This document shows positions 1-64,000 of a DNA stretch of 64,000 nt, in pieces. The translations under genes and the position numbers were made by a program. Numbering within the stretch: the stretch's first letter is position 1; each line of letters starts with the position of its first letter. Location of the stretch: assembly GCF_048403405.1 (NCBI RefSeq), contig NZ_CP183129.1, one strand, 5' to 3'. The stretch comes from Escherichia coli. Lineage in GTDB: Bacteria; Pseudomonadota; Gammaproteobacteria; Enterobacterales; Enterobacteriaceae. Below the pieces are notes generated by a model that searched no databases, had not been told where the DNA came from, and saw only the letters and a program-made list of their open reading frames with translations.

Positions 1-653
1 AGCGGAATGCCGCTTAAGCTGACGTTCATAATGCGCGTACGTTCCAGCTTTTTCACTTCGTAACCAAAGTGCTCGCACATGCGCCGGATCTGACGGTTCA
101 GCCCCTGCACCAGGGTAATGCGGAAGACAAACGGCGCTTCTTTTTTGACTTTGCACTTTTTCGTCACCGTCCCGAGGATCGGCACCCCCGCCCCCATACC
201 ACGAATAAATTCATCGGTAATCGGTTTATCGACCGTCACCAGATACTCTTTCTCATGATCGTTACCCGCACGGAGGATCTTATTCACCAGATCGCCGTGA
301 TTGGTGAGGAAAATCAGCCCCTGGGAGTCTTTATCCAGGCGGCCAATCGGGAACACGCGTTTGCTGTGGTTAACGAAATCGACAATGTTATCGCGCTCGC
401 CATCTTCGGTGGTGCTGACAATACCGACGGGCTTGTTCAGGGCGATAAGTACCAAATCTTCGGCTTCCCGAGGCTCAATCAACTGACCGTTTACTTTCAC
501 AACGTCGCCGGGTTTCACCTGATCGCCAATGGTGGCTCGCTTGCCATTAAGGAACACATTGCCTTGCTCGATATAGCGATCCGCTTCGCGGCGTGAGCAA
601 ATTCCGCTTTCGCTGATGTATTTATTTAAACGGACTGATGAGTCGGGCAGCAT
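1..653 (-). CDS. rluF: 23S rRNA pseudouridine synthase RluF; N-terminal part only, 3' end lies before window start
   Basis: Minus-strand translation from ATG at 651-653 gives [45 protein letters not shown]... (S4 domain then pseudouridine synthase core). Track ORF 69-596(+) is its antisense artefact. Confidence 0.85.
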
Positions 654-970
654 AAATTCTCCTGTAAAACGCGGAATATACCGTACCTCTTAGCGGGGAA
701 AAACAGGGTTATGCGGCAACGTCGAAATTAAATGTGATCTGCCACGCCTTTTATCACAAAAGTGTCTCCGGAAGTACGATGCAAATTTGCCTGGCAAAAT
801 AAGGATAATCAACATATTACGAATCGCTGCACACCTGTGCTGATGACTACTACGCAGAGAAACAAATGTGCAAGAGAAAGCGCTATTTCTCCCCATGCAA
901 AGAGTGAAAAATCGCTTTGAAAGGCCATCATGATGGGGTTATATCAGATCAAGCGGTGAGAAAGCGTATT

Positions 971-984
971 TGCACAAATGTGCA
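971..984. promoter_or_regulatory. Perfect 14-bp palindrome TGCACAAATGTGCA just upstream of the sorC start; candidate operator
   Basis: Palindrome read directly; ends 16 bp before the sorC ATG at 1001, with the AGGAGG RBS between them. Confidence 0.3.
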
Positions 985-1000
985 GAACCAGGAGGCGGCA

Positions 1001-1948
1001 ATGGAAAACAGTGACGATATCCGTTTGATTGTGAAGATTGCCCAACTCTATTACGAACAGGATATGACGCAGGCGCAAATCGCGCGCGAACTGGGTATTT
1101 ACCGCACCACCATCAGCCGCTTGCTTAAACGAGGCCGCGATCAGGGAATTGTCACCATCGCCATCAACTATGACTACAACGAAAATCTCTGGCTGGAGCA
1201 GCAACTGAAGCAAAAGTTTGGCCTGAAAGACGTTGTGGTGGTGTCGGGAAATGATGAGGATGAAGAGACTCAACTGGCGATGATGGGGTTACACGGCGCG
1301 CAACTGCTGGATCGCTTGCTGGAGCCTGGCGATATTGTCGGTTTTTCCTGGGGTCGCGCGGTGAGCGCACTGGTTGAAAACTTGCCGCAGGCGGGGCAAT
1401 CGCGGCAGTTAATCTGCGTACCAATTATTGGCGGACCGTCCGGTAAACTCGAAAGCCGCTATCACGTAAACACATTAACCTACAGCGCGGCAGCGAAGCT
1501 GAAAGGGGAATCGCATCTCGCAGATTTTCCGGCTCTGCTGGATAACCCCTTAATTCGTAATGGGATCATGCAGTCTCAGCACTTTAAAACCATCTCTGCC
1601 TACTGGGATAATCTGGATGTCGCCCTGGTGGGAATTGGCTCACCGGCCATTCGCGACGGCGCTAACTGGCATGCGTTTTATGGTGGTGAAGAGAGTGACG
1701 ACCTGAATGCCCGCCAGGTTGCTGGCGATATTTGCTCGCGCTTTTTTGATATTCACGGCGCAATGGTTGAAACGAATATGAGCGAAAAAACACTCTCTAT
1801 CGAAATGAATAAATTAAAGCAGGCGCGGTATTCCATTGGCATTGCCATGAGTGAAGAAAAATACAGCGGAATTGTTGGTGCACTGCGTGGAAAATATATT
1901 AATTGTCTGGTAACGAATAGCAGCACAGCTGAACTATTACTGAAATAA
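1001..1948 (+). CDS. sorC: SorC-family transcriptional regulator of the sorbose operon
   Basis: Track ORF 917-1948; likely true start is internal ATG at 1001 (MENSDDIRLIVKIAQLYYEQDMTQAQIARELGIYRTTISRLLKRGRDQGIV) preceded by AGGAGG. HTH N-terminus plus sugar-binding domain; first gene of a sorCDFBAME-like cluster. Confidence 0.8.
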   Translation: MENSDDIRLIVKIAQLYYEQDMTQAQIARELGIYRTTISRLLKRGRDQGIVTIAINYDYNENLWLEQQLKQKFGLKDVVVVSGNDEDEETQLAMMGLHGAQLLDRLLEPGDIVGFSWGRAVSALVENLPQAGQSRQLICVPIIGGPSGKLESRYHVNTLTYSAAAKLKGESHLADFPALLDNPLIRNGIMQSQHFKTISAYWDNLDVALVGIGSPAIRDGANWHAFYGGEESDDLNARQVAGDICSRFFDIHGAMVETNMSEKTLSIEMNKLKQARYSIGIAMSEEKYSGIVGALRGKYINCLVTNSSTAELLLK

Positions 1949-2017
1949 AAATCTTCCCGATGTTTACCGTAATAAAAATTACGGCGGGTCCCTATTATCT
2001 AAAATCAGGAGTCTGTT

Positions 2018-2824
2018 ATGCAAACGTGGTTAAATTTGCAGGATAAAATCATTATCGTCACCGGCGGCGCATCCGGTATTGGTCTGGCGATTGTAGAGGA
2101 ATTATTAGCACAAGGCGCAAACGTACAGATGGTAGATATTCACGGTGGCGATGGTCAATATGAAGGTCATAAAGGCTATCAGTTTTGGCCGACCGATATT
2201 TCCAGCGCCAAAGAGGTAAATCATACGGTAGCGGAAATTATCCAGCGTTTTGGTCGCATCGACGGTCTGGCCAATAACGCCGGGGTCAATTTCCCGCGTC
2301 TGCTGGTCGATGAGAAAGCGCCTGCCGGGCAGTATGAACTCAACGAAGCTGCATTCGAAAAAATGGTCAATATCAACCAGAAAGGCGTTTTTCTGATGTC
2401 GCAGGCGGTGGCGCGACAGATGGTCAAACAACATGATGGCGTGATTGTGAATGTTTCCTCAGAAAGTGGGCTGGAAGGCTCAGAAGGCCAAAGCTGTTAC
2501 GCCGCGACCAAAGCCGCGCTCAATAGCTTCACGCGCTCCTGGTCGAAAGAGCTGGGTAAGCACGGTATCCGTGTGGTCGGTATCGCGCCAGGGATTCTGG
2601 AAAAAACAGGACTGCGCACGCCGGAATATGAAGAAGCGCTGGCGTGGACGCGCAATATCACCGTCGAGCAGCTGCGTGAAGGCTATACCAAAAATTCCAT
2701 TCCTATTGGGCGCGCCGGAAGATTAGCAGAAGTGGCTGATTTTGTTTGTTATCTGCTGTCTGAACGCGCCAGCTATATCACCGGAGTAACCACTAACATT
2801 GCAGGCGGCAAAACGCGCGGCTAA
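2018..2824 (+). CDS. sorD: Short-chain dehydrogenase/reductase, sorbitol-6-phosphate dehydrogenase-like
   Basis: 268 aa with N-terminal TGGASGIGLA Rossmann motif and a downstream catalytic Y-x3-K motif (YAATK); RBS AGGAG upstream; position in operon. Confidence 0.8.
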   Translation: MQTWLNLQDKIIIVTGGASGIGLAIVEELLAQGANVQMVDIHGGDGQYEGHKGYQFWPTDISSAKEVNHTVAEIIQRFGRIDGLANNAGVNFPRLLVDEKAPAGQYELNEAAFEKMVNINQKGVFLMSQAVARQMVKQHDGVIVNVSSESGLEGSEGQSCYAATKAALNSFTRSWSKELGKHGIRVVGIAPGILEKTGLRTPEYEEALAWTRNITVEQLREGYTKNSIPIGRAGRLAEVADFVCYLLSERASYITGVTTNIAGGKTRG

Positions 2825-2833
2825 GGAGGCTTT

Positions 2834-3241
2834 ATGGTCAATGCCATTTTTTGCGCCCACGGCAAATTAGCCTGCGCCATGCTGGAATCGGTTCAGATGG
2901 TGTACGGCGATGCCAGGGTCGAGGCAGTTGAATTTGTGCCCGGCGAGAACGCCGGAGACATTGTGGCAAAGCTGGAGAAGTTAGTGAGCATTCACAATCA
3001 TGGCGAGTGGCTAATTGCCGTGGATTTACAGTGCGGTAGCCCGTGGAATGCAGCAGCGACGCTTGCGATGCGCAATCCGCACCTGCGGGTGATCAGCGGC
3101 CTTTCCCTGCCACTGGCGCTCGAACTGGTTGATAACCAGGACAGCATGAATGTTGATGAACTGTGTGAACACCTGACGCAAATCGCAAAGCAAACCTGCG
3201 TTGTCTGGAAACAACTGGCAACAGCGGAGGAGGATTTCTGA
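2834..3241 (+). CDS. sorF: PTS mannose/sorbose-family EIIA component
   Basis: 135 aa, MVNAIFCAHGKLA...; EIIA-Man fold signature with conserved His; RBS AAGGAGG. Confidence 0.8.
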   Translation: MVNAIFCAHGKLACAMLESVQMVYGDARVEAVEFVPGENAGDIVAKLEKLVSIHNHGEWLIAVDLQCGSPWNAAATLAMRNPHLRVISGLSLPLALELVDNQDSMNVDELCEHLTQIAKQTCVVWKQLATAEEDF

Positions 3242-3735
3242 TGAACATTACGCTCGCCCGCATTGATGACCGCCTGATCCACGGTCAGGTCACTACCGTC
3301 TGGTCGAAAGTGGCTAACGCCCAGCGCATTATTATCTGCAATGACGAAGTTTATAACGATGAAGTTCGCCGGACATTATTGCGTCAGGCTGCGCCACCGG
3401 GAATGAAGGTTAACGTGGTCAATATTGAAAAAGCCGTCGCGGTTTATCACAACCCGCAATATCAGGACGAAACCGTTTTTTATCTTTTCACTCGCCCACA
3501 GGATGCCTTAGCGATGGTTCGCCAGGGGGTAAAAATAGACACCCTGAATATTGGCGGCATGGCCTGGCGGCCCGGTAAAAAACAGTTAACCAAAGCGGTT
3601 TCATTAGATGATGATGATATTAACGCATTTTATGAGTTAAATAATCTTGGCGTCATACTGGATTTACGCGTCGTAGCGTCAGATCCCTCAATCAATATTA
3701 TCGACAAAATAAACGAACAGTTAATCGCAAATTAA
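3241..3735 (+). CDS. sorB: PTS mannose/sorbose-family EIIB component
   Basis: 164 aa, MNITLARIDDRLIHGQV... (EIIB-Man motif with phosphorylatable His); start overlaps sorF stop (TGATG). Confidence 0.8.
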   Translation: MNITLARIDDRLIHGQVTTVWSKVANAQRIIICNDEVYNDEVRRTLLRQAAPPGMKVNVVNIEKAVAVYHNPQYQDETVFYLFTRPQDALAMVRQGVKIDTLNIGGMAWRPGKKQLTKAVSLDDDDINAFYELNNLGVILDLRVVASDPSINIIDKINEQLIAN

Positions 3736-3800
3736 ATAATAGCGCCTGTGTACATATGCTTTAACAGGCAGGGATGACGACACTTAAAAGGTGACAAATC

Positions 3801-4598
3801 ATGGAAATAAGTACCCTACAAATCATTGCTATATTTCTTTTTTCCTGTATTGCCGGAATGGGCAGCGTGCTGGATGAATTTCAGACTCATCGCCCGTTAA
3901 TTGCCTGTACGGTGATTGGTTTAATTCTCGGTGATTTAAAAACCGGAATAATACTCGGTGGTACGCTGGAATTGATAGCTCTCGGCTGGATGAACGTCGG
4001 CGCGGCGCAATCTCCAGATTCTGCACTCGCCAGCATAATCTCCGCCATTCTGGTTATCGTTGGTCAGCAAAGCATCGCCACCGGAATCGCCATCGCGTTG
4101 CCTGTGGCTGCGGCAGGCCAGGTGCTGACGGTGTTTGCCCGTACCATCACAGTAGTGTTCCAGCACGCGGCGGATAAAGCAGCAGAAGAGGCGCGGTTTC
4201 GCACTCTCGATATTCTGCATGTCTCCGCGCTTGGCGTGCAGGCGCTGCGCGTTGCTATTCCGGCACTGATTGTCTCGCTGTTCGTCAGCGCCGATATGGT
4301 CAGCAATATGTTAAACGCCATTCCCGAATTTGTGACCCGAGGACTACAGATTGCTGGCGGTTTTATCGTGGTGGTCGGTTACGCCATGGTGCTACGTATG
4401 ATGGGCGTGAAATATTTGATGCCTTTCTTTTTCCTCGGTTTCCTCGCAGGTGGCTACCTCGATCTCAGTCTGCTGGCGTTCGGTGGCGTCGGCGTGATCA
4501 TGGCCCTGCTCTACATCCAGCTAAATCCACAGTGGCGTAAAGCTGAACCTCAACTCCAGGCCACCGCCTCCACCGCCCTTGACCAACTTGACGATTAA
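3801..4598 (+). CDS. sorA: PTS mannose/sorbose-family EIIC membrane component
   Basis: 265 aa hydrophobic multi-pass protein, ManY-like. Confidence 0.8.
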   Translation: MEISTLQIIAIFLFSCIAGMGSVLDEFQTHRPLIACTVIGLILGDLKTGIILGGTLELIALGWMNVGAAQSPDSALASIISAILVIVGQQSIATGIAIALPVAAAGQVLTVFARTITVVFQHAADKAAEEARFRTLDILHVSALGVQALRVAIPALIVSLFVSADMVSNMLNAIPEFVTRGLQIAGGFIVVVGYAMVLRMMGVKYLMPFFFLGFLAGGYLDLSLLAFGGVGVIMALLYIQLNPQWRKAEPQLQATASTALDQLDD

Positions 4599-4608
4599 CG
4601 GAGCCATC

Positions 4609-5433
4609 ATGGAACAGAGAAAAATTACACGCAGCGATCTGGTGAGCATGTTTCTGCGCTCCAACCTGCAACAGGCGTCCTTTAACTTTGAACGTATTCA
4701 CGGGCTGGGTTTTTGCTACGACATGATCCCCGCCATCAAGCGACTTTACCCATTAAAAGAGGATCAGGTTGCGGCGCTCAGGCGACACCTGGTGTTCTTC
4801 AATACCACGCCAGCCGTATGTGGCCCGGTCATCGGCGTCACTGCCGCCATGGAAGAGGCGCGGGCCAACGGCGCGGAAATTGATGACGGTACCATTAACG
4901 GCATCAAAGTCGGTCTGATGGGACCATTGGCAGGAGTTGGCGATCCACTGGTCTGGGGAACGCTGCGCCCGATTACCGCCGCGCTCGGCGCATCTCTGGC
5001 ACTTTCGGGCAACATTCTCGGCCCGCTGCTGTTTTTCTTTATTTTCAATGCGGTGCGTCTGGCGATGAAGTGGTATGGCCTACAGCTCGGCTTTCGCAAA
5101 GGGGTGAATATCGTCAGCGATATGGGCGGGAATGTGCTGCAAAAACTCACCGAAGGCGCGTCGATTCTCGGACTGTTTGTGATGGGCGTGCTGGTGACCA
5201 AATGGACGTCAATCAACGTACCGTTGGTGGTTTCACAAACGCATGCCGCCGATGGCTCCACCGTCACCATGACCGTGCAGAACATTCTCGACCAACTTTG
5301 CCCTGGTTTGCTGGCGCTCGGTCTGACGCTACTGATGGTTCGTCTGCTCAACAAAAAAATTAACCCGGTATGGCTGATTTTCGCCCTGTTTGGCTTAGGG
5401 ATTATCGGCAATGCGCTGGGCTTCCTGTCCTGA
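4609..5433 (+). CDS. sorM: PTS mannose/sorbose-family EIID membrane component
   Basis: Track ORF 4579-5433; start taken at ATG 4609 (MEQRKITRSDLVSMFLRSNLQQASFNFERIHGLGF, ManZ-like N-terminus) with GGAG RBS. Confidence 0.75.
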   Translation: MEQRKITRSDLVSMFLRSNLQQASFNFERIHGLGFCYDMIPAIKRLYPLKEDQVAALRRHLVFFNTTPAVCGPVIGVTAAMEEARANGAEIDDGTINGIKVGLMGPLAGVGDPLVWGTLRPITAALGASLALSGNILGPLLFFFIFNAVRLAMKWYGLQLGFRKGVNIVSDMGGNVLQKLTEGASILGLFVMGVLVTKWTSINVPLVVSQTHAADGSTVTMTVQNILDQLCPGLLALGLTLLMVRLLNKKINPVWLIFALFGLGIIGNALGFLS

Positions 5434-5484
5434 TTCTTCGCCCCGGCACGACTGCCGGGGCCATCGCTCAACATGAGGTGGTTT

Positions 5485-6714
5485 ATGAAAACAACAGCTC
5501 TGCGTCTTTATGGTAAACGTGATTTACGCCTGGAAACCTTTGATCTTCCTGAAATGCAGGAGGATGAAATCCTCGCGACGGTGGTCACCGACAGCCTGTG
5601 CCTCTCTTCCTGGAAAGAGGCCAATCTGGGTGAAAATCATAAAAAAGTACCCGACGATGTGGCGACCAACCCCATCATCATCGGCCACGAGTTTTGCGGC
5701 GATATTCTGGCCGTGGGTAAAAAGTGGCAGCACAAATTCCAGCCGGGTCAGCGTTATGTGATTCAGGCCAACCTGCAACTCCCCGACCGCCCGGACTGCC
5801 CCGGCTACTCCTTCCCGTGGGTAGGCGGCGAAGCGACGCATGTGGTTATTCCCAACGAGGTCATGGAACAAGATTGCCTGCTGGCATACGACGGCGAAAC
5901 CTATTTTGAAGGCTCGCTGGTTGAACCGCTTTCCTGCGTGATTGGCGCGTTCAACGCCAACTATCATCTTCAGGAAGGTAGTTATAACCACACGATGGGG
6001 ATTCGCCCGCAAGGGCGCACGCTGATCCTCGGCGGCACCGGACCAATGGGACTGTTGGCGATTGATTATGCGTTGCATGGACCGGTTAACCCGTCGCTGC
6101 TCGTCATTACCGATACCGACAACGACAAATTGAGTTATGCGCGCAAGCACTATCCATCAGAACCGCAAACACTGATTCATTATCTCAATGCCGCCGATGC
6201 AGCATTTGATACGTTAATGGCACTGAGTGGCGGTCACGGCTTCGATGATATTTTCGTCTTTGTGCCTAATGAAGGACTGGTGACTCTCGCCTCTTCCTTG
6301 CTGGCGACAGATGGTTGCCTGAATTTCTTCGCCGGACCGCAGGATAAACATTTCAGCGCGCCAATTAATTTCTACGATGTGCATTATGCATTTACCCACT
6401 ACGTGGGCACGTCAGGCGGCAATACCGATGACATGCGCGCAGCAGTCAAATTGATTGAAGAGAAAAAAGTGCAGGCCGCAAAAGTGGTAACACATATTCT
6501 TGGGCTGAATGCCGCGGGCGAAACCACGCTTGAATTGCCTGCCGTCGGCGGCGGCAAAAAGCTGGTGTATACCGGGAAATACCTGCCGCTTATGTCACTC
6601 ACGCAGATTCAGGATCAAGCACTGGCGGCAATTCTGGCGCGTCATCAGGGGATCTGGTCCGGTGAGGCGGAGCAATATCTGCTCACTCATGCAGAGGCAA
6701 TTTCCCATGATTAA
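5485..6714 (+). CDS. sorE: Zinc-dependent alcohol dehydrogenase-family enzyme, sorbose-1-phosphate reductase-like
   Basis: Track ORF 5473-6714; start taken at ATG 5485 (MKTTALRLYGKRDLRLE) after GAGGTGG RBS. MDR/zinc-ADH family, last gene of the sor cluster. Confidence 0.7.
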   Translation: MKTTALRLYGKRDLRLETFDLPEMQEDEILATVVTDSLCLSSWKEANLGENHKKVPDDVATNPIIIGHEFCGDILAVGKKWQHKFQPGQRYVIQANLQLPDRPDCPGYSFPWVGGEATHVVIPNEVMEQDCLLAYDGETYFEGSLVEPLSCVIGAFNANYHLQEGSYNHTMGIRPQGRTLILGGTGPMGLLAIDYALHGPVNPSLLVITDTDNDKLSYARKHYPSEPQTLIHYLNAADAAFDTLMALSGGHGFDDIFVFVPNEGLVTLASSLLATDGCLNFFAGPQDKHFSAPINFYDVHYAFTHYVGTSGGNTDDMRAAVKLIEEKKVQAAKVVTHILGLNAAGETTLELPAVGGGKKLVYTGKYLPLMSLTQIQDQALAAILARHQGIWSGEAEQYLLTHAEAISHD

Positions 6715-6872
6715 TCGCGCTACTTAACTCTGCATGTCGCTGGCTGGTCGCCGCGGCAACTTCGCGACCGGATGTGCGGCTGATTGCTGAAGCAGCACAA
6801 TTTGCATGAGAAGGATAAAAAATATCAGCGCCTTAAGGGGCGCTCAAATTGGTGGCAAAGTACACATTGTTT

Positions 6873-6975
6873 ATGCCGGATGCGGAATGAAGCCTTATTC
6901 GGCATACATAATCTCGAAAATTCAATATATTGCAGTTATCTGGTAGGACTGGTAAGCGTAGCGCATCAGGCAATG
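6873..6975. repeat. REP/BIME-like palindromic units between sorE and pepE
   Basis: Two REP-like units, GCCGGATGCGGAATGAAGCCTTATTCGGCATAC and GGTAAGCGTAGCGCATCAGGCAATG, in the intergenic region. Confidence 0.5.
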
Positions 6976-7095
6976 CTGTGTTTGTCATCAGTCTCAGCGC
7001 CCGGTGCAATACGTGACATCGTGAGCCATGTCAGTAAGTGGTTAAATTCGCAGTGGTAGCATGCCTCCCGTGATTTCTTACTAACCGGAGAAGTA

Positions 7096-7785
7096 ATGGA
7101 ACTGCTTTTATTGAGTAACTCGACGCTGCCGGGTAAAGCCTGGCTGGAACATGCACTGCCGCTAATTGCTGAACAGTTGCAGGGTCGCCGTTCAGCGGTG
7201 TTTATCCCTTTCGCTGGCGTAACGCAGACCTGGGATGATTACACAGCGAAAACGGCTGCGGTTCTCGCTCCGCTGGGTGTTTCTGTCACCGGTATTCATA
7301 GCGTTGTCGATCCCGTTGCCGCGATTGAAAATGCTGAGATCGTGATTGTCGGCGGCGGTAATACTTTCCAGTTGCTGAAACAGTGCCGCGAGCGCGGGCT
7401 GCTGGCACCAATTACTGACGTGGTGAAACGTGGCGCGCTGTATATTGGCTGGAGCGCAGGCGCTAACCTTGCTTGCCCAACCATTCGTACCACCAACGAT
7501 ATGCCGATTGTCGATCCGCAAGGTTTCGATGCGCTAAATCTGTTCCCGCTGCAAATCAACCCGCACTTCACCAACGCGCTGCCGGAAGGTCATAAAGGTG
7601 AAACCCGTGAACAGCGTATTCGCGAACTGCTGGTCGTCGCGCCAGAACTCACAATTATTGGTCTGCCGGAAGGTAACTGGATCACAGTGAGTAAAGGTCA
7701 CGCAACGCTGGGTGGCCCGAACACCACTTATGTGTTTAAGGCTGGTGAAGAAGCGGTTCCGCTGGAAGCGGGTCACCGTTTTTAA
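7096..7785 (+). CDS. pepE: Peptidase E (alpha-aspartyl dipeptidase)
   Basis: 229 aa, [41 protein letters not shown]...; S51 peptidase family. Confidence 0.9.
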
Positions 7786-7792
7786 GTGAATT

Positions 7793-7860
7793 GCCGGATG
7801 CATGATCCGGCATCTTGTACATAGTGCCTGATGCGACGCTTTACATGTCTTATCAGGCCT
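7793..7860. repeat. REP element between pepE and yjbB
   Basis: Canonical REP motif TGCCTGATGCGACGCT...TCTTATCAGGCC plus short palindrome GCCGGATGCATGATCCGGC. Confidence 0.55.
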
Positions 7861-7874
7861 TCAGGGTCACGGTA

Positions 7875-9506
7875 TTAATACTCGTCCCGTCCTTCATCTT
7901 CATCCGGCTGTTCCAGCACACTGTAAGCCACCGAACAAAACAGCGAGTTCAGACGCTGCATATCTCCCAGTAAGCCTAAATGTAGCGAACTGGTTTCAAT
8001 ACTCTGCACGTTTTGCTGGTGCAGGCGATCGACGTGGGCGTGAGAATAGCGGCGATTAAGAATGCGAAAACGATGTTTGCTGCGGCGCAAACGACGGGCG
8101 CTGGTAACATCGCCAGAGAAGAAAACCGACATTGCCAGTTTTAAATTACTGAGCAATTGCTCATAGAGCGCATCCAGTTCCTTCAAGCCATCAAGCGAAA
8201 ATGCTCGCCTTGCAGCCAGCGATTTGTCGGCAATTTCGCTGCCCATGCGCTCGACGATATCGGAGGCCTGCTCAAGGTTAAGCGACATTTCGATGATCTC
8301 CGCCCAGCGACGCGACTCTTCCTCCGCCAGCTCTTCTTTTGGCATTCGCGCCAGATACAGCTTAATGGCGGTGTAGAGAACGTTGATATCATCTGCCAGC
8401 TTACGCAGCTCTTTCTCCTGCCGTGGCTCGCCGTGCATCACTTTATTCAACCCTTCCATCATCTGTTCCATGGCGTCGCCAATGCGCAGGGTTTCGCGCG
8501 CGGCGTTCGCCAGAGCAAGCGTGGGCGTATCCAGCGCGCTGACATCCAGATGTTTAGGCCGTAGCTGGGTATCCAGTTCCGGTTCATCGCGAATAATCGT
8601 TTTGCAAAACCGTGCCATCGGGTCAACAAATGGCAGCATGACCAGGCAACGTACAAGGTTGTAGAAGACATGGAAATAGATCACCAGTTCCGCTTTTGGC
8701 AATGACAACTTCCCCATTGTCTCTGCCAGCAAATGGACAAACGGCAGGATAATCAGGCTACCCACCAGCTTAAACAGCAGACTACCCAGCGCGACACGGC
8801 GGGCTGCGGCATTGGCGGCACTGTTGTTGAGCATCGCCAGCAGGCCGGAACCGAGGTTAGCACCAATCACCAGACAGAGCGCCACGGGGAAGGAGATAAT
8901 GCCTGCAGCGGTCAGAGTCGCGGTCAGCAGTACAGCAGCAAGGCTGGAGTAGCTGATAATGGCGAACATCGCGCCAATCAGCGCATCCAGCAGAATGTCA
9001 CCCGTCAGCGAGGCAAAGATCACCTGAACGCCGTTTGCCTGGGTGATCGGCGTTACGGCCTGCACAATCAACTCCAGCGCCAGCAAAATCAACCCAAGAC
9101 CAATACCGACGCGGCCCAGTTGCCCGGCGCGTGACTGTTTGCGTCCGAGGAAAAAAATCACGCCGATAAAAATAAGTAATGGTGACAGCCAGGATAAATC
9201 GAAGGTGAGAATACGCGCCATTAGCGCCGTCCCGACATCTGCACCCAGCACAATCACCAGAGCCGGTGCGAGGGCTACCAGATCCTGAGCGACGAACGAG
9301 GTCACCAGCATGGTGGTGGCATTACTGCTCTGTACCAGTGCGGTAACGCCGATCCCCGCGCAAAAGGCGAGCGGCTTTTTTTCGACGCTCCGGCTAAGGA
9401 CAGTACGCAAACGCGCGCCGAAGACGCGCATTACGCCGGTTCGAACAATATGCGTCCCCCAGACCAGCAGGGCGACGGCAGAAAGCAGGTGAAGCAGCGT
9501 TAACAC
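7875..9506 (-). CDS. yjbB: Na+/phosphate symporter-family inner membrane protein
   Basis: 543 aa; hydrophobic N-terminal half (PNaS-type) and PhoU-like C-terminal half. Confidence 0.85.
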   Translation of the reverse strand: MLTLLHLLSAVALLVWGTHIVRTGVMRVFGARLRTVLSRSVEKKPLAFCAGIGVTALVQSSNATTMLVTSFVAQDLVALAPALVIVLGADVGTALMARILTFDLSWLSPLLIFIGVIFFLGRKQSRAGQLGRVGIGLGLILLALELIVQAVTPITQANGVQVIFASLTGDILLDALIGAMFAIISYSSLAAVLLTATLTAAGIISFPVALCLVIGANLGSGLLAMLNNSAANAAARRVALGSLLFKLVGSLIILPFVHLLAETMGKLSLPKAELVIYFHVFYNLVRCLVMLPFVDPMARFCKTIIRDEPELDTQLRPKHLDVSALDTPTLALANAARETLRIGDAMEQMMEGLNKVMHGEPRQEKELRKLADDINVLYTAIKLYLARMPKEELAEEESRRWAEIIEMSLNLEQASDIVERMGSEIADKSLAARRAFSLDGLKELDALYEQLLSNLKLAMSVFFSGDVTSARRLRRSKHRFRILNRRYSHAHVDRLHQQNVQSIETSSLHLGLLGDMQRLNSLFCSVAYSVLEQPDEDEGRDEY

Positions 9507-9680
9507 GAGTTCAGGTTCTCCTTATCGTTATATGTTCCTGAAGCAATTGAATGACCAAAGGACCGGAAACACGCTGACTGGCATCTTTACTGTGCCTTTT
9601 GACCTTCGTTTTTCCGGCTAAGATTATTCCAGCCTGATTCCAGTATAAGTGTTTCATATTAATAAAGAGACAGGGCACTC

Positions 9681-9708
9681 ATTGAGCGCCCTGTTTGTTG
9701 TAAGGAAA
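9681..9708 (-). terminator. Rho-independent terminator downstream of metH
   Basis: Hairpin CAGGGCGCTCAATGAGTGCCCTG on minus strand followed by T-rich tract, directly after metH stop. Confidence 0.5.
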
Positions 9709-9725
9709 AGTGACAGATTTGTGAA

Positions 9726-12700
9726 TCAGTCCGCGTCATACCCCAGATTCGGTGCCAGCCAGCGCTCAACATCTGAGACGCTCATACCTTTACGGCGGGC
9801 ATAGTCTTCAACCTGATCGCGCTGGATTTGCGCCACCGCGTAATACTTGCTGTCCGGGTGGCTGAAGTACCAACCCGAAACCGATGCACCAGGCCACATG
9901 GCGAAAGATTCTGTGAGTTTCATGCCAGTGTGTTTTTCCACTTCCAGCAGCTCCCAGATGGTGGCTTTTTCCGTATGTTCCGGGCAGGCCGGATAGCCCG
10001 GTGCCGGACGGATGCCCTGGTAGTTTTCGCGGATCAGTTCTTCGTTGCTGAGGTTCTCGTTCGGCGCATAGCCCCAGTAGACTTTACGCACACGCTCATG
10101 GAGATACTCCGCAAAGGCTTCGGCTAAACGGTCGGCAAGCGCTTTCACCATGATTTTGTTGTAATCATCGTGCTGCGCTTCAAAGGCATCAGCCAGTGCG
10201 TCCTCTTCCAGCCCGCCAGTCACGGCAAATGCGCCGATGTAATCTGCTTTACCAGAAAGCTTCGGCGCAACGAAGTCAGCGAGACAGTAGTTAGCGAAGC
10301 CGGTTTTTTCGGTCTGTTGACGCAGATGGTGGCTGACGTTGATCACATGGGTGCGCGTTTCGTCACGGTAGATTTCAATGTCATCGCCCACACGGTTTGC
10401 CGGGAACAGCCCCACCACGCCACGCGGATTCAGCGTTTTTTCGGCGCTTAATTTATCCAGCATGTCATTGGCGTCTTTAAACAGACGCTGCGCCTCAACG
10501 CCCACCACTTCATCTTCCAGAATGCGCGGATACTTCCCGGCCAGCGACCAGGTCATAAAGAACGGTGTCCAGTCGATGTAATTACGCAGCGTTTCGATGC
10601 TGGCTTCGACTTCCTGCACGCCGAGACGGTGCGCCACCGGCGGCGTGTAAGCCTGCCAGTCAAAAGCGAAGTCGTTATCACGCGCCGCTTCCAGCGTGAC
10701 CGGTGGTGTGCGTGGTTTCTTGCGCCCGTGCTGAATACGCACGGTTTCGTACTCCTTGCGGGTACGAGCAACGAAATCATCGCGCTGAGTGTCGGAAAGC
10801 AGCGCCGCCACCACACCAACGGTGCGCGAAGCGTTCTGCACATACACCGTCGGGCCGCTGTAGTTTTGCTCGATCTTCACCGCCGTGTGTGCTTTAGAGG
10901 TGGTCGCGCCGCCAATCAGTAACGGAATGGTGAAGCCCTGACGCTCCATCTCTTTCGCCACGTTAACCATCTCGTCCAGCGACGGCGTGATAAGCCCCGA
11001 AAGTCCAATCAGATCAGCATTCACTTCTTTAGCGGTACGGAGAATTTTTTCCGCAGGCACCATAACGCCGAGATCGACAATTTCGTAGTTGTTACATTGC
11101 AGCACCACACCAACGATATTTTTACCGATGTCGTGGACGTCGCCCTTCACGGTGGCGATCACCATCTTGCCGTTGGTTTTGCCCTGCTCTTTGCTGGCTT
11201 CAATAAACGGTTCGAGGTAGGCCACCGCCTGCTTCATCACACGCGCCGATTTGACCACCTGTGGCAGGAACATTTTCCCTTCGCCAAACAGATCGCCGAC
11301 CACGTTCATGCCGTCCATTAGCGGGCCTTCAATCACCTGAATAGGGCGCTCCGCCTGCAGGCGGGCTTCTTCGGTGTCCTGCTCGATAAACTCGGTAATG
11401 CCTTTGACCAGCGAGTATTCCAGACGTTTATTCACTTCCCACGAGCGCCACTCCGCCTGCTGGGCGTTAGCGGTGTCGTCGGTTTTGCTGCCGCGATATT
11501 TCTCGGCAAGCTCCAGTAAACGCTCAGTGCCATCGTCGCGACGGTTAAGAATCACATCTTCCACCGCGTCGCGCAGTTCAGCGGGTAGGTCGTCGTAAAT
11601 CGCCAGCTGCCCGGCGTTGACGATCCCCATATCCATGCCATTGCGAATAGCGTAGTAGAGGAACACCGCGTGAATGGCTTCGCGCACCGGATCGTTGCCA
11701 CGGAATGAGAAAGAAACGTTAGATACGCCGCCGGAGATCAGCGCGTGCGGCAGTTCGCGTTTGATGTCTTCACACGCGCCGATAAAATCCTGTGCGTAGT
11801 TGTTGTGCTCTTCAATGCCAGTTGCGACCGCGAAGATGTTCGGGTCGAAGATGATATCTTCTGGCGGGAAGCCAACTTCTTCGGTGAGGATTTTGTACGC
11901 CCGACGGCAAATCTCGATTTTCCGTGCGCGGGTATCGGCCTGCCCCTGTTCGTCAAAGGCCATTACCACAACTGCCGCACCGTAACGACGCAACAATTTC
12001 GCGTGATGGATAAAAGCGTCGACGCCTTCTTTCATTGAAATAGAGTTAACAATGCCTTTGCCCTGGATACACTTCAGACCTTTTTCAATGACATCCCATT
12101 TTGAGGAGTCGATCATAATCGGCACGCGAGCGATATCCGGTTCACCGGCAATCAGATTGAGAAAACGCACCATCGCCGCTTCGGCGTCGAGCATCCCTTC
12201 ATCCATATTGATATCGATAATCTGCGCGCCGTTTTCCACCTGCTGGCGGGCCACATCCAGTGCCTCGCTGTATTTCTCTTCTTTGATCAGGCGCTTGAAC
12301 TTAGCGGAACCGGTGACGTTGGTGCGTTCACCCACGTTCACAAACAGGCTATCTTCGCCAATGTTCAGCGGCTCCAGGCCGGACAAACGGCAGGCTACGG
12401 GGATTTCCGGCAGTTTGCGCGGCGCTAATCCTTCTACTGCACGACTCATCGCGGCAATATGTTGTGGCGTGGTGCCACAGCAGCCGCCGACGATATTGAG
12501 AAAGCCCGCTTGCGCCCATTCACGTATTTGTTTTGCCATCGTGTCGGCGTCGAGATCGTACTCACCAAAGGCGTTGGGTAGCCCGGCGTTCGGGTGCGCG
12601 GTGACGTAGCATTCCGCAATCCGTGATAATTCCTGCACGTACTGGCGCAGTTCGTCTGGCCCCAGCGCACAGTTAAGGCCGAAAGTCAGCGCTTCGGCGT

Positions 12701-13409
12701 GGCGCAGAGAGTTATAAAACGCTTCGGTGGTCTGCCCGGAGAGCGTGCGCCCGGAGGCGTCGGTGATGGTGCCGGAGATCATAATCGGCAGCTCAACGCC
12801 CAGCGCTTCAAACTCCGTTTTCACCGCAAAGACCGCCGCTTTGGCGTTAAGGGTGTCGAAAACGGTTTCAATCAGGATCAGATCCGCACCACCTTCCACC
12901 AGCGCTTTGGTGGATTCGCGATAGGCCGCCACCAGCTGGTCAAAAGTGATGTTGCGGAATGCCGGATCGTTGACGTCCGGAGAAATAGACGCCGTGCGGT
13001 TGGTCGGGCCGAGAACACCGGCAACGTAGCGCGGTTTCTCCGGCGTGCGGGCAGTCCACTCGTCAGCACAAGCGCGCGCCAGTTTGGCGGCAGCGAAGTT
13101 GATTTCCGCCGATAGGGATTCCATCTGGTAATCCGCCATCGCAATGGTCGTGGAGTTGAAGGTGTTGGTTTCGATGATATCCGCGCCCGCTTCAAAGTAG
13201 GCGTTATGGATAGCGGCGATCACTGCCGGTTTACTGAGTACCAGCAGGTCGTTGTTGCCTTTGAGGTCGCATGGCCAGTCGGCAAAGAGTTCACCACGAA
13301 AATCGGCTTCATTCAGTCGATAGCTCTGGATCATGGTGCCCATACCGCCGTCCAGCACCAGAATACGTTCATTTAACTGCGCACGCAGTTGTTCCACTTT
13401 GCTGCTCAC
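9726..13409 (-). CDS. metH: Cobalamin-dependent methionine synthase
   Basis: 1227 aa from GTG start at 13409 ([28 protein letters not shown]...); track ORF is extended upstream to an in-frame ATG. Hcy-binding, pterin-binding, B12 and AdoMet domains recognisable. Confidence 0.95.
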
Positions 13410-13567
13410 ACTTGCTCCCGACACGCTCAACCCAGATTTAATAAAAATTCAACAAACCATACTGGCATAAACGCATCTGTGGTAAAAGCGACCACCACGC
13501 AACATGAGATTTGTTCAACATTAACTCATCGGATCAGTTCAGCAACTATTGCATTAGCTAACAATAA

Positions 13568-13593
13568 AAATGAAAATGATTTCCACGATACAG
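13568..13593 (+). promoter_or_regulatory. IclR autoregulatory operator in the iclR promoter
   Basis: GAAAATGATTTCCACGATACAGAAAA-type IclR box read 15-40 bp upstream of the iclR ATG. Confidence 0.5.
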
Positions 13594-13608
13594 AAAAAGG
13601 AGACTGTC

Positions 13609-14433
13609 ATGGTCGCACCCATTCCCGCGAAACGCGGCAGAAAACCCGCCGTTGCCACCGCACCAGCGACTGGACAGGTTCAGTCTTTAACGCGTGGCCT
13701 GAAATTACTGGAGTGGATTGCCGAATCCAATGGCAGTGTGGCACTCACGGAGCTGGCGCAACAAGCCGGGTTACCCAATTCCACGACCCACCGCCTGCTA
13801 ACCACGATGCAACAGCAGGGTTTCGTGCGTCAGGTTGGCGAACTGGGACACTGGGCAATCGGCGCACACGCCTTTATGGTCGGTAGCAGCTTTCTCCAGA
13901 GCCGTAATTTGTTAGCAATTGTTCACCCTATCCTGCGCAATCTAATGGAAGAGTCTGGCGAAACGGTCAATATGGCGGTGCTTGATCAAAGCGATCACGA
14001 AGCGATTATTATCGACCAGGTACAGTGTACGCATCTGATGCGAATGTCCGCGCCTATCGGCGGTAAATTGCCGATGCACGCTTCCGGTGCGGGTAAAGCC
14101 TTTTTAGCCCAACTGAGCGAAGAACAGGTGACGAAGCTGCTGCACCGCAAAGGGTTACATGCCTATACCCACGCGACGCTGGTGTCTCCTGTGCATTTAA
14201 AAGAAGATCTCGCCCAAACGCGCAAACGGGGTTATTCATTTGACGATGAGGAACATGCGCTGGGGCTACGTTGCCTTGCAGCGTGTATTTTCGATGAGCA
14301 CCGTGAACCGTTTGCCGCAATTTCTATTTCCGGACCGATTTCACGTATTACCGATGACCGCGTGACCGAGTTTGGCGCGATGGTGATTAAAGCGGCGAAG
14401 GAAGTGACGCTGGCGTACGGTGGAATGCGCTGA
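13609..14433 (+). CDS. iclR: IclR repressor of the glyoxylate shunt operon
   Basis: 274 aa from ATG 13609 (MVAPIPAKRGRKPAVATAPATGQVQSLTRGLKLLEW...); track ORF has a 13-codon upstream extension. Confidence 0.95.
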   Translation: MVAPIPAKRGRKPAVATAPATGQVQSLTRGLKLLEWIAESNGSVALTELAQQAGLPNSTTHRLLTTMQQQGFVRQVGELGHWAIGAHAFMVGSSFLQSRNLLAIVHPILRNLMEESGETVNMAVLDQSDHEAIIIDQVQCTHLMRMSAPIGGKLPMHASGAGKAFLAQLSEEQVTKLLHRKGLHAYTHATLVSPVHLKEDLAQTRKRGYSFDDEEHALGLRCLAACIFDEHREPFAAISISGPISRITDDRVTEFGAMVIKAAKEVTLAYGGMR

Positions 14434-14749
14434 CTTTTTCTGGCGGGCAGAGGCAATATTCTGCCCATCATACCTGAGTGGCAATAGAATAAGGGTGTCT
14501 GTTAATCGCATTGACGCCAAAATAACTTATTGTCATACACTTCACACGCTTTTATTACCTCAGCATTATTTTTAAACATCAAACCACTTAATTATTAACA
14601 AAATCGCAAGATCTCATTCCACCGAAACTTTTACGGCTGCATTATGAGATTGAGCGATTTATGATATTTCTTTACTTGTAATCATATTAAATTTTTTCAC
14701 TGTTCTGATAGTTAAAATTCAAGACATCAATAAACAATGAGATATTTAA

Positions 14750-18659
<3,910 letters not shown>

Positions 18660-18698
18660 TTAATTCGCCCCTCGCCTTACGGAAAGGGGCGTTGGTTG

Positions 18699-20003
18699 TT
18701 AGAACTGCGATTCTTCGGTGGAGCCGGTCAGCGCGGTGACTGAAGACGTGCCGCCCTGAATAATGGTCGTCACTTTATCGAAATAACCTGTACCCACTTC
18801 CTGCTGGTGAGAAACGAAGGTGTAACCATCTTTCGCGGCGGCGAATTCCGGTTGCTGCACTTTCTCAACGTAGTGCTTCATACCTTCGCCCTGGGCATAG
18901 GCGTTTGCCAGGTCAAACATGTTGAACCACATGCTGTGGATACCTGCCAGGGTGATGAACTGGAACTTGTAGCCCATATCCGACAGCTGCTGCTGGAAGC
19001 TGGCAATAGTTTTGTCGTCAAGGTTTTTCTGCCAGTTGAACGACGGCGAGCAGTTATAAGCCAGCAGTTTGCCCGGATATTTCGCGTGGATAGCTTGTGC
19101 AAAGCGACGCGCCAGTTCCAGGTCTGGCGTGGAGGTTTCACACCATACCAGGTCAGCATATGGCGCATACGCCAGGCCACGGCTGATCGCTTGTTCAATA
19201 CCTGCATGAGTACGGAAGAAGCCTTCGCTGGTACGCTCGCCGGTAATAAATTCGCTGTCATATGGGTCGCAATCGGAGGTAATCAGATCCGCCGCATCAG
19301 CATCGGTACGAGCAACCAGCAGGGTTGGAACGCCCGTCACGTCAGCTGCCAGACGCGCCGCGACCAGTTTCTGAATAGCTTCCTGAGTTGGCACCAGCAC
19401 TTTGCCGCCCATATGACCGCATTTCTTCACTGATGCCAGCTGATCTTCGAAGTGAACTGCCGCTGCACCGGCTTCAATCATCGCTTTCATCAGTTCAAAG
19501 GCATTCAGGACACCGCCAAAACCGGCTTCCGCATCAGCAACGATCGGCAGGAAGTAATCGACATAGCGCGGATCGCCCGGCTCAATGCCCGCGGACCATT
19601 GGATCTGATCCGCACGGCGGAAAGTATTGTTGATCCGCTCCACCACAGCTGGCACCGAGTTTGCCGGATAGAGCGACTGATCCGGATACATGCTGGCCGC
19701 CAGGTTAGCGTCCGCCGCTACCTGCCATCCCGACAGATAGACTGCTTCAATACCCGCTTTCGCCTGTTGCAGCGCCTGACCGCCAGTCAGTGCACCGAGG
19801 CTGTTGATGTAGCCTTTTTTCGACTCGCCGTGCAGCAGACGCCACATTTTCGCCGCGCCCAGTTGCGCCAGCGTGCATTCAGGATTGACTGAACCGCGTA
19901 ATTTCACCACATCTTCCGCGCTGTATGGGCGAGTAATGCCTTCCCAACGCGGTTGAGTCCACTCTTTCTGTAATTCTTCAATTTGTTGTGTACGGGTTTT
20001 CAT
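18699..20003 (-). CDS. aceA: Isocitrate lyase
   Basis: 434 aa from ATG at 20003 ([39 protein letters not shown]...), GGAG RBS 8 bp upstream; track ORF begins 5 codons earlier. Confidence 0.95.
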
Positions 20004-20032
20004 GTGCAGATGCTCCATAGTTATGTGGTGGT

Positions 20033-21634
20033 TTACGCTAACAGGCGGTAGCCTGGCAGGGTCAGGAAATCTATTAACTCATCGGAAGTGGTGATCTGTT
20101 CCATCAAGCGTGCGGCATCGTCAAAACGCCCCTGGGAGAAACGTTCTTCGCCCAGTTCGCTGGCAATGACTTTCATCTCTTCGCCCAGCATCTGGCGGAA
20201 CAAGGCTTTGGTCACCGGTTTGCCATTGCTCAACGTTTTTTGATGATGGATCCATTGCCAGATTGAGGTACGGGAAATTTCAGCCGTCGCAGCATCTTCC
20301 ATCAGGCCATAAATCGGCACACAGCCGTTGCCAGAGATCCATGCTTCGATGTACTGCACAGCCACGCGAATGTTGGCGCGCATACCTTCTTCGGTGCGTT
20401 CACCATCACAAGGTGCCAGCAGCTGATCGGCAGTAATCGGCGCGTCTTGTTCGCGCATCACTTCAAGCTGATTTTTACGGGAGCCGAGAATGTCGTTGAA
20501 TACCGCCATTGCCGTATCCGCAAGGCCTGGGTGGGCAATCCATGTGCCATCGTGACCGTTATTAGCTTCCAGCGATTTATCCGCTTTTACTTTGTTGAGC
20601 ACCTGGTTATTGCGCTCTTCATCTTTGCTCGGAATAAATGCCGCCATACCGCCCATCGCAAAAGCACCGCGTTTATGGCAGGTTTTAATCAACAGGCGTG
20701 AGTAAGCATTCAGGAAGGGTTTATCCATCGTCACTGCCTGTCTGTCTGGCAGGACGCGATCGGGATAGTTTTTCAACGTTTTGATATAACTGAAGATGTA
20801 ATCCCAACGACCGCAGTTCAGACCAACAATATGGTCACGCAGCGCGTGAAGGATTTCGTCCATCTGGAACACGGCGGGCAGCGTTTCAATCAGCAACGTC
20901 GCCTTGATGGTGCCGCGCGGCAGATTAAAGCGATCTTCTGCATAGCTGAAGACTTCGCTCCACCAGGCCGCTTCCTGCCAGGACTGGGTTTTCGGCAGAT
21001 AGAAATAGGGACCGCTGCCCTTTGCCAACAGTGCCTGATAGTTGTGGAAGAAATAGAGCGCAAAATCAAACAGGCTACCGGGGATTGCCTCACCACGCCA
21101 GGTGACATGTTTTTCCGGCAAGTGCAGACCGCGTACCCGACAAATCAACACCGCTGGATTGGGCTTGAGCTGATAAATTTTGCCTGCTTCATTGGTATAG
21201 CTGATGGTGCCGTTAACCGCATCGCGCAGGTTAATTTGCCCGTTGATCACTTTGTTCCAGTCTGGTGCCAGTGAATCTTCGAAATCGGCCATAAAGACTT
21301 TCACATTGGCGTTGAGCGCGTTGATCACCATCTTGCGCTCAACCGGGCCGGTAATCTCTACCCGACGATCTTCTAAGTCCGCAGGAATCCCGCGAATTTT
21401 CCAGTCAGCATCGCGAATGGAAGCTGTTTCCGAAATAAAATCAGGCAACGTTCCGTTATCGATATCCTGCTGCTGCTGAATGCGCGCTGCCAGAAGTTTA
21501 TTGCGTTGTGGCGTAAAATGCGTCACCAGCTCAGTCAGAAATTCTACCGCTTCGGCAGTAAGAATTTGCTTCTCCTGCTCGCCATACGGCCTTATGAAAG
21601 CCAGTTCATCGGTTGTTGTTGCCTGTTCAGTCAT
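20033..21634 (-). CDS. aceB: Malate synthase A
   Basis: 533 aa from ATG at 21634 ([33 protein letters not shown]...). Confidence 0.95.
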
Positions 21635-21699
21635 CGTGCAGCTCCTCGTCATGGATCCGAAAACTTCCCCACTGTGAACGAAGGATCGTTGTGCGCTTT

Positions 21700-21770
21700 T
21701 CGTTCAGCACAACTAAGACTACTCATTTAAAATGCAAAATCAAAAACAATTTCCATTTTAATTAAAAATA
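21700..21770 (-). promoter_or_regulatory. aceBAK promoter region with IclR operator
   Basis: Minus strand reads AAATGGAAATTGTTTTTGATTTTGCATTTTAAATGAGTAGTCTTAG, matching the known IclR box of the aceB promoter. Confidence 0.6.
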
Positions 21771-21829
21771 CATGATAACTTATTGATAACAATATGAATA
21801 AAATTTATTCACCTGCTGAGGTGTGTTTC

Positions 21830-21858
21830 GGAAATAAAAAAGGCACCCGAAGGTGCCT
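21830..21858 (-). terminator. Rho-independent terminator downstream of metA
   Basis: Hairpin AGGCACCTTCGGGTGCCT followed by TTTTTTTATTT on the minus strand. Confidence 0.6.
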
Positions 21859-21902
21859 GAGGTAAAGTGCTGAATCGCTTAATGATCGACTATCACAGAA
21901 GA

Positions 21903-22832
21903 TTAATCCAGCGTTGGGTTCATGTGCCGTAGATCGTATGGCGTGATCTGGTAGACGTAATAGTTGAGCCAGTTGGTAAACAGCAAATTACCGTGACTAC
22001 GCCAGCTCGCTCGAGGTGTATTTTGCGGATCATTGTGCGGGAAATAGTTATACGGTACATCCGGATCTAGTCCGGCTTCCACATCGCGGAAAAATTCCTG
22101 CGCCAGCGTTTGCGCATCATATTCGGGATGGCCCGTCACAAAGGCAATGCGCTTATCTTTGCTGGCAAACAGATATGCGTCCCCTTCTTCCGTCTCTGCC
22201 AGAATTTCCAGATCGGTGTAATCACGAATCAACGCTGCCGGAAAGTCAGCATAGCGCGAATGCGGTGCCAGGAATGAATCATCAAAGCCACGCGTCAGAA
22301 GCGCATGAGGATGGAGAATATGATGCTCGTAAACGCCAGAGAGTTTGTCGGTGCGAGTTTGTTTAGGAATGCCGTAGAGGATATTGAGCGCGGCCTGTAC
22401 CGCCCAGCAGACAAACAGCGTCGAGGTGACGTGATCTTTCGACCACTCCAGCACCTGTTTGATCTGCGGCCAGTAAGCGACATCATTAAACTCCACCAGG
22501 CCCAGCGGCGCGCCGGTAACTATCAGACCGTCAAAGTTTTGTTCCTGAATATCTTCAAAGTTACAGTAGAAGTTATTCAGATGCTCTGCGGGCGTGTTGC
22601 GCGATTCACGGGAATCGATGCGCAACAGCTGAATATCGACCTGCAAAGGTGAGTTTGAAAGCAGGCGCAGAAACTGATTTTCAGTTTCGATCTTCTTCGG
22701 CATCAGGTTAAGGATAAGCACCTTTAGCGGACGAATTTCCTGACCAGACGCGCGAGAAGTTGTCATCACAAAGACGTTTTCTTCACGCAAGAAATTGACG
22801 GCGGGTAGCTCGTCCGGCACACGAATCGGCAT
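21903..22832 (-). CDS. metA: Homoserine O-succinyltransferase
   Basis: 309 aa, [51 protein letters not shown]... Confidence 0.95.
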
Positions 22833-22852
22833 AACCTGATTACCTCACTACA

Positions 22853-22878
22853 TACGCTTATACGTTTAGACATCCAGA
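22853..22878 (-). promoter_or_regulatory. Candidate MetJ met-box repeats in the metA promoter
   Basis: Minus strand CTGGATGTCTAAACGTATAAGCGTAT contains tandem 8-mers resembling AGACGTCT; assignment from family knowledge. Confidence 0.3.
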
Positions 22879-22988
22879 TAGCTGAAGATAACCAGAAAAT
22901 TTGCCAATGTCGAGCCTGCATGTTGAAGGTGAGAAAGTTTCAAGGAAAAGGCTACGTTAGAATATAAGAATGACGAAAAGGAGAGAAA

Positions 22989-23432
22989 ATGGTTATTAGT
23001 ATTCGCCGCTCACGGCATGAGGAAGGGGAGGAACTGGTTGAGATTTGGTGCCGTTCTGTCGATGCCACTCACGATTTTTTATCAGCAGAGTATCGGGCCG
23101 AGCTGGAAGAGCTGGTGCGTTCCTTCCTGCCGGAAGCGCCGTTGTGGGTCGCGGTTAATGAGCGGGATCGGCCGGTTGGGTTTATGTTGTTAAGTGGGCA
23201 GCATATGGATGCGCTGTTTATCGATCCTGATGTGCGCGGCTGCGGCGTGGGTCGGATGCTGGTGAAGCATGCGCTCTCAATGGCCCCGGAACTGACAACC
23301 AATGTTAATGAGCAAAATGAGCAGGCGGTTGGGTTCTATAAGAAGGTGGGTTTTAAGGTTACGGGACGCTCTGAGGTGGACGATTTGGGGAAACCGTATC
23401 CATTGCTGAATCTGGCGTATGTGGGGGAATAA
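22989..23432 (+). CDS. yjaB: GNAT-family N-acetyltransferase
   Basis: 147 aa with acetyl-CoA-binding motif (RGCGVGRMLVKHAL). Confidence 0.85.
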   Translation: MVISIRRSRHEEGEELVEIWCRSVDATHDFLSAEYRAELEELVRSFLPEAPLWVAVNERDRPVGFMLLSGQHMDALFIDPDVRGCGVGRMLVKHALSMAPELTTNVNEQNEQAVGFYKKVGFKVTGRSEVDDLGKPYPLLNLAYVGE

Positions 23433-23504
23433 GCTGCCCCTGCCGTGCCTGCCCAGGCTGGAGAAGACGCGCCAGCGTCGCACCCGGCATTTTTTTCACC
23501 AACG

Positions 23505-23535
23505 CAAAAAGGCCATCCTGACGGATGGCCTTTCG
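23505..23535 (-). terminator. rRNA operon terminator downstream of 5S
   Basis: Minus-strand hairpin GGCCATCCGTCAGGATGGCC followed by TTTTTGCGTT. Confidence 0.7.
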
Positions 23536-23544
23536 CTTAATTTG

Positions 23545-23664
23545 ATGCCTGGCAGTTCCCTACTCTCGCATGGGGAGACCCCACACTACCATCGGCGCTA
23601 CGGCGTTTCACTTCTGAGTTCGGCATGGGGTCAGGTGGGACCACCGCGCTAAGGCCGCCAGGCA
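23545..23664 (-). rRNA. rrf: 5S ribosomal RNA
   Basis: 120 nt; reverse complement of ATGCCTGGCAGTTCCCTACTCTCGCATGGGGAGACCCCACACTACCATCGGCGCTACGGCG... matches E. coli 5S. Confidence 0.95.
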
Positions 23665-23758
23665 AATTCTGTTTTATTAACCCGCTTGTCGCCGGTTAAT
23701 TTAATCTGTATCAGGCTGAAAATCTTCTCTCAATCCGCCAAAACAGCTTCGGCGTTGT

Positions 23759-26662
<2,904 letters not shown>

Positions 26663-26855
26663 TCACAACCCGAAGATGTTTCTTTCGATCCATCATCGTG
26701 TTGCGAAAATTTGAGAGACTCACGAACAACTTTCGTTGTTCAGTGTTTCAATTTTCAGCTTGATCCAGATTTTTAAAGAGCAAATATCTCAAACATCACC
26801 CGAAGATGAGTTTTGAGATATTAAGGTCGGCGACTTTCACTCACAAACCAGCAAG

Positions 26856-26931
26856 TGGCGTCCCCTAGGGGATTCGAACCCCTGTTACCGCCGTGAAAGG
26901 GCGGTGTCCTGGGCCTCTAGACGAAGGGGAC
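26856..26931 (-). tRNA. gltV: tRNA-Glu (UUC) in the 16S-23S spacer
   Basis: 76-nt match to E. coli tRNA-Glu (GTCCCCTTCGTCTAGAGGCCCAGGACACCGCCCTTTCACGGCGGTAACAGGGGTTCGAATCCCCTAGGGGACGCCA) as reverse complement. Confidence 0.95.
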
Positions 26932-27015
26932 GTATCAGTCTGCTTCGCAAGACGCCTTGCTTTTCACTTTCTATCAGACAATCTGTGTGAGCACTGCAAA
27001 GCACAGTTCTTTAAG

Positions 27016-28558
<1,543 letters not shown>

Positions 28559-28900
28559 AAAAGTTTGATGCTCAAAGAATTAAACTTCGTAATGAATTAC
28601 GTGTTCACTCTTGAGACTTGGTATTCATTTTCGTCTTGCGACGTTAAGAATCCGTATCTTCGAGTGCCCACACAGATTGTCTGATAAATTGTTAAAGAGC
28701 AGTTGCGACGCGGCTTTCAGCTCACTGTCGCGAGGTGGCGTATATTACGCTTTCCTCTTTCAGAGTCAACCCTGAATTTCAGGATTTTTCTCTTCAACCG
28801 AACCGGCTGTTTGTGTGAAGTGATTCACATCCGCCGTGTCGATGGAGGCGCATTATAGGGAGTTCTCCGCAGGCCGCAATAGAAAAATTGCAGAAAAATG
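28559..28900 (-). promoter_or_regulatory. rRNA operon leader: tandem P1 and P2 promoters and boxA antiterminator
   Basis: On the minus strand: P1 -35 TTGCGG (28874-28879) / 16-bp spacer / -10 TATAAT (28852-28857); P2 -35 TTGACT (28764-28769) / -10 TAATAT (28742-28747); boxA TGCTCTTTAACAA (28689-28701). Confidence 0.8.
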
Positions 28901-29050
28901 ACTGACTGCTGCATTCCCCAGCAAAACCCCGCTTTATACCTTTTTACGCACAGAGTTATCCACAATCATCAATGTAATTTCTGTATTTTTCCCACGGTAA
29001 ACACTGTCAAAATTGTGATCACCATTGAAAGAGAAAAATTCGCGAGCGTT

Positions 29051-29066
29051 GCGCAAACGTTTTCGT
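29051..29066 (+). promoter_or_regulatory. PurR operator (pur box) in the purHD promoter
   Basis: GCGCAAACGTTTTCGT matches the pur-box consensus ACGCAAACGTTTNCNT; about 110 bp upstream of the purH ATG. Confidence 0.6.
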
Positions 29067-29173
29067 TACAATGCGGGCGAAAAATAAGGATGCCCCGTTA
29101 GGGGCGTTAGCTGAGTTTTTCGCGAAAAATTCAGCTAACGCTCTCTGTAATAGTCAAATCCAGGGGATTTACC

Positions 29174-30763
29174 ATGCAACAACGTCGTCCAGTCCGCCGC
29201 GCTCTGCTCAGTGTTTCTGACAAAGCCGGTATCGTCGAATTCGCCCAGGCACTTTCCGCACGCGGTGTGGAGCTGCTGTCTACAGGGGGCACTGCCCGTC
29301 TGTTAGCAGAAAAAGGTCTGCCGGTAACCGAAGTTTCCGATTACACCGGTTTCCCGGAGATGATGGATGGACGCGTGAAGACCCTGCATCCGAAAGTACA
29401 TGGTGGCATTCTGGGCCGTCGCGGCCAGGACGATGCCATTATGGAAGAACATCAGATCCAGCCTATCGATATGGTGGTTGTTAACCTGTATCCGTTCGCC
29501 CAGACCGTTGCCCGTGAAGGTTGCTCGCTGGAAGATGCGGTTGAGAACATCGATATCGGCGGCCCAACGATGGTGCGCTCCGCCGCCAAGAACCATAAAG
29601 ATGTCGCAATCGTGGTGAAGAGCAGCGACTACGACGCCATTATTAAAGAGATGGATGCCAACGAAGGATCGCTGACGCTTGCAACCCGTTTCGACCTTGC
29701 CATCAAAGCCTTCGAACACACTGCCGCCTACGACAGCATGATTGCCAACTACTTCGGCAGCATGGTTCCGGCTTACCACGGTGAAAGCAAAGAAGCCGCC
29801 GGTCGCTTCCCACGCACGCTGAACCTGAACTTCATTAAGAAGCAGGATATGCGTTACGGCGAGAACAGCCACCAGCAGGCTGCCTTCTATATAGAAGAGA
29901 ATGTGAAAGAAGCCTCCGTTGCTACTGCAACCCAGGTTCAGGGTAAAGCCCTCTCTTATAACAACATCGCCGACACCGATGCGGCGCTGGAGTGCGTGAA
30001 AGAGTTCGCCGAGCCGGCATGTGTGATTGTGAAGCACGCCAACCCTTGCGGCGTGGCTATCGGCAATTCCATTCTTGATGCTTACGATCGCGCGTACAAA
30101 ACCGACCCGACCTCCGCATTCGGCGGCATCATTGCCTTTAACCGCGAGCTGGATGCGGAAACCGCACAGGCCATCATTTCTCGTCAGTTTGTTGAAGTGA
30201 TCATTGCGCCATCCGCCAGCGAAGAAGCCCTGAAAATCACCGCCGCCAAACAGAACGTGCGCGTCCTGACCTGCGGTCAGTGGGGCGAGCGTGTTCCGGG
30301 CCTTGATTTCAAACGCGTGAACGGCGGTCTGCTGGTTCAGGATCGAGACCTGGGGATGGTCGGTGCAGAAGAACTGCGCGTCGTCACCAAACGTCAGCCG
30401 ACCGAACAGGAACTGCGTGATGCGCTGTTCTGCTGGAAAGTGGCGAAGTTCGTGAAATCCAATGCTATCGTCTATGCCAAAAACAATATGACCATCGGGA
30501 TTGGCGCGGGCCAGATGAGCCGCGTGTACTCCGCAAAAATCGCCGGTATTAAAGCTGCCGATGAAGGTCTGGAAGTGAAAGGTTCCTCGATGGCTTCTGA
30601 CGCGTTCTTCCCGTTCCGCGACGGTATTGATGCCGCCGCCGCTGCGGGCGTGACCTGCGTAATCCAGCCTGGCGGTTCTATCCGTGATGACGAAGTGATT
30701 GCCGCCGCCGACGAGCACGGTATTGCAATGCTCTTCACCGACATGCGCCACTTCCGCCATTAA
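29174..30763 (+). CDS. purH: Bifunctional AICAR transformylase / IMP cyclohydrolase
   Basis: 529 aa, [41 protein letters not shown]... Confidence 0.95.
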
Positions 30764-30774
30764 TGGAGCAATAG

Positions 30775-32064
30775 ATGAAAGTATTAGTGATTGGTAACGG
30801 CGGGCGCGAGCACGCGCTGGCCTGGAAAGCGGCCCAGTCGCCGCTGGTTGAAACTGTTTTTGTTGCTCCGGGTAACGCAGGCACTGCGCTGGAGCCTGCA
30901 CTGCAAAACGTCGCTATCGGCGTAACCGATATCCCGGCGCTGCTGGATTTCGCGCAAAACGAAAAGATCGATCTAACCATCGTCGGCCCGGAAGCGCCGC
31001 TGGTGAAAGGCGTGGTGGATACCTTCCGCGCCGCCGGGCTGAAAATCTTCGGCCCAACCGCAGGTGCCGCGCAGCTGGAAGGCTCGAAAGCGTTTACCAA
31101 GGATTTCCTGGCCCGCCATCAGATCCCTACGGCGGAATACCAGAACTTCACCGAGGTAGAACCTGCGCTGGCGTATCTGCGTGAGAAAGGCGCGCCGATC
31201 GTCATTAAAGCTGACGGTCTGGCAGCGGGTAAAGGCGTTATCGTCGCGATGACGCTGGAAGAAGCCGAAGCGGCTGTTCACGATATGCTGGCGGGCAACG
31301 CTTTTGGCGATGCGGGTCATCGCATTGTTATCGAAGAGTTCCTCGACGGCGAAGAAGCGAGCTTTATCGTGATGGTGGACGGCGAGCATGTGCTGCCGAT
31401 GGCCACCAGTCAGGACCACAAACGCGTAGGTGATAAAGATACCGGACCGAACACCGGCGGGATGGGGGCTTACTCCCCTGCGCCAGTGGTGACCGATGGG
31501 GTTCATCAGCGCACCATGGAACGTATCATCTGGCCAACCGTGAAAGGTATGGCAGCGGAAGGCAACACCTACACTGGTTTTCTCTACGCGGGCCTGATGA
31601 TCGACAAACAGGGCAATCCGAAGGTTATTGAATTTAACTGCCGCTTTGGCGATCCGGAAACCCAGCCGATTATGCTGCGCATGAAGTCCGATCTGGTTGA
31701 GCTCTGCCTGGCGGCCTGTGAAGGCAAGCTGGACGAGAAAACGTCCGAGTGGGATGAACGCGCTTCTCTCGGCGTGGTGATGGCTGCGGGTGGATATCCG
31801 GGCGATTACCGCACCGGCGATGTGATCCACGGCCTGCCGCTGGAAGAAGTGTCTGACGGCAAAGTGTTCCACGCGGGCACAAAACTGGCGGATGACGAGC
31901 AGGTGGTAACCAGCGGCGGGCGCGTACTGTGCGTCACCGCGCTGGGTCATACCGTGGCAGAAGCGCAGAAACGCGCTTATGCCTTAATGACCGATATCCA
32001 TTGGGACGACTGCTTCTGCCGGAAAGATATCGGCTGGCGCGCTATCGAACGCGAGCAGAACTAA
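30775..32064 (+). CDS. purD: Phosphoribosylamine-glycine ligase (GAR synthetase)
   Basis: 429 aa, MKVLVIGNGGREHALAWKAAQSPLVETVFVAPGNAGTA...; ATP-grasp. Confidence 0.95.
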   Translation: MKVLVIGNGGREHALAWKAAQSPLVETVFVAPGNAGTALEPALQNVAIGVTDIPALLDFAQNEKIDLTIVGPEAPLVKGVVDTFRAAGLKIFGPTAGAAQLEGSKAFTKDFLARHQIPTAEYQNFTEVEPALAYLREKGAPIVIKADGLAAGKGVIVAMTLEEAEAAVHDMLAGNAFGDAGHRIVIEEFLDGEEASFIVMVDGEHVLPMATSQDHKRVGDKDTGPNTGGMGAYSPAPVVTDGVHQRTMERIIWPTVKGMAAEGNTYTGFLYAGLMIDKQGNPKVIEFNCRFGDPETQPIMLRMKSDLVELCLAACEGKLDEKTSEWDERASLGVVMAAGGYPGDYRTGDVIHGLPLEEVSDGKVFHAGTKLADDEQVVTSGGRVLCVTALGHTVAEAQKRAYALMTDIHWDDCFCRKDIGWRAIEREQN

Positions 32065-33386
32065 CGCGACAGTTTTGCCAAGAGCGTTTTGCGCGTGATC
32101 CCTAACTGACGGGCGGCTTCGGTTTTGTTGCCGCCCGTTTTCTCCAGTGCCGCAAGAATCACCTCTTTTTCGACTTCCACCAGCGGCTGAATATCCTGAC
32201 TTTGTACCAGCGGGATCAGCGTACTCGCAATCGCCAGCGGCAGCTCGCGTTCGGAAATATATTCCCCGGTCAGCAGCACCACCGCCCGTTCCACCGCGTT
32301 TTCCAGTTCACGAATATTTCCCGGCCAGTCGTAGTGAATCAGCAGATCCATCGCCTGGGGCGTAAAGCCTTTTACCGCCTTGCGATTACGCTCGGCAAAG
32401 CGCTGAAGAAAATGGTCAGCCAGCAGAGGAATATCTTCCCGCCGCTGACGCAGCGACGGTACTTCAATCGCAACTACGTTCAGGCGATAGTAGAGATCCT
32501 GGCGAAAACGCCCGGCATTCACCTCTGCGGCAAGATCGCGATGGGTCGCGGCAATCAGCCGGACATCAACCGAGATGGTCTGGTTGCTGCCGACACGCTG
32601 AACTTCGCGCTCCTGAATCGCACGCAGCAGACGAACCTGCATCATCGGCGAGATATCGCCAATTTCATCGAGAAACAGCGTGCCGCCGTCCGCCTCAACA
32701 AAGCGCCCTTCCCGCCGTTTGTCGGCTCCGGTAAACGCCCCTTTTTCGTGACCGAACAATTCAGATTCCAGCAAGGATTCGTTGAGTGCCGCACAGTTGA
32801 GCGTTACCAGTGGTTTTTCACTCCGTGCGCTACTGGCGTGAATCGCCCTGGCGACCAGCTCTTTACCGGTGCCGGAATCGCCGTGGATCAGCACCGTGGC
32901 TTCCGATGGCGCGACGAGGGCGATTTCACTGAGCAGGTGTTGCATCGCCGGGCTTTTACCGACCATACCGAACTGGCTGGCAGACACCGCAGGCGTTTCA
33001 GCGTCAACACTGTGCGTATGCGCAAGCGCCTTTTCCAGCGTCGCCTGCAGGTTATCGAAATCCAGCGGCTTGATGAGATAATCCAGCGCCCCGGTTTTCA
33101 ACGCCTCTACCGCCGTCTCGACGCTGGAGTATGCGGTCATAATCAGTACCGGAATCGCCGGATTTAACGCTTTGATCTCTTTGAGCGTGGCGATACCATC
33201 CATCTCCGCCATTCGCACATCGCAAAGCACAAGATCAAAAACCTGTTCCCGCACCTGCTCCAGCGCCTGTCGCCCGCTGTTCGCCAGCACGACGTTATAG
33301 CCCCAGCCGCGCAGCAAAGCCTGCAAAATAGTGCAGTGGCTAATGTCATCATCTACCACCAGAATATCGATATTATCGTGCGTCAT
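32061..33386 (-). CDS. zraR: Sigma-54-dependent response regulator ZraR (HydG)
   Basis: 441 aa: receiver domain (VVDDD...D), AAA+ sigma-54 activator core (GESGTGKE-like, GAFTGA motif), C-terminal HTH. Confidence 0.95.
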
Positions 33387-34780
33387 CCTTGTGGGTCCTT
33401 ACGCGTAATATTGACCGGAAGCCAGAGGGTGAACGTTGCGCCTTCTCCCTCCTGGCTTGCGACCTGAATTGTACCACCGTGTTGTTCAACAATATTATGC
33501 ACGACCGCCAGCCCCAGTCCGGTACCTTCGGCTTTGGTGGTGAAGTACGGGGTGAAGATGGCTTCAAGCTGATCTGCCGCAATTCCCTTACCGCTATCGG
33601 TAACGCTGATTTTCACGCCCGCGCCGCTTTCGCTGGCCGTCACGCTAATCACGCCATGCTGACCAATCGCCTGAATAGCATTGAGATAGAGATTCAACAG
33701 GACCTGAGTCAGCCTGTCCGGATCGGCCTGAATTTCCGGTAATGTGTCGTTGGCGGTAAAGCGTAACTGGATCTCCCGGCTGTTTGCATCCTGGCTTACC
33801 AGCTGTAATGAGTGGTTAATCAGCGTGTTGAGATCCACCGCCTGCAAAGCCAGATGCGTTGGCTTAACCAGTTCCAGCAACTCGCTTACCACGCGGTTTA
33901 AACGGTCGGCTTCTTTCGCCATCACCTGCGCCAGTTGATGCGCTTCTCCCCCTGCAGGCGCGCGTTCGGCAAAGTATTTCGCCAGCCCTTTAATCGAGGA
34001 AAGTGGGTTACGGATTTCGTGGGCAACGCCTGCCGCCAGATGCCCCAGTGCCACCAGCTTCTCTTTGCGCTTCATTTCATCTTGTAGAAGCTGGCGCGAG
34101 CGCAGATACCGGCGATACCAGAAGAATGACAACACGCTTGCCAGCAAGACCGTCGCCAGGGCGAAGAGGATAATCAGGGTATTGCGCTTTTCCCCACTCT
34201 GGGTTGCAACCAGATCGCTGGCGTCAACGGCGATGAAAATAGCCTGTTGTGCTTCTGCCTGTGGCACAGCTTTGCCGTTACAGCGCGGCATATTGTGCAT
34301 ACCATGCCGCCAGGGCAATGACATTGGCTGGAACAAACGATAGACCTCAAGCGCAGGCGTTTTTTCTGCATCCTCAAGCAGTCTCCAGCGGGAGTTTTCC
34401 TCTGGCTTTAACTGCTGCATTTCATCAGGAGAATAGAGTGCACGCCCGACCATTTCGGGGTTACTGTGAAGAATGATGATGCCCTGCGCATCGGTGACCG
34501 CAAACCACAACACCCCAGGCTGGCCTGCCATCTCTTCCAGAAGCGCCTGTTGCTGCACATGGTGCATTCGCATCCCCATCCCTACGCGGCTTCCTGACTC
34601 CAGAGCGCGAATGAGCACATTACCTTTTTCCAGTAATGCCTGACGGTCAGCCTCACTTGCCCGCCCATAATCACGAATCACCGTTACCGCAAACAATCCC
34701 ACCAGCCCAACAATGACCACGGGGAGGATCGCGCTTAACCATTTAGCTAAGGAGTCTTTAGAACGTTGCATAAAACGCAT
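33383..34780 (-). CDS. zraS: Sensor histidine kinase ZraS (HydH)
   Basis: 465 aa with two TM segments, H-box (AHEIRNPLSSI) and ATPase G-boxes; stop overlaps zraR start by 4 bp. Confidence 0.9.
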   Translation of the reverse strand: MRFMQRSKDSLAKWLSAILPVVIVGLVGLFAVTVIRDYGRASEADRQALLEKGNVLIRALESGSRVGMGMRMHHVQQQALLEEMAGQPGVLWFAVTDAQGIIILHSNPEMVGRALYSPDEMQQLKPEENSRWRLLEDAEKTPALEVYRLFQPMSLPWRHGMHNMPRCNGKAVPQAEAQQAIFIAVDASDLVATQSGEKRNTLIILFALATVLLASVLSFFWYRRYLRSRQLLQDEMKRKEKLVALGHLAAGVAHEIRNPLSSIKGLAKYFAERAPAGGEAHQLAQVMAKEADRLNRVVSELLELVKPTHLALQAVDLNTLINHSLQLVSQDANSREIQLRFTANDTLPEIQADPDRLTQVLLNLYLNAIQAIGQHGVISVTASESGAGVKISVTDSGKGIAADQLEAIFTPYFTTKAEGTGLGLAVVHNIVEQHGGTIQVASQEGEGATFTLWLPVNITRKDPQG

Positions 34781-34812
34781 CTTCTTCTTTGCCTGCTCAT
34801 CCCTTTCTGACA

Positions 34813-34982
34813 GCAGAAATCATGCCATCTTTTATCAGCGCTTACCCTGCGCTGTAACACAAAGACTTAAGTTTCAATGAGTAAAAATGACTCGCTACCC
34901 ACAACAGGCGAGTCATTTTTACTCGTTTATCATGCCAGATTACCCGTCATATCAGCGTTTCGTTGTTGGCACGAAAGATGCA
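34813..34982. promoter_or_regulatory. Divergent zraS/zraP sigma-54 promoters with paired ZraR binding sites
   Basis: zraP -24/-12 element TGGCACGAAAGATGCA (34967-34982, +); candidate zraS element TGGCATGATTTCTGC on minus (34813-34827); inverted 18-bp sites TGAGTAAAAATGACTCGC (34878-34895) and GCGAGTCATTTTTACTCG (34908-34925). Confidence 0.7.
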
Positions 34983-35017
34983 ATACCCAAAGTAAGACAA
35001 CCACTGGAGGATTAACC

Positions 35018-35443
35018 ATGAAACGGAACACGAAAATTGCCCTGGTGATGATGGCGCTTTCAGCAATGGCGATGGGATCGACATCTGCATTTGCTCACGG
35101 CGGACACGGGATGTGGCAACAAAATGCCGCGCCCTTGACCAGCGAACAACAAACAGCGTGGCAGAAAATCCATAATGACTTTTACGCTCAAAGCAGCGCA
35201 CTGCAACAGCAACTGGTGACGAAGCGTTATGAATACAATGCCCTGTTAGCCGCGAACCCACCGGATAGCAGCAAAATTAACGCGGTCGCCAAAGAGATGG
35301 AGAATTTGCGTCAGTCGTTAGATGAGTTACGGGTGAAACGGGATATTGCGATGGCTGAAGCGGGTATTCCGCGCGGAGCCGGAATGGGCATGGGCTACGG
35401 CGGCTGCAGTGGTGGCGGTCATATGGGTATGGGCCACTGGTAA
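35018..35443 (+). CDS. zraP: Zinc-resistance-associated periplasmic protein ZraP
   Basis: 141 aa from ATG 35018 (MKRNTKIALVMMALSAMAMGSTSAFAHGGHGMWQQ...) after GGAGG RBS; signal peptide, Gly/Met/His-rich C-terminus. Track ORF extends 47 codons upstream across the promoter. Confidence 0.9.
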   Translation: MKRNTKIALVMMALSAMAMGSTSAFAHGGHGMWQQNAAPLTSEQQTAWQKIHNDFYAQSSALQQQLVTKRYEYNALLAANPPDSSKINAVAKEMENLRQSLDELRVKRDIAMAEAGIPRGAGMGMGYGGCSGGGHMGMGHW

Positions 35444-35444
35444 A

Positions 35445-36146
35445 TCAGAACGTTTTCTCGTTGGGTTGCCAGCGACAGAAATCAGAGTTTGCCACTAACA
35501 GTAATTGCGATCCTTCGGGCGCTTCCAGCCATGCCACGCTGACATCAACAGAAGAGCGGCTCTGGCGGCGCTCGATATGCGCTATCGCCTGCGAATCTAA
35601 ATCAGGTTTAATGGTTTGCCCTTCGCAGGTGGTCACGGTCTGTTCCATCGCATGCCAGCGCCCCTGGCGCAGCACGACTCTCCCCTGACGTAAGGCATCG
35701 CTAATCTGGCGGATCTGATCAGCACGATAACGGTATAAATCGATTTGGTCGTTAGAAAGCTGCTGCTTTTCCCCATCGGATTCACGTTGCATAAAGCTCA
35801 GATCGCCGCGATCGTCAAAACGCGCGCGAATGTTCACCGGCGGTTTGCTGTAAACATTGATATTGATGAGCGTGAGGTTATCGCCCTGCCAGCGATACTC
35901 TCGCGTTGTGGTATCGCCACTGCGCCACGGGCTAAACACGGCAAGCAGATGCACATTATCGCCGCTGTCTTTTCGCCAGATGCGTACCGCGCCCTGGTCT
36001 TCAGCAAATCCACTGGCGGTAAAGGGAGGAAGTGAAGAGTTGTGACTACAGGCAGTGAGAAACAGAGCGCCTGCCAGCATCAATGATCGACGCCAGAAAG
36101 ACAAAAGGGGTGAAACCACCCCTTCGTTAAAACTGTTCACTGCCAC
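35445..36146 (-). CDS. yjaH: DUF1481-family putative lipoprotein
   Basis: 233-aa ORF with lipobox-like LFLTAC; exact start uncertain (possible GTG two codons downstream). Confidence 0.8.
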   Translation of the reverse strand: MAVNSFNEGVVSPLLSFWRRSLMLAGALFLTACSHNSSLPPFTASGFAEDQGAVRIWRKDSGDNVHLLAVFSPWRSGDTTTREYRWQGDNLTLININVYSKPPVNIRARFDDRGDLSFMQRESDGEKQQLSNDQIDLYRYRADQIRQISDALRQGRVVLRQGRWHAMEQTVTTCEGQTIKPDLDSQAIAHIERRQSRSSVDVSVAWLEAPEGSQLLLVANSDFCRWQPNEKTF

Positions 36147-36152
36147 GCAATC

Positions 36153-36425
36153 TTACTTAACTGCGTCTTTCAGTGCCTTGCCAGAAACAAATGCCGGTAC
36201 GTTAGCTGCGGCAATTTTGATTTCTTTACCGGTCTGCGGGTTGCGGCCAGTACGCTCAGCGCGGTGGTTCACTTTGAAGGTACCGAAACCAACCAGTTGT
36301 ACAGCATCGCCTTCTTTCAGAGACTCAGTAATTGCAGCCAGAGTGGACTCCAGAGCAGCTTTAGCCTGGGTTTTGGACAGTTCTGCTTTCTCTGCAATTA
36401 CATCAATCAGTTGAGTCTTGTTCAT
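36153..36425 (-). CDS. hupA: DNA-binding protein HU-alpha
   Basis: 90 aa, [90 protein letters not shown]. Confidence 0.97.
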
Positions 36426-36611
36426 AAGTTATCCTTACAATGTGTTTATCGCTTGCTAAGCATCGAGTGCGACGGAAATGCCAGAATAGCACTCTCCTGC
36501 ATACACGCACCGATAGCCACTTTTTTTCGCCCCCCAAATGTAGACCAGACGGGGGGCGAAAGGGAAGACTCCAGGTACGACAAATCAGGCGTTAAATCAC
36601 GTTTTCTGGTC

Positions 36612-37202
36612 TTATTGCTGAAAAATTATACCAATATTGCTCTCACCCGCCTCACGCAGGTCTGCCCTAAGGCCTTTTATCAGCTCGATATCGCGTTCTT
36701 CGCACTCAGCTAAAAGTCGGAATATTTCCCACTGAATGTCCCATTCTTGCTCTACAGCTGGGTTTTCTTTGAGCTCTTCATCGCTCATTTCGCGACCAGC
36801 CTGAGTCATTTCCAGCATCGCAACGGTCGTGATGGAGGTCTTACTCACTTCCACCGCGTGTTCGAGCGTTTCACCACTCAAACGCGAATGGACCAGTTCA
36901 CTTAACGCCACGCAGGCATCGATTGCCGGATAAACGCCGTACAGATCGAAATCGTCGGCTGAAGGAATCGCTTCTTCAAATTTCTCCAGTTGGCTGTCGA
37001 AATTTACTTTTGCGTCTTTGACGGTCAGCGTTTCCCAGATGAGATCGAGAATACGGCGGTAAATTTGCCCATCACCAAAACCAGTTTGCTGACAGAATAC
37101 GGCGTAATTGGGGTACATGCGTTCGCATAAGCAGGCCATAAAAGTGACGTGCTGCCAGCTTTCCAGGCGCTCCAGACGCAGATGAATTGGGTTTTGTAAC
37201 AT
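36612..37202 (-). CDS. yjaG: DUF416-family protein YjaG
   Basis: 196 aa, MLQNPIHLRLERLESWQHVTFMACLCERMYPNYAVF... Confidence 0.85.
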   Translation of the reverse strand: MLQNPIHLRLERLESWQHVTFMACLCERMYPNYAVFCQQTGFGDGQIYRRILDLIWETLTVKDAKVNFDSQLEKFEEAIPSADDFDLYGVYPAIDACVALSELVHSRLSGETLEHAVEVSKTSITTVAMLEMTQAGREMSDEELKENPAVEQEWDIQWEIFRLLAECEERDIELIKGLRADLREAGESNIGIIFQQ

Positions 37203-37244
37203 GTTGAGTTCTCAAATACGGAAATTATCCGCAGTTTACCTGAA

Positions 37245-37916
37245 TTAGGGCTGATTTGCTGTATAGCGCACGAACGCCGGACGTTCCGAGGCCACCGCGT
37301 CCGCCCAGCGCGTTGGCTCCGGCAGACGATAGCCTTTCATGCAGCGTTGTACCCACGCCAGCGCGCTGTCCACGCTGACCCGATGACCGGTAGCGATAAA
37401 CAACGGGTTACAGCGCGCTTTGCTGCGCCAGACCCAGGCCAGCTGCTCGCCTTTATCCATCAGTGGGGCCAGCGCGCCCGGTTCGCTGGAGAGCGGTTCG
37501 AATTTACCGCAGAGCCGTTTTTTCGCCACGCCAATGGTCGGCACATCCACCAGCAAACCGAAGTGGCTGGCGACACCAAGACGGCGAGGATGCGAGATCC
37601 CGTGACCATCGACAAACACTAAATCCGGCTTTTGCGACAGCATCTCCCACGCTGCCAGCAGCGCAGGATATTCGCGGAAGGAGAGAAAACCTGGAATGTA
37701 AGGCATGGTGGTGGCGATGCGGGCCACTTTATACTCCACCAGCTCAAGCAAGGGGTATTTCAGCAGCACCATCGCCGCTCGCGTCACTTCTCCGCCCTGC
37801 TCAAACCCGACATCGGCTCCGGCGATCAGATCCGGCGGATCTTTATCGAGTCGATCCTCGCGGATCACAGAAGAAGCCAGTTCAATTTGTTGAGCGCGTA
37901 ATGACGCGAGATCCAT
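37245..37916 (-). CDS. nfi: Endonuclease V (deoxyinosine 3' endonuclease)
   Basis: 223 aa, [42 protein letters not shown]... Confidence 0.92.
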
Positions 37917-38072
37917 AATCGCTCCTTAGAGCCTGGTCCACCAGGCGTAATTGTTGAAGGCAGTTTGAGGCCGGACAGCGCGGAAAAACCGGAGCGTACA
38001 CGTAGTACGTGAGGATTTTGAGCACTGCCCGGCCTCAAAATGGCAAATAAAATAGCCTGATGGACCAGGCTC
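37917..38072. repeat. About 150-bp nested palindromic intergenic element between nfi and hemE (unclassified, MITE/RSA/ERIC-like)
   Basis: Terminal inverted repeats AGAGCCTGGTCCACCAGGC / GCCTGATGGACCAGGCTCT, inner inverted repeat TTTGAGGCCGG / CCGGCCTCAAA, central palindrome CACGTAGTACGTG; fills the whole nfi-hemE gap. Confidence 0.55.
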
Positions 38073-39137
38073 TTAGCGGTGATACTGTTCAGATAACCGA
38101 TGCACTGCCTCCACAAACACGCCAGCATGTTCTGGCGGCACATCCTGATGAATGCCGTGACCAAGGTTAAAGACATGACCTTCACCGTGACCGAAACCTG
38201 CAAGTATAGTCGCTACTTCTTCTTCAATGCGGGCTGGCGGCGCGTACAGCATCGACGGATCCATATTGCCCTGCAACGCGACTTTATTGCCCACGCGGCG
38301 GCGCGCATCGGCGATGTCCGTTGTCCAGTCGAGGCCCAGCGCATCGCAACCGGTTTCTGCCATCGCTTCCAGCCACTGTCCGCCGCCTTTGGTAAACAGC
38401 GTGACCGGTACGCGGCGACCGTCGTTTTCACGCAGTAAACCATCAACAATTTTATGCATGTAATAAAGCGAGAACTGTTGATAATCGCGCCCGGTAAGCA
38501 CGCCGCCCCAGGTGTCGAAAATCATCACAGCCTGAGCACCGGCTTTAATCTGCGCATTCAGATACAAAGTGACGCTTTTCGCCAGTTTATCGAGTAGCGC
38601 GTGCAGCGCCTGCGGATCGGCATACATCATTTTTTTGATCACGGTGAACGCTTTGCTGCTGCCGCCTTCCACCATGTAGGTCGCCAGCGTCCACGGGCTG
38701 CCGGAAAAACCAATCAGCGGCACTTCGCCTTTCAGTTCGCGACGAATGGTACGCACCGCGTTCATCACGTACCCCAGTTCATCTTCCGGGTCCGGAATTG
38801 GCAGTTTATCGACGTCAGCTTTGCAGGTGACTGGCGAGGTAAAACGCGGACCTTCTCCGGCTTCAAAATAGAGCCCTAACCCCATCGCGTCCGGCACGGT
38901 GAGGATATCGGAAAAGAGGATCGCCGCATCCAGCGGGTAGCGGCGCAGCGGTTGCAAAGTCACTTCGCACGCCAGCTCGGCGTTTTTGCACAGCGACATA
39001 AAATCGCCCGCCTGGGCGCGCGTGGCTTTATATTCCGGTAGATAGCGACCCGCCTGGCGCATCATCCATACTGGAGTGACATCAACGGGCTGGCGCAGCA
39101 GCGCCCGCAGATAACGATCGTTTTTAAGTTCGGTCAT
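38073..39137 (-). CDS. hemE: Uroporphyrinogen decarboxylase
   Basis: 354 aa, [50 protein letters not shown]... Confidence 0.95.
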
Positions 39138-39176
39138 TTTGGCTGTTCCTTAGTGCGTCAGGCGGTCAGTGTATCA

Positions 39177-39950
39177 TCACTCATACTCTGCCCGACACAT
39201 CGCCACCGTATCTTCTATCAGACGGCGCGCTACGGTGCCGGGCGGCGGGAGTAACGGCAAATCGTCATAGCGATACCAGTTCGCCTCGAGCAATTCTTTC
39301 GGGTCGATCACGATGTCGCCGCTGTCGTATTCCGCCATAAACGCGGTCATTAAAGACTGAGGAAACGGCCACGGCTGGGAAGTCACATAACGCAAGTTTT
39401 TAACTTTAATTCCGCTCTCTTCCATCACTTCCCGCGCGACCGCCTGCTCGAGGGTTTCGCCCACTTCGACGAATCCGGCAAGTACCGTATGGACACCGTT
39501 ACGATGGCGGGTATGCCGGGCAAGGAGGATCGAATCATCGCGACGGATGGCAACAATAATGCAGGGGGCGATTTGCGGATAGTAACGCTCACGGCAATGG
39601 CTGCACAGCATCGCCCATTCGGTTTTGCTCGGATACATTTCATGCCCGCAGTAACCACAGTATTTATGCGATCGGTAAAACTCCGCCAGTTGTACGCCTC
39701 GTCCGGCCAGTTGAAACAGCCCAACATCGAGATCAATGACCTGACGTACCGACCCCATATCGTGACGCCGCTGCTGTTGTACTAACCAAACAGGTTCCCC
39801 CTGCCATTCGCCGATTTGTAGTGCGCGCTGACCCACAAGATCGAAATTTGCCGCTTCGCCATATGGCAATTCTCCCTTCGGCAACCATAATTTTTGTTCA
39901 TGGCTGACGACCCACCAGCCGTGATCTAATTTTTCAATTATACGATCCAT
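39177..39950 (-). CDS. nudC: NADH pyrophosphatase (Nudix hydrolase)
   Basis: 257 aa with zinc-ribbon CGYCGH...CSHC and Nudix box ([23 protein letters not shown]). Confidence 0.92.
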
Positions 39951-40044
39951 AGCTCTTGCACTACCTTTGCATCACTGGCATGTTTAACATGGTTTTTACA
40001 TTTCTCACTGAGCAGTTTTTGAATACAAACTTGCGGAGTCAATC

Positions 40045-40521
40045 ATGCTTAACCAGCTCGATAACCTGACGGAACGCGTCAGAGGAAGTAACAAACTGGT
40101 TGATCGCTGGCTACATGTACGTAAGCATCTGCTCGTGGCTTACTACAATCTGGTTGGCATTAAGCCTGGCAAAGAATCGTACATGAGGCTAAACGAAAAA
40201 GCCCTTGATGATTTTTGTCAGAGCCTGGTCGATTACTTGTCTGCCGGGCATTTCAGTATTTATGAGCGCATTCTTCATAAGCTGGAAGGCAACGGGCAAC
40301 TCGCGCGCGCCGCGAAGATTTGGCCGCAACTTGAAGCCAATACTCAACAGATTATGGATTACTACGATTCCAGCCTGGAAACCGCCATCGATCATGATAA
40401 TTACCTTGAGTTTCAACAGGTTTTATCTGACATCGGCGAGGCGTTGGAAGCACGCTTCGTGCTGGAAGATAAGTTGATTCTGCTGGTACTTGACGCCGCC
40501 CGCGTCAAACATCCTGCTTGA
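40045..40521 (+). CDS. rsd: Regulator of sigma D (anti-sigma-70 factor Rsd)
   Basis: 158 aa, MLNQLDNLTERVRGSNKLVDRWLHVRKHLLVAYYNLVGIKPGKESY... Confidence 0.92.
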   Translation: MLNQLDNLTERVRGSNKLVDRWLHVRKHLLVAYYNLVGIKPGKESYMRLNEKALDDFCQSLVDYLSAGHFSIYERILHKLEGNGQLARAAKIWPQLEANTQQIMDYYDSSLETAIDHDNYLEFQQVLSDIGEALEARFVLEDKLILLVLDAARVKHPA

Positions 40522-40559
40522 GTTCTGCGCTGTTAACGCGTAATTTACATTCAACGCCC

Positions 40560-40745
40560 CGTTTGTGGGGCTAATTTCTTGTCGGAGTGCCTTAACTGGC
40601 TGAGACCGTTTATTCGGGATCCGCGGAACCTGATCAGGCTAATACCTGCGAAGGGAACAAGAGTTAATCTGCTATCGCATCGCCTTTGCGGCGATCGTCT
40701 CTTGCTTCATCCGTCGTCTGACAAGCCACGTCCTTAACTTTTTGG
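40560..40745 (+). promoter_or_regulatory. TPP riboswitch (thi-box) leader of the thiCEFSGH operon
   Basis: Aptamer at 40578-40661 contains the thi-box core CTGAGA...ACCTGATCAGGCTAATACCTGCGAAGGGAACAAG; expression platform runs to the thiC RBS. Confidence 0.85.
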
Positions 40746-40750
40746 AATGA

Positions 40751-42648
<1,898 letters not shown>

Positions 42649-42649
<1 letters not shown>

Positions 42650-43284
42650 TGTATCAGCCTGATTTTCCTCCTGTACCCTTTCATTTAGGACTGTACCCGG
42701 TGGTGGACAGCGTACAGTGGATCGAACGTCTGTTGGATGCAGGCGTGCTTACTCTCCAGCTACGCATCAAAGATCGGCGCGATGAAGAGGCGGAAGCCGA
42801 TGTCGTGGCGGCAATTGCGCTGGGCCGCCGCTATAACGCGCGATTGTTTATCAACGATTACTGGCGGCTGGCGATCAAGCATCAGGCATATGGCGTCCAT
42901 CTGGGGCAGGAAGATTTGCAAGCCACCGATCTCAGCGCCATCCGCGCGGCAGGCCTGCGGCTGGGCGTTTCGACACATGATGATATGGAAATCGACGTCG
43001 CGCTGGCAGCACGTCCTTCTTATATCGCGCTGGGACATGTGTTCCCGACGCAAACCAAACAGATGCCTTCTGCACCGCAGGGGCTGGAACAGCTGGCACG
43101 GCATGTTGAGCGCCTGGCGGATTATCCCACCGTGGCGATTGGCGGTATCAGTCTGCCGCGCGCGCCAGCGGTAATGGCGACGGGTGTCGGCAGTATCGCC
43201 GTTGTCAGCGCCATTACTCAAGCCGCAGACTGGCGTTTGGCAACGGCACAGTTGCTGGAAATTGCAGGAGTTGGCGATGAATGA
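42649..43284 (+). CDS. thiE: Thiamine-phosphate synthase
   Basis: 211 aa from ATG 42649 ([11 protein letters not shown]...), overlapping thiC stop by 1 nt; track ORF starts one codon earlier at GTG. Confidence 0.9.
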
Positions 43285-44032
43285 CCGTGACTTTATGCGT
43301 TATAGCCGCCAAATCCTGCTCGACGATATCGCTCTTGACGGGCAGCAAAAACTGCTCGACAGCCAGGTGCTGATTATTGGTCTTGGCGGGCTGGGTACAC
43401 CTGCTGCGCTGTACCTGGCGGGCGCTGGCGTCGGGACGCTGGTACTGGCAGATGACGACGATGTGCACTTAAGCAATCTGCAACGACAAATCCTCTTTAC
43501 CACTGAAGATATCGATCGCCCGAAATCGCAGGTCAGCCAACAGCGACTGACACAGTTGAATCCCGACATTCAACTGACGGCACTACAACAACGGTTAACG
43601 GGTGAGGCGTTAAAAGATGCGGTAGCACGGGCCGATGTGGTGCTCGACTGTACCGACAATATGGCGACTCGTCAGGAGATTAATACCGCCTGCGTGGCAC
43701 TCAACACGCCGCTTATCACCGCCAGCGCGGTCGGATTTGGCGGTCAGTTGATGGTACTGACGCCGCCCTGGGAGCAGGGGTGTTACCGCTGCCTGTGGCC
43801 AGATAACCAGGAGCCTGAACGCAACTGCCGCACGGCGGGCGTGGTTGGCCCGGTGGTCGGGGTTATGGGCACTTTGCAGGCCCTGGAAGCCATTAAGTTA
43901 TTAAGCGGTATAGAGACGCCTGCGGGAGAACTCCGACTGTTCGACGGTAAGTCGAGCCAGTGGCGCAGCCTGGCGCTGCGCCGCGCCAGTGGTTGCCCAG
44001 TATGCGGAGGAAGCAATGCAGATCCTGTTTAA
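43277..44032 (+). CDS. thiF: ThiS adenylyltransferase
   Basis: 251 aa from ATG 43277 ([40 protein letters not shown]...), E1-like with C-terminal CxxC; track ORF extended upstream. Confidence 0.9.
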
Positions 44033-44216
44033 CGATCAACCGATGCAGTGCGCCGCCGGGCAAACGGTTCACGAACTACTGGAGCAACTCGACCAACGAC
44101 AAGCGGGCGCGGCTCTGGCGATTAATCAGCAAATCGTCCCGCGTGAGCAGTGGGCGCAACATATCGTGCAGGATGGCGACCAGATCCTGCTTTTTCAGGT
44201 TATTGCAGGGGGTTGA
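44016..44216 (+). CDS. thiS: Sulfur carrier protein ThiS
   Basis: 66 aa [25 protein letters not shown]...QVIAGG ending in Gly-Gly; start overlaps thiF 3' end. Confidence 0.9.
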
Positions 44217-44217
44217 G

Positions 44218-44988
44218 ATGTTACGTATTGCGGACAAAACGTTTGATTCACATCTGTTTACCGGCACCGGGAAATTCGCCTCATCACAACTGATGGTGGA
44301 GTCTATTCGCGCTTCCGGCAGCCAACTGGTGACGCTGGCGATGAAACGTGTCGACTTGCGCCAGCACAACGACGCTATCCTCGAACCGCTTATCGCGGCG
44401 GGTGTGACCCTGCTACCGAATACATCCGGGGCGAAAACAGCGGAAGAAGCCATTTTCGCCGCCCATCTGGCTCGTGAAGCGTTAGGCACAAACTGGTTAA
44501 AATTAGAGATTCACCCTGACGCCCGCTGGCTGTTGCCCGATCCCATCGAAACTCTGAAAGCCGCCGAAACGCTGGTACAACAGGGATTTGTCGTGCTGCC
44601 TTACTGCGGGGCCGATCCGGTATTGTGTAAACGTCTGGAAGAAGTCGGCTGTGCAGCGGTGATGCCGCTCGGCGCGCCGATTGGCTCGAATCAGGGACTG
44701 GAAACCCGTGCCATGCTGGAGATTATTATCCAGCAAGCCACGGTTCCGGTGGTTGTCGATGCTGGCATCGGCGTTCCCAGCCATGCCGCGCAGGCGCTGG
44801 AAATGGGGGCCGACGCGGTGTTAGTGAATACGGCGATTGCCGTCGCGGACGATCCCGTCAACATGGCGAAGGCATTTCGTCTGGCAGTAAAAGCAGGCCT
44901 GCTGGCTCGTCAGTCCGGACCGGGCAGCCGCAGTCATTTTGCTCATGCCACCAGCCCGCTGACTGGATTTCTGGAGGCATCGGCATGA
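44218..44988 (+). CDS. thiG: Thiazole synthase
   Basis: 256 aa from ATG 44218 ([44 protein letters not shown]...), immediately after thiS stop. Confidence 0.92.
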
Positions 44989-46118
44989 AAACCTTCAGCG
45001 ATCGCTGGCGACAACTGGACTGGGACGACATCCGCCTGCGTATCAACGGCAAAACGGCTGCTGACGTAGAGCGGGCGCTAAATGCCTCGCAACTCACCCG
45101 CGACGATATGATGGCGCTGTTATCGCCAGCCGCCAGTGGCTATCTGGAACCACTGGCCCAACGGGCGCAGCGTCTGACCCGTCAACGATTTGGCAACACT
45201 GTTAGCTTCTACGTCCCGCTTTATCTTTCCAATCTTTGCGCTAACGACTGCACGTACTGCGGATTCTCTATGAGCAACCGCATCAAGCGCAAAACGCTGG
45301 ATGAAGCGGATATTGCCAGGGAAAGCGCCGCTATACGGGAGATGGGCTTTGAACATCTGCTTTTAGTCACTGGTGAACATCAGGCGAAAGTGGGGATGGA
45401 TTACTTTCGTCGTCATCTCCCTGCCCTGCGTGAACAGTTCTCTTCACTACAGATGGAAGTACAGCCGCTGGCGGAGACGGAATACGCCGAGTTAAAGCAA
45501 CTTGGTCTGGATGGCGTGATGGTTTATCAGGAGACATATCACGAGGCGACTTATGCCCGCCATCATCTGAAAGGCAAAAAACAGGACTTCTTCTGGCGGC
45601 TGGAAACGCCGGATCGGCTGGGCCGTGCGGGGATTGATAAGATAGGCCTCGGCGCGCTAATTGGCCTTTCCGACAGCTGGCGCGTTGACTGCTATATGGT
45701 TGCAGAACATTTGCTATGGCTGCAACAGCATTACTGGCAAAGCCGCTACTCTGTCTCCTTCCCACGCCTGCGTCCATGTACTGGCGGCATTGAGCCTGCG
45801 TCGATTATGGATGAACGCCAGTTAGTGCAAACCATCTGCGCCTTCCGGCTGCTTGCACCGGAGATTGAACTGTCACTCTCCACGCGGGAATCACCGTGGT
45901 TTCGCGATCGCGTGATTCCGCTGGCAATTAATAACGTCAGCGCTTTTTCGAAAACGCAGCCAGGTGGCTATGCCGACAATCACCCCGAGCTGGAACAGTT
46001 CTCACCGCACGACGATCGCAGACCGGAAGCGGTTGCTGCCGCGTTAACTGCTCAGGGTTTGCAGCCGGTATGGAAAGACTGGGACAGCTATCTGGGACGC
46101 GCCTCGCAAAGGCCATGA
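44985..46118 (+). CDS. thiH: 2-iminoacetate synthase (radical SAM tyrosine lyase)
   Basis: 377 aa with [10 protein letters not shown] radical-SAM motif; overlaps thiG stop by 4 bp. Confidence 0.92.
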
Positions 46119-46310
46119 GACAGAATGTAAGAACGTAAATTTATTCCAAGCCGCTACGGAAGATGAAAAACGCAAGGTTGTTGAAAGCGTTGTGTTTTTT
46201 TATGGTAGTGCCGTCAGCAGGAATGTTGTCCAGGGCGAAAAGCTTCTTCCTCGTTTCGCCCTGCCTTTCTTAATATTTCCCGTGAAGACTTTGCCCTCTG
46301 AATAACTCCC

Positions 46311-46340
46311 ATAAAAAAACCCGCCGAAGCGGGTTTTTAC
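46311..46340. terminator. Bidirectional rho-independent terminator shared by rpoBC (minus) and thiCEFSGH (plus)
   Basis: AAAAAAACCCGCCGAAGCGGGTTTTTACG: GC hairpin flanked by A-run and T-run; 20 bp downstream of rpoC stop. Confidence 0.75.
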
Positions 46341-46359
46341 GTTATTTGCGGATTAACGA

Positions 46360-49300
46360 TTACTCGTTATCAGAACCGCCCAGACCTGCGTTCAGCAGTT
46401 CTGCCAGGCTGGCAGATGCGTCTTCTGCAGTCACCTGCGGTGCAGCCGGAGCTTCACCCGCAGCACGGCGACGCATACGATCCTGGTGGTACGCGTAACC
46501 GGTACCAGCCGGGATCAGACGACCCACGATAACGTTCTCTTTCAGGCCGCGCAGTTCGTCGCGTTTGCCCGCAACGGCTGCTTCGGTCAGCACGCGAGTG
46601 GTCTCCTGGAACGATGCCGCGGAGATGAAGGACTCGGTTGCCAGAGACGCTTTGGTGATACCCAGCAGATCGCGGGAGTAAGTTGCACCCACTTTGCCGT
46701 TCGCTTCCAGTTCGCGGTTTGCGATCTTGACGCGAGAGTATTCAACCTGTTCGCCTTCCAGGAAGTCGGAGCTGCCCGCGTTAACGATGGTAGCTTTACG
46801 CAGCATCTGACGAACGATAACTTCGATGTGTTTATCGTTAATCTTAACGCCCTGCAGACGGTATACGTCCTGTACTTCGTTAACGATGTAACGAGTAACA
46901 GCATGAACACCACGCAGACGCAGAATGTCGTGCGGCGCTTCCGGACCGTCGGAAATTACGTCACCACGTTCTACACGTTCACCTTCGAACACGTTGAGCT
47001 GACGCCATTTCGGAATCATCTCTTCGTACGGATCGCTACCGTCTACCGGGGTGATAACCAGACGACGTTTACCTTTGGTTTCTTTACCGAAGGAAACGAT
47101 ACCGCTGATTTCAGCCAGGATTGCCGGCTCTTTCGGACGACGTGCTTCGAACAGGTCCGCAACGCGCGGCAGACCACCGGTGATGTCCTTGGTACCGCCG
47201 GATTCCTGCGGAATACGCGCCAGGGTGTCACCAGAGCTGATCTGTACGCCATCTTCCAGCTGAACAATCGCTTTACCCGGCAGGAAGTACTGCGCTGGCA
47301 TATCGGTACCCGGGATCAGAACGTCGTTACCCTGAGCATCAACGATTTTCAGTGCCGGACGCAGATCTTTACCACCTGCGGTACGTTCTGCGGAATCCAG
47401 AACCACCAGCGAAGACAGACCGGTCAATTCGTCGGTCTGACGCGTAATGGTCTGACCGTCGATCATGTCAGTAAAGCGTACAAAACCGCTTACTTCGGTG
47501 ATAACCGGCATGGTGTGCGGGTCCCAGTTTGCAACGGTTTCGCCGCCAGCAACCTGTTCGCCATCGCCTTTCGCCAGTACCGCACCGTAAGGTACTTTGT
47601 AGCTTTCTTTGGTACGACCGAATTCGTCGATCAGTTTCAGTTCGGTGTTACGGGAAGTGATAACCAGTTTACCGCTGGAGTTCACAACCGACTTCACGTT
47701 GCTGAGCTTGATGCTACCTTTGTTTTTCACCTGGATGCTGGATTCAGCAGCCGCACGTGATGCCGCACCACCGATATGGAACGTACGCATGGTCAGCTGT
47801 GTACCCGGTTCACCGATGGACTGTGCCGCGATAACACCGATTGCTTCACCTTTATTGATGATGTGGCCACGCGCCAGGTCACGACCGTAGCAGTGCGCAC
47901 ATACACCAAAGTCGGTGTCACAAGATACAACAGAACGTACTTTAACCGCGTCGACAGAGTTCTCTTCCAGCAGGTCACACCACTGTTCGTGCAGCAGCGT
48001 GTTGCGCGGAACGAGGATATCAGCAGTACCCGGCTTCAGAACGTCTTCAGCAGTTACACGACCCAGTACGCGATCGCGCAGCGGCTCTTTAACGTCACCA
48101 CCTTCGATAACCGGAGTCATCATGATACCTTCATGAGTACCACAATCGTCTTCGGTAACCACCAGGTCCTGTGCCACGTCAACCAGACGACGAGTCAGGT
48201 AACCGGAGTTCGCAGTTTTCAGTGCGGTGTCCGCCAGACCTTTACGAGCACCGTGGGTGGAGATGAAGTACTGGAGTACGTTCAGACCTTCACGGAAGTT
48301 CGCGGTGATTGGCGTTTCGATGATGGAGCCATCCGGCTTCGCCATCAGACCACGCATACCAGCAAGCTGACGAATCTGTGCCGCAGAACCACGCGCACCG
48401 GAGTCGGCCATCATGTAGATGCTGTTGAAGGAAACCTGCTTCTCTTCCTGACCGTCACGGTTAATAACGGTTTCAGTTTGCAGGTTATCCATCATCGCTT
48501 TGGATACACGATCGTTCGCCGCAGCCCAGATATCGATAACTTTGTTATAGCGTTCGCCCGCAGTTACCAGACCAGACTGGAACTGCTCCTGAATTTCAGC
48601 AACTTCTGCTTCTGCCTCGGAGATGATTTCGTGTTTCTTCTCCGGGATGACCATGTCATCGATACCAACAGATGCACCAGAACGCGCTGCATAGGCGAAG
48701 CCGGTGTACATGATCTGGTCCGCAAAAATAACGGTCGGTTTCAGACCGAGAATGCGGTAGCAGGTGTTCAGCATTTTGGAGATTGCTTTTTTACCCAGCG
48801 CCTGGTTGACGATGGAGTAAGGCAGACCTTTCGGTACAATCATCCACAGAATGGCACGGCCAACAGTCGTGTCTTTCAGGCTGGTTTTCGCTACTAATTC
48901 ACCGTTAGCATCTTTTTCATACTCGGTGATACGCACTTTAACGCGCGCATGCAGAGAAGCCAGACCAGAGCGATACAGACGTTCTGCTTCTTTCGGGCCA
49001 GTCAGCACCATGCCTTCGCCTTTGGCGTTAACACAGTCACGGGTCATGTAGTACAGACCCAGTACAACGTCCTGAGACGGAACGATGATTGGTTCGCCGT
49101 TCGCCGGGGACAGGATGTTGTTGGTAGACATCATCAGCGCACGCGCTTCCAGCTGGGCTTCCAGCGTCAGCGGTACGTGAACTGCCATCTGGTCACCATC
49201 GAAGTCGGCGTTATATGCCGCACAAACCAGCGGGTGCAGCTGGATAGCTTTACCTTCGATCAGTACCGGTTCAAATGCCTGGATACCCAGGCGGTGCAGA

Positions 49301-50583
49301 GTCGGTGCACGGTTCAGCAGTACCGGGTGTTCGCGGATAACTTCGTCCAGGATATCCCAAACGACAGCTTCTTCGCGCTCAACCATTTTCTTCGCAGCTT
49401 TAATGGTGGTAGCAAGACCACGCAGTTCCAGCTTGCCGTAGATGAACGGTTTGAACAGCTCCAGTGCCATTTTCTTCGGCAGACCGCACTGATGCAGACG
49501 CAGGTATGGACCTACGGTGATTACAGAACGACCGGAGTAGTCAACACGCTTACCGAGCAGGTTCTGACGGAAACGACCCTGTTTACCTTTGATCATGTCG
49601 GCCAAAGATTTCAGAGGACGCTTGTTAGAGCCGGTGATCGCACGACCGCGACGACCGTTATCCAACAGGGCGTCAACCGCTTCCTGCAGCATACGTTTTT
49701 CGTTACGTACGATGATGTCCGGCGCAGCCAGATCCAGCAGACGTTTCAGACGGTTGTTACGGTTAATGACGCGACGATACAGATCGTTCAGGTCAGAAGT
49801 CGCGAAACGACCACCATCCAGCGGAACCAGCGGACGCAGATCTGGCGGCAGTACCGGCAGAACGGTCAGGATCATCCACTCTGGTTTGTTACCAGACTGA
49901 ACGAACGCTTCCAGCAGTTTGATACGCTTGGTCAGCTTTTTACGCTTGGTTTCGGAGTTGGTTTCGTTCAGCTCTTCACGCAGCTGCTCGCACTCTTGCT
50001 CCAGATCCATGCTCTTCAGCAGAGCCTGAATTGCTTCCGCACCCATCTTCGCGTCGAATTCGTCACCGAACTCTTCCAGCGCGTCCAGATACTGCTCTTC
50101 AGTCAGGATCTGCTGACGCTCCAGGTTGGTCATACCGCCTTCAATAACCACATAGGATTCAAAGTACAGTACGCGTTCGATATCGCGCAGCGGCATATCG
50201 AGCAGCAGGCCGATACGGGACGGCAGCGATTTCAGGAACCAGATGTGCGCAGTCGGGGAAGCCAGTTCGATGTGGCCCATACGCTCACGGCGTACTTTAG
50301 TCTGGGTCACTTCAACGCCGCACTTCTCACAGATGACGCCACGGTGTTTCAGGCGCTTGTACTTACCGCACAGGCACTCGTAATCTTTTACCGGCCCAAA
50401 GATACGGGCGCAGAAAAGGCCGTCACGTTCTGGTTTGAACGTACGGTAGTTGATGGTTTCCGGCTTTTTAACTTCACCGAAAGACCATGAACGGATCATG
50501 TCTGGCGAAGCCAGAGCAATTTTGATCGCATCAAACTCTTCGGTTTTAGTCTGCGCTTTCAGAAACTTTAATAAATCTTTCAC
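46360..50583 (-). CDS. rpoC: DNA-directed RNA polymerase subunit beta'
   Basis: 1407 aa, [80 protein letters not shown]...; NADFDGD active-site motif present. Confidence 0.98.
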
Positions 50584-50659
50584 GGATTTGCTCCCGTCGG
50601 AGTTAGCACAATCCGCTGCCGGGTTTTACCCCGACAGCAGTGACCTGTTTGAGCGAGAA

Positions 50660-53600
50660 TTACTCGTCTTCCAGTTCGATGTTGATACCCAGCGAACGAA
50701 TCTCTTTCAACAATACGTTGAAGGATTCTGGCATGCCCGGCTCCATCTGATGGTTGCCGTCCACGATGTTTTTATACATCTTAGTACGACCGTTCACGTC
50801 ATCAGACTTAACGGTGAGCATTTCCTGCAGGGTGTATGCTGCGCCGTATGCTTCCAGCGCCCACACTTCCATCTCCCCGAAACGCTGACCACCGAACTGT
50901 GCCTTACCACCCAGCGGCTGCTGAGTAACCAGGCTGTAAGAACCGGTGGAACGCGCGTGCATCTTGTCGTCGACCAGGTGGTTCAGTTTCAGCATGTACA
51001 TGTAACCAACGGTTACCGGACGCTCGAACTGTTCACCAGTGCGGCCGTCGTACAGGCGGATCTGACCAGAAGTCGGCAGGTCGCCAAGTTTCAGCAGCTC
51101 TTTAATTTCTGCTTCTTTCGCACCGTCGAAGACCGGCGTTGCGATTGGCATACCTTTGCGCAGGTTTTCAGCCAGACGCATAACTTCTTCATCGCTGAAG
51201 GTACTCAGGTCAACTTTCTGACGAACGTCAGCGCCCAGATCGTACGCACGCTGGATGAATTCGCGCAGTTTCGCGACTTCTTGCTGCTGTTTCAGCATGG
51301 CGTTGATCTTGTCGCCGATACCTTTCGCAGCCATACCCAGGTGGGTTTCGAGGATCTGACCGATGTTCATACGAGACGGTACGCCCAGCGGGTTCAGTAC
51401 GATGTCTACCGGCGTACCGTTTTCATCGTAAGGCATATCTTCGATCGGGTTGATCTTAGAAATTACACCCTTGTTACCGTGACGACCTGCCATCTTGTCA
51501 CCAGGCTGGATACGGCGTTTAACCGCCAGATATACCTTAACAATCTTCAGCACGCCCGGTGCCAGATCGTCGCCCTGGGTGATTTTGCGGCGTTTCGCTT
51601 CGAGTTTCTTCTCGAACTCGTGTTTCAGTTCGTCATACTGCTCAGCCAGCTGTTCCAGCTGATTTTGTTTCTCTTCGTCGGTCAGGCCCAGCTCCAGCCA
51701 GCGATCGCGCGGCAGTTTGTCGAGCTTCTCAGCTTCAACGCCACCGGCTACCAGCACAGCACGGATACGGCTGAACAGACCCGCTTCGAGGATCTGCAGT
51801 TCTTCAGACAGGTCTTTCTTCGCCTGTTTGAGCTGCATTTCTTCGATTTCCAGCGCACGTTTGTCTTTTTCTACGCCATCGCGAGTAAAGACCTGAACGT
51901 CGATAACCGTACCGGATACACCGTTTGGTACGCGCAGAGAAGAGTCTTTAACGTCAGACGCTTTCTCACCGAAGATCGCACGCAGCAGTTTTTCTTCTGG
52001 GGTCAGCTGGGTTTCACCTTTCGGCGTTACCTTACCAACCAGAATGTCGCCACCGGTTACTTCCGCACCAATGTAAACGATACCGGATTCATCCAGTTTG
52101 GAGAGCGCAGCTTCACCCACGTTCGGGATGTCAGCGGTGATCTCTTCTGGCCCCAGCTTGGTGTCACGGGACACACACGCCAGTTCCTGAATGTGGATGG
52201 TGGTGAAACGGTCTTCCTGAACAACACGCTCGGATACGAGGATGGAGTCTTCGAAGTTGTAACCATTCCACGGCATGAACGCTACGCGCATGTTCTGACC
52301 AAGCGCCAGTTCACCGAGGTCGGTGGACGGACCGTCTGCCAGCACGTCGCCACGTTCAACCGGTTCACCCAGAGACACACACGGCATCTGGTTGATACAG
52401 GTGTTCTGGTTAGAACGGGTGTATTTGGTCAGGTTGTAGATATCGATACCTGCTTCACCCGGATACATCTCGTCTTCGTTAACTTTGATAACGATACGGG
52501 AAGCATCCACGTACTGAACGACACCACCACGTTTAGCAACCGCAGTTACACCGGAGTCAACGGCAACAGCACGTTCCATACCCGTACCAACCAGCGGCTT
52601 ATCAGCACGCAGAGTCGGAACGGCCTGACGTTGCATGTTCGCACCCATCAATGCACGGTTGGCGTCATCGTGTTCCAGGAACGGGATCAGGGACGCACCG
52701 ACGGATACCACCTGCTGGGTGGATACGTCCATGTAGTCAACCTGGTCACGGCTGAACAAGCTGGATTCGCCTTTGCTACGGCAGGTTACCAGGTCTTCTA
52801 CGAAGTGGCCTTCTTCATCCAGGTTGGAGTTCGCCTGGGCGATAACGTAGTTGCCTTCTTCGATAGCAGACAGGTAGTGAATTTCGTCAGTTACAACACC
52901 GTCGGTCACTTTACGATACGGAGTCTCAAGGAAGCCGTATTCGTTAGTCTGCGCGTATACAGACAGAGAGTTGATCAGACCGATGTTCGGACCTTCAGGG
53001 GTTTCGATTGGACATACGCGACCGTAGTGAGTCGGGTGTACGTCTCGTACTTCGAAGCCTGCACGTTCACGGGTCAGACCGCCTGGGCCGAGTGCGGAGA
53101 TACGACGTTTGTGCGTAATCTCAGACAGCGGGTTGTTCTGGTCCATAAACTGAGACAGCTGGCTGGAACCGAAGAACTCTTTCACTGCTGCAGAAATCGG
53201 CTTGGCGTTGATCATATCCTGAGGCATCAGGGTATCCAGATCGCCCAGAGACAGACGCTCTTTCACCGCACGCTCTACACGTACCAGGCCAACGCGGAAC
53301 TGGTTTTCCGCCATTTCGCCAACGGAACGGATACGACGGTTGCCGAGGTGGTCGATATCATCGACTTCGCCTTTACCGTTACGGATATCGATGAGCTTTT
53401 TCATAACATCAATGATGTCGTCTTTGCTCAGGATACCGGAACCTTCGATTTCTTCGCGCAGCAGAGAACGGTTGAACTTCATACGACCAACCGCAGACAA
53501 GTCATAACGGTCTTCGGAGAAGAACAGGTTCTCGAACAGGCTTTCAGCTGCTTCACGAGTCGGCGGCTCGCCAGGGCGCATCATGCGGTAGATTTCTACC

Positions 53601-54688
53601 AGTGCGCTCAGACGGTCGTTAGTTGGGTCGACACGTAAGGTTTCAGAGATATATGGGCCGTGATCCAGATCGTTGGTGAACAGCGTTTCGATACGCTTGT
53701 GACCAGACTGGCTCAGCTTAGCCAGCAGATCCAGGCTCAGCTCCATGTTCGCAGCACAGATCAGCTCGCCGGTAGACTCATCAATATAGTCTTTAGCAAC
53801 CACTTTACCTGCGATGTACTCAACCGGGACTTCGATCAGTTTGACGTCGTCTTTTTCCAGCTGGCGAATGTGGCGCGCAGTGATACGGCGGCCTTTTTCT
53901 ACGTACACTTTACCGTTAGCTTCGATGTCAAAAGATGCGGTTTCACCACGCAGGCGTTCCGGCACCAGTTCCATCTGCAGCTTGTTATCACGGATTTCAA
54001 AGATAACTTTTTCAAAGAACAGGTCGAGGATCTGCTCTGTGGTGTAGTTCAGGGCGCGCAGAATGATGGTCGCAGGCAGTTTACGGCGACGGTCGATACG
54101 TACGAACAGGTTGTCCTTCGGATCGAATTCGAAGTCCAGCCAGGAACCACGGTAAGGGATGATGCGCGCGTTATACAGCACTTTACCCGAAGAGTGGGTT
54201 TTACCTTTGTCGGAGTCAAAGAAGACGCCCGGACTACGGTGCAGCTGGGAAACGATAACACGCTCAGTACCGTTGATAACAAAGGTACCGTTGTCTGTCA
54301 TGAGCGGAATTTCGCCCATGTAGACTTCTTGTTCTTTAATGTCTTTTACGGTGCCTTCCGGCGCTTCGCGCTCATAGATCACCAGACGCAGTTTAACGCG
54401 CAGCGGTGCGGAATAGGTCACGCCACGGATTTGACATTCCTGGACGTCAAACACCGGTTCGCCAAGGCGGTAGCTGACGTATTGCAGCTCGGAATTACCG
54501 CTGTAGCTCTGAATCGGGAATACGGAACGGAAAGCAGCTTCCAGACCATACTGCCCTTCAGGATCTTGCTCGATAAATTTCTGAAACGAGTCAAGCTGGA
54601 TAGAAAGGAGATAAGGTACATCCAGAACTTGTGGACGTTTACCAAAATCCTTACGAATACGTTTTTTCTCGGTATAGGAGTAAACCAT
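50660..54688 (-). CDS. rpoB: DNA-directed RNA polymerase subunit beta
   Basis: 1342 aa from ATG 54688 ([38 protein letters not shown]...); track ORF has an 11-codon upstream extension. Confidence 0.98.
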
Positions 54689-54932
54689 AGGGTTCCTCAG
54701 CTCGCTGACAAGTCGACCCATCTGTCCATTGAGCGGACAGTTTGTGCAACACTATTTTGTTGACCGGAAAATGGAACACTTTCCGCAATGCCTGTTGCTA
54801 TCACGCTTAAACCATTTCATTGCGATTTACACAGAACGGACGTCCTGTCGCAGTATATTAAGTCGTCGATAGAAACAAGCATTGAAAGGCACAGCAGTAG
54901 TCAAACAGTGTGAAACGCTACTGGCGCCTTAC

Positions 54933-54968
54933 AGCGCAAAAAGGCTGGTGACTAAAAAGTCACCAGCC
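54933..54968 (-). terminator. rplL-rpoB intergenic transcriptional attenuator
   Basis: Minus-strand hairpin GGCTGGTGACTTTTTAGTCACCAGCC followed by TTTTTGCGC, about 40 bp downstream of the rplL stop. Confidence 0.7.
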
Positions 54969-55007
54969 ATCAGCCTGATTTCTCAGGCTGCAACCGGAAG
55001 GGTTGGC

Positions 55008-55373
<366 letters not shown>

Positions 55374-55439
55374 TTAAATTGTTCCTGAATATCAGAATAA
55401 GTTTATACGTAAGCGAATGCGTTAAAAAGATAACTGCGA

Positions 55440-55937
55440 TTAAGCAGCTTCTTTCGCATCGCGTACAGCAGCCAGAGTACGAACCAGTTTGCCAGCCGAA
55501 GCTTCTTTCATGGTTGCCATCAGGCGTGCAATTGCTTCTTCGTAGGTCGGCAGAGTTGCCAGGCGGTCGATCTGAGACGCCGGGATCAGCTCACCTTCAA
55601 AGGCAGCGGCTTTGACCTCAAATTTTGCATTCGCTTTCGCGAACTCTTTGAACAGACGAGCAGCAGCGCCCGGGTGTTCCATAGAGTATGCAATCAGGGT
55701 CGGACCAACAAACGCGTCTTTCAGGCACTCGAACGGAGTACCTTCAACAGCACGGCGCAGCAGGGTGTTACGAACAACACGCATGTATACGCCAGCTTCG
55801 CGACCTGCTTTACGCAGTTCAGTCATTTTATCTACAGTTACGCCACGGGAATCCGCAACTACTGCAGACAGCGCGCCTTTGGCTACTTCGCTGACTTCAG
55901 CAACAATCGCTTGTTTGTCTTGAAGATTTAAAGCCAT
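55440..55937 (-). CDS. rplJ: 50S ribosomal protein L10
   Basis: 165 aa, [59 protein letters not shown]... Confidence 0.98.
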
Positions 55938-56349
55938 TAGCTTTGCTCCTGGATGTTTGCCAGAGAAAATCTCTGGAACTCACTTCACTCCTCCAAACGG
56001 AGAGAGCGTCTTAATTACGGTGAGCAGAAACAAGCCAGAATATAAAAGAATAATCTTAGCGTTCTGTCACCGTCTACGCAGGGGATTAAGTTTCTTGCGA
56101 AACTCCTGCGGTCTTCGACGGAGGCCTGGATAGGCCAGGCTCCAACGAACAAATCTTTTCTATCCGTCGCTATTCAGCTTGTGGCGGCGTTGGCTTCCTT
56201 CGTTCGCACCAGTCACATAGTTAGCTATGCTCCTGGCGACTCACTCAGTTGCCGCCTTGCCACAACCCGAATATCTCGGACATACGTCTGCATTAAGCAT
56301 TATACGTGGGGGTAAGATTGTAGACAAAATCACCGCCCACGTAAAGGCA
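55938..56349 (-). promoter_or_regulatory. rplJ leader (rplJL promoter and L10-L12 translational feedback site)
   Basis: About 410-nt untranslated leader between rplA stop and rplJ start; function inferred from the known rplKAJL-rpoBC organisation, not from a motif. Confidence 0.5.
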
Positions 56350-57549
<1,200 letters not shown>

Positions 57550-57570
57550 TTACGGGCAAGGCCCATAAAA

Positions 57571-57606
57571 ACAAAAGGCGCGAAATTGTATTCCAATCTC
57601 GCGCCT
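57571..57606 (-). terminator. Rho-independent terminator downstream of nusG
   Basis: Minus-strand hairpin AAGGCGCGAGATTGGAATACAATTTCGCGCCTT followed by TTGTTTTT. Confidence 0.65.
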
Positions 57607-57644
57607 TGTGCAACGATTAAATCGCCGCTTTTTTGATCGCTGGG

Positions 57645-58190
57645 TTAGGCTTTTTCAACCTGGCTGAAGTCCAGCTCTACCGGGGTCGCACGACCGAAGA
57701 TAGAAACAGACACTTTCAGACGAGATTTCTCGTAATCCACTTCTTCAACAACACCGTTGAAGTCAGCGAACGGACCATCATTAACACGGACCATTTCACC
57801 CGGTTCAAACAGCGTTTTCGGACGCGGCTTATCACCAACCTGCTGCAGGCGGTTCATAATCGCATCAACTTCTTTATCGCTGATTGGTGCAGGACGATCG
57901 GAAGTACCGCCGATGAAGCCCATCACACGCGGTACGCTGCGCACCAGGTGCCAGCTCGCGTCGTTCATCACCATCTGAACGAGGACGTAGCCAGGGAAGA
58001 ATTTACGTTCGCTTTTGCGACGCTGACCGCCACGGATTTCAACCACTTCTTCGGTTGGTACCATGACTTCACCAAACAAATCTTCCATGTTGTGTAATTT
58101 GATATGCTCACGCAGCGACGTTGCTACGCGGCCTTCAAAACCGGAAAACGCCTGAACGACGTACCAGCGCTTTTTAGGAGCTTCAGACAT
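57645..58190 (-). CDS. nusG: Transcription termination/antitermination factor NusG
   Basis: 181 aa, [73 protein letters not shown]... Confidence 0.97.
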
Positions 58191-58191
58191 C

Positions 58192-58575
58192 TCAGAACCT
58201 CAGGCCAGTGATAAAGGATACCAGGCGAACCAGAATACCATCCAGTCCCCACAGGATCAGTGACATTACTGCGGTAACCGCAGCCACAATCAGCGTGGTG
58301 TGCAATGTTTCCTGGCGAGTCGGCCAAATGACCTTACGGACTTCGGTACGCGCTTCACGGGCAAAAGCAACGGTAGCTTTACCTTTTGTCGTTAACAGCG
58401 CGACACCACCCGCTGCAGCAATCAGAATTACTACGGCCAGCGCACGCAGCGGCAGCATAATGTCGCGATAAAGGTAGTTGCCGACAATCGCTACCAGGAG
58501 CAATGCCACCACAACGACCCACTTCATCGCTTCCAGGCCGCGCCCGCTTCCTTGAGCTTCGGTATTCGCACTCAT
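58192..58575 (-). CDS. secE: Protein translocase subunit SecE
   Basis: 127 aa, [71 protein letters not shown]... Confidence 0.97.
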
Positions 58576-58747
58576 AAACCAACCTGTCAGAAGTATTCTA
58601 CAAACATTTTCACCCCGCGATCGCGAGGCAAACCAAATCGAAACGCGTATTAGCTTTTCGGATTATACGCCCTCAACAGAGCCTGTCTCAGCAATGATTA
58701 TGACAAAGAAAATCACTGATGAGCCAGGTTCTGGTACGAAAGCGTGC

Positions 58748-58775
58748 AAAAAGGGCATCAAATGATGCCCTTTTA
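58748..58775 (-). terminator. Rho-independent terminator downstream of tufB
   Basis: Minus-strand hairpin AAGGGCATCATTTGATGCCCTT followed by TTTGCACGC. Confidence 0.6.
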
Positions 58776-58804
58776 GTGCGCATTGCGTCAAATGTTATCG
58801 GCAA

Positions 58805-60025
<1,221 letters not shown>

Positions 60026-60103
60026 TCACCACATCAACCAGGCAACATGCCCGACTTGTTGAATGCAATAAACAGAAGGAAAAAACAGGGAGGAGAAAAG
60101 AAG

Positions 60104-60179
60104 TGGTGCTGATAGGCAGATTCGAACTGCCGACCTCACCCTTACCAAGGGTGCGCTCTACCAACTGAGCTATATCAGC
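60104..60179 (-). tRNA. thrT: tRNA-Thr (GGU)
   Basis: Reverse complement is GCTGATATAGCTCAGTTGGTAGAGCGCACCCTTGGTAAGGGTGAGGTCGGCAGTTCGAATCTGCCTATCAGCACCA. Confidence 0.95.
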
Positions 60180-60185
60180 ACATCT

Positions 60186-60260
<75 letters not shown>

Positions 60261-60376
60261 ATCCTGGAACTCGGCTACCTGATTTTCATTCTGCACTGAA
60301 TATCGAGAGAAGCTCTCTTTATTCGAGCCGGTAAGCGAACTTATCGTCTCGGGCTACGCCATCGCGTGGCCGAAAT

Positions 60377-60461
<85 letters not shown>

Positions 60462-60469
60462 GGACTTGA

Positions 60470-60545
<76 letters not shown>

Positions 60546-60906
60546 ATCAAGTAGCGCGCATTCTATGGAGACATGCGAGTTCATGCAACTAAAAAATTGC
60601 ATAATTTGTTTTATTGGTCACATTTTATGCGACGAGATTAAGAAACAGCCGAACGGAGGGCAGATTAGCACACTTTTTCAACATCATTGTGCTCAACAAT
60701 GCGCTCCTGCTAAACCATAATTCTTTTTATCAGATGGAATATCTGTCACATTGCTTTTCAACGATAGCTTCCTGGGAGAGATTTTTTCTTATTATTCCTC
60801 CCCATCTGGTGTTACCCTCCTGCCCATTAACCCATTCAACAGAACTGTGACGCGCCATGGCAAATATCGCTTTGCCGATAGAGCTATGACCGCCAGAAAC
60901 ATGCTT

Positions 60907-61857
60907 ATGAGTATAAAAGAGCAAACGTTAATGACGCCTTACCTACAGTTTGACCGCAACCAGTGGGCAGCTCTGCGTGATTCCGTACCTATGACGTTAT
61001 CGGAAGATGAGATCGCCCGTCTCAAAGGTATTAATGAAGATCTCTCGTTAGAAGAAGTTGCCGAGATCTATTTACCTCTGTCACGTTTGCTGAACTTCTA
61101 TATAAGCTCGAATCTGCGCCGTCAGGCAGTTCTGGAACAGTTTCTTGGTACCAACGGGCAACGCATTCCTTACATTATCAGTATTGCTGGTAGTGTCGCT
61201 GTGGGGAAAAGTACAACCGCCCGTGTATTGCAGGCGCTATTAAGCCGTTGGCCGGAACATCGTCGTGTTGAACTGATCACGACTGATGGCTTCCTTCACC
61301 CTAATCAGGTACTGAAAGAACGTGGTCTGATGAAGAAGAAAGGCTTCCCGGAATCGTATGATATGCATCGCCTGGTGAAGTTTGTTTCCGATCTCAAATC
61401 CGGCGTGCCAAACGTTACAGCACCTGTTTACTCGCATCTTATTTATGATGTGATCCCGGATGGAGATAAAACGGTTGTTCAGCCTGATATTTTAATTCTT
61501 GAAGGGTTAAATGTCTTACAGAGCGGGATGGATTATCCACACGATCCACATCATGTATTTGTTTCTGATTTTGTCGATTTTTCGATATATGTTGATGCAC
61601 CGGAAGACTTACTTCAGACGTGGTATATCAACCGTTTCCTGAAATTCCGCGAAGGGGCTTTTACAGACCCGGATTCCTATTTTCATAACTACGCGAAATT
61701 AACTAAAGAAGAAGCGATTAATACTGCCATGACGTTGTGGAAAGAGATCAACTGGCTGAACTTAAAGCAAAATATTCTACCTACTCGCGAGCGCGCCAGT
61801 TTAATCCTGACGAAAAGTGCTAATCATGCGGTAGAAGAGGTCAGGCTACGCAAATAA
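60907..61857 (+). CDS. coaA: Pantothenate kinase (type I)
   Basis: 316 aa from ATG 60907 ([43 protein letters not shown]...) with Walker [10 protein letters not shown]; track ORF extends 52 codons upstream into the promoter region. Confidence 0.92.
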
Positions 61858-61862
61858 TTTTC

Positions 61863-61882
61863 AGGGGAGCTAATGCTCCCCT
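61863..61882. terminator. Hairpin shared by convergent coaA and birA
   Basis: AGGGGAGCTAATGCTCCCCT, perfect 8-bp stem, between the two stop codons. Confidence 0.5.
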
Positions 61883-61888
61883 ATCTTA

Positions 61889-62851
61889 TTATTCCGCACT
61901 ACGCAGGGATATTTCACCGCCCATCCAGGGTTTTATTATTCCATCCTGCTCAAGTAATAAAGCGCCCTGTTTGTCTATTCCGCGCGAAATGCCAAATATT
62001 TCTTTATCACCAATGATAAGTTTCACTGGGCGATTAATAAAATTATCCAGCTTTTCCCAGCGCGAAAGATAAGGTGCCAATCCTTCTTGCTCGAAGAGTT
62101 CCAGCGCCGTGCGTAATTCACGTATGAGCATGGCCGCCAACGTATTACGATCGAGATTGATCCCGGCTTCCTGCAGCGTGATCCACCCTTGATTAACGAC
62201 ACTCTCTTCAACACGACGCATTGCCATGTTGATCCCGGCACCAATGACTATTTGCGCCGCATCGCCGGTTTTGCCAGTTAGCTCCACAAGAATGCCTGCC
62301 AGCTTGCGATCCTGCAGATAGAGGTCATTAGGCCATTTAACACGAACTTTATCAGCACCCAGCTTGCGTAATACTTCCGCCATCACGATACCGATAACCA
62401 GACTTAAACCAATCGCCGCCGCCGGGCCTTGTTCCAGACGCCAGAACATCGACAAATATAAGTTTGCGCCAAAAGGCGAAAACCATTTCCGACCCCGGCG
62501 ACCACGGCCAGCCTGCTGGTATTCTGCAACACAGGCATCGCCCGATTTAAGCTCTCCGATACGATCAAGAAGGTACTGATTCGTGGAGTCAATAACGGGC
62601 AGCACAGTTACACTACCGCCATCCAGCTGACCCAATATCTGTTCAGCATTAAGTAACTGGATAGGCTCAGGCAGGCTGTATCCTTTACCCGGAACGGTAA
62701 AGACATCAACGCCCCAGTCACGCAGTGTCTGCATGTGTTTATTAATAGCCGCCCGGCTCATTCCCAGCGTTTCACCCAACTGCTCGCCAGAGTGAAATTC
62801 ACCGTTCGCTAATAGGGCGATCAATTTCAGTGGCACGGTGTTATCCTTCAT
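61889..62851 (-). CDS. birA: Bifunctional biotin-[acetyl-CoA-carboxylase] ligase and biotin operon repressor
   Basis: 320 aa, [39 protein letters not shown]...; ends ...SLRSAE followed by tandem TAA TAA. Confidence 0.95.
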
Positions 62852-63876
62852 GAAATCGTCTCCACTGCGCCCACTTCACCTGATGCACCAATAAAGCGGA
62901 CTTCAGGCTCAAGCCAGACATTAAATTTTTCACCCACTTTTTGTCTTACATGGTGTGCCAGTTGCACCACATCTTCGCTTTTTGCATTGTCTTCATTAAT
63001 GAGAACTAACGCCTGTTGACGGTGCACCGCAGCCCCACCCATTTGCATCCCTTTTAGCTGGCACTGATCGATAAGCCAACCTGCTGCCAGTTTTACTGAA
63101 CCATCCGCCTGGGGGTAATTTGGTGCTGTTGGAAATTGTGACAGTAATGCTTTAGCCGTTTCAGCAGATACAACAGGGTTTTTGAAGAAACTACCGGCAT
63201 TGCCATTCACTTTTGGGTCAGGGAGTTTGGTGGTGCGCATATGACACACCGCATTAAATACTTGCTGTGGCGTTACTGTTATAGGATCCAGACGAGTTAA
63301 GTCACCATACGTTAGTACAGGTTGCCACTCTTTTGGCAGACGCAGACCTACGGCTACAATGGCGAAGCGGTCCTGGTATTCATGTTTAAAAATACTGTCG
63401 CGATAGCCAAAACGGCACTCTTTGGCAGTTAAGCGCACTTGCTTGCCTGTCGCCAATTCAACACAGTCAACATAAGCGCAAACTCGCTGTAATTCTACGC
63501 CATAAGCACCAATATTCTGGATAGGTGATGAGCCGACACAACCAGGAATTAATGCCAGATTTTCCAGACCAGGCATACCTTCCTGCAAAGTGTATTTTAC
63601 CAGGCGATGCCAGTTTTCTCCGGCTCCTACATGTAAATACCACGCATCAGGTTCATCATGAATTTCGATACCTTTGATCCGGTTGATGATCACCGTACCG
63701 CGATAGTCTTCCAGAAAAAGTACATTACTTCCTTCACCCAGAATAAGAACGGATTGTCCTTTTGCGGTTGCATGCTGCCAGGCATTGAGTAGTTGTTGTT
63801 CGTCTTCGGCACATACAATGTGCTGAGCATTATGATCAATGCCAAATGTGTTCCAGGGTTTTAAGGAGTGGTTCAT
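62848..63876 (-). CDS. murB: UDP-N-acetylenolpyruvoylglucosamine reductase
   Basis: 342 aa, [54 protein letters not shown]...; FAD-binding; stop overlaps birA start by 4 bp. Confidence 0.95.
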
Positions 63877-63960
63877 AGCTGCTTTCCTGATGCAAAAACG
63901 AGGCTAGTTTACCGTATCTGTGGGAGGATGGCTTGTAGTTATGACGACAGGGAGTGTTTG

Positions 63961-64000
63961 TAGAAACGCAAAAAGGCCCAGTCTTCCGACTGGGCCTTCT
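63961..64000 (-). terminator. Terminator at the 3' end of an upstream rRNA operon (rrnB-type)
   Basis: Minus-strand hairpin GGCCCAGTCGGAAGACTGGGCC followed by TTTTTGCGTTTCTAC at the window edge; the operon itself lies beyond the window. Confidence 0.6.

Follow-up and report, generated by a model that had tools for sequence, protein, structure and literature searches.

The closest described relative of the gene studied here is birA of E. coli K-12 (b3973, NP_418404.1; PDB 1bia, 1hxd, and 2ewn), which encodes a group II bifunctional biotin protein ligase and repressor. In MG1655, birA occupies NC_000913.3 4173082-4174047, is 966 nt long, specifies 321 aa, and ends GCA GAA AAA TAA; the K-12 chain deposited as 1bia_A likewise has 321 residues. 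BirA proteins of other Enterobacteriaceae, including Citrobacter koseri, C. amalonaticus, and Klebsiella oxytoca, as well as the protein in PDB entry 8f8u, which we take to be a K. pneumoniae-type BirA, have the terminus ...SLRSAE. Two E. coli proteins, WP_000654638.1 of strain 7/2 and WP_000654623.1 of ST38, are 320 aa long. A second kind of relative is the tandem, or "fail-safe," stop. No evidence of selection on additional stop codons in bacteria was found by Ho and Hurst (2019; PMC6764699), who also report that T is favored after bacterial stop codons.

We analyzed a 64,000-nt stretch of E. coli DNA from contig NZ_CP183129.1, hereafter the window, in which birA and its surroundings comprise the following features.

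61889..62851, minus strand: birA coding sequence, 320 codons plus the first TAA; bifunctional biotin-[acetyl-CoA-carboxylase] ligase and bio operon repressor
61889..61891, minus strand: primary birA stop codon, TAA at codon 321, placed by alignment with K-12 and other E. coli
61886..61888, minus strand: second in-frame TAA, redundant in the window; the stop codon of K-12 and most E. coli
61863..61882, between the convergent birA and coaA: G+C-rich hairpin GGGGAGC-ATTA-GCTCCCC, located by consensus scan and folding
60907..61857, plus strand: coaA, type I pantothenate kinase, convergent with birA; the ORF ends at 61857
62848..63876, minus strand: murB, upstream of birA; its stop and the birA start share 4 nt (ATGA)

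The murB-birA order and the convergent coaA of the window are those of K-12. The coaA start, MSIKEQ..., lies 52 codons into the mechanically called ORF, and the gene is annotated at 951 nt both in the identical strain 7/2 and in K-12. On the minus strand, positions 61886 to 61894 read GAA TAA TAA; the 3' end of birA is GCG GAA TAA TAA, the protein stops at 320 aa with the terminus ...SLRSAE, and the base following the first stop is T, i.e., a TAAT context. The sequence-only reading had described a birA that ends in tandem stops after 320 aa, had given K-12 BirA as a 321-aa protein ending ...SAEK, and had proposed a lysine-to-stop change at the last codon. The ORF at 61889..62851, the 966-nt MG1655 gene together with 1bia_A, and the alignment of codon 321 (AAA to TAA) agree with it on each of these points, and alignment with the K-12 birA 3' end, the check that it had suggested, showed that K-12 does differ here (AAA TAA).

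The difference resides in a single base, 61891, which is T on the minus strand versus A in K-12 and changes Lys321 to a stop. The K-12 stop codon is preserved in the window alignment as the second TAA. An origin by indel or frameshift was rejected: birA plus the spacer to coaA is equal in length in the two genomes (966 + 28 nt in K-12 and 963 + 31 nt in the window, where 31 nt separate the coaA stop from the first birA stop), and the site aligns without gaps. The tandem stop exists because a new stop arose one codon upstream of a preexisting one, and no argument from chance is necessary. Over the 966 nt of the gene there are 30 nucleotide differences between the window and K-12, 22 synonymous and 8 nonsynonymous. 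The two proteins share gene context and a three-domain architecture and are identical at 315/320 residues; the window protein lacks Lys321 and carries I40M (inside the HTH domain), K70E, A82T, I108V, and A248T. Its residues 1 to 320 align with residues 1 to 320 of 1bia_A (E = 8.5e-209).

All three BirA domains are complete in the window protein. The N-terminal winged helix-turn-helix (Pfam HTH_11) spans residues 9 to 58 (47.6 bits versus a cutoff of 25), the central catalytic domain BPL_LplA_LipB (PF03099) spans residues 84 to 208 (111.6 bits), and the SH3-like BPL_C domain (PF02237) spans residues 271 to 317, covers profile positions 1 to 48 of 48, and scores 50.2 bits in both the window and K-12. 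In both alleles, residue 317 is the last of BPL_C, and residue 321 lies outside every Pfam domain. The GRGRRGR biotin/ATP-binding loop at 115 and K183 are kept, as in K-12. The window protein is 100% identical to WP_000654638.1, which the PGAP annotation presents as an intact BirA coding sequence without a pseudogene flag. The 320-aa allele is a common natural variant, already annotated, with all BirA domains intact. The extreme C terminus also appears to accept additions: PDB entry 4wf2, 327 residues long, can be aligned with the window BirA from residue 1 onward, so its surplus beyond the native 321 residues is C-terminal, and we take this surplus to be a tag; the BirA terminus thus tolerates lengthening as well.

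We recovered outgroup sequences with a degenerate DNA pattern for the BirA C-terminal peptide, which yielded 71 Enterobacteriaceae species-representative loci, 65 of them non-Escherichia; Salmonella, E. fergusonii, K. pneumoniae, and the canonical E. coli representative are absent from these pattern-scan loci. A stop codon stands directly after ...SAE in 64 of the 65 non-Escherichia representatives, and in 10 of these 64 species a second stop follows immediately. In both C. koseri and C. amalonaticus, the end of birA is exactly GCA GAA TAA TAA. Other Enterobacteriaceae birA genes thus resemble the window in how the protein ends, whereas over the whole gene they are only 72 to 78% identical to it in nucleotide sequence. 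Among the scanned loci, the AAA TAA form encoding Lys321 is restricted to five Escherichia representatives, namely, E. albertii, E. whittamii, E1V33, MOD1-EC7003, and the divergent "E. coli" SCPM-O-B-8794. The Lys321 residue of K-12 looks like an Escherichia-specific extension by one codon through stop loss, and parsimony on a sparse sample of Escherichia would make Lys321 the derived state and the window end a restored one.

One further representative, the divergent "E. coli" E69 (CP089930.1), has GCA GAA TAA TAA, as in Citrobacter. Either the stop loss may be later than the split of E69, or there may have been two reversions. The E69 genome is 4.44 Mb, its birA is 94% identical to that of E. 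coli, and it forms a separate species-level representative despite its E. coli label.

Two other loci in the scan deserve mention. In Enterobacter sichuanensis WCHECL1597, codon 321 is CAA rather than TAA, and the protein gains 3 aa (QPD) before an in-frame TGA; three sister loci in Enterobacter/Lelliottia read TAA CCG GAT TGA, and the CAA is an independent stop loss in birA. A contig assigned to "Chryseobacterium sp. 18061" (CACSKA010000031.1) carries an enterobacterial birA that is 95% identical to that of Citrobacter sp. 18056, from the same project; this assembly is probably mislabeled or contaminated.

To count alleles in E. coli, we used 30-mers positioned so that any 28-nt megablast word spans the variant site. 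Of 5,426 complete E. coli genomes, 318 (5.9%) contain the exact window 30-mer; their sources are human, swine (ETEC), dog, gull, swan, chicken, and water. An 81-nt core surrounding the site was matched in 5,411 of the 5,426 genomes and falls into discrete identity classes, of which one, with 318 members, is identical to the window. The other classes (98.8, 96.3, 95.1, and 92.6% identity), as judged by representatives that included ST131, O157:H7, ATCC 25922, K-12, and others, carry AAA, with birA annotated at 966 nt. In the nearest class (IDR19, GPEC60), which also has AAA, base 61891 alone separates the 81-nt core from that of the window. The TAA allele shares the linked variants GCG and GAT with this nearest class; at those two positions, the rest of the sampled E. 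coli, together with E. albertii and MOD1-EC7003, read GCA and GAA. We rejected repeated mutation to TAA on other backgrounds within E. coli, since 30-mers placing TAA on the three other GCA/GCG and GAA/GAT combinations, searched with the window 30-mer as a positive control, gave 0 matches in the 5,426 complete genomes. The confinement of TAA to one local haplotype is consistent with a single origin, a reading that draws on this local haplotype and not on a genome phylogeny.

The short protein is not confined to one amino acid sequence. WP_000654623.1, from ST38, also ends at residue 320 and differs from the window BirA at five other residues; the short form is therefore old enough to have diversified.

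We propose that the ancestral birA would have ended ...SLRSAE-stop, with GAA TAA TAA as in Citrobacter; that the first stop would have mutated from TAA to AAA in an ancestor of Escherichia, the adjoining in-frame TAA capping the gain at one lysine; and that a later A-to-T transversion in one E. coli lineage would have turned AAA (Lys321) back into TAA and restored the ancestral 320-aa protein. Translation would then stop after Glu320 and leave the former stop as a redundant second TAA. Most simply, the 320-aa end in the window is a back-mutation to the family-wide BirA terminus, and the ...SLRSAE end that it has in common with other Enterobacteriaceae would be shared by reversion rather than by descent. 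We put the probability that the window allele is a natural, near-neutral point polymorphism of birA that restores the ancestral end by back-mutation at roughly 85%.

The alternative that survives best, although we consider it unlikely, is that TAA TAA in the window lineage is the ancestral end, either never lost or brought back by recombination with an Escherichia lineage that carries TAA, with no back-mutation at all. The outgroup stops at codon 321, the exact GCA GAA TAA TAA of the two Citrobacter species, and the TAA TAA of E69, an Escherichia-level representative, are what such a history would predict. However, TAA in the window sits on a doubly derived GCG/GAT background whose AAA form is extant and differs at that base alone, and it is for this reason that back-mutation is favored over retention; AAA is, moreover, the state in E. 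albertii, E. whittamii, E1V33, MOD1-EC7003, and all other sampled E. coli classes. As for a donor, the sequence downstream of the stops is TAA TAA ATA AGG in E69 versus TAA TAA GAT AGG in the window, and there is no sign of an imported tract. An E69-like source was rejected, as the E69 32-mer had 0 matches across the complete RefSeq E. coli genomes (n = 5,426).

Selection of the base through an effect on RNA, whether on the coaA terminator and the convergent 3' ends or through a stronger stop context for birA (TAAT versus TAAG), we regard as very improbable. The hairpin between the two genes is terminator-like in both directions, with pattern-based sites on both strands at 61862 to 61883 (2 found versus 0.3 expected), and it folds at about -20 kcal/mol (z = -5.3 to -5.6). 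Its coaA-side T-run, ATCTTATTAT, extends into the birA stop codons, so a substitution there touches the tail of the putative coaA terminator. Initial folds had differing window offsets and are not comparable; we therefore repeated the folding on identical 51-nt RNAs in which only the single-nucleotide polymorphism was toggled. The minimum free energy went from -17.6 to -20.0 kcal/mol in the coaA sense and from -18.9 to -20.3 kcal/mol in the birA sense. This gain, which would favor an RNA effect, is due to a weak 6-bp A-U outer helix, whereas the core G+C stem and loop are the same with either base. Seen from the coaA strand, the variant is a T-to-A change about 9 to 10 nt past the terminator stem, on the far edge of the T-run, and the energy differences are small and come from weak A-U pairs. 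Strains of E. coli also differ freely in the hairpin itself: its K-12 counterpart (L001 2052-2071, GGGGAGTATTCGCTCCCC) is weaker (-12.3/-15.2 versus about -17 to -20 kcal/mol in the window) and is flagged as terminator-like in the coaA direction only, whereas that of the window is flagged in both, and in one strain the hairpin is interrupted by IS4. TAA has also failed to recur on other haplotype backgrounds.

The interrupted hairpin is that of strain RMDEC465 (L011, NZ_CM177019.1; locus 345-664), where the IS4 lies within the birA/coaA terminator; the transposase coding sequence starts 33 nt after the birA stop, and the alignment to other strains breaks in the 3' arm of the stem.

In the stop context, the T after the first birA stop matches the preference reported by Ho and Hurst (PMC6764699), which speaks for an RNA-level benefit. 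By formal definition, the adjacent in-frame TAA TAA at 61886 to 61891 is a tandem stop, and in this the window resembles fail-safe arrangements; it differs from them in that nothing suggests selection on the second stop. More probably, the second TAA is simply what remains of the old stop, not a selected fail-safe. UAAU is regarded as a very efficient termination signal in E. coli, and termination in the window should therefore at least equal that at the UAAG of K-12.

The substitution also creates a promoter-like match by turning AAAAAT into the -10-like AATAAT (GTGAAA-18-AATAAT, 61917..61888, minus strand; none in K-12). A new promoter was rejected as a chance finding, with 1 promoter-like match against 0.7 expected.

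A sequencing or assembly error in the window, for which one could cite only that K-12 differs by a single base, was rejected, because the identical 30-mer is shared by 318 independently assembled complete genomes, and the 24-kb flank of the window is 100% identical to those of MS 69-1, TUM14771, and other carriers.

The window allele is almost certainly neutral. Neutrality of the Lys321-to-stop change is by far the likeliest reading, since the domains are untouched, the C terminus is tolerant, as 4wf2 illustrates, and the outgroup proteins end at the same residue; the window BirA is otherwise intact and presumably fully functional. A truncated gene or pseudogene was rejected on related grounds: the loss is residue 321 only, the domains are complete, the PGAP coding sequence is intact, and 64/65 outgroups have the same end. 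The expectation of the sequence-only reading that the change is probably functionally neutral gains support from these observations and from the 318/5,426 carriers, their varied sources, and the diversified alleles. Our search of the literature on BirA C-terminal truncations returned proximity-labeling and unrelated work only, with none on residue 321.

Lys321 may still have a subtle effect on dimerization, repression, or stability. That the residue matters in earnest, for dimerization-coupled repression or for stability, or that the base tunes the shared birA/coaA terminator and with it pantothenate kinase expression, strikes us as a long shot. Were it true, biotin or CoA regulation would set the ~6% of strains that make a 320-aa BirA apart from the rest.

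The biological importance of the variant is very little. It does illustrate that K-12 is not always ancestral or typical, Lys321 being apparently an Escherichia-specific appendage that most relatives lack, and for the much-used BirA/BioID enzyme it offers further reassurance that the extreme C terminus tolerates change. If the ancestor of Escherichia had TAA TAA, the second stop would have held the extension to one residue; birA would then be a tidy case in which a neighboring in-frame stop caps a stop loss at a single residue and one base reverses it.

The birA-coaA region was also encountered on two records classed as plasmids. One of them, NZ_CP170379.1 (294 kb, strain 1428_w1_hybrid), may be a piece of chromosome, a large integrated replicon, or a misclassified one.

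Follow-up and report, generated by a model that had tools for sequence, protein, structure and literature searches.

Genomic context of the murB-proximal hairpin

The window analysed here, a 64,000-nt stretch of an Escherichia coli chromosome, contains an rRNA operon (16S, tRNA-Glu, 23S, 5S), the tRNA cluster thrU-tyrU-glyT-thrT and, at its right end, the genes murB, birA and coaA. Taken together, these landmarks identify it as the E. coli chromosome segment extending from rrnB to rrnE, in reversed orientation with respect to K-12. The operon within the window is rrnE, and rrnB would begin just past the right edge. A TPP riboswitch, a match to the StyR-44 family within the 23S leader of rrnE and a match to the P26 sRNA family were also recorded (Table 1).

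The last 1.2 kb of the window, including the hairpin that is the subject of this study, is 100% identical to six independent complete genomes, one of which (strain TUM14771) provided the sequence beyond the window edge. Everything cut off by this edge lies upstream of the hairpin, which is intact, as is its tail. The original prediction drew attention to the difference between this hairpin and the terminator that follows the 5S gene within the window, and both of the hairpin sequences quoted in it are present on the minus strand.

Table 1. Positions of the features discussed in the text (coordinates of the 64,000-nt window)
Feature	Position	Strand	Basis
Region past the rrnE 5S gene, lacking yjaA	~22991-23546
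Homology past the rrnE terminator, running into a REP-like palindrome	~23455-23500	-
rrnE terminator GGCCATCC-GTCA-GGATGGCC + TTTTTGCG	23503..23530	-	T2-type frame
rrnE terminator as quoted originally, GGCCATCCGTCAGGATGGCCTTTTTGCG (hairpin GGCCATCCGTCAGGATGGCC), 17 nt past the rrnE 5S gene	23530..23503	-
rRNA operon rrnE (16S, tRNA-Glu, 23S, 5S)	23547-28558	-	Rfam + ARAGORN
StyR-44 match	26670-26778		Rfam
TPP riboswitch	40573-40673		Rfam
P26 sRNA family match	54942-55003		Rfam
tRNA cluster thrU-tyrU-glyT-thrT	60104-60545		Rfam + ARAGORN
murB start codon	63875..63877	-	Sequence + annotation of identical strain TUM14771
murB leader, terminator to murB ATG	63878..63959	-
murB-leader block ATACGGTAAACTA	63917-63905	-
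U-tract + tail TTTTTGCGTTTCTAC, same as K-12 rrnB T2 tail	63960..63974	-
Terminator hairpin GGCCCAGTC-GGAA-GACTGGGCC	63975..63996	-	Sequence + fold
Hairpin + tail as quoted originally, GGCCCAGTCGGAAGACTGGGCC-TTTTTGCGTTTCTAC (GGCCCAGTCGGAAGACTGGGCCTTTTTGCGTTTCTAC, 37 nt), just upstream of murB	63996..63960	-
AGAA, final 4 nt of the A-rich left flank TTAAGCAGAA	63997..64000	-
End of the window, AGAAGGCCCAGTCGGAAGACTGGGCCTTTTTGCGTTTCTAC	64000-63960	-

The hairpin of TUM14771, which shares its strand with rrnB and murB, starts approximately 15 nt past the rrnB 5S gene, and the distance from the terminator to the murB start is ~80-100 nt. The murB gene begins 136 bp from the annotated 5S end, compared with a gap of 300 bp in K-12, which accommodates T1, a spacer and T2. 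An alignment revealed that ~164-170 bp of the K-12 sequence, comprising the tail of T1, the left half of T2 and the spacer between them, in which 18 nt of the 5S 3' end are repeated, have no counterpart here. In the lineage of the window, rrnB carries one terminator and no T1-T2 pair; what the extended sequence shows is a single terminator, and not the canonical T1 of the standard tandem.

Within the murB leader, a block of 13 nt (Table 1) preceded ~17-20 nt upstream by CAAGCC is retained in nearly all of 65 Enterobacteriaceae loci from 60+ species (see below), and probably represents the murB promoter region; a scan of the leader with the sigma-70 consensus gave no match.

Structure of the hairpin

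The stem of the hairpin consists of 9 bp without a mismatch, 7 of them G-C, and is capped by a GGAA loop of the GNRA type; UUUUU follows, with the U-rich stretch UUUUUGCGUUU directly abutting the 3' side of the stem. The A-rich left flank, of which TUM14771 reads GCATCAAATTAAGCAGAAGGCCC at this site (the remaining part lying, together with the rrnB 5S gene, beyond the window edge), is able to pair with the U-tract, and the predicted fold lengthens the stem into this flank. The 37-nt segment occurs once in the window, against an expectation of 0 from 100 shuffles.

When folded with its flanks, the hairpin has a predicted energy of -26.8 kcal/mol (z = -6.3), a value that was equalled by 0 of 200 shuffled sequences. 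Folding in the same way gave -22.7 kcal/mol for K-12 T2 and -32.7 kcal/mol for K-12 T1. Among 16 related hairpins of the CAGTC type, 99.3% of the stem cells were paired. Both-sided (compensatory) changes were seen in 3 of the 9 pairs of this small sample of related sequences, a value reached by 4 of 500 shuffles. Four features typical of an intrinsic terminator are seen: a GC-rich stem-loop, an adjoining U-tract, a location at the 3' end of rrnB on the transcribed strand, and a conserved structure. A simple promoter/terminator scan of the identical strain called no terminator here; this negative result carries no weight, since the same scan also missed the proven T2 of K-12. In our reading, the miss is probably due to pairing between the A-rich flank and the U-tract, which leaves too few T residues after the stem.

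Relationship to the K-12 terminators

We compared the hairpin with the 3' ends of all seven rrn operons of K-12. The T1-spacer-T2 module is present in rrnA, rrnB and rrnD, with the T1T2 pair of rrnB being used in many expression vectors, while rrnG has a single T2-type terminator and rrnE ends in an unrelated hairpin followed by yjaA.

The window hairpin occupies the same place relative to murB as K-12 rrnB T2, and shares with it the GGCC/GGCC frame that closes the stem. Identity with T2 extends to the left flank (ATCAAATTAAGCAGAAGGCC), to the right frame with the tail (GGCCTTTTTGCGTTTCTACAAAC) and, on both sides, to the flanks AUCAAAUUAAGCAGAAGGCC ... GGCCUUUUUGCGUUUCUAC adjoining murB. The two hairpins differ in their cores (CAGUCGGAAGACUG in the window, AUCCUGACGGAU in K-12 rrnB T2): the 14-nt core CAGTCGGAAGACTG forms the 9-bp stem with a GGAA loop, whereas the 12-nt core ATCCTGACGGAT of T2 forms an 8-bp stem with a UGAC loop, and the former hairpin is predicted to be more stable by ~4 kcal/mol. 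Moreover, the window hairpin follows a real 5S gene, whereas K-12 T2 is preceded by an 18-nt remnant of a 5S end.

With respect to its core and its location directly after the 5S gene, the hairpin resembles T1. Its 14-nt core is identical to that of T1 from K-12 rrnA and rrnD, and differs at one loop base from that of rrnB T1 (G in the window, A in T1). Comparison with the complete rrnB T1 hairpin GGCUCAGUCGAAAGACUGGGCC revealed 20/22 identical positions, with a stem U replaced by C and a loop A by G in the window; the T1 stem contains GGCU and the window stem GGCC, and the latter is consequently free of the G-U wobble. The flanks are clearly distinct: in T1, AAAACGAAA and UUUCGUUUUAU extend the stem to ~20 bp, while in the window their places are taken by UUAAGCAGAA and UUUUUGCGUUU. 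In K-12, T1 is followed by a spacer of ~130 nt containing the 5S-end remnant and then by T2, whereas in the window murB is reached after ~100 nt.

The T1 core and the T2 tail meet exactly at GGCCTTT, a sequence common to both K-12 hairpins. The suggestion that the element is a T1/T2 hybrid can therefore be upheld as a fair description of its sequence relative to K-12, a mosaic of T2 flank and tail with a T1 core, and not as a description of the locus, where a T1/T2 tandem is absent and one terminator occupies the 136-bp gap.

With regard to the K-12 module itself, the last 18 nt of the spacer between T1 and T2 (AACTGCCAGGCATCAAAT) duplicate the 3' end of 5S, and another spacer segment, GGATTTGAACG, is similar to a tRNA T-arm in reverse complement. 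A second 5S/tRNA unit, such as that still present in rrnD, may have left this module as its remnant.

Frequency of the allele in E. coli

Searches of 5426 complete E. coli genomes with a 40-nt query (core, T2 tail and murB leader) identified the short allele in 2304 of them (~42%), at one place in each. The K-12 arrangement of spacer, T2 and murB was found in 2521 of the 5426 genomes (~46%). A 60-nt junction was detected in 2963 genomes, at up to 3 places in each; this higher number reflects the fact that the same hairpin terminates other operons, e.g. rrnE of E. coli HS. A third allele, in which the 5S gene is followed directly by a K-12-type T2 with the ATCCTGACGGAT core, was confirmed in strain C122, and its frequency is estimated at ~10% from 4 of 40 evenly spaced rows of the search for the K-12 arrangement, which is not a count. 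The textbook rrnB T1-T2 tandem is thus the K-12-type allele and not the norm of the species, and the window terminator looks hybrid only against this laboratory strain. A literature search found no account of natural variation in rrnB terminators.

The short allele was found in O157:H7, JJ2434, D8, BH100N and a turkey isolate, each with its own SNPs and with a 5S-murB gap of 136 bp (135 bp in JJ2434). The distinct SNPs in such scattered strains indicate that the allele is old within E. coli. Early-branching lineages presumably carry it, on the basis of the phylogroups to which we take the named strains to belong and not of a tree.

The T1-spacer segment is missing from 1451 of the 5426 genomes (27%). 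Where found, it is present in 1 to 10 copies per genome, and 68 of its places are on plasmids, presumably derived from cloning vectors.

Terminators at murB in other species and genera

A degenerate pattern of the murB N-terminus retrieved 65 loci from representative genomes, whose upstream sequences were compared. This outgroup set is without E. fergusonii and most Salmonella and Citrobacter, for which the murB pattern was unmatched. In most of the Enterobacteriaceae sampled, one terminator with the GGCC frame and the ATCCnnnnGGAT core is located right after the 5S gene. The arrangement at murB in Enterobacter, Kosakonia, Klebsiella and others is the same as in K-12 rrnG and in rrnE of the window: one GGCC-frame hairpin ~15 nt past the 5S gene, followed by TTTTTGCG. 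These single terminators mostly have the ATCCnnnnGGAT core with variable loops, and the CAGTC core represents a minority outside E. coli.

The CAGTC core in the GGCC frame was nevertheless identified at murB in E. whittamii, Kosakonia oryzendophytica and Phytobacter massiliensis, and a doubly compensated variant, CGGTCGAAAGACCG, is present at the 5S-murB junction of E. albertii. In E. whittamii, as in Escherichia sp. E1V33 and 'E. coli E69', the 5S gene is directly followed by one terminator, which in the latter two has an ATCC core. The long T1-spacer-T2 form was found at murB in Kluyvera genomosp. 3, a contig of Salmonella diarizonae carries a spacer remnant followed by T2, and Enterobacter sp. 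BIGb0383 has a lone T1.

In Kosakonia oryzendophytica (L051, 108-145 nt upstream of murB) the flank, hairpin and tail are identical to those of the window at 36/36 positions, while the surrounding murB leader has diverged. This identity could result from strong constraint, convergence or transfer.

Predicted function

In view of how it is built and of its homology to T1 and T2 of K-12, whose established behaviour reportedly goes back to the original work of Brosius et al. in 1981 and Orosz et al. in 1991, the hairpin very probably acts as the single Rho-independent terminator ending rrnB in this E. coli lineage, and represents one of three common alleles. The nascent RNA would fold into the 9-bp GC-rich stem with its GGAA tetraloop, and the UUUUU that comes next would permit the release of RNA polymerase, so that murB-birA would be shielded from the very heavy transcription of the rrn operon. 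By analogy with the T1 hairpin in the 9S precursor of K-12, it is also probable that the 5S precursor trimmed by RNase E has this hairpin as its 3' structural end. The allele is an ordinary, old and widespread member of an already known family of intrinsic terminators. It has little import for biology at large, but is useful for annotation and for the interpretation of oddities found near rrn operons in comparisons with a reference genome, as well as for studies on the insulation of murB-birA from rrn transcription, or on 5S 3'-end processing, in strains other than K-12.

Origin of the allele

Terminators of the T1 and T2 types have the frame GGC(C/T)...GGCC in common. Given this common frame and the concerted evolution of rrn 3' ends, a T1-like core placed between T2-like flanks is a normal, old member of the family and not a recent hybrid. 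In K-12, the 209 nt past the 5S gene contain a single difference between rrnA and rrnB, and homology stops right after the TTTTTGC of T2, a pattern as expected from recent gene conversion; this near-identity indicates that the whole module lies within the unit homogenised by gene conversion among rrn operons. We infer that, in the older state at rrnB in Escherichia, the 5S gene was most likely followed by a single terminator, and that the K-12 tandem was most likely copied into rrnB later, from another operon, by gene conversion. The single terminator is favoured as the older form because Escherichia other than E. coli have single terminators at this locus. The direction of change could also be the opposite, with the long form as an old polymorphism and the short alleles as deletions, in view of the tandem of Kluyvera genomosp. 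3 and the spacer remnant and T2 of Salmonella diarizonae.

A specific version of the latter scenario, which we consider rather unlikely, supposes that a K-12-like ancestor with T1-spacer-T2 gave rise to the short allele in two steps. In the first, the T1 hairpin would have been joined to the T2 tail by a deletion between the GGCCTTT copies that follow each hairpin; in the second, gene conversion from another operon, over a tract that took in the 5S gene and stopped within the 5' side of the stem, would have exchanged the T1 left flank for one of the T2 type. The exact coincidence of the joint between T1 core and T2 tail with the shared GGCCTTT is in agreement with this proposal, as are the long form and the spacer remnant in the two outgroup genomes named above and the persistence of one T1-spacer copy elsewhere in the identical strain TUM14771. 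The T1-type GGCT retained in the stem of turkey isolate 64.1 and of E. whittamii would fit a variable end of the conversion tract, but these C-to-T differences in the stem are equally explicable as point mutations. Furthermore, the proposal requires two events, and a single terminator is found in every informative Escherichia other than E. coli and in most other Enterobacteriaceae sampled.

It is also conceivable, although we find this doubtful, that the rrn terminator nearest the 5S gene has as its inner core an exchangeable cassette, set in a fixed GGCC...GGCC frame. Identical frames at this locus repeatedly contain one or the other of two discrete core families, CAGTCGRAAGACTG and ATCCnnnnGGAT, in E. 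coli as well as in different genera, and inversions of the loop are present (TGAC vs GTCA). If such exchange took place, a specific mutational mechanism would be possible, e.g. template switching between neighbouring quasi-palindromic terminators, and the alleles might not be alike in how often transcription reads through into murB-birA or in how the 5S 3' end is processed.

The original prediction that the hairpin could reflect recombination between terminator copies or rrn operons stands only as far as a distant origin is concerned: an exchange of this kind is plausible, and would be ancient if it happened. As a recent, strain-specific event, recombination between T1 and T2 or between operons is highly improbable. 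Compared with K-12 the sequence is mosaic, and sequence exchange among rrn operons is known, but the 60-nt junction is identical or nearly identical in thousands of genomes from distant lineages with their own SNPs, and the hairpin is found in rrnE of HS as well as in other species and genera; the frequency of the allele and its occurrence outside E. coli refute such an event. An error of sequencing or assembly through collapse of the T1-spacer-T2 module, which many genomes contain in several copies and which might in principle be affected, has a negligible chance of being the cause and is refuted for practical purposes by the six independent complete genomes that are 100% identical over 1.2 kb spanning the hairpin and by the 2304 closed genomes with the allele, besides which a collapse would yield T1 or T2 and not a new combination of core and flanks, and rrnA and rrnE of the strain likewise have single terminators.

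Terminators of other rrn operons in the strain

The single terminators of rrnA and rrnE in the strain analysed have the core ATCCGTCAGGAT. In TUM14771 there is exactly one copy of the T1-spacer segment, located outside rrnA, rrnB and rrnE and possibly in rrnD. Reverse complementation of the K-12 T2 hairpin (GGCCATCC-TGAC-GGATGGCC) gives exactly the rrnE hairpin, with the loop inverted and the stem unchanged, and the same flipped hairpin with the GTCA loop is also present at the end of rrnA in TUM14771 (L080:9689-9708). Loop variants observed at the hairpin position across the Enterobacteriaceae include GAAA, GGAA, GCAA, GTAA, TCAC, TGAC and GTCA.

Past the T2-type terminators of rrnE in the window, of rrnA and rrnG in K-12 (L003, L004) and of rrnA in TUM14771 (L080:9715-9760), the homology runs into a REP-like palindrome (GCCGGATGCGACGCTGGCGCGTCTTATCC), whereas that between rrnB and the other rrn operons stops right after TTTTTGC. 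These differing ends of homology indicate that the homogenised unit has different 3' limits in individual operons.

The gene yjaA is absent: directly past the rrnE 5S gene come yjaB, which lies on the opposite strand, and next metA. The presence or absence of yjaA is one of the PCR markers of the Clermont phylogroup scheme, and the strain analysed types as yjaA-negative.
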